Source: Minisyncoccota bacterium
GTDB taxonomy: Bacteria > Patescibacteriota > Minisyncoccia > Phycocordibacterales > JAACPR01
Length of the DNA stretch: 20,374 nucleotides
Direction of reading: 5' to 3'
Assembly (NCBI GenBank): GCA_032117135.1
Contig: JAULZV010000047.1
Location: forward strand, 1 to 20,374
Part shown: positions 1-20,374 of the stretch, piece after piece
Layout of the letters: each line of letters opens with the position of its first letter
Numbering within the stretch: position 1 is the first letter of the stretch
Program-made: the position numbers and the translations under genes
The notes under the pieces: generated by a model
Seen by the model: the letters and a program-made list of their open reading frames with translations, nothing else
Told to the model about the DNA's origin: nothing
Databases searched by the model: none

Positions 1-752
1 CGATCTCGATCCTTTGTCTTTTTTTCAACTTTAATTTCACATGTATCAGTTGCGGTCTTTCCCTTTGAATCAGTTACGCGGATTTTTGCAGTATAGGTAC
101 CCTTATCATTGAATCGAGTCGTAACCGTTCGATCATTAGATGTGAAGGCGTCTGTCCACTTATATGTGTATGAAGGATGTCCTCCGGATACATAAGCTTC
201 GAACGTAACTCGCTCACCTTCCTGCACCTTTTTGTATGATGGAATACAGATAACATCAAGATCATTGGTTACTGGAGGCCGAGGTGTAACAGGAGGTCGT
301 GGATTAATTACAATCGGAGTACTTCCTCCACAGTTTGATGTACATCCGCCATAGTAGGTACCTCCTCCGTAATATCCGCCACCGTTGTAATAATTCTGGT
401 CGTAGTATCCATAGTCGTAGTCGTACCAATCGTAGTCATAATCATAGGCGTATGAATCATAGTCGTATTGGTAGTCATAGTAGTCGTTCGAGTACCTGCC
501 GTAGTAGTCGTACCCTGAGTCATAGTAGTCGTTCGAGTACCCGCCGTAGTAGTCGTACCCTGAGTCATAGTAGTCGTTCGAGTACCCGCCGTAGTAGTCG
601 TACCCTGAGTCATAGTAGTCGTTCGAGTACCCGCCGTAGAAATCCCATTCGTCCCCACCTGCTATCGCATGGTTAGTATCAAGAAATACAAACGAAGCCG
701 ATACGAAAATCATCAGTGAGTATAAAGAAACTGTGTTAATAAACTTTTTCAT
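1..752 (-). CDS. Secreted Tyr/Gly/Asp-rich tandem-repeat protein with Pro-rich linker and PKD/Ig-like domain. C-terminus lies beyond the window start.
   Basis: Manual translation of the minus strand from the ATG at 752..750, in a frame absent from the ORF track because no stop falls inside the window. N-terminus reads MKKFINTVSLYSLMIFVSASFVFLDTNHAIAGG (signal peptide). Four 15-aa repeats follow (YSNDYYDSGYDYYGG), then GGGYYGGGTYYGGCTSNCGG and PRPPVTPRPPVT. Next comes a PKD-like segment (VTFEAYVSGGHPSYTYKWTDAFTSNDRTVTTRFNDKGTYTAKIRVTDSKGKTATDTCEIKV). The reading frame stays open to position 1. Confidence 0.7.
   Translation of the reverse strand, partial: MKKFINTVSLYSLMIFVSASFVFLDTNHAIAGGDEWDFYGGYSNDYYDSGYDYYGGYSNDYYDSGYDYYGGYSNDYYDSGYDYYGRYSNDYYDYQYDYDSYAYDYDYDWYDYDYGYYDQNYYNGGGYYGGGTYYGGCTSNCGGSTPIVINPRPPVTPRPPVTNDLDVICIPSYKKVQEGERVTFEAYVSGGHPSYTYKWTDAFTSNDRTVTTRFNDKGTYTAKIRVTDSKGKTATDTCEIKVEKKTKDRD
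471..650. repeat. 45-bp in-frame tandem repeat, about 4 copies, unit roughly gttcgagtacccgccgtagtagtcgtaccctgagtcatagtagtc
   Basis: Unit start points at 486, 531, 576 and 621 give a 45-bp period. Copies are near-identical apart from one C to T change in the first copy. The repeat encodes the 15-aa Y/G/D-rich units of the minus-strand surface protein. Confidence 0.85.
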
Positions 753-780
753 AATTTTAGTAATTAAATTTAACAATTAT

Positions 781-809
781 ATTATATACTATATAAACAA
801 TATTGTCAA
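781..809 (-). promoter_or_regulatory. Consensus sigma70-type promoter for the repeat-protein gene: TTGACA-N17-TATAAT
   Basis: The reverse complement of 781-809 reads ttgaca-atattgtttatatagta-tataat. The ATG at 752 lies about 29 nt downstream of the -10 box. Confidence 0.55.
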
Positions 810-814
810 TATTA

Positions 815-854
815 TGTAAAAAGGACGGTGGCTGACTTGCGTCTGCCACCGTCC
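815..854 (-). terminator. Rho-independent terminator of the upstream Pro/Ala-rich gene
   Basis: A 10-bp perfect stem (ggacggtggc at 823-832 pairing with gccaccgtcc at 845-854) with a 12-nt loop. On the minus strand it is followed by a T-tract (plus-strand aaaaa at 816-822), 10 nt after the stop at 865. Confidence 0.6.
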
Positions 855-864
855 TTGACGGCTG

Positions 865-1980
865 TTATTTCGCAAACCATTGCTTGCGGAATGCCAATCG
901 TTTTCCTCCATCCGGCAAAGCCTCAGTTACTTCAATTTCCAGTGGAAATGGAGTAAGATTTGGCTCTGTAAGTTCCGGAGGATTTGTTTCAAACACTCCT
1001 CGAGCAATGAGTTCTGACCCTTTCGGCGTCAAAACTGGCCTCACCAGGACTATCTTACCGTCTGAGGTCTTCTTTGACTTCAGCTCACCCACGGTCAGGC
1101 GAGGCACCTCGCCCTCGCCCTGGAAACGGTGGATTTCCGTGCTTCCAGGCTTAACCTTGTGTTCTGCAGGGTCGTATGGAGTAAAGACGATTCCTTCATC
1201 TCCAGGAATGGCCTCTCCCGCCACTTTCGCGGCGGTTTCGGCTTCAGCCTTGGCTTTGGCCTCTTCGGCTTCTACCAACAGAAGCCGGAGCTTCTTGGCT
1301 TCCGCAATTTGCTCCTCCGTCTCTTCTCGCTGTTGTTTGAGGAGAGTGGCTGCTTGAGCTGCTGCCTCTTCTTTTTCTTTCAAGAGAGTGGCGGCTTGAG
1401 CCTCTGCCTTCTCTTTTTCGTCCAAAGCCTTTTGACGTTCTTCTTCGAAGACCTCTTGTAGGGCCTTGATTTTGACCTCGAGGTGCGAGTTAAGCGCATC
1501 TTCTTTTGAGGAGGAGTCCTTTGGACCCCACACAATGAATCCAATCACGATAACGGAAGCCACAAGGGCTCCGCCACCAATGATCGTTGCCCAGAACCAA
1601 GGGGATTTCTTCCTTGGTTGTGGTGCTGTCACCACCGCTGGTTCTGGTGGCACTGGTGGAAGTGTGGGTGGGGGCACTGACCCCGTTGGAGCCGCGACTG
1701 GTGCCGGAGCAGGTGCCACGACTGGTGCTGGAGCAGGTGCTGCTGGAGCCGCGACTGGTGTTGAAGCAGCAGCGGGTACTGGCGCAACTGGAACGGGTGC
1801 TGCTGGAGCAGGTGCTGGAGCAGGTGCTGCTGGAGCCGCGACTGGTGTTGAAGCAGCAGCGGGTACTGGCGCAACTGGAACGGGTGCTGCTGGAGCCGAA
1901 ACGGCAACAGGTGCTGCCGGTGTGGGCATGACAGGCACTGTTGCTGGTGCTGGTGTTGGTGCTGGTGTTAGTGTTGACAT
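865..1980 (-). CDS. Pro/Ala-rich single-pass membrane protein. Order of regions: PA-repeat N-region, one TM helix, coiled-coil, C-terminal globular domain.
   Basis: ORF of 371 aa. The N-terminus has about 110 aa of PAPAPV low complexity carrying an internal 29-aa duplication. The TM helix reads WFWATIIGGGALVASVIVIGFIVWG. A Glu/Lys/Ala-rich coiled-coil follows. This region is far more GC-rich than the surrounding sequence. Confidence 0.6.
   Translation of the reverse strand: MSTLTPAPTPAPATVPVMPTPAAPVAVSAPAAPVPVAPVPAAASTPVAAPAAPAPAPAPAAPVPVAPVPAAASTPVAAPAAPAPAPVVAPAPAPVAAPTGSVPPPTLPPVPPEPAVVTAPQPRKKSPWFWATIIGGGALVASVIVIGFIVWGPKDSSSKEDALNSHLEVKIKALQEVFEEERQKALDEKEKAEAQAATLLKEKEEAAAQAATLLKQQREETEEQIAEAKKLRLLLVEAEEAKAKAEAETAAKVAGEAIPGDEGIVFTPYDPAEHKVKPGSTEIHRFQGEGEVPRLTVGELKSKKTSDGKIVLVRPVLTPKGSELIARGVFETNPPELTEPNLTPFPLEIEVTEALPDGGKRLAFRKQWFAK
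1714..1887. repeat. Roughly 87-bp tandem duplication inside the PA-rich gene (copies at 1714-1800 and 1801-1887)
   Basis: Identical 60-bp blocks at 1741-1800 and 1828-1887, plus similar GCTGGAGCAGGTGC lead-ins. Confidence 0.7.
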
Positions 1981-2185
1981 GGGTAGAACATGGATTTTAT
2001 GTAAAGACGTGTATCACGACGTGTGACCTGATCGCCTTAAAAATCCCCTTTCTGTCTATAATCATATCATATTATGAGTTTATGTCAAGCTCAGAATGTA
2101 ACAAAGACCCTTCTAATACCTCTTCCCACTCCTGCACAGTAAGACTCAGTCCTTCTTCACTCAGACTCAAATCACGACAAAATAT

Positions 2186-2214
2186 TTGACATAATCTATT
2201 TTAGTGTTATTTTA
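2186..2214 (+). promoter_or_regulatory. Candidate promoter for the lipoprotein gene: TTGACA, 16-17 nt spacer, extended -10 TGtTATTTT
   Basis: ttgaca at 2186-2191, then tg-t-tatttt at about 2205-2213. This argues that the ATG at 2240, not 2204, is the real start. Confidence 0.4.
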
Positions 2215-2239
2215 CAACAGAAACCAGACTATTCCCACC

Positions 2240-2857
2240 ATGAAAAAAGTTACCTTGCTCCTTCCACTGATCTGCTCGATCATCCTGTTGAACGCATGTT
2301 CGACCATTCAATCCCACTTCCCAGCACACAATCAAGCACTCGGCCACAGCAAACCAGCTCTCGCAGGCAACCCTGTCCGTGGACAAATCGAATTCTACGG
2401 ATTCGAAATGTATTCAAACGGCATGTACCTCAAGGCCAAATCAGGTGCTATCTTTCCACAAGAAATATACGTCTATATGATCGCTTCCGAGCGGTACGAC
2501 ACGGTATATGCCAGGACTTCAGGGACATGGAGAAGTTATTTTCATGTACCCAAGCCCGTTCGAGGAGTGACCACTGCTCCCAACACCCTTAAAGCCGAAG
2601 ATGCATTTTCGTACATCGAACTGGCGTATCAAGCTCAAAAGGTTGCAAGGGCACAAAAAGCACCCACACAAGCCGTAGTGTCCAGATCCTCAAGAACTGT
2701 CGCTCAGCAAACTCCGGCTTCGCGTCCACAATCAGCACATTCTCCCAAACCCCAACCGGTGCCAGTAGACACTCCAAAGCCACCGACACCTTCGACATCC
2801 TCCTACAAGGTGGAGAGGTGGGACGAGAAAAAACAAGAGTGGATTGAGGTTCGATAA
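2240..2857 (+). CDS. Putative lipoprotein or secreted protein with a Pro-rich C-terminal region
   Basis: MKKVTLLLPLICSIILLNAC reads as a signal peptide with a lipobox-like L-N-A-C. The C-terminal region is PKPQPVPVDTPKPPTPS. The ATG at 2204 given in the ORF track lies inside the predicted promoter. Confidence 0.55.
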   Translation: MKKVTLLLPLICSIILLNACSTIQSHFPAHNQALGHSKPALAGNPVRGQIEFYGFEMYSNGMYLKAKSGAIFPQEIYVYMIASERYDTVYARTSGTWRSYFHVPKPVRGVTTAPNTLKAEDAFSYIELAYQAQKVARAQKAPTQAVVSRSSRTVAQQTPASRPQSAHSPKPQPVPVDTPKPPTPSTSSYKVERWDEKKQEWIEVR

Positions 2858-2868
2858 CCTCGAGCAGA

Positions 2869-2918
2869 CAACACAACACAACACAACACAACACAATACA
2901 ACACAATACAACACAACG
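2869..2918. repeat. Pentanucleotide microsatellite (ACAAC/ACAAT) x10
   Basis: Ten contiguous 5-nt units located between the lipoprotein stop and its terminator. Confidence 0.9.
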
Positions 2919-2919
2919 C

Positions 2920-2950
2920 CCCGCTTGTAGTACGCAAGCGGGGTGTTTTT
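2920..2950 (+). terminator. Rho-independent terminator of the lipoprotein gene
   Basis: Stem ccccgcttg pairing with caagcgggg, 7-nt loop, followed by tgttttt. Confidence 0.7.
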
Positions 2951-2965
2951 ATATTCATTAAATCA

Positions 2966-2995
2966 AAACCCCGATGCTTTGCATCGGGGTTTTTC
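2966..2995 (-). terminator. Bidirectional rho-independent terminator immediately after the sortase stop
   Basis: Reads aaaa ccccgatgc ttt gcatcgggg ttttt: a perfect 9-bp GC-rich stem flanked by an A-tract and a T-tract. Confidence 0.7.
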
Positions 2996-2997
2996 AA

Positions 2998-3642
2998 TTA
3001 CAGTGTCCGTACAAAATCAGCTTCAACTACCCAACGATCATCTTTTTGTCCAAACGTATCACACGTTGAAATCGTGAGCATTCTCCCTGCACTCGCAAAT
3101 TGCACCAGCGCATCATCTTCGTTAGCTAGTTTGACGGTTCGAACAGTGTATACATAGGTTTGACCCCCTGAAACAAGTTTGATTTCGTCACCTGCTACGA
3201 GCTTTTCGAGACCATTAAATGTCTTATATGCTGCATTATTAACAACCTTCCAATTGGTACTGTGACCAAACAAAAACATATTACCGTTTTGAAGAGTTCC
3301 TGATCCAGGATAATACACGGCCCCACGAGTAAGTGCCGCATCAAGGGTTGCAACATCTACTGCTCGAGGTACGACAATAGAAGTTGAAACACCAATTTTG
3401 TCGATCATAATCCGCTCTGGAAGTAGATTAGTATCAGCTTCAGATATATCATCAGACGGCCCTCCTATCTGATCTTGAACAGAAAAATCAGGTGAAATAT
3501 TGGCAGTAGGAGCAGTATCTGGAGCAGAAGAAGTACTCTTGAATTGCTCAGGTACAAAACCCAAAAGCGCCAAAATGGCGTATGTTCCTGCAAATATAAA
3601 CAAAGTCATTGCACCAATATGTATATAGTCTTTTGTTTTCAT
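2998..3642 (-). CDS. Sortase (transpeptidase) with an N-terminal membrane anchor
   Basis: Contains the TLxTC-type active-site motif (LTISTCD), the conserved His in LFGHSTN, and a C-terminal Arg. It has an N-terminal TM helix. The track ORF begins at a TTG at 3657. The ATG at 3642 is preferred because a TATACT box sits 6 nt upstream of it. Confidence 0.8.
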   Translation of the reverse strand: MKTKDYIHIGAMTLFIFAGTYAILALLGFVPEQFKSTSSAPDTAPTANISPDFSVQDQIGGPSDDISEADTNLLPERIMIDKIGVSTSIVVPRAVDVATLDAALTRGAVYYPGSGTLQNGNMFLFGHSTNWKVVNNAAYKTFNGLEKLVAGDEIKLVSGGQTYVYTVRTVKLANEDDALVQFASAGRMLTISTCDTFGQKDDRWVVEADFVRTL

Positions 3643-3744
3643 TTCACTAGTATACAATAAATATAGAATTTGACAATACTTTGTATCTATTGTATTTAAA
3701 TTTAACTTGTATTATCCCCTCTTTTCTATTATCATAGTGATATT

Positions 3745-3830
3745 GCGTAGATGGCAGAGCGGTCAAATGCAATGGACTGTAAATCCATCGCCTTCGGGCT
3801 ACGTGGGTTCGAATCCCTCTCTGCGCACCA
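3745..3830 (+). tRNA. tRNA-Tyr (anticodon GTA), type II, CCA encoded
   Basis: Acceptor stem gcgtaga pairs with tctgcgc. Anticodon stem atgga/tccat closes the loop ctGTAaa. It has a long variable arm, a TpsiC loop ttcgaat, and a 3' end reading a-cca. Confidence 0.85.
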
Positions 3831-3834
3831 AACT

Positions 3835-3873
3835 AAAAAGGGGTCAGACACCGCAGGTGTCTGACCCCTTTTT
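3835..3873. terminator. Bidirectional intrinsic terminator after tRNA-Tyr
   Basis: aaaaa then ggggtcagacac, a cgcag loop, gtgtctgacccc, then ttttt. The stem is a perfect 12 bp. Confidence 0.75.
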
Positions 3874-3879
3874 AGTTAT

Positions 3880-3893
3880 GATATACTCAATCC
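3880..3893 (+). promoter_or_regulatory. Extended -10 element (TGaTATACT) 6 nt upstream of the ATG at 3894, implying a leaderless transcript
   Basis: tgatatact at 3879-3887, with the ATG at 3894 and no Shine-Dalgarno sequence. Confidence 0.35.
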
Positions 3894-4154
3894 ATGAATA
3901 TCGAAACAAAACAAATAATACATTTTATTAAAACACTTTTTATTGAAAACAAATTATTATTCCCAGGATGGGTACTTGTAGTGATGAGTACAGGAATGCT
4001 TCTGATGGGAATTGTCATCTTTATATCTTTGATTTCCATTCTGTATCTCAAAACTGACTTACTTACCGCCCTTCTGATTGGGTTTTTTGCAACAGGAATA
4101 CTTGGTATGTCAATTGGATCGTCTCTGCTTGCCAAAGTGTTCAAGGATAAATAA
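3894..4154 (+). CDS. Small (86 aa) integral membrane protein, 2-3 TM helices
   Basis: The sequence is strongly hydrophobic (LLFPGWVLVVMSTGMLLMGIVIFISLISILYL and LIGFFATGILGMSIGSSLL). The antisense ORF 3887-4144 looks non-protein-like. Confidence 0.5.
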   Translation: MNIETKQIIHFIKTLFIENKLLFPGWVLVVMSTGMLLMGIVIFISLISILYLKTDLLTALLIGFFATGILGMSIGSSLLAKVFKDK

Positions 4155-4196
4155 ATCTTTTTTCACGACATTTACAACTTTTACGTCTTTCACAGC

Positions 4197-4280
4197 AAAA
4201 AGCGCATCACATACTCGGAGAGTGACTCGCAGGCCTTATGGCCGAGGACGGGCACTCGAAGAGTATATGATGCGCTTTTT
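4197..4280. repeat. GC-rich structured element, copy 1: conserved ~55-nt core inside a 19/20-bp outer stem flanked by A5 and T5. It also sits where a bidirectional terminator between clpB and the small membrane gene would be.
   Basis: aaaaagcgcatcacatactc pairs with gagtatatgatgcgcttttt. The core at 4217-4260 is the reverse complement of the core at 18292-18334, identical except for 1 nt and a 3-4 nt loop. Confidence 0.6.
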
Positions 4281-4299
4281 GTGTGAGCAGTAGGTTATA

Positions 4300-6984
4300 T
4301 TACACCAATGCTTCCTCAGTAATATCTTTTTCTTTGTAAATAGCCTTCTTAGATCCTTTGCCATTAACATCAAATGAGAAGTCTTCGTTTTTGACCGAAA
4401 TGGTTACTGTTGTTCCATCACCTAATCCTTTGACGATAATCAATTGAGCAAGTGGGTTTAAGATTCGATCTTGTATTACACGCTTGAGTGGTCGAGCTCC
4501 ATATTGAGGATTATATCCTTCTTTAGCAAGATACGAGAACACAGACTTTGTAAGTTTGATTTTGATTTGCTTTCCAAGTAATCTCTGAGCTATTTTGTCC
4601 AATTGGATGTTTACAATTTCTTCGATTGCCTTTTCGGACAAAATATCAAAGATAATGACATCATCAAGACGATTAAGAAATTCTGGCCTGAAGTGATCTT
4701 TGAGCGCCTTTTCAACTTTTACTTTAGTTTCTTCATATTGAGATTTTTGAGAATCATCGGATGCAAATCCAATTGTTTGCATTTTGTCGATATGCTCTGC
4801 TCCAATATTTGAAGTCATAATAATCACCGTATTCTTGAAGTTTACCGTTCGACCCTTCGAATCAGTCAGTCGTCCATTATCAAGCACCTGGAGAAGAATA
4901 TTGAACACTTCAGGATGAGCCTTTTCGATTTCATCAAACAAAACAACTGAGTATGGTCGATGTCTGATTTTGTCAGTAATATTTGAACCATCGTCATGAC
5001 CAACGTATCCAGGAGGTGATCCAATCAGTTTTGAAATCGCATGCTTTTCCATAAACTCGGACATATCGATTCGAACCAATGCTTTGTCGTCATCAAAAAG
5101 ATATTCGGCAAGTGCTCGAGTTAATTCGGTCTTACCAACACCAGTTGGTCCCAAAAACATAAAAGATCCAATAGGTTTGTCGGGATCAGAAATACCTGCT
5201 CGAGATCGCTTGATCGCATTTGAGACTTTTCGAATAGCTTGATCTTGTCCAATAATTCGCTTCTTCAATTCGCTTTCCATTCGAGCAAGTTTGCTTGCCT
5301 CTTCTTCGAGCATTCGCTCAACAGGAATACCAGTCCATCGAGCAACAATTGAAGCGATATCTTCTTCACCAACTTCTTCTCTTAAGATTTTGCGAGAGCT
5401 CTGAAGATCATGAAGTCTTTTTTCTTGTTGTCGCAAATCTTTTTCAATCATAGGAATAGTGGCGTATCTAATTTCGGCAGCTTTGGAGAGATCAGCTCGT
5501 GCTTCGGCTTGTTCAGCTTCGATACGCAAATTCTCGAGATCACCTTTGCATGATTTGATATTCGTAATGGCTTCTTTTTCGTTTTGCCACTTGAGATCAA
5601 GTTCACGAATCCCCTCTTTGAGATCTGCGATTTCTTTTTCAATTACATTAAATCTATTTTTTTGAACAGTAGTTAATTTTTCTTCTTTTGTGAGCGCTTC
5701 GCGTTCGATTTCAAGACGCATGATTTTGCGCTTACCTTCTTCAAGATCTTCGGGCATGTTTTCGAGTGTAATTTTGAGAGTTGAAGATGCTTCATCAATC
5801 AAATCGACAGCCTTGTCGGGCAAAAATCGATCAGTGATATATCGAGACGAAAGTTCGACAGCGGCAACGATTGCATCATCAGTAATCCGCACACCATGAT
5901 AGAGCTCGTATTTTTCTTTAATGCCACGCAAGATAGCTGTTGCATCCTCGATTGTGGGTTCTGCAATAGTAACTGGCTGAAATCTTCGTGTAAGGGCTGA
6001 ATCTTTTTCAATATACTTTTGATATTCTTTAATAGTTGTTGCGCCAATTGCCTTGAGCTCTCCTCGTGCAAGAGCCGGTTTGAGCATATTAGATGCATCA
6101 AGTGATCCTTCAGACGCACCTGCTCCTGCAAGTGTATGGATTTCATCAATAAACAAAATAATCTTTCCACTTGCTTGTGTAACCTCTTTAAGAATTTTTT
6201 TGAGACGATCTTCAAATTCTCCTCTGTATTTTGTACCAGCTACAAGTGCTCCCAAATCAAGCGAGACGAGTTCTTTATCTTTGAGAGATTCGGGTACATC
6301 ATTTTGAATAATACGATTTGCAAGTCCTTCAACAATAGCAGTTTTACCAACTCCAGCCTCACCAATAAGAATCGGGTTGTTTTTGGTTCGTCTCGACAAA
6401 ATCTGAATGATACGATTAATTTCTTTATCTCGCCCAATAACAGGATCGATTTTGTTTTCGCGAGCTTTGTCTGTCAGACTCACAGTATACTTACGAATCG
6501 ATTTCATCGATTTGCCTGTTTCAGTTATTTTTGATCGACCTGTTTTGATTTCCGAAAGAATTTTAAACACTTCATCTCGATTGATTTTAAATTTATTCAA
6601 AAGATCCTTTGCTCGACTTGGAATTTCAAATAATGCCAAAAAGAGATGTTCGGTTGATACAAATTCATCTTTGAGACTTGTCGCAATCTTGGTCGAATAT
6701 TCGATTGATTGTGCAAGTTCAGGAGCAAGGTACACTTGATAAGATGGTGAAAGAGTATGCCCCGTATCAGGTACATCAATTGCTTCAAGAAGCGTGTCGG
6801 TAAGCAACATAATATCGACTTCTAATTTTTCGAGAAGCGAACCAATAATACTTTCCTCCTGAAGGATCAATGCAAGCAATAAATGCATTGGATTTACATG
6901 GTTTTGACCACGCTCAATAGCAAGTTCATGCGCATGTCTGATAACTTCTTTTGCTTTGGATGTGAAATTTTTGAATGGTTGCAT
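4300..6984 (-). CDS. clpB: ATP-dependent chaperone ClpB (AAA+ disaggregase)
   Basis: 894 aa. It has an N-terminal Clp_N region, two Walker A motifs (GEAGVGKT and GPTGVGKT), a long coiled-coil middle domain between the two nucleotide-binding domains, and a stop codon TAA at 4300-4302. Confidence 0.9.
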
Positions 6985-7030
6985 AGGATTGATGAGTTAT
7001 GTTTTTAATCTACAATATTTTTATAAAAAA

Positions 7031-7840
7031 TCAAGTATTTGAAGGAGGTGAAAGTTGGTTGATAAGAGTTTTGATTGGCATAAAGACAGTCTTATCCTCA
7101 ATGTTTGCAACTCTAATACCGATAATTGAACCCGACAAGTTGAGGAGCACGCTCCCTGTCAAAACATTAAGAGGGTCTACTGAGGTAGTTATTGAAGACA
7201 AGGACTCACCTGTCTTATTAAGACTTGTAATCTCTCCAGTAGAAATACTTGTCTGAGTCGCTCCTGAAAGAGAGATGACACTTTGTGCAAGCCTGAGCGA
7301 ATCAGAAGACCCAAATGTTGCAGGAGTAAAATCCTTTGGATTATCCCCTTCAATACTCAATACCAAAAAGTCTGCAGTATCTGCGCCTCCAACAAATGAG
7401 ACAGGGAATGTGCGACTACCGTATGAAGCTCGATATACAGTCCTCTTGTCTACACGCCTTCGATCCACAACAATATCACCCGCTTGATTAAGTATTACTC
7501 CAAGAGTCACAAAATCCGCTGAGCTATTATTAGTTGTGAGTCGTACGATACTTTGTTCATTTTGAGCAACCGCATTGATAGATTGTTCTTCTTGATTAAC
7601 AACAACAGTCACCACTTCTTTTTTAGGCTGTGATGGTGGAGTATCTGTGATAATATTTTTGATATCTTCAACGGGTTGATTAGCAATTTCAATGGTTCGC
7701 TCGATCACACGATTGATTGTAGTAGTCACAGGTTCTGGGCTTTGTTGCATCAACGATACGACAACAATACCTGTTGCAATTGCAGTAATAAAACTTACAA
7801 GAAGACAAAGAAGAATAATCTGTTGGGTGTTTAAGATCAT
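7031..7840 (-). CDS. Membrane-anchored HtrA/DegP-like trypsin-fold protein with no PDZ domain. The catalytic His appears to be replaced.
   Basis: N-terminal TM helix. By-eye alignment to the DegP protease core matches DIVVDRRRV against yvVTNNHVV, ADTADFLVLSI against DIALIQI (Asp retained), and LTGSVLLNLSGSIIGI against GNSGGALVNLNGELIGI (Ser retained). Confidence 0.5.
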   Translation of the reverse strand: MILNTQQIILLCLLVSFITAIATGIVVVSLMQQSPEPVTTTINRVIERTIEIANQPVEDIKNIITDTPPSQPKKEVVTVVVNQEEQSINAVAQNEQSIVRLTTNNSSADFVTLGVILNQAGDIVVDRRRVDKRTVYRASYGSRTFPVSFVGGADTADFLVLSIEGDNPKDFTPATFGSSDSLRLAQSVISLSGATQTSISTGEITSLNKTGESLSSITTSVDPLNVLTGSVLLNLSGSIIGIRVANIEDKTVFMPIKTLINQLSPPSNT

Positions 7841-7867
7841 GAAAGTATTGTAGCGTATTTTGAGAAG

Positions 7868-9079
7868 CTATACCAATTTTTGACGACGACACACTTGAGC
7901 AAGGATTTTGATGGCTCGTGAGATGTCTCGTGGACGTGTCGTGCGACCAAATGAAAATCTAAGGGATGAACGTGCACACCCTGCTCTTCCCATCGCTTGA
8001 AGTACCCGCGACACGAGAATATCCTTGTTACTTGCACATGCGGTCATCGATGCGCAGTTAACACCCAACTCATCCATTTGTATCACCGCAAAATCCGCAT
8101 CAAGACCTGCAATACATACATTCAAAATAGTAGGCACCGCATCTTCGACCGTTCCATTAATTTCAAATTGAATACCTTCTAATTCAAGTGCTCTGAGACA
8201 TAACTGTTTTAACCGAGCAAACTTTTGAGTATCTCGTTCAGTATATTTTTGAACGAGCATAAGCGCAGTATCAAGAGCTGCACAGTGTGCAGGATTTTCG
8301 GTACCAGGACGAAGACCTGATTCTTGTCCACCTCCATACATCAATGGGACAAGTGTGACGTATTGTTTTTTAATAAGAAGTCCCGTCATCTTGGGAGCAT
8401 AGATTTTTGATCCATCAATCGTAATCATATCTGCTCCAACCTTAGAAAGGAGTGCACCGTGAGTTACCACAGCCTGACTCGCATCAGTATGAAGATATGG
8501 AAATTGTCCAAATGTTCTTTTGGTTCGATTTTTGAATTTTTTGATGATGCTCGAAATTTTGTGAAGAGGTTGAAGTACACCCGTCTCATTAGAAACTGCA
8601 ATAATTGACACCAAAACTGTTTGATCTCGTATCTTTTTTTCTAATTCTTGAACATCTACTATTCCCTTTTTTGATACGGGAATAATTTCTACTTCTATGC
8701 CCATATATTCAAGGTGTGCAATACATTCACTTACCGCAGGATGCTCAATTGAAGAAAACAACATGTGCGGAACAAAATCACATTCACGAAGAGCCCGCTG
8801 AGCAAGACCGAGGATTGCAAGATTTGCAGACTCAGTTCCTCCTTGCGTAAAGATCACTTCATTTTCACGACAGTGAAAAAAACGAGCAATCGAACTTCGT
8901 CTGGCTTTGATTTCTTTTTTTATATCTTGAGCATCACAATAACTCGAAGATGGATTAAAAAAACGATCCTGTAGATATGGTTTCATTGCCCGAAAAACAA
9001 TCGGATCAACCGGAGTGGTCGACGCATAATCGAGGTGAATGTTTTTTCTGTTGATAAGATTATTTAAAAATGAGTTCAT
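7868..9079 (-). CDS. Cysteine desulfurase (NifS/IscS family, class V aminotransferase)
   Basis: 403 aa. The PLP-lysine region DGSKIYAPK matches SGHKIYGPK. Other matches include HTDASQA, SGLRPGTENP and a C-terminal GRAGCARSSLRFSFG. Confidence 0.8.
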   Translation of the reverse strand: MNSFLNNLINRKNIHLDYASTTPVDPIVFRAMKPYLQDRFFNPSSSYCDAQDIKKEIKARRSSIARFFHCRENEVIFTQGGTESANLAILGLAQRALRECDFVPHMLFSSIEHPAVSECIAHLEYMGIEVEIIPVSKKGIVDVQELEKKIRDQTVLVSIIAVSNETGVLQPLHKISSIIKKFKNRTKRTFGQFPYLHTDASQAVVTHGALLSKVGADMITIDGSKIYAPKMTGLLIKKQYVTLVPLMYGGGQESGLRPGTENPAHCAALDTALMLVQKYTERDTQKFARLKQLCLRALELEGIQFEINGTVEDAVPTILNVCIAGLDADFAVIQMDELGVNCASMTACASNKDILVSRVLQAMGRAGCARSSLRFSFGRTTRPRDISRAIKILAQVCRRQKLV

Positions 9080-9097
9080 ACTGTATAATCATGTATT

Positions 9098-9577
9098 ATG
9101 TTTGGAGTATTTGAACAAAATGTCATTCTTTTTGCAATAGCATCAGTACTTATCTTACTACTGAGTGGCTGGATTTCCTATCTTCATTTTAGATTTAATC
9201 GCCTCGTCAAATCAATACACAAGGACAATATTGAGTCTGCTCTTGTTCAGATATACGCTTTTATGGAAAAGAATCACGCCCAAAATCAACAAATCAGTCA
9301 CGAACTTAAAGTACTTGGACGCAAAATCCATTCATCACCTCGAGGGCTCGGTATTGTATTATTCAAAGCCTTTGACGGAGTCAAATCAGGTGGAAGCAAC
9401 AGTTTTGCTCTTGCTCTTATTAACGAAAAAGGTGATGGCGCAATCCTGTCGACCCTACATTCTCGAGAGCGAGTTAATGTGTATTCAAAGATAATTTCAG
9501 GCTTCACTTCCCCTGTCATGTTAACCGAAGAAGAACAAGACGCATTGACAAAAGCTCAAAATTCTTTAAGTTTGTAA
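9098..9577 (+). CDS. Small membrane-anchored protein resembling the DUF4446 family
   Basis: N-terminal TM helix. The segment LFKAFDGVKSGGSNSFALALINEKGDGAILSTLHSRERV matches my recollection of DUF4446 (xNAFxDMGGxLSFSLALLDxxGDGvVL). The start is divergent from csd, with a TATAAT box at 9084-9089 just upstream. Confidence 0.45.
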   Translation: MFGVFEQNVILFAIASVLILLLSGWISYLHFRFNRLVKSIHKDNIESALVQIYAFMEKNHAQNQQISHELKVLGRKIHSSPRGLGIVLFKAFDGVKSGGSNSFALALINEKGDGAILSTLHSRERVNVYSKIISGFTSPVMLTEEEQDALTKAQNSLSL

Positions 9578-9596
9578 TATAACACCCAATATTTCT

Positions 9597-11105
9597 ATGT
9601 CTCATCCTTCTCAAACACAAGAAGCACTATTAGCTCGCCCTCCCGTTGTTGCCATTATGGGACATATTGATCATGGTAAATCAACTCTTCTTGATTATAT
9701 TCGCAAGAGTAATGTCGTAGCCAAAGAAGCAGGTGGTATTACGCAACATATGGGTGCATACGAAGTTATACATCAACAAGGAGGTGAATCTAAGAGAATT
9801 ACGTTTCTCGACACTCCTGGGCACGAAGCTTTTTGTAGTGTACGCGAAAGAGGTGCCAAAATCGCCGATATTGCCATTTTGATTGTCTCAGCTGAAGACG
9901 GGGTTAAGCCACAAACTCTTGAAGCCCTTAATTGTATCAAAGAAGCAGGTCTTCCATTTGTTGTAGCAATCAACAAAATTGATTCACCCAAAGCAAACAT
10001 AGATGTAACCAAAGCTTCTCTCATGGAACACGAAGTCTATCTTGAAGGTATGGGTGGAACTATTTCGTACGCCGAAATTTCTGCCTTGACGGGTAAAGGT
10101 GTGGATACATTATTAGATACTATTCTTCTTACAGCCGAAATCGAAGACTTTAAAGCAAATCCTAGTGCTCAAGGATCAGGTTTTGTAGTAGAAGCTAACA
10201 AAGATAAGTTCAAAGGTGTTACCGCAACTCTCATTCTCAAAAACGGAACTGCTCGCATAGGAGAATTTGTAGTGACACGAGATACATTCTCTCCTATTCG
10301 CTCTATTATTGATCAAAATAACAAACCACTCAAAACAGTTTCTTTTTCTTCTCCCTTTACCATTTCTGGTTTTGATAGTCTTCCTGCAGCGGGCGAAACA
10401 TTTGAAGTTGTCCAAACCAAAAAAGAAGCCGAGGAGTATATTGCAAGTCACGCTTCAATCATCAAAGATTCTGAAGTTTCAGTACAAAAAGACAAGGACT
10501 CGATATTTTTGCCTATTATCATCAAATCAGATGTAGTAGGAAGTAAAGAAGCAATCGAATACGAACTTCGCAAAATCTCTATCAACCATGTCATTATCAA
10601 GGTTATCAGATCCGAGACCGGTGAAGTTTCGGAAGCAGATGCCAAACTTGCGCTCACCAATCCTCGAACAGTCATTATCACGTTTAATGCAAAAATAGAT
10701 TCGCAGGCCCGAAGCATTATCGAACGCAATGCAATCCAAGCACGTAACTTTTCGATTATTTATGACATCCCTGCGTGGATTAACGAGATTGCAACAAGTG
10801 TACAACCTAAAGTAGAAAAACTTGAAGTTGTTGCAGAAGTTAAGATTCTTAAAATTTTTGGAACTGCCAAAAAACTACAAATTGTTGGTGCGAAAGTAAG
10901 ACAAGGATTGGTCGAAAAAAGTCTGAAATTCAAAATTATGCGACGCAGTGAAGAAATTGGAATGGGATCTTTTAAGGGACTCCAGAGACAAAAGCAAGAA
11001 GTATCGTCCGTCGGCGAACCAGAGGAATTTGGATGTGCAATTGATTCAAAAATCGAACTCGCAGAAAATGACATCCTTCATGTTATTAAACTAGTTCAAA
11101 TATAA
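9597..11105 (+). CDS. infB: Translation initiation factor IF-2, minimal form with no N-terminal extension
   Basis: The GTPase motifs GHIDHGKST, DTPGHEAF and NKID begin at residue 20. The C-terminal beta-barrel and C2 domains are present. It is directly followed by rbfA. Confidence 0.9.
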   Translation: MSHPSQTQEALLARPPVVAIMGHIDHGKSTLLDYIRKSNVVAKEAGGITQHMGAYEVIHQQGGESKRITFLDTPGHEAFCSVRERGAKIADIAILIVSAEDGVKPQTLEALNCIKEAGLPFVVAINKIDSPKANIDVTKASLMEHEVYLEGMGGTISYAEISALTGKGVDTLLDTILLTAEIEDFKANPSAQGSGFVVEANKDKFKGVTATLILKNGTARIGEFVVTRDTFSPIRSIIDQNNKPLKTVSFSSPFTISGFDSLPAAGETFEVVQTKKEAEEYIASHASIIKDSEVSVQKDKDSIFLPIIIKSDVVGSKEAIEYELRKISINHVIIKVIRSETGEVSEADAKLALTNPRTVIITFNAKIDSQARSIIERNAIQARNFSIIYDIPAWINEIATSVQPKVEKLEVVAEVKILKIFGTAKKLQIVGAKVRQGLVEKSLKFKIMRRSEEIGMGSFKGLQRQKQEVSSVGEPEEFGCAIDSKIELAENDILHVIKLVQI

Positions 11106-11106
11106 T

Positions 11107-11451
11107 ATGCAAGATTTTAGACAAGAAAAAACAGAGCAACTCGTACAAAAACTTGCCGGTGAGTTCATCGAACGAGAATCAAATCGAAATTCTTTGATTA
11201 CTGTTACTCGTGTATATATTCCAAGTGACCTCAAACGAGCAACTATTCTTTTTACCGTTTTACCTGAAGGACAAGAGACTAACGCCCTTAATTTTCTCAA
11301 GCGAATGCGAAGCGAATTTAAAGAATATTTCAAAAAGCATGCCAAGATTGGTCGCATTCCTTTCTTTGATTTTGAAATTGATAAAGGCGAAAAAATGGCA
11401 CAAAGAATCAGAGAATTATCTGAAGATACTGAAGATCAAAAATCTCAATAA
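11107..11451 (+). CDS. rbfA: Ribosome-binding factor A
   Basis: 114 aa. It shows the RbfA pattern (R..R....L.....I....SNRNSLITVTRVYIPSDLKRATILFTV) and the conserved infB-rbfA synteny. Confidence 0.8.
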   Translation: MQDFRQEKTEQLVQKLAGEFIERESNRNSLITVTRVYIPSDLKRATILFTVLPEGQETNALNFLKRMRSEFKEYFKKHAKIGRIPFFDFEIDKGEKMAQRIRELSEDTEDQKSQ

Positions 11452-11452
11452 T

Positions 11453-11473
11453 AGTAAAGTGTTTACTTTTTAT
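11453..11473 (+). terminator. Weak AT-rich hairpin plus T-tract after rbfA
   Basis: agtaaa, a gtg loop, tttact, then ttttat. The stem is only 6 bp. Confidence 0.25.
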
Positions 11474-11490
11474 AGAGCACGTATCAATTG

Positions 11491-11562
11491 AGGCGTGGGC
11501 GGGAATCGAACCCGCGCATGGAGGATTTGCAATCCACAGCGTTACCACTTCGCCACCACGCC
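11491..11562 (-). tRNA. tRNA-Cys (anticodon GCA), no encoded CCA, discriminator U73
   Basis: The reverse complement reads ggcgtgg-tg-gcg..cgc-t-gtgga-ttGCAaa-tcctc-...-gcggg-ttcgatt-cccgc-ccacgcc-t. The acceptor stem is perfect. There is one mismatch in the anticodon stem. Confidence 0.8.
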
Positions 11563-11635
11563 TTTGGTTCGTGTACTATATCATTTTATTTCTCAAGAGA
11601 AAACTCCTTAGATCCCCTACGCCCTTACCATATCC

Positions 11636-11663
11636 TTGGAAAATAAAATTTTTCTGATATGAT
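11636..11663 (+). promoter_or_regulatory. Candidate promoter TTGGAA-N16-TATGAT driving tRNA-Leu(TAG)
   Basis: ttggaa at 11636-11641 and tatgat at 11658-11663. The tRNA 5' end lies at 11674. Confidence 0.35.
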
Positions 11664-11673
11664 GTCTTCACAT

Positions 11674-11755
11674 GCCGAGGTGGCGAAATTGGTATACGCA
11701 CTTGCCTTAGGAGCAAGCGGGGTGACCCATGGAGGTTCAAGTCCTCTCCTCGGCA
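11674..11755 (+). tRNA. tRNA-Leu (anticodon TAG), type II
   Basis: Acceptor stem gccgagg pairs with cctcggc. Anticodon stem cttgc/gcaag closes the loop ctTAGga. It has a 13-nt variable arm and TpsiC loop ttcaagt. No CCA is encoded. Confidence 0.85.
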
Positions 11756-11810
11756 CATTGCACAGTTCGACACATTCTCATGTATGTCTAGCTTTGTACC
11801 CATTTTTCTT

Positions 11811-11839
11811 TTGAAATTTGGTATGAGGTTTGATACTAT
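11811..11839 (+). promoter_or_regulatory. Candidate promoter TTGAAA-N17-TACTAT driving tRNA-Leu(TAA)
   Basis: ttgaaa at 11811-11816, a 17-nt spacer, tactat at 11834-11839. The tRNA starts at 11850. Confidence 0.45.
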
Positions 11840-11849
11840 GAGTACACTT

Positions 11850-11931
11850 GCTCGGGTGGCGGAATTGGTATACGCGCACGACTTAAAATCGTGTTCCATC
11901 TGGAATATGGGTTCGACCCCCATCCCGAGCA
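11850..11931 (+). tRNA. tRNA-Leu (anticodon TAA), type II
   Basis: Acceptor stem gctcggg pairs with cccgagc. Anticodon stem cacga/tcgtg closes the loop ctTAAaa. It has the same architecture as the neighbouring Leu tRNA, with TpsiC loop ttcgacc. Confidence 0.85.
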
Positions 11932-11987
11932 CAGGAGCGTTATCAGTATCACCACACAGCTCCGTACGCGCACATACAGTATCTTAT

Positions 11988-12063
11988 GCACCCATAGCTC
12001 AGTCGGTAGAGCAGTCGCCTCTTAAGCGAACGGTCGTAGGTTCGAATCCTACTGGGTGCACCA
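11988..12063 (+). tRNA. tRNA-Lys (anticodon CTT), CCA encoded
   Basis: Acceptor stem gcaccca pairs with tgggtgc. D stem gctc/gagc. Anticodon loop ctCTTaa. T arm gtagg-ttcgaat-cctac. The 3' end reads a-cca. Confidence 0.85.
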
Positions 12064-12174
12064 CTGATTTATTTTGAGAGTGCGGCTCATATTCTTATGG
12101 ACAGACCCGAATATATAGCCCTATGTATAGCCCTCTATGCATTTTTATTATAGTCTTAATATTCGCCGTTTAGG

Positions 12175-12203
12175 TTGACTTTTTATTGTTTTTGTGTTAA
12201 TAT
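12175..12203 (+). promoter_or_regulatory. Candidate promoter TTGACT-N17-TAATAT for the SPFH-like gene
   Basis: ttgact at 12175-12180 and taatat at 12198-12203. There are 40-plus nt without a Shine-Dalgarno sequence before the ATG at 12251. Confidence 0.45.
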
Positions 12204-12250
12204 AAATAGGTATAGCTCTATTCAATTCAAACCACAACCCCACCCACAAA

Positions 12251-13276
12251 ATGGACCTTAGCAGAACAGATTCGATAGACGGAAGAAGTGTCTTCCAGCA
12301 AATGCTTTATACTGGATTCATCATCTTGATGTGTCTAGCTGTATTTCTCATCACCTCAATGGTGCAATTCACCTTGATTGCATGTGCCGATCTTGACACA
12401 GCTATCGCATTTATACGCAGCTTTTGGTTTTTGATCCTGAGTATTGCTGCAACGGGAACATTCCTTTTTTTGATCAGAAAGGAAATCTGGATTCAAAATA
12501 CAGAAGGAAACACGATGGTTTATGCGATCGACAACTTTATCTCTCATAATTTGACCGAGGAGCAAGGTAATGGAACCAAGTTTATCTTATTCGGTCCTGG
12601 CGCCTCCCTCAAACCATGGTGGATATTACCAGTCGGAACAGTAGAGGTTGAACGAGAACCGACCTTCCCTTACAATAAAACAATAACCGCCCAAGCACAG
12701 GACGGAAATAAGGTTGAGATCAGAGTGAGTTACTCTTGGAGAGCACATGCACCTCGTCTTTCTCTCTATCTTCAAGGAATCAAGGAAGGTGAAAAACAGC
12801 CGGATGAAGCTCTGCAATTTATAGGAGATACACTTGGTCAATTTGTGGAAGAAATATGTGCACAAGCTCAAGTCATTGAGCAAATTCTCACATATCAATC
12901 CGCATTTACCGACAACCTCACAGGAAGATTGAGTCAGTTCGCAAAAAGACAATACGGCATCGAAATTGTAGGTGTCGCGTTTGTTGAATGCGACGAACCT
13001 GCAGCCGTCATCGCTCAACGTAATCAAGAATCGATCAACAAATCTATTCAGAGAACAGCGAGAATATACATGGATGATTTTGGAATGTCAGGAGACGCTG
13101 CAGTAAAAGTTGCGTCTGCTCAAGCTGGCATTGCTGGTATTTCGGTGAACGACAATGTATTCACTCTTAACGTGGGCAACCCTGCCTTACTAGACCTAAT
13201 CAATGGTCTTGATCCAGCAACCAAACAAATCCTAATTCAAGCGTTCGCAAGACTCGGAAACAGAAACAGGAGATAA
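12251..13276 (+). CDS. Membrane protein with a probable SPFH/band-7 (stomatin/prohibitin-like) domain
   Basis: Two N-terminal TM helices. By-eye SPFH-like segments are KTITAQAQDGNKVEIRVSYSWR and YGIEIVGVAFVECDEPAAVIAQRNQESINKSIQRTAR. GC content is higher than in the core genes. Confidence 0.45.
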   Translation: MDLSRTDSIDGRSVFQQMLYTGFIILMCLAVFLITSMVQFTLIACADLDTAIAFIRSFWFLILSIAATGTFLFLIRKEIWIQNTEGNTMVYAIDNFISHNLTEEQGNGTKFILFGPGASLKPWWILPVGTVEVEREPTFPYNKTITAQAQDGNKVEIRVSYSWRAHAPRLSLYLQGIKEGEKQPDEALQFIGDTLGQFVEEICAQAQVIEQILTYQSAFTDNLTGRLSQFAKRQYGIEIVGVAFVECDEPAAVIAQRNQESINKSIQRTARIYMDDFGMSGDAAVKVASAQAGIAGISVNDNVFTLNVGNPALLDLINGLDPATKQILIQAFARLGNRNRR

Positions 13277-13279
13277 GAA

Positions 13280-13828
13280 ATGAAACAAAACGAAAGTGTT
13301 AATAAAGGGATAGGTATCGCCATCATCACTGTCACTGTTCTCCTCATACTCGGAGTCATCCTCTCGCTCACCAGCAAAGGATACTCATCAGACAGTGAGG
13401 ACGAAGTGCCAGCGACAGCCAAAAACCTCCCCGCAAAACTCTACCTCCGGATGGATTCTGAAGGTGGAAAGTTCAAAGTAGGACCAGGAGAGCACACGGT
13501 CAGCTCCAGAAATGGATTGATCGTATGCTTCCGAAGGGTCCTCGTGGAGGATAAAGGAGTGGTTGGAAACACTCTTATCGAGGCGGGCGCTGCCCTCTTC
13601 GGAGAGTCGGTCGGTGCACTTGCTCCAAGAGAGCATACGCACCTCATTGCCTTTGATCCCAAGACTCTTGAAGGCACCTATATTGGTGCTCAAGAGGGTC
13701 GTGAAGGTGTAGAAGGCAAAGTCAAGCTCAGTCCGCACCCAAGCGGATTGGGATATGCGATCGTATTCTACCAAGGATACGGCCCAGGAGCTCCCCGCCA
13801 CGCAAGTGGCACGCTCCTGACATATTAA
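13280..13828 (+). CDS. Hypothetical membrane-anchored protein: one TM helix plus a ~140-aa beta-rich soluble domain. Possibly an NfeD-like partner of the SPFH protein.
   Basis: The TM segment reads IGIAIITVTVLLILGVILSL. It is coupled to the preceding gene by a 3-nt gap. The NfeD idea is inference only. Confidence 0.45.
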   Translation: MKQNESVNKGIGIAIITVTVLLILGVILSLTSKGYSSDSEDEVPATAKNLPAKLYLRMDSEGGKFKVGPGEHTVSSRNGLIVCFRRVLVEDKGVVGNTLIEAGAALFGESVGALAPREHTHLIAFDPKTLEGTYIGAQEGREGVEGKVKLSPHPSGLGYAIVFYQGYGPGAPRHASGTLLTY

Positions 13829-13837
13829 CCTCAAACC

Positions 13838-13875
13838 AATCCCGTTTGCACGCATGCGTGTAGGCGGGATTTTCT
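13838..13875 (+). terminator. Intrinsic terminator after the 13280-13828 gene
   Basis: Stem aatcccg pairs with cgggatt. The loop contains a perfect 12-nt palindrome, cacgcatgcgtg. It is followed by ttttctt. Confidence 0.55.
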
Positions 13876-13895
13876 TATATATGGATGTGATACTA

Positions 13896-13932
13896 CAACT
13901 AAACAAGGGCGACACCTCTGGTGCCGCCCTTG
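13896..13932 (-). terminator. Intrinsic (bidirectional) terminator ending the minus-strand small-protein operon
   Basis: Stem caagggcg pairs with cgcccttg, with inner pairs cacc/ggtg. It is T-rich on both sides, 18 nt past the stop at 13950. Confidence 0.55.
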
Positions 13933-13949
13933 TTTGTCACACTACGGAT

Positions 13950-14216
13950 TTATCTCAAGATCTGAGGAACATCTGACCCCTTGACTCCGAGTGTATTGAG
14001 TAGAATTTCGATAATAGTAAACACAGATATCATAATGAGTAAACCAACTATCCCCCACAACATGTGCTCCTGACCAACTCGACGGACTTCGGGCTTGTCT
14101 GCACCTCTGATGTAATCAAAGATTCCGTAGACAAATATCACAAGCGCGACAGCAAACAAAACTTGAATGATTGGATTGACTATTGCACTTACTGCTTTTT
14201 CGAGCTGATCTTGCAT
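13950..14216 (-). CDS. Small two-helix membrane protein, paralog A of a VirB2/TrbC-like (pilin-like) family
   Basis: 88 aa. Helix 1 reads VLFAVALVIFVYGIFDYIRG. The charged loop reads ADKPEVRRVGQEH. Helix 2 reads MLWGIVGLLIMISVFTIIEILLNTLG. It shares the family motif [LY]M[LI][WY]G[IV][IV].L[FL][VI]M.S[VL][WF] with paralogs B-D. Confidence 0.55.
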   Translation of the reverse strand: MQDQLEKAVSAIVNPIIQVLFAVALVIFVYGIFDYIRGADKPEVRRVGQEHMLWGIVGLLIMISVFTIIEILLNTLGVKGSDVPQILR

Positions 14217-14224
14217 CAGATATA

Positions 14225-14605
14225 TTAGTTAGCTCTATATCCAGCTGATGGAACTGATGGAACTGATGGTGGAAGATTAGTGTTGCGGTTTGTACCAAGA
14301 ATTGTATCACTCAAGATGGCCACAAGACCCCATACGCTTGTCATCACAAACAATGCGATAATCCCCCAAATCATTAATGTTTTTGCGTCATCCTTTTTAT
14401 CACTAAAAAGATATCTCATAATTCCCCACAGGAACGCAAGTAAAGCAAGACCAATCAAAATCGGAATGATTCGAGCAACAAGACCGTCAATTTTGTTGAG
14501 TAATGAAAACAATCCACTTGTATCAACACCCGAGTTTGCAAACACAAAAAACGGAGTCAACAGACCCACGACCGCTACTGAAATTTTACTTAAAACTTTT
14601 TTCAT
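14225..14605 (-). CDS. Paralog B of the same pilin-like family, with a signal peptide
   Basis: 126 aa. Signal peptide MKKVLSKISVAVVGLLTPFFVFA/NSG. Helix 1 IIPILIGLALLAFLWGIMRYLFS. Helix 2 LMIWGIIALFVMTSVWGLVAILSDTILG. Confidence 0.55.
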   Translation of the reverse strand: MKKVLSKISVAVVGLLTPFFVFANSGVDTSGLFSLLNKIDGLVARIIPILIGLALLAFLWGIMRYLFSDKKDDAKTLMIWGIIALFVMTSVWGLVAILSDTILGTNRNTNLPPSVPSVPSAGYRAN

Positions 14606-14633
14606 ATTTTTGTTACTATTTTTAATACTTAGT

Positions 14634-14643
14634 ATTATATCAC
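14634..14643 (-). promoter_or_regulatory. Extended -10 box (TGaTATAAT) in the 118-nt gap between paralogs C and B, suggesting an internal promoter
   Basis: The reverse complement of 14634-14642 reads tgatataat. The ATG of paralog B lies about 29 nt downstream. Confidence 0.4.
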
Positions 14644-14723
14644 TTTATAAAATTTAAACAGAGTTTTGTGTGGATTACCGCAATCAAAAACACACAACAC
14701 TTCCACATAAATTATGTACCACT

Positions 14724-15131
14724 TTAAAATTGAGGAATCCCTACATCAGTATGCCCAATCGTACTCGCAAGAATTGCAACAATCGTCCACACCGACATCA
14801 TAACAAAGAGTCCGATAACACCCCACAACATGAGCTTGCGTCCATCCGAGCGTGCAGTGTCACTTTCTTGACCTTTATACATATATTTCATCATTCCGTA
14901 CAAAAAAACCAACACCGTTAGAGCCACAATTATTGTTACGGCGTACCGACTTCCTTTGAGGATCAGGTCTGCTACAAACTCTTGAAACGTCGCATTGTCA
15001 CGTAACCCATCAGTATTCAACACAGGTTGTGCAGTACTACCAGTTGAAAAATCCCCCGATACATCTTGCGGAATAGTGTCTTGAGCATACACGGGTGGAA
15101 CTATTTTTTGTACTATATACTGTAATATCAT
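14724..15131 (-). CDS. Paralog C of the pilin-like family
   Basis: 135 aa. The N-terminal region is signal-like (IVPPVYA/QD). Helix 1 reads AVTIIVALTVLVFLYGMMKYMYKG. Helix 2 reads LMLWGVIGLFVMMSVWTIVAILASTIG. Confidence 0.55.
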   Translation of the reverse strand: MILQYIVQKIVPPVYAQDTIPQDVSGDFSTGSTAQPVLNTDGLRDNATFQEFVADLILKGSRYAVTIIVALTVLVFLYGMMKYMYKGQESDTARSDGRKLMLWGVIGLFVMMSVWTIVAILASTIGHTDVGIPQF

Positions 15132-15139
15132 ATAAAATA

Positions 15140-15505
15140 TTATATCATTTCTTGTGGCAGATTATTATCAAAAATATCCTCAATGTCTTGGACTGGTGCG
15201 AATTGTTGTTCAGGAGATACTGGTGCATCCGGAGAGTATTCAACATCTCCAATATATGATGGACCGAGCAAGCTCTGCATTAAATGAATAATTCCCCATA
15301 GACTTGTCATAACAAAGAGAGTAAGAATTCCATATAACATATAACTTCGTCCCTCTGTACGTAATTTATCATTGGAAGATCCGAAGAAGACAAATTTTAC
15401 TATTCCCCACAAAAAGGCAAGGAGTGCAAAACCGATTATAGTATAGATAACTCGATCAATCAGAGAAAGGAATTTTTGAAATAAATTGAAAATATTTTGA
15501 GACAT
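15140..15505 (-). CDS. Paralog D of the pilin-like family, with an acidic C-terminal tail
   Basis: 121 aa. Helix 1 reads IYTIIGFALLAFLWGIVKFVFFG. Helix 2 reads YMLYGILTLFVMTSLWGIIHLMQSLLG. It is separated from paralog E by 3 nt. Confidence 0.55.
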   Translation of the reverse strand: MSQNIFNLFQKFLSLIDRVIYTIIGFALLAFLWGIVKFVFFGSSNDKLRTEGRSYMLYGILTLFVMTSLWGIIHLMQSLLGPSYIGDVEYSPDAPVSPEQQFAPVQDIEDIFDNNLPQEMI

Positions 15506-15508
15506 ATG

Positions 15509-15919
15509 CTAGACCATTAGACTTGAATCCCCACTTGGAATATTAACATCGCCTTCGTATGATTCGGTTTCGACACCACGGATTGTTGATTCGATAATAT
15601 TTGCAATAACTTGAGCACCGAGAAGTACTAGAGCCCCGATAATAGTCCAAAATAATGTTTCTCTTGCAGTTTTGAGTTGTTCAGGTCGCCCTTGCGCCAC
15701 AACAAACATAAATCCCGCATAGACAAGTGCCAAGGTCACTGCTACTGCACCAAGCTGCACAAGCACTTTAAAGAAGGCATTGAGTACTTGAGCTACAGAC
15801 CTAAATGATGTAGGACTTTCTAATTGAATATTAATTGTATCTCCCGCATGAGTAGTAAGCGGAACTCCTATAATTAAGAGTGTGCATGTTGCTAATATAA
15901 ATGGAATTATTTTTGACAT
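15509..15919 (-). CDS. Paralog E (divergent) of the pilin-like family, with a signal peptide
   Basis: 136 aa. Signal peptide MSKIIPFILATCTLLIIGVPLTTHA/GD. The mature part reads ...LNAFFKVLVQLGAVAVTLALVYAGFMFVVAQGRPEQLKTARETLFWTIIGALVLLGAQVIANIIESTIRG. The helix-loop-helix pattern, including LNAFF and LLGAQ, recalls TrbC-type pilins. Confidence 0.5.
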   Translation of the reverse strand: MSKIIPFILATCTLLIIGVPLTTHAGDTINIQLESPTSFRSVAQVLNAFFKVLVQLGAVAVTLALVYAGFMFVVAQGRPEQLKTARETLFWTIIGALVLLGAQVIANIIESTIRGVETESYEGDVNIPSGDSSLMV

Positions 15920-15923
15920 GATG

Positions 15924-16346
15924 TTATTTTACTATATCGATAAAGAATGCTTTAGCACCTAATTTTTGAAGTAACTCCCCGATTGTAATAAATGCCATAA
16001 ACATAATTAAGAACCCGACAACAACTCTCTTAAAAATATTTTTGGCTTTTTGAATTTGTGTAGGATTACCCACTGCAGTAATCAGAAGTACCCCCGCGTA
16101 CATGAACATAAATGCCACAATAAAGGTGGCGAACATAAATATCCAGTTCATCAGATTTTGAATCAAATTCATCAAGTGTACAAAATCACATGGATCTTGT
16201 CCCTGACCACCACAGGTAATGAGAGGGTTCCTATCACTTGTTCCTGGACCTGTCGGCTGTCCCATTTGACCCTGAGCCAAGGCAAGGCCTGGAATACATA
16301 TTAGAGTAAGCAGTACCGTAGCGAAGATGTGTTTTAAATTATTCAT
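15924..16346 (-). CDS. Paralog F (divergent) of the pilin-like family, with a signal peptide and two Cys residues in the mature N-region
   Basis: 140 aa. Signal peptide MNNLKHIFATVLLTLICIPGLALA/QGQ. The Gly/Gln-rich region contains C..C. The two helices are IFMFATFIVAFMFMYAGVLLITAVG and VVVGFLIMFMAFITIGELL. Its start overlaps the stop of the upstream gene by 8 nt. Confidence 0.5.
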   Translation of the reverse strand: MNNLKHIFATVLLTLICIPGLALAQGQMGQPTGPGTSDRNPLITCGGQGQDPCDFVHLMNLIQNLMNWIFMFATFIVAFMFMYAGVLLITAVGNPTQIQKAKNIFKRVVVGFLIMFMAFITIGELLQKLGAKAFFIDIVK

Positions 16347-17664
16347 TGAGTGTAGCGGTTAATTTTTCTTGAGCACGAGTAATGGCGACACTGATTTCGT
16401 ATTGTCCTGACACAACAGTCTCGATCAATTCTTTGATAATAGCACTCGATTGTCTCGAATCTGGTTCAAGCACCCCTCGTGCAATAATAGCAGATCTATT
16501 GATAATCGACTGATATGGACTAGAGACCTCGGTTGTTGCAAGCATATCTCTGCGAACCGACGCCACTTGAAGCGCTGTTGAGTATGCCTGTTGAGATGGT
16601 CTTGAAGTGAGCTTAGCTGCCATCGTAATAGCTCCTGACACATTGCGTGTCGCTCGAGGAATCATAAAGAGTTGCATTGCTCCGTATGTTACCTTCCGAG
16701 AACTATTTTGAGATTGGGGTACGAGCGCCATATCAAAATTAAGGTTTGGATTAATGCGTTTGATTGTTGGCAATTCGGATGCATATCCAATATAAAAGGC
16801 AAGATCGCCTGCAACAAACATAGTCTGAGACTTTGATAATGAACGATTCCAAGAATATACTGTTTTGGTTGGGTTTGAAAATTGTACAAAGAAGTTAGTC
16901 GCGGCATATGCCGGGTTAAGTGTGAAATTAAGATTATCATTAAATAATGATCGATACCGCTGAGCACCTCCTTGTTGCATGTCAACATATCGTTCAATTA
17001 CAGGATTACCAGCCTGTAGAGTAAGCATCCAAAAAATATCTTTGGCATTGTTAATATTATCAAACGATCCTAGTGCGATTGTACTCTTAAAAATATTGAA
17101 GGATGAATCTTTTTGTGTCATCGTAGGTGTAATTGCAAGTAATTCAGTCCATGTCTCTGGAGGCCGTGCAAAGCCACTGTTATTGAGCATATCTTTGTTG
17201 TAATACATCACCAGCGGATCAACCAAAAACGGAAATCCTAGAATACCTGTCTCAGTTACCAACAAGCTTCCTTCATCAAGAAATAAATCTTGATATGTTC
17301 TCAGTGGAAATGATTCGAATGGAATTTCTTGCATTCTTCTTTGATTAGAGATGATTTGTTTTTCGTTCAACAAAACTAAATCCGGTCCAGCCCCCTCTGC
17401 AAGTGCCTTGAGAAGTTCATCTTCAAATGTATCTTTATTTTTTTCTACATATACAAGACTAGTCAGACTCTCATCTTCAAGACTAAGCTCATTAAGAATC
17501 GTTGTAAAAGTTGATTGAGGAATTGTCCCCCATAATACAACTGTGCCGAGTGAAGAATTATTATTTCCACCACCCCGATAGGCGGTAAACAAAATGACAG
17601 CCGCAACAATCGCAATACCGGCTACTGCAAAAATAATCGCCTGAACAATATTAATGTTTTTCAT
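16339..17664 (-). CDS. Membrane-anchored ABC-type extracellular solute-binding-fold protein (SBP family 1-like) with no cognate transporter genes nearby
   Basis: 441 aa. N-terminal TM helix IIFAVAGIAIVAAVILF. The SBP-like pattern includes GTVVLWGT, GPDLVLLNEKQ, MYYNKDML and PETWTELL. No permease or ATPase ORFs lie in the operon. Confidence 0.6.
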   Translation of the reverse strand: MKNINIVQAIIFAVAGIAIVAAVILFTAYRGGGNNNSSLGTVVLWGTIPQSTFTTILNELSLEDESLTSLVYVEKNKDTFEDELLKALAEGAGPDLVLLNEKQIISNQRRMQEIPFESFPLRTYQDLFLDEGSLLVTETGILGFPFLVDPLVMYYNKDMLNNSGFARPPETWTELLAITPTMTQKDSSFNIFKSTIALGSFDNINNAKDIFWMLTLQAGNPVIERYVDMQQGGAQRYRSLFNDNLNFTLNPAYAATNFFVQFSNPTKTVYSWNRSLSKSQTMFVAGDLAFYIGYASELPTIKRINPNLNFDMALVPQSQNSSRKVTYGAMQLFMIPRATRNVSGAITMAAKLTSRPSQQAYSTALQVASVRRDMLATTEVSSPYQSIINRSAIIARGVLEPDSRQSSAIIKELIETVVSGQYEISVAITRAQEKLTATLNE

Positions 17665-17665
17665 A

Positions 17666-18232
17666 CTATATATTTGATTGCATTATAAAACCGTAATGAT
17701 GTTCCCCTGCTTGAATATCTTTTACAAAAGCAAGACCTACTTTTTGAAATAATTCGAGCGAACGATCTCGAGAAACTACACTTTGTGGTGTGGGTCCTAA
17801 TCCTCCAAATGATTCGGACCAATCGACCACAAGAAGTTGACCGCCCTTTTTGAGTATTCGTTTTACTTCAAGAGCGAATTTTTGTTTATCATCAATTTGA
17901 AAAAGTGTATTGGCAACAACAGCTCGATCAATACTCATATCCTGAAGACCAATACCATTTGCATCATCAAGATCATCCCACAAAGCAGTTATGTGAGTAA
18001 TTTGTTTTTGAAGACATTCGTTTGCAACTTTATCGACGAGGTTTTTTTGAACATCCAGAGCAAATATTTTGCCGGTGCCTGCCATTATTTTTGAAATTTC
18101 AAACGTGTACGCTCCAATACCACAACCTAAATCCGCAACGACCATATTGGGTTGCAAATCAAATTGTGGAACAATTACAGATGGTGCGCTAAACATTGCT
18201 TGAATTATAGTACAGTCGAGCAAATGATGCAC
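17666..18232 (-). CDS. Class I SAM-dependent methyltransferase
   Basis: Motif I VADLGCGIGAYT, an acidic motif II (FALDV), and motif post I KGGQLLVVDW. The start at 18232 is a GTG. An alternative ATG at 18196 has a perfect TATAAT 7 nt upstream on the minus strand (plus-strand 18204-18209). Confidence 0.8.
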   Translation of the reverse strand: MHHLLDCTIIQAMFSAPSVIVPQFDLQPNMVVADLGCGIGAYTFEISKIMAGTGKIFALDVQKNLVDKVANECLQKQITHITALWDDLDDANGIGLQDMSIDRAVVANTLFQIDDKQKFALEVKRILKKGGQLLVVDWSESFGGLGPTPQSVVSRDRSLELFQKVGLAFVKDIQAGEHHYGFIMQSNI

Positions 18233-18267
18233 TGAGGTTACTCACAGATAGATGATATGTGCATTAC

Positions 18268-18357
18268 AAAATCCGTACGATACAGATACTCTCCGAGTGC
18301 CCGTCCTCGGCCTGTGGCCTGCGAGTCACTCTCCGAGTATCTGTATCGTACGGATTT
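18268..18357. repeat. GC-rich structured element, copy 2: the same conserved core closed by a perfect 23-bp stem. It sits where a terminator for gyrA would be.
   Basis: aaatccgtacgatacagatactc at 18269-18291 pairs perfectly with gagtatctgtatcgtacggattt at 18335-18357. The core at 18292-18334 reads tccgagtgcccgtcctcggcctgtggcctgcgagtcactctcc. Confidence 0.6.
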
Positions 18358-18376
18358 CTGAACTACTGAAAAAGTC

Positions 18377-20374
18377 TTAGAAACACACAATAGAAGCAAT
18401 CTCGTCACCTTCTCGAAGTTTCATAACTCGCACACCTTGTGTTTGTCGTCCAAGCTTTGGAATTTCGGAGATCGAAACTCGAATTACTTGTCCTTTTTTG
18501 GACATTGCAACAACTTCTTCGTTTTCGTCAGTTACCACTTTACCAGCAACGAGAGCACCTACCTTAGGAGTAATACTTGCAGTTTTGATTCCTGAACCAC
18601 CTCTTTTTTGAACTTTGTATTCTTTCATGGTTGTTTGTTTACCATATCCTTTAGATGAGAAAGTAAAGAGTCTTGGATTTGGAGAATCCTTAGAGACGAC
18701 ACCAGCACTGACAACTACGTCATCTTTTTTGAGCAAAAATCCTCGAACACCTGCAGCTGTTCGACCCATTTGTCTAATATCTGACTCTTTAAACCTAATA
18801 GATTGTCCTTTTTGACTTGCAAGAATAATGTCATCACCCTTGGTCACAAACATCGCTTCGATGAGACTATCGTCATCCTTGAGACCAATTGCAATAATAC
18901 CGTTACGCCGCACATCATAAAATCCTCGTGCGTCTACTTTTTTGGCATTACCTTCACGCGTCACCATCACCACAGAGAGGTCGTCTGATTTTTTGATTTC
19001 TTTGGGCATTGGGAGTACTGATGTTACTCGTTCATCTTGACCAATTGATAAGAAGTTTGCGATAGACTTACCACGCGTTGCTCGCTTGCCTTCAGGAATA
19101 TCATAAGTACGTAGTTTGAACACCTTACCCTTATCAGTGAAGAATAAAAGTTCGCTATGATTAGTAGTATTGAGAAATGTCTGTACAAAATCTTCTTCTT
19201 TGGTGTTGAGATCAACTACCCCAACTCCCCCGCGTTTTTGTTGTTTATACTCAGTTGGATCGGTTCGCTTGATATATCCCCCTTTGGTAAGAACAAGAAC
19301 TGTTTGATCATCAGGAATAAGATCTTCTTGAGAAAGATTTTTGACACCATGTTTGACGACTTTGGTTCGACGCGCATCGCCAAATTTTTCTTGAATTTCG
19401 GCAAACTCTTTTTTGATGAGTGCCTTCATCTTTTTTTCACTTTCGAGAAGTTCTCGAAGTTCTTTGATCAATAGCTGTACCGCTCTGAGTTCATCCTCAA
19501 CTTTTTTACGTTCAAGTCCAGCAAGCTTTTGGAGTCGCATCTCAAGAATCGCATCAGCTTGGCGCTGTGAAAACTTGAATTGCTTCATCAAATTAACTTG
19601 TGCAGTCGGTGTATCTTTGGATGCTCTAATACATTTGATTACTTCATCAATATGATCAAGCGCCTTTTTGAGACCAATGAGAATATGCTCTCGATCAAGA
19701 GCTTTGTTGAGGTCAAATTGTGTCCTTCGGGTCACAACCTCAAATCGGTGTCGAATGAATTCTTTGAGTGCCGCCTTAAGCGAAAGCGTCTGAGGCACAC
19801 CGTCGACAAGCGCAACCATATTAAAATGGAATGTATCTTCAAGTTGAGTGTGTTTGTAAATATAATTGAGAACATTTTGAGGGTGAGCAGATGGCTTGAT
19901 ATCAATGACTACCCGAATATCATCAGTAGACTCGTCACGAATATCTTTGATACCTTCGAGTTTTTTGTCTTTGACAAGATCCGCAATCTTAAGAATCATT
20001 TCTGACTTATTTACTCGATATGGGATTGAGGTAATCACAATTTGAAAGGCACCTGATTTGAGTTCGACAATCTCAGCCTCACCTCGACACACTACTCCTC
20101 CTCGTCCACTGACATAGGCTTGATGGATGTCTTTTTCATTAAAAATAACTCCTCCCATCGGGTAGTCTGGACCTTTGACAAATTGAAACAAATCCTCGCT
20201 GGTTGCATTAGGATTATCAATCAAATACACGATAGCATCCATCAACTCACCGAGGTTATGTGGTGGAATATTAGAAGCCATACCTACCGCAATACCCAAG
20301 GTACCATTGAGAAGAAGTGCAGGCACAGCCGTCGGAAGCACTATCGGTTCGCGAGTTCGAGAGTCATACGTAGG
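18377..20374 (-). CDS. gyrA: DNA gyrase subunit A. The N-terminal ~150 aa lie beyond the window end.
   Basis: The frame stays open to position 20374 (…PTYDSRTREPIVLPTAVPALLLNGTLGIAVGMASNIPPHNL), matching the GyrA region that follows the catalytic Tyr. The C-terminal beta-pinwheel domain carries a GyrA-box-like QQKRGGVG. The track start is an internal GTG. Confidence 0.9.
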   Translation of the reverse strand, partial: PTYDSRTREPIVLPTAVPALLLNGTLGIAVGMASNIPPHNLGELMDAIVYLIDNPNATSEDLFQFVKGPDYPMGGVIFNEKDIHQAYVSGRGGVVCRGEAEIVELKSGAFQIVITSIPYRVNKSEMILKIADLVKDKKLEGIKDIRDESTDDIRVVIDIKPSAHPQNVLNYIYKHTQLEDTFHFNMVALVDGVPQTLSLKAALKEFIRHRFEVVTRRTQFDLNKALDREHILIGLKKALDHIDEVIKCIRASKDTPTAQVNLMKQFKFSQRQADAILEMRLQKLAGLERKKVEDELRAVQLLIKELRELLESEKKMKALIKKEFAEIQEKFGDARRTKVVKHGVKNLSQEDLIPDDQTVLVLTKGGYIKRTDPTEYKQQKRGGVGVVDLNTKEEDFVQTFLNTTNHSELLFFTDKGKVFKLRTYDIPEGKRATRGKSIANFLSIGQDERVTSVLPMPKEIKKSDDLSVVMVTREGNAKKVDARGFYDVRRNGIIAIGLKDDDSLIEAMFVTKGDDIILASQKGQSIRFKESDIRQMGRTAAGVRGFLLKKDDVVVSAGVVSKDSPNPRLFTFSSKGYGKQTTMKEYKVQKRGGSGIKTASITPKVGALVAGKVVTDENEEVVAMSKKGQVIRVSISEIPKLGRQTQGVRVMKLREGDEIASIVCF

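Follow-up and report, generated by a model that had tools for sequence, protein, structure and literature searches.

A very small GC-rich palindromic repeat nested in two terminator-like hairpins of a Paceibacteria contig: a candidate mobile element

Two copies of a short GC-rich core on a single 20,374-bp contig (the whole stretch of DNA analysed, hereafter the window) occupy the exact centres of two palindromes, whose outer helices are most readily explained as two resident terminators, unrelated to each other, that both carry this insert. We consider it roughly an even chance (probability of about 0.5) that the core is a lineage-specific, very small, non-autonomous GC-rich palindromic element of a REP-, MITE- or GC-cluster-like kind, which integrates at the tips of terminator hairpins. 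We argue that it probably represents a discrete unit that was copied to two unlinked sites, and was neither inherited nor converged on there, because its borders are sharp, its placement on the dyads is exact (arms of 14/14 nt around copy 1 and of 17/17 nt around copy 2) and its two copies have opposite orientations.

The window, a complete contig from an NCBI metagenome-assembled genome, is AT-rich (41% GC), and the named homologues of its proteins belong to the Patescibacteria or Paceibacteria (Taylorbacteria, Zambryskibacteria, Parcubacteria, Nomurabacteria). Both copies are found 19 nt past a stop codon and in the gene context that the original prediction had given, copy 1 in the clpB 3' region between convergent genes and copy 2 in the spacer between gyrA and a methyltransferase gene, where a promoter-like TATAAT is located between the copy and the methyltransferase start codon (Table 1). 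The A- and T-tract flanks described for these 3' gene ends are likewise present, and bidirectional termination appears plausible at both sites. Five tRNAs are the sole Rfam matches of the whole window at gathering thresholds, and a transposase-like gene was not found within its 20 kb.

Table 1 Features of the two sites, neighbouring genes and plain palindromes of the window, and plain terminators of relatives. Bit scores refer to R1, a covariance model of the core
Feature	Position	Strand	Details
Core, copy 1	4211..4266	-	56 nt, 57% GC; minus strand reads ATACTCTTCGAGTGCCCGTCCTCGGCCATAAGGCCTGCGAGTCACTCTCCGAGTAT; 89.6 bits
Core, copy 2	18286..18340	+	55 nt, 62% GC; ATACTCTCCGAGTGCCCGTCCTCGGCCTGTGGCCTGCGAGTCACTCTCCGAGTAT; 86.1 bits
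ACTCNNNGAGT box (ACTCGGAGAGT) in copy 1	4213..4223	+	Pseudo-palindromic 11-mer; second direct copy 4254-4264
ACTCTCCGAGT box in copy 2	18288..18298	+	Second copy 18328-18338; 40 nt start to start
Outer left arm, copy 1	4197..4210		AAAAAGCGCATCAC; pairing reaches out to 4190
Outer right arm, copy 1	4267..4280		ATGATGCGCTTTTT; pairing reaches to 4286
Outer left arm, copy 2	18269..18285		AAATCCGTACGATACAG; 17 nt
Outer right arm, copy 2	18341..18357		CTGTATCGTACGGATTT; transcribed minus strand has hairpin, then UUUUGU
clpB	4300..6984	-	Gene 5' of copy 1; stop at 4300, 19 nt from copy 1
86-aa ORF	3894..4154	+	Convergent with clpB; ORF called at the same position in relatives too
gyrA, 3' part	18377..20341	-	Gene 5' of copy 2; stop at 18377, 19 nt from copy 2
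Methyltransferase, 176 aa	17666..18196	-	3' of copy 2
Plain intergenic palindrome	3831-3877		
Plain intergenic palindrome	821-856		
Plain intergenic palindrome	13901-13935		
Plain intergenic palindrome	2965-2993		
Intergenic palindrome	2915-2947		Arms 92% complementary, 7-nt loop
clpB 3' plain terminator, L070			AAAAAGACCTGCAATTGCAGGTCTTTTT
clpB 3' plain terminator, L073			AAAAAGGGACGGCCgaagGGCCGTCCCTTTT
clpB 3' plain terminator, L080			AAAAGGGGCGCCCCGaaCGGGGCGCCCCTTTT

A GC-rich core within nested hairpins had been predicted at both sites and was found there. That it is the only strongly GC-rich intergenic stretch of the window is not strictly true, since 40-nt windows with at least 65% GC also occur in the terminator at 822-865. 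Copy 1 is the reverse complement of copy 2, and the two cores are identical at 52 of 55 positions, with one indel (98% in another count), the flanks being without similarity. The copies differ in a 3x3 internal loop by a single substitution (TCC versus TTC) and in the apical loop, which reads TGT in one copy and ATAA in the other. All 38 paired positions (19 predicted base pairs) are identical, so that the differences fall on 0/38 paired and 4 of about 18 unpaired positions, a bias with P of about 0.01 if the changes are independent and of about 0.1 if the apical loop is counted as one event. As 0/19 pairs vary, the comparison of the two copies gives zero covariation inside the core, and the covariation support that had been suggested as a check is absent. 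Both copies share the inverted ends ATACTC...GAGTAT and GAGTG...CACTC, and the core is without coding capacity. Folded as RNA, the full hairpins reach -53 to -60 kcal/mol (z about -9 to -11) on either strand, and as DNA about -30 kcal/mol (z about -8.8); the core alone folds at -24.9 kcal/mol (z -4.1) in the purine-loop and at -19.7 kcal/mol (z -2.8) in the pyrimidine-loop orientation. The clpB mRNA carries the core in the pyrimidine-loop and the gyrA mRNA in the purine-loop orientation, although both genes lie on the minus strand, and the mRNA of the 86-aa ORF would carry copy 1 in the purine-loop orientation.

That the pair of copies is coincidental, as the original prediction had allowed for, or an assembly artefact is effectively refuted and has next to no probability. 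Only the low copy number speaks for it, and against it stands the observation that an 18-mer of the core, searched with up to three mismatches, matches at the two copies only and is expected 0.00 times in shuffles of the window. Moreover, independent Logan contigs contain both copies (L059 and L069 re-cover the window), and one of these, L069, represents a strain variant which contains copy 1 with an identical core, together with flanking SNPs, a single outer-stem change and a nearby 9-nt tandem repeat that is expanded by 27 nt. Because the core of L069 is identical and its flanks are altered, we regard the insertion as real and fixed in the sampled strains.

As had been claimed, the outer stems differ between the two copies; their full self-complementarity, also claimed, fails at one position of copy 1, where the window has a mismatch (C/A on the plus strand, G.U on the minus strand) and L069 a perfect pair. 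The window contains about eight terminator-like palindromes; the other hairpins between its genes are long and perfectly palindromic, flanked by A- and T-tracts, with arms of 13-22 nt and loops of 3-4 nt. The outer arms, AAAAAGCGCATCA.../...TGATGCGCTTTTT for copy 1 and AAATCCGTACGATACAG/CTGTATCGTACGGATTT for copy 2, fit this local pattern. Copy 1 has the stem GCGCAUCA with UUUUU on both strands and copy 2 has UUUUGU on the minus strand, and both sites are predicted to be intrinsic (rho-independent) terminators, in which the stem is directly followed by a U-tract. The outer arms of copy 1 are thus read as the presumptive resident bidirectional terminator of clpB and the 86-aa ORF, and those of copy 2 as the presumptive resident terminator 3' of gyrA. 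When the core was virtually removed and AT was left at the junction, the two sites folded at -20.3 and -26.7 kcal/mol, compared to -19.4 and -24.1 kcal/mol for the orthologous plain terminators of L070 and L073; the sites without the core fold like ordinary terminators. The two resident terminators are considered unrelated because their arm lengths differ, they are without positional homology, and they match local as well as orthologous plain terminators.

These properties bear directly on the compensatory covariation that the original prediction had seen in the outer helices and had taken as a sign of selection on a structure rather than of repeat spread. This argument does not hold: the arms, of 14 and 17 nt, lack positional homology and have the form of resident terminators, and the pairs of the core are invariant. 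The outer stems are self-complementary because they are terminators, and their self-complementarity is therefore not evidence of selection for one common structure. The accompanying objection, that the terminal inverted repeats of a MITE would have to be identical between the copies, overlooks that identical ends do exist inside the shared core.

Orthologous loci of relatives were fetched via homologues of ClpB and of the methyltransferase. Three species whose ClpB is 88-89% identical possess, 3' of clpB, plain bidirectional terminators with unrelated stems and no core, and the site of the window has the same frame of A5, 9-bp stem and T5 as these relatives, with the core replacing the loop. 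The spacer between gyrA and the methyltransferase gene is more variable. L060, L061 and L075 have 36 bp there and no hairpin, in L076 it measures 154 bp and shows no obvious palindrome, L077 has a plain palindrome whose arms are 26 nt long, and L062, which is more GC-rich, has two other hairpins rich in GC. These loci may be regarded as orthologous empty sites in the sense of other species with different stems, not of empty alleles of the same stem; an empty allele consisting of the same outer stem minus the core was not found among the relatives, the nearest of which already has a different stem. The clade as a whole is rich in very long perfect palindromes with arms of up to 26 nt. In L073, an inverted copy of a tRNA 3' end flanks the palindrome that follows this tRNA, an arrangement resembling outward growth of a palindrome.

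The search for further copies covered several types of sequence collections. Neither copy has a match in Rfam at the gathering threshold, a comparison that had been proposed with the original prediction, and in E-value mode both gave only sub-threshold matches to microRNA-hairpin, snoRNA and lncRNA models (at most 27 bits versus gathering thresholds of 49 to 100), of which those to microRNA precursors reflect only a long hairpin. The large nucleotide scans were carried out with exact words, by which diverged relatives may be missed: among 185,579 species-representative genomes, GAGTGCCCGTCCTCGGCC gave 37 single matches, all in high-GC genomes and none (0/37) with the second half of the core, and in JGI metagenomes the pattern CCGTCCTCGGCCN{2,8}GGCCTGCGAG gave 21 matches, all in coding sequence of GC-rich contigs, so that both sets are attributed to chance. 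Two scans of IMG/VR viral contigs yielded six chance matches and no relative of the core; one viral match (L079), which shares ACTCTTCGAGTGCCC(G), turned out to be a coding tandem repeat in a giant-virus P9-like protein. A blastn comparison with phage and plasmid records gave a single 39-nt match (query 32-70) with an E-value of 0.8. In related Paceibacteria loci from 14 sources (about 156 kb) and L080, about 167 kb in total, blastn-short and the covariance model detected the known copies only, and the further copies that such a search had been proposed to reveal were not found there. Six-frame peptides of the core, meant to catch ORFs called across other copies, had no match among 5.8 billion predicted proteins at E-values up to 10. 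Also, an autonomous insertion sequence with the same ends was found neither in the window nor in the approximately 167 kb of relatives. The core thus appears to be lineage-restricted, with two copies known, in one 20-kb contig.

Several known types of element were considered and rejected. A tRNA fragment or att site, named in the original prediction as a possible identity of the core, is contradicted by the lack of any match longer than 10 nt between the core and the rest of the window, including the five tRNAs. A riboswitch or leader is incompatible with the position of the element, which lies at the 3' end of gyrA, before the promoter of the methyltransferase gene; the lack of a reverse transcriptase nearby speaks against a DGR or retron structure. 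Integron attC sites have conserved outer R''/L'' and L'/R' boxes and a variable centre, which is the reverse of the conserved centre and the variable arms observed here.

Among the known small repeats, the element appears to resemble REP/REPIN sequences, MITEs or mitochondrial GC clusters and to fit none of the defined families. REP/REPIN sequences are hairpin-forming non-autonomous elements, i.e. short GC-rich imperfect palindromes of extragenic location, which are mobilised by RAYT Y1 transposases (PMC3733652, PMC3116915). Like the core, they are located mostly just 3' of genes or between convergent genes, are transcribed at mRNA 3' ends and can adopt either a single long hairpin or several short ones (PMC3733652, PMC3116915), and a REP-like family was therefore a reasonable proposal of the original prediction. 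Membership is defined by an imperfect palindrome of 20-40 bp that has an unpaired tag, GTAG or CGTC, at one end. The core is without an unpaired GTAG tag, and an assignment to the CGTC-tagged REPs was rejected since its CGTC is internal (CGTC-CTCGGCC-TGT-GGCC..) and both an 8-9 bp stem starting with A/T pairs and a CCA tail are lacking. In further contrast to REPs, the two boxes of the core are direct and not inverted, two copies are known here, the window contains no RAYT gene, and the core sits inside a second palindrome, at its dyad, a nesting that is not described for REPs. Comparable features are also known from the GC clusters of yeast mitochondria, of which GC42 is a GC-rich hairpin-forming mobile element in AT-rich spacers with dinucleotide target sites and changes concentrated in loops (PMC4478555). 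Similarities to the core comprise a GC-rich hairpin of about 40-55 nt, spacers of a compact AT-rich genome as location, the lack of an own transposase, substitutions concentrated in loops and possibly short (dinucleotide) target sites (PMC4478555). GC42 differs in that it belongs to another domain of life, has no sequence similarity to the core, targets AG dinucleotides, with terminator hairpin tips not being described as its target, and occurs in many copies, for which presence/absence polymorphism has been demonstrated.

Bacterial MITEs with TA duplication (IS630/Tc1-type, Correia/NEMIS, RUP) are non-autonomous intergenic elements with terminal inverted repeats, which are co-transcribed with genes and can add or modify terminators. 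The core shares with them terminal inverted repeats common to all copies, as ATACTC...GAGTAT and GAGTG...CACTC are identical in both, and a junction compatible with TA or AT duplication, but with 55 nt it is two to five times smaller, and these MITEs are not known to be confined to palindrome dyads. Palindromes also serve as targets of larger elements. Class C group II introns insert after terminator stems. REP palindromes are chosen as targets by the transposases of IS1397/ISKpn1 and of IS621, ISPpu9 and other members of the IS110 family (PMC1525189, PMC12288879). In such cases, as proposed for the core, the target is a hairpin-forming palindrome at a gene 3' end, a safe haven in which genes are spared; these elements are, however, coding and 1-2 kb long, whereas the core comprises 55 nt without coding capacity and would have an ordinary terminator and not a REP as its target. 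Finally, the small dispersed repeats (SDR) of cyanobacteria, said to have been described by Elhai et al. in 2008, are reportedly mobile palindromic sequences of 21-27 nt within other hairpin-forming sequences. They share with the core the very small size and the palindromic character within a hairpin-forming sequence, and differ by being shorter, by their occurrence in another phylum, by their high copy number and by the lack of sequence similarity.

According to the mobile-element reading, two bidirectional intrinsic terminators, unrelated to each other, would have existed first, and the core would have been copied precisely into the middle of each (dyad or hairpin tip). Integration might take place where an extruded terminator hairpin exposes its single-stranded tip, in single-stranded DNA or in a cruciform, and could be catalysed by an enzyme encoded elsewhere in the genome, a candidate being a hairpin-recognising HUH/Y1 transposase of the IS200/IS605-RAYT type or, alternatively, a transposase whose insertion leaves a TA or AT target duplication. 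The junctions read CA[C/T]|ATACTC...GAGTAT|GTG and CAG|ATACTC...GAGTAT|CTG, and the arrangement ATA|CTC...GAG|TAT fits no duplication, duplication of AT or duplication of TA alike, because the target itself is palindromic. For a random insertion, we estimate the chance of hitting a dyad at about 4e-4 per event, given some eight palindromes in 20 kb; either hairpin tips would be the target, or only insertions at a dyad would survive. The insert would lengthen the stem-loop from about 14-18 bp to about 35-40 bp, and since the stem base and the U-tract are left undisturbed, transcripts of clpB, gyrA and the 86-aa ORF should still be terminated, and the site could represent a safe haven. The element would be transcribed at mRNA 3' ends and may incidentally stabilise them. 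Several points speak against this reading. The conserved internal loops and bulges and the restriction of the differences to unpaired positions would also fit a functional RNA or DNA structure, 55 nt is less than the size of almost all described MITEs, and there are two copies in one species, no transposase gene in the window and no empty allele with the same stem.

The alternatives have therefore to be weighed against these points, bearing in mind that the two copies in 20 kb are all that are known, which is the main weakness of every interpretation. We consider it unlikely, though the least so of the alternatives, that the core is a functional structured RNA module on terminators, such as a protein-binding or nuclease-blocking 3'-end element or a conditional terminator, which acts in the purine-loop orientation and is kept by selection. 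Such a module would account for the location of all four differences (4/4) at unpaired positions and for the maintenance of asymmetric loops and bulges in both copies. The purine orientation, which folds better than the opposite one, contains 3x3 internal loops of the GGA/GGA (or GGA/GAA) type and would be present on the gyrA transcript and on that of the 86-aa ORF, so that there is one such transcript per copy; the clpB transcript, however, carries the opposite orientation. A kink-turn consists of a C stem, a 3-nt bulge, tandem sheared G.A and A.G pairs and an NC stem. Inspection by eye revealed something near such a motif in the purine strand, GGCC-GAG-GA-CGGG opposite CUCG-CA-GGCC, in which GGCC, the GAG bulge and the G.A pair are present, but the second pair, at 2b.2n, is A.C instead of the standard A.G. 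Furthermore, the module lacks covariation and an Rfam match, the microRNA-precursor models being sub-threshold (at most 27 bits versus gathering thresholds of 52 to 100), and it has no homologue in relatives that share the genes and the gene order; therefore, any RNA function would have to be species-specific and very young. Even less probable, in our opinion, is a DNA-level site composed of two direct ACTCNNNGAGT boxes 40 bp apart (about four helical turns) with a GC-rich spacer, to which a dimeric or tetrameric DNA-binding protein or recombinase would bind. In either copy the boxes are pseudo-palindromic and have the same spacing, and ACTCNNNGAGT occurs five times in the window versus 0.39 expected, with 4/5 matches inside the two cores, but the boxes are also simply the two sides of hairpin helices 1 and 2. 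Moreover, no regulator or recombinase gene adjoins either copy, both sites lie at 3' gene ends inside terminators and not at promoters, and the exact placement at the palindrome dyad would be left unexplained.

A comparably small probability is assigned to the reverse order of events, in which the core was there first and the outer stems grew around it by fold-back template switching (quasipalindrome extension), copying the local flanks in inverted form, so that the outer helices would be secondary. The long palindromes of the clade and the tRNA-flanked palindrome of L073 described above are in favour of such growth, as is the position in the outer stem at which L069 has a perfect pair and the window a mismatch. 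Yet the core must still reach two unlinked sites, and mobility would be required anyway; in addition, the stem of copy 1 has the exact A5-9 bp-T5 form of the plain terminators of three relatives, for which a pre-existing terminator is the simpler explanation. Integration of a mobile element into resident terminators hence remains our preferred reading. A further step, which we put forward only tentatively and with some doubt, is that the core stands for an undescribed class of ultra-small (about 50 nt) non-coding mobile elements in bacteria of the candidate phyla radiation, which would home to the single-stranded tips of terminator hairpins and nest hairpin in hairpin while the host terminator still works.

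The core is a new sequence family of small palindromic intergenic repeat, and its nesting at terminator dyads is noteworthy. Paceibacteria and other bacteria of the candidate phyla radiation have tiny, streamlined genomes in which small repeats are hardly described, and a search of the literature on small repeated elements in these groups retrieved nothing relevant. The two sites also provide a methodological warning, as a repeat nested in unrelated palindromes mimics compensatory covariation without selection on a common structure; if the proposed mode of insertion is true and widespread, it would systematically produce spurious covariation signals when structured RNAs are searched for. If selfish DNA does land safely at terminator hairpin tips, this would show how it can persist in streamlined genomes, and such an element could reshape mRNA 3' ends.

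In the spacer between gyrA and the methyltransferase gene, the 52%-GC relative L062 carries two GC-rich long hairpins which are unrelated to the core, one of them with a perfect outer stem of 21 bp; the 103-aa open reading frame (ORF) called across both is probably spurious. In a second relative, L060, the perfect 18-nt arms of a terminator-like palindrome surround a 20-nt insert, GGTTGAGTCTTGCGACCCGA, which may be a further instance of added sequence at a hairpin tip. A nested hairpin was found next to a tRNA gene in L073, another related locus, where a perfect palindrome with arms of 22 nt comes after the tRNA 3' end and has an inverted copy of that 3' end on its far side; only a plain palindrome accompanies the same tRNA in the window. 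The L073 arrangement suggests either outgrowth of the palindrome via template switching or an att-like duplication.

Coordinates of repeats, hairpins and neighbouring genes
Feature	Location	Context
Low-complexity ORFs with internal repeats	window 308-658, 865-1980	near contig end
Small paralogous genes in an array (about six)	window 13950-16346	adjoins solute-binding protein gene
tRNA genes (five)	window 3745-3827 (one), 11491-12060 (four, both strands)	
Tandem repeat GTAAAAGTY (9 nt)	window 4155-4196; L069 7546-7605	between 86-aa ORF and copy 1
Two GC-rich long hairpins	L062 8124-8224, 8264-8325	gyrA-methyltransferase spacer
Terminator-like palindrome	L060 5206-5261	
Nested hairpin	L073 13191-13278; counterpart in window 3745-3877	after tRNA
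clpB 3' terminator stem	L070 12694-12731; L073 ~12719-12750; L080 ~7570-7606; window 4197-4280	
Coding tandem repeat	L079 2390-2460	viral contig

The tandem repeat beside copy 1 varies in unit number between strains, with about 3 units in the window versus 6.7 in the Logan variant L069, and the two arrays differ by 27 nt. A coding repeat of L079, a giant-virus-like contig (P9 minor capsid, 2C-adaptor kinase), contains ACTCTTCGAGTGCCC(G), which matches the left end of the core exactly over 15-16 nt; it was judged a chance match and rejected as a relative of the core.

Concerning the other genes of the window, one contig-end ORF is Thr-rich with TTTMTQGTTTTAGTR units and the other encodes an Ala/Pro-rich protein of 371 aa; Pfam gave no match for either, and their internal repeats are probably the reason why assemblies break near the contig end. 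Logan assemblies also break at the tRNA cluster. Four of the paralogues in the array gave T4SS_pilin-like matches (two at full strength, two weak), and the arrangement of this array with the solute-binding protein gene is kept in relatives.

At the orthologous site 3' of clpB, the terminator stem is wholly different in all four species compared (L070, L073, L080 and the window), although their ClpB proteins are 88-89% identical to that of the window. The terminator palindromes of this clade are subject to very fast turnover, while the frame of A-tract, stem and T-tract is retained.

What the first reader, a model, noticed from the sequence alone, without database searches (positions are those of the whole stretch)
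13950..18232. Operon: methyltransferase, orphan SBP-fold protein, then six tandem VirB2/TrbC-like two-helix membrane proteins
Eight co-directional genes are packed with gaps of -8 to +8 nt. The one exception is a 118-nt gap that carries an extended -10 box.

The last six genes (88-140 aa) are clear paralogs of one another. Four of them (B, C, E, F) have cleavable signal peptides. Each has a hydrophobic helix 1 ending in [FV][LV][WY]G, a short Lys/Arg/Asp-rich loop, and a helix 2 with the motif [LY]M[LI][WY]G[IV][IV].L[FL][VI]M.S[VL][WF]. That architecture (long signal peptide, two hydrophobic helices joined by a small charged loop, ~70-110 aa mature) is the hallmark of VirB2/TrbC T4SS pilins.

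Six diverged pilin-like paralogs in a row, transcribed together with a membrane-anchored SBP-fold protein that has no ABC permease or ATPase partner and with a SAM methyltransferase, is not a standard T4SS, T4P or ABC-transporter layout. It may be a distinct surface-filament or contact system, for example a multi-pilin appendage used in host or episymbiont attachment. No VirB4 or VirD4-type ATPase is present in the window.
Basis: partly seen in the sequence, partly recalled or inferred. Interest (0 to 1): 0.75.

Follow-up and report, generated by a model that had tools for sequence, protein, structure and literature searches.

The report
Conserved Paceibacteria pilin-array operon with binding protein
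This is the ultra-small (CPR/Patescibacteria, class Paceibacteria) version of the known tandem array of VirB2-like type IV secretion pilins; what has not turned up in the literature I searched is that it sits away from the secretion motor genes, always directly behind a sugar-type binding protein, and that the copies fall into classes that keep the same order across species.

Summary
Eight co-directional genes lie on the minus strand with gaps of -8 to +8 nt and one 118-nt gap that carries TGATATAAT. Strong hairpins flank the unit on both sides.

**Pilins.** Five of the six small proteins pass Pfam's cut-off for PF18895 (T4SS_pilin). The sixth is a sub-threshold paralog. Only the four downstream genes are close paralogs (29-44% identity). 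The first two are separate subfamilies.

**Already known.** Tandem arrays of diverged VirB2-like pilins are described in Patescibacteria. A six-gene array is essential in Southlakia epibionticum.

**Not found in the searched literature.**
- The order gyrA, methyltransferase, MalE-like binding protein, then pilins A, B, c...c is conserved across Paceibacteria. At least 568 species genomes encode a relative of the binding protein. 63 of 65 evaluable loci have four or more pilin genes right after it, and 37 of 37 loci found by the reverse search have the binding protein upstream.
- Most pilin classes are positional orthologs. This argues against a variation cassette.
- VirB4 lies elsewhere: none within 10 kb of five related loci, yet six of six operon-bearing genomes are listed as VirB4-positive.

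**Open.** Whether the binding protein and methyltransferase work with the pilins is inferred only, because the whole neighbourhood is syntenic.

**Verdict.** New variant of a known kind, of moderate interest.

The parts
18269..18357 (-). Long hairpin between the gyrA stop (18377) and the methyltransferase gene. It looks like a terminator and marks the upstream boundary of the unit.
   Evidence: The inverted repeat has 31-nt arms that are 90% complementary. The RNA fold gives dG -63.7 kcal/mol, z -6.7, followed by UUUUGU.
18204..18209 (-). TATAAT -10-like hexamer, 7 nt upstream of ATG 18196. It is a candidate operon promoter and the mRNA may be leaderless.
   Evidence: Read directly from the sequence. 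This is inference only; the promoter scan did not list it.
17666..18196 (-). Class I SAM-dependent methyltransferase, 176 aa. The longest possible ORF runs from GTG 18232. Its substrate is unknown.
   Evidence: Pfam Methyltransf_31/11/25. Orthologs start MFS.P and are 175-178 aa long. The closest solved structures are uncharacterised methyltransferases (3dh0, 3i9f) and phosphoethanolamine N-methyltransferases. It lies directly upstream of the binding protein in 70 of 79 related loci.
16339..17664 (-). Membrane-anchored family-1 (MalE/UgpB-type) solute-binding protein, 441 aa. It has an N-terminal TM helix and a Gly/Asn-rich linker.
   Evidence: PF13416 65 bits and PF01547 51 bits. The AlphaFold2 model has pLDDT 90.3, with a helix at 6-27 and a disordered linker at 27-38. 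Foldseek and HMM top hits are oligosaccharide-binding proteins 5ci5, 6wpn, 4qsd and 4r9g. There are 36 invariant columns across 29 orthologs at 38-72% identity.
15924..16346 (-). Pilin class A, 140 aa. It has a signal peptide, a conserved Cys pair before helix 1, and a two-helix pilin domain. It overlaps the end of the binding-protein gene by 8 nt.
   Evidence: PF18895 27.1 bits against a cut-off of 26.6. It is the positional ortholog of gene 1 in relatives. The Cys pair is conserved in 6 of 6. Relatives carry N-terminal subtilase, TIG, FN3-like or FIVAR domains.
15509..15919 (-). Pilin class B, 136 aa. It has a signal peptide and is the most VirB2/TrbC-like member.
   Evidence: PF18895 33.4 bits, TrbC 22.1 bits (below cut-off) and CagC 21.3 bits. 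Among orthologs, 30 of 30 hit PF18895 and 26 of 30 hit PF04956. Positional orthology is 98%. The AlphaFold2 model is a helical hairpin, 42-76 and 79-121.
15140..15505 (-). Pilin of the c group, 121 aa. It has no signal peptide and an acidic C-terminal tail.
   Evidence: PF18895 scores only 17.6 bits, below the cut-off. It is 37-38% identical to the next two genes and matches the helix-2 motif at 13 of 14 positions.
14724..15131 (-). Pilin of the c group, 135 aa, with a weak N-terminal signal-like segment.
   Evidence: PF18895 30.3 bits. It is 69% identical to gene 4 of L001.
14634..14642 (-). Extended -10 box TGATATAAT in the 118-nt gap. It is a candidate internal promoter for the last two pilin genes.
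   Evidence: Sequence read. The gap is unstructured. The largest gap in the array lies before the last two genes in 53 of 67 related loci, with a median of 106 nt.
14225..14605 (-). Pilin class E (next to last), 126 aa, with a signal peptide.
   Evidence: PF18895 29.7 bits. In 53 of 67 other loci its best hit is the next-to-last gene.
13950..14216 (-). Pilin class F (last), 88 aa. It has no signal peptide and is a minimal two-helix pilin.
   Evidence: PF18895 35.5 bits, the best of the six. In 61 of 67 other loci its best hit is the last gene.
13897..13938 (-). Intrinsic-terminator-like hairpin just after the last pilin gene.
   Evidence: RNA fold dG -29.8 kcal/mol, z -6.3, followed by UUUAGUUGU.

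Best explanation
**What it is.** The locus is the Paceibacteria form of the Patescibacteria VirB2-like pilin array. It encodes six small inner-membrane proteins of Pfam family PF18895.

**Shown**
- Each protein is a two-helix hairpin with a Lys/Arg-containing loop.
- They fall into differentiated, positionally conserved classes: A, B, a c/E group, and F.
- They form one transcription unit with a membrane-anchored MalE-like oligosaccharide-type binding protein and a small class I methyltransferase.

**Inferred**
- The pilins insert through Sec/YidC with both termini outside and the basic loop inside, as VirB2/TraA do.
- The monoderm-type T4SS (VirB4, VirB6, VirB3/PrgI, TrsD), encoded elsewhere on the chromosome, uses them to build either a heteromeric pilus or the pilin-lined part of the channel that contacts the host cell.
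- B is the VirB2-like core subunit.
- E and F get extra transcription from an internal promoter.
- A is a display subunit. Its extracellular N-terminus carries a disulfide loop here and adhesin or enzyme domains in relatives.

**Weakest step (inferred).** The binding protein sits on the epibiont's own membrane and binds a conserved saccharide. It may work with the appendage by capturing host-derived material or by helping assembly. The role of the methyltransferase is unknown, and it is dispensable in about a tenth of lineages.
For: - **Family membership.** PF18895 is above the cut-off for 5 of 6 proteins. All 30 B orthologs hit PF18895 and 26 of 30 hit TrbC/VirB2, best E 1.7e-9. Of 24 c-F homologs, 23 hit PF18895.
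- **Architecture.** Two hydrophobic helices with a basic loop, and an AlphaFold2 hairpin model.
- **Same kind of array shown to be essential.** SEML1_0014-0019 of S. epibionticum are six tandem PF18895 genes, all essential, inside its T4SS cluster (PMC12857230).
- **Conservation.** MT-SBP-A-B-c..c is found in 63 of 65 evaluable species loci. All 37 evaluable loci found with the pilin-B profile have the binding protein directly upstream.
- **Positional orthology.** B 98%, last gene 81%, next-to-last 77%, A 74%.
- **Motor elsewhere.** No VirB4 within 10 kb in five loci, yet 6 of 6 operon-bearing genomes are VirB4-positive in Table S1 of PMC12102498.
- **Expression.** T4SS pilins are among the five most highly expressed unknown-function signal-peptide genes in Paceibacteria co-cultures (PMC10936435).
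- **Class A display role.** In relatives it is fused to subtilase, TIG, FN3-like and FIVAR domains.
- **Unit boundaries.** Hairpins flank the unit and an internal extended -10 lies within it.
Against: - No pilus has been seen for any Patescibacteria T4SS (PMC12857230).
- Sequence and fold searches against solved structures found no VirB2 or TraA pilin. A bare helical hairpin carries little signal in such searches.
- The link to VirB4 rests on homology and co-occurrence, not on adjacency.
- The whole neighbourhood (S1, gyrA ... RbfA, IF-2, ClpB) is syntenic across these genomes. gyrA is upstream in 68 of 74 loci. Conserved adjacency of the binding protein and methyltransferase to the pilins could therefore reflect general synteny in compact genomes rather than shared function.
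- The methyltransferase is missing from 9 of 79 loci.
- One genome keeps only the binding protein plus pilin A.
Confidence: 0.6

Rival explanations
1. Neighbours by synteny only. The pilin array serves the T4SS. The binding protein is an ordinary ABC-importer receptor whose permease and ATPase lie elsewhere. The methyltransferase is a housekeeping enzyme. They share an operon only because these tiny genomes are compact and highly syntenic.
For: - The entire region from S1 and gyrA to IF-2 and ClpB keeps its gene order in relatives down to about 40% binding-protein identity.
- gyrA adjacency (68 of 74) is about as conserved as methyltransferase adjacency (70 of 79).
- The binding protein has a normal, confidently modelled MalE-like fold.
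- The S. epibionticum pilin array has no binding protein or methyltransferase next to it.
Against: - Family-1 binding-protein genes are normally next to their permease genes (established knowledge of malEFG and ugpBAEC). Here none lies within 10 kb in five loci.
- The binding-protein stop overlaps the start of pilin A in the window.
- Binding protein and pilin pairing was found in 63 of 65 loci one way and 37 of 37 the other way.
- Flanks downstream of the array vary between lineages while the binding protein and pilin block does not.
Confidence: 0.3
2. No filament. The six proteins are membrane-resident parts of the T4SS channel, or simply two-helix anchors that display extracellular domains. 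They are not polymerised into an extracellular pilus.
For: - Gram-positive-type T4SSs generally lack pili, and no Patescibacteria T4SS pilus has been observed (PMC12102498; PMC12857230).
- In Gram-negative systems the pilin is needed for transfer even without a pilus.
- Pilin-like proteins of Mycoplasma ICEs give weak hits (NF045849).
- Class A and some last-position members are fused to large domains, as a membrane anchor would be.
Against: - High expression of T4SS pilins in Paceibacteria co-cultures suits an abundant structural subunit.
- B orthologs match the TrbC/VirB2 pilus-subunit family.
- Archaeal Ced shows that VirB2-like pili exist on single-membrane cells. I did not test this here; it is cited in PMC12102498.
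Confidence: 0.25
3. Variation cassette. The tandem copies are interchangeable variants that diversify the surface to fit different hosts or to evade recognition, as proposed for Bartonella and Anaplasma VirB2 paralogs and suggested for Patescibacteria.
For: Identity between copies is low (23-44%), similar to the 25% average reported for Patescibacteria arrays. The authors suggested versatility toward host strains (PMC12102498). Copy number varies from 4 to 7.
Against: - Classes are positional orthologs across 68 loci: B 98%, last 81%, next-to-last 77%, A 74%.
- The order A-B-c..c held in all 65 evaluable loci.
- Orthologs are more alike between species (50-73% with L001) than paralogs are within a genome.
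- Only the middle c genes look like lineage-specific duplicates.
Confidence: 0.08

Closest known systems
Essential six-gene VirB2-like pilin array of Southlakia epibionticum (SEML1_0014-0019) and the Patescibacteria VirB2 arrays catalogued by Quinonero-Coronel et al. 2025
   Same: Both are tandem, co-directional, sequence-diverged PF18895 genes of about 100-185 aa on the chromosome of a Patescibacterium. The number is six in both. There is no relaxase context.
   Different: In S. epibionticum the array lies inside the T4SS cluster, next to VirB6-, PrgI- and VirB4-like genes, with no binding protein or methyltransferase. Here it is unlinked from virB4. It follows gyrA, a methyltransferase and a binding protein in a housekeeping neighbourhood. 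The published census reports array presence near virB4 (Fig. S9 legend). It describes arrays as most abundant in Microgenomatia and Saccharimonadia, not Paceibacteria.
VirB2/TrbC/TraA conjugative pilins of Gram-negative T4SSs (Pfam PF04956)
   Same: Small size, a signal peptide in some members, two hydrophobic helices joined by a short basic loop, and profile similarity of class B and its orthologs.
   Different: The window proteins score below the PF04956 cut-off. No sequence or fold match to solved pilins was found. The host is a single-membrane cell. There are six differentiated subunits rather than one major pilin. No adjacent VirB genes are present.
Family-1 ABC-transporter solute-binding proteins (MalE, UgpB, oligosaccharide-binding proteins such as 4r9g, 4qsd, 5ci5)
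   Same: Pfam PF13416 and PF01547, a confident MalE-like two-lobe model, and TM-scores of 0.62-0.68 to sugar-binding proteins.
   Different: Only 15-19% identity. It is anchored by an N-terminal TM helix. No permease or ATPase genes are nearby. It is always followed by pilin genes.
Sulfolobus bindosome (Bas system): sugar-binding proteins assembled at the cell surface with small pilin-like proteins (PMC3047682)
   Same: This is an analogy of layout only. A sugar-type binding protein is genetically tied to several small pilin-like membrane proteins in a single-membrane cell with an outer surface layer.
   Different: The Bas pilin-like proteins and the binding proteins there carry type IV pilin (class III) signal peptides, and they use a type IV pilus ATPase. 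Here the pilins are VirB2-type and the binding protein has a plain TM anchor. No homology is claimed.
Mbov_0395-family pilin-like conjugal transfer proteins of Mycoplasma ICEs (NCBIfam NF045849)
   Same: Two-helix pilin-like proteins in T4SSs of single-membrane bacteria. Five of the six window proteins give weak hits.
   Different: All scores are below the family cut-off; the best is 32 bits against 40. There is no ICE context.

Membership tests
Pfam PF18895 T4SS_pilin | Whole-protein score at or above the gathering cut-off of 26.6 bits | tested here: met
   Scores are A 27.1, B 33.4, D 30.3, E 29.7 and F 35.5 bits. C scores 17.6 bits and fails on its own, but it is 37-38% identical to D and E. 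Of 24 c-F homologs from six loci, 23 hit at E <= 0.01.
Pfam PF04956 TrbC/VirB2 pilin | Whole-protein score at or above the gathering cut-off of 27.9 bits | tested here: not met
   The best window protein is B at 22.1 bits. However, 26 of 30 B orthologs hit at E <= 0.01, with a best E of 1.7e-9. This makes it a related family rather than a member by Pfam's rule.
VirB2-type pilin (architecture) | Small protein with two hydrophobic helices joined by a short charged loop, often with a long signal peptide | tested here: met
   Hydropathy finds two segments in all six, plus an N-terminal signal-like segment in A, B and E. Each loop has 3-4 Lys/Arg. The AlphaFold2 model of B is a hairpin.
VirB2-type pilin (structure) | Fold or sequence similarity to solved conjugative pilins (TraA, VirB2, TrbC) | tested here: inconclusive
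   Profile searches of the PDB returned nothing or only designed TM hairpins. Foldseek found no hit with E < 1. Helical hairpins give such searches little to work with.
T4SS gene cluster | Pilin genes encoded beside virB4, virB6 or virB3 | tested here: not met
   None in the 20-kb window and none within 10 kb in five related loci. VirB4 is present elsewhere in 6 of 6 operon-bearing genomes.
T4SS pilus | Subunits polymerise into an extracellular filament, driven by VirB4 | not testable with these tools
   This needs microscopy or biochemistry. No Patescibacteria T4SS pilus has been reported (PMC12857230).
Patescibacteria VirB2 array (as defined in PMC12102498) | Two to eleven pilin genes in tandem, or separated by one gene, with low mutual identity | tested here: met
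   Six tandem genes at 23-44% identity, compared with the published average of 25% and maximum of 54%.
ABC-transporter solute-binding protein family 1 | PF13416 or PF01547 domain and a two-lobe periplasmic-binding-protein fold | tested here: met
   65.3 and 51.0 bits. The model has pLDDT 90.3. Top Foldseek hits are sugar-binding proteins.
ABC-transporter solute-binding protein family 1 | Encoded with its permease pair and ATPase | tested here: not met
   No BPD_transp_1 or ABC_tran gene in the window or within 10 kb in five loci. The rest of each genome could not be searched.
Class I SAM-dependent methyltransferase | Rossmann-type methyltransferase domain with the GxGxG SAM motif | tested here: met
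   Methyltransf_31 at 52.4 bits, plus Methyltransf_11 and Methyltransf_25. The motif DLGCGIG is visible in the sequence. No NCBIfam equivalog reaches its cut-off, so the substrate is unknown.
Sulfolobus bindosome (Bas) | Binding protein and small subunits carry class III (type IV pilin) signal peptides | tested here: not met
   The binding-protein N-terminus, MKNINIVQAIIF..., is a plain TM anchor with no prepilin cleavage motif. The small proteins belong to PF18895, not to type IV pilins. The comparison is an analogy only.

The most novel reading that the evidence does not exclude
In Paceibacteria the VirB2-like pilins and the membrane-tethered sugar-type binding protein form one device. This would be a pilin-built conduit or scaffold through the wall and surface layer that captures and imports a host-derived saccharide. 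It would be a bacterial, T4SS-derived counterpart of the archaeal bindosome or of Ced-type import. The co-transcribed methyltransferase would modify a pilin or a lipid component. Such a device would give the enigmatic, essential Patescibacteria T4SS a nutrient-uptake role.
Probability: 0.15. Interest if true: 0.85.

Novelty: new variant of a known kind. Interest (0 to 1): 0.55.

Why it matters
The T4SS is essential in the one Patescibacterium where it has been tested, and reviews call its role completely unknown (PMC11665869). How these auxotrophic epibionts take nutrients from their hosts is an open question.

This locus adds three usable facts for the largest class, Paceibacteria:
- The pilin set is a fixed group of differentiated subunits, not a variation cassette. 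This points to a heteromeric structure.
- It is encoded away from the motor genes, in a housekeeping region, with its own promoter and terminator signals.
- It is invariably preceded by a conserved oligosaccharide-type binding protein with no transporter partner nearby.

The third point yields a concrete hypothesis that can be tested on the ligand, on interaction partners and on localisation. Cultured Paceibacteria such as Minisyncoccus archaeiphilus now make this possible. If the binding protein proves to be only a syntenic neighbour, the locus is still a clean example of a known pilin array.

Tried and rejected
- **Exact look-up of the window's binding protein.** It found no contig, although a 100% identical cluster member sits on a 20,374-bp NCBI contig, which is the window itself. 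The rest of this genome could therefore not be searched.
- **PDB sequence searches with pilin profiles.** Nothing, or only designed TM hairpins and a GPCR; I judged these to be compositional bias.
- **Foldseek of the pilin B model against the PDB.** No hit with E < 1, so uninformative.
- **Promoter scan.** The number of sigma-70-like sites equals the shuffled expectation (15 against 14.5), so it carries no evidence. It missed both -10 boxes that I read by eye.
- **Rfam.** Only the five tRNAs. No known RNA in the 118-nt gap or the gyrA-methyltransferase spacer.
- **Weak single hits** (holin, PspC, DUF membrane families, DctQ, MatE). These are scattered and sub-threshold, and I rejected them as bias from hydrophobic helices.
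- **T4SS genes beside second pilin clusters.** In L144 and L151 I found only unannotated ORFs, an amidase and IF-2.
- **Literature.** I searched for any report linking a solute-binding protein to the pilin arrays and found none in the held library.
- **Expression data.** The Yanofskyibacterium expression table shows a different arrangement, with large PF18895 proteins beside VirB6-like genes. It gave no expression data for this operon type.

Full report
**What is in the sequence**

The finding lies on the minus strand. After gyrA (20341..18377, cut by the window end) there are eight co-directional ORFs:

| Gene | Coordinates | Length |
|---|---|---|
| Methyltransferase | 18232/18196..17666 | 176 aa from ATG 18196 |
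| Binding protein (SBP) | 17664..16339 | 441 aa |
| Pilin A | 16346..15924 | 140 aa |
| Pilin B | 15919..15509 | 136 aa |
| Pilin C | 15505..15140 | 121 aa |
| Pilin D | 15131..14724 | 135 aa |
| Pilin E | 14605..14225 | 126 aa |
| Pilin F | 13950..14216 | 88 aa |

I label the small genes A-F in the order of transcription.

The 118-nt gap holds a perfect extended -10 box, TGATATAAT, at 14642..14634. It has no significant secondary structure (z = +0.7).

Two strong hairpins bracket the unit:
- Between gyrA and the methyltransferase: 31-nt arms at 18269-18299 and 18327-18357, dG -63.7 kcal/mol, z -6.7, followed by a U-run.
- Just after F: 13938..13897, dG -29.8, z -6.3, followed by a U-rich tail.

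A TATAAT hexamer at 18209..18204 lies 7 nt before ATG 18196. Orthologs of the methyltransferase start at the equivalent MFS.P and are 175-178 aa long. The gene therefore most likely starts at 18196, not at GTG 18232.

**What the proteins are**

*Methyltransferase.* It is a generic class I SAM-dependent enzyme (Methyltransf_31/11/25). No NCBIfam equivalog fits. Its closest solved relatives are uncharacterised enzymes and phosphoethanolamine N-methyltransferases.

*Binding protein.* It belongs to solute-binding family 1 (PF13416 and PF01547). Its AlphaFold2 model is confident (pLDDT 90.3). The model shows an N-terminal TM helix (6-27), a disordered linker (27-38) and a MalE-like two-lobe body. 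The best structural and profile matches are oligosaccharide-binding proteins at 15-19% identity.

*Small proteins.* Five of the six pass Pfam's own cut-off for PF18895 T4SS_pilin: A 27.1, B 33.4, D 30.3, E 29.7 and F 35.5 bits against 26.6. C scores 17.6 bits. B also gives sub-threshold TrbC/VirB2 and CagC hits. Among 30 B orthologs, all hit PF18895 and 26 hit TrbC/VirB2 at E <= 0.01, with a best E of 1.7e-9. Of 24 c-F homologs, 23 hit PF18895.

All six have two hydrophobic helices joined by a loop with 3-4 Lys/Arg. A, B and E have clear Sec-type N-terminal segments, D has a weak one, and C and F have none. The model of B is a signal helix followed by a helical hairpin.

Searches of solved structures by sequence profile and by fold found no conjugative pilin. 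I regard this as uninformative for a bare hairpin.

The six are not equally related. A and B give only 23-28% BLAST identity to any of the others, or no hit at all, and match at 5-6 of 14.

**Where it comes from and how conserved it is**

The window is a whole 20,374-bp NCBI contig. Its gene content is typical of a CPR/Patescibacteria chromosome: ClpB, sortase, a cysteine desulfurase-like aminotransferase, a short IF-2, RbfA and a tRNA cluster, at about 40% GC.

Binding-protein homologs are abundant, and the named ones are Parcubacteria lineages. In five loci down to 39% binding-protein identity the order is the same: gyrA, methyltransferase, binding protein, then 5-7 pilin genes. The flanks are also syntenic (S1, lactamase_B, then RbfA, IF-2, DUF4446, aminotransferase, protease, ClpB). 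No VirB4, VirD4, permease or ABC ATPase lies within 10 kb.

A scan of one genome per species found at least 568 genomes with a relative. The 80 best come from Campbell-, Wolfe-, Nomura-, Adler-, Taylor-, Zambryski- and Kaiserbacteria and from unnamed Paceibacterota. I built HMMs from the first six loci and applied them to these 80:
- 63 of 65 loci with enough downstream sequence have at least four pilin ORFs right after the binding protein. The counts are 11 loci with four, 25 with five, 20 with six and 7 with seven.
- The order is always optional A, then B, then c...c.
- The methyltransferase is directly upstream in 70 of 79 loci.
- gyrA is upstream in 68 of 74 loci.

The reverse test searched metagenome contigs with the pilin-B profile. 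All 37 evaluable loci had the binding protein directly upstream. Four were flagged otherwise by my script, but these are ORF-overlap artefacts that can be seen in the printed rows.

**The classes keep their positions**

For each pilin I took its best BLAST hit in every other locus, across 68 loci:

| Query class | Best hit falls in the same class |
|---|---|
| B | 98% |
| Last gene (F) | 81% |
| Next-to-last (E) | 77% |
| A | 74% |

For A, most of the remaining best hits go to B, many of them in loci that lack an A gene. Middle genes mix with the next-to-last class and look like lineage-specific duplicates.

Orthologs between species are more alike than paralogs within the window: 50-73% identity with L001, against 23-44% within the window.

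The largest intergenic gap in the array falls before the last two genes in 53 of 67 loci, with a median of 106 nt. This matches the window's 118-nt gap and its -10 box.

Class A has a conserved Cys pair just before helix 1. In some lineages it carries large N-terminal extracellular domains: subtilase S8, three TIG domains, FN3-like domains or FIVAR.

**What is already known**

Quinonero-Coronel et al. 2025 searched 3,035 Patescibacteria genomes with PF18895, PF04956 and other profiles (PMC12102498).
- They reported 441 VirB2 arrays of 2-11 genes, with an average identity of 25%.
- Their supplementary figure reports array presence near virB4. They found arrays most abundant in Microgenomatia and Saccharimonadia.
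- They suggested that the variability might help adaptation to different hosts.

Wang et al. 2023 showed that the T4SS cluster of S. epibionticum contains a series of essential pilins. Their tables list SEML1_0014-0019 as six tandem PF18895 genes, all essential, beside VirB6-, PrgI- and VirB4-like genes. No binding protein or methyltransferase is in that cluster.

A 2025 review stresses that no pilus has yet been shown. It speculates about a conduit for uptake from the host (PMC12857230).

In Paceibacteria co-cultures with methanogens, T4SS pilins are among the five most highly expressed unknown-function genes with signal peptides (PMC10936435).

My literature searches found no report of the binding-protein or methyltransferase linkage, or of the positional classes.

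**Where the motor is**

Six genomes that carry this operon appear in Table S1 of PMC12102498:
- GCA_001823875.1 (L004)
- GCA_002401345.1 (L006 and L018)
- GCA_001189155.1 (L057)
- GCA_001774455.1 (L010)
- GCA_001821295.1 (L040)
- GCA_001824135.1 (L052)

All six are listed as class Paceibacteria and VirB4-positive. That paper places virB4 of Paceibacteria mostly near dnaA and dnaN. The pilin operon is therefore a detached part of a split T4SS gene set. It is not evidence for a system without a motor.

**Most likely mechanism**

*Shown.* Family membership, two-helix architecture, operon structure, conservation, positional classes, and a VirB4 gene present elsewhere in related genomes.

*Inferred.*
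- The pilins insert with both termini outside and the basic loop inside.
- The VirB4-containing machine assembles them into a heteromeric pilus or a pilin-lined channel at the host contact.
- B is the VirB2-like core.
- E and F are boosted by the internal promoter.
- A presents a variable extracellular module.

*Weakest inference.* The binding protein is tethered to the epibiont's own membrane, and its invariant columns include several Trp, Tyr, Asn and Asp. It may act together with this apparatus.

The caveat is serious. The whole neighbourhood is syntenic, so adjacency alone does not prove a shared function. The methyltransferase is absent from about a tenth of loci. One genome keeps only the binding protein and pilin A.

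**Verdict**

The kind of system is already described. The new elements are these:
- the Paceibacteria-specific layout, detached from virB4;
- its fusion into an operon with an orphan MalE-like binding protein and usually a methyltransferase;
- the fixed A/B/c/E/F subunit classes.

I rate it a new variant of a known kind, with moderate interest.

Noticed in passing
window 865-1980 (minus strand), within the GC-rich stretch at about 1000-2000: This stretch has 57% GC, against about 39% for the rest of the window. It encodes a 371-aa protein with a long Pro/Ala-rich repeat region, one TM segment and a Glu/Lys/Ala-rich coiled-coil-like part. It has no Pfam match.
   Followed up: partly
window 308-676, both strands: Overlapping ORFs on opposite strands run through a short tandem repeat. 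The minus-strand translation repeats GTTTTAGTRTTTMTQ three times. This may be a repeat-rich surface protein or non-coding repeat DNA.
   Followed up: no
window 2998-3657 (minus strand): A sortase gene (PF04203, 66.8 bits). This fits a single-membrane cell with wall-anchored surface proteins.
   Followed up: partly
window 13838-13871: A second hairpin with a 15-bp stem lies after the convergent 182-aa ORF (13280..13828). The two convergent units therefore each have their own terminator-like element, about 25 nt apart.
   Followed up: partly
window 12251-13828 (plus strand): A convergent gene pair lies downstream of the array: a 341-aa SPFH/Band_7 membrane protein and a 182-aa membrane protein with no family. 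The same pair is present in the closest relatives (L001, L002) but not in more distant ones.
   Followed up: partly
L063:4722-6347, L109:1018-3120, L087:7314-9527, L018:7258-8418, L112:261-1496: Class A pilins with large N-terminal extracellular modules fused to the C-terminal two-helix pilin domain. The modules are subtilase S8, three TIG domains, FN3-like domains and FIVAR.
   Followed up: yes
L054:7917-8945, L094:7290-8354, L096:7272-8333: Double-length c-type ORFs scoring 208-228 bits with the c-F pilin HMM, about twice the usual score. They are probably two pilin domains fused in one protein.
   Followed up: no
L144:10564-12461, L151:10600-12023, L137:4816-6340: In some lineages a second cluster of three or four pilin genes lies 2-3 kb beyond the first, after two convergent genes. 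The last of these is a 258-272-aa protein with an N-terminal PF18895 domain.
   Followed up: partly
L107:8218-10140, L105:2284-3678, L098:5052-6047, L132:5074-6390: Pilin-domain ORFs that continue into long C-terminal extensions (330-640 aa in total). Three are in the last position and L132 is a class B gene. The extensions have no Pfam match.
   Followed up: partly
L045:4480-7326: One Parcubacteria genome has the methyltransferase, the binding protein and pilin A, followed directly by an unrelated multi-TM protein and MetRS. The remaining pilin genes are missing from this position.
   Followed up: partly
window 11490-12063: A cluster of four tRNA genes (Cys, Leu-TAG, Leu-TAA, Lys-CTT). They lie between rbfA and the SPFH gene. 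The listed 118-aa ORF at 11576..11932 overlaps the Leu tRNA genes and is probably not a real gene.
   Followed up: partly
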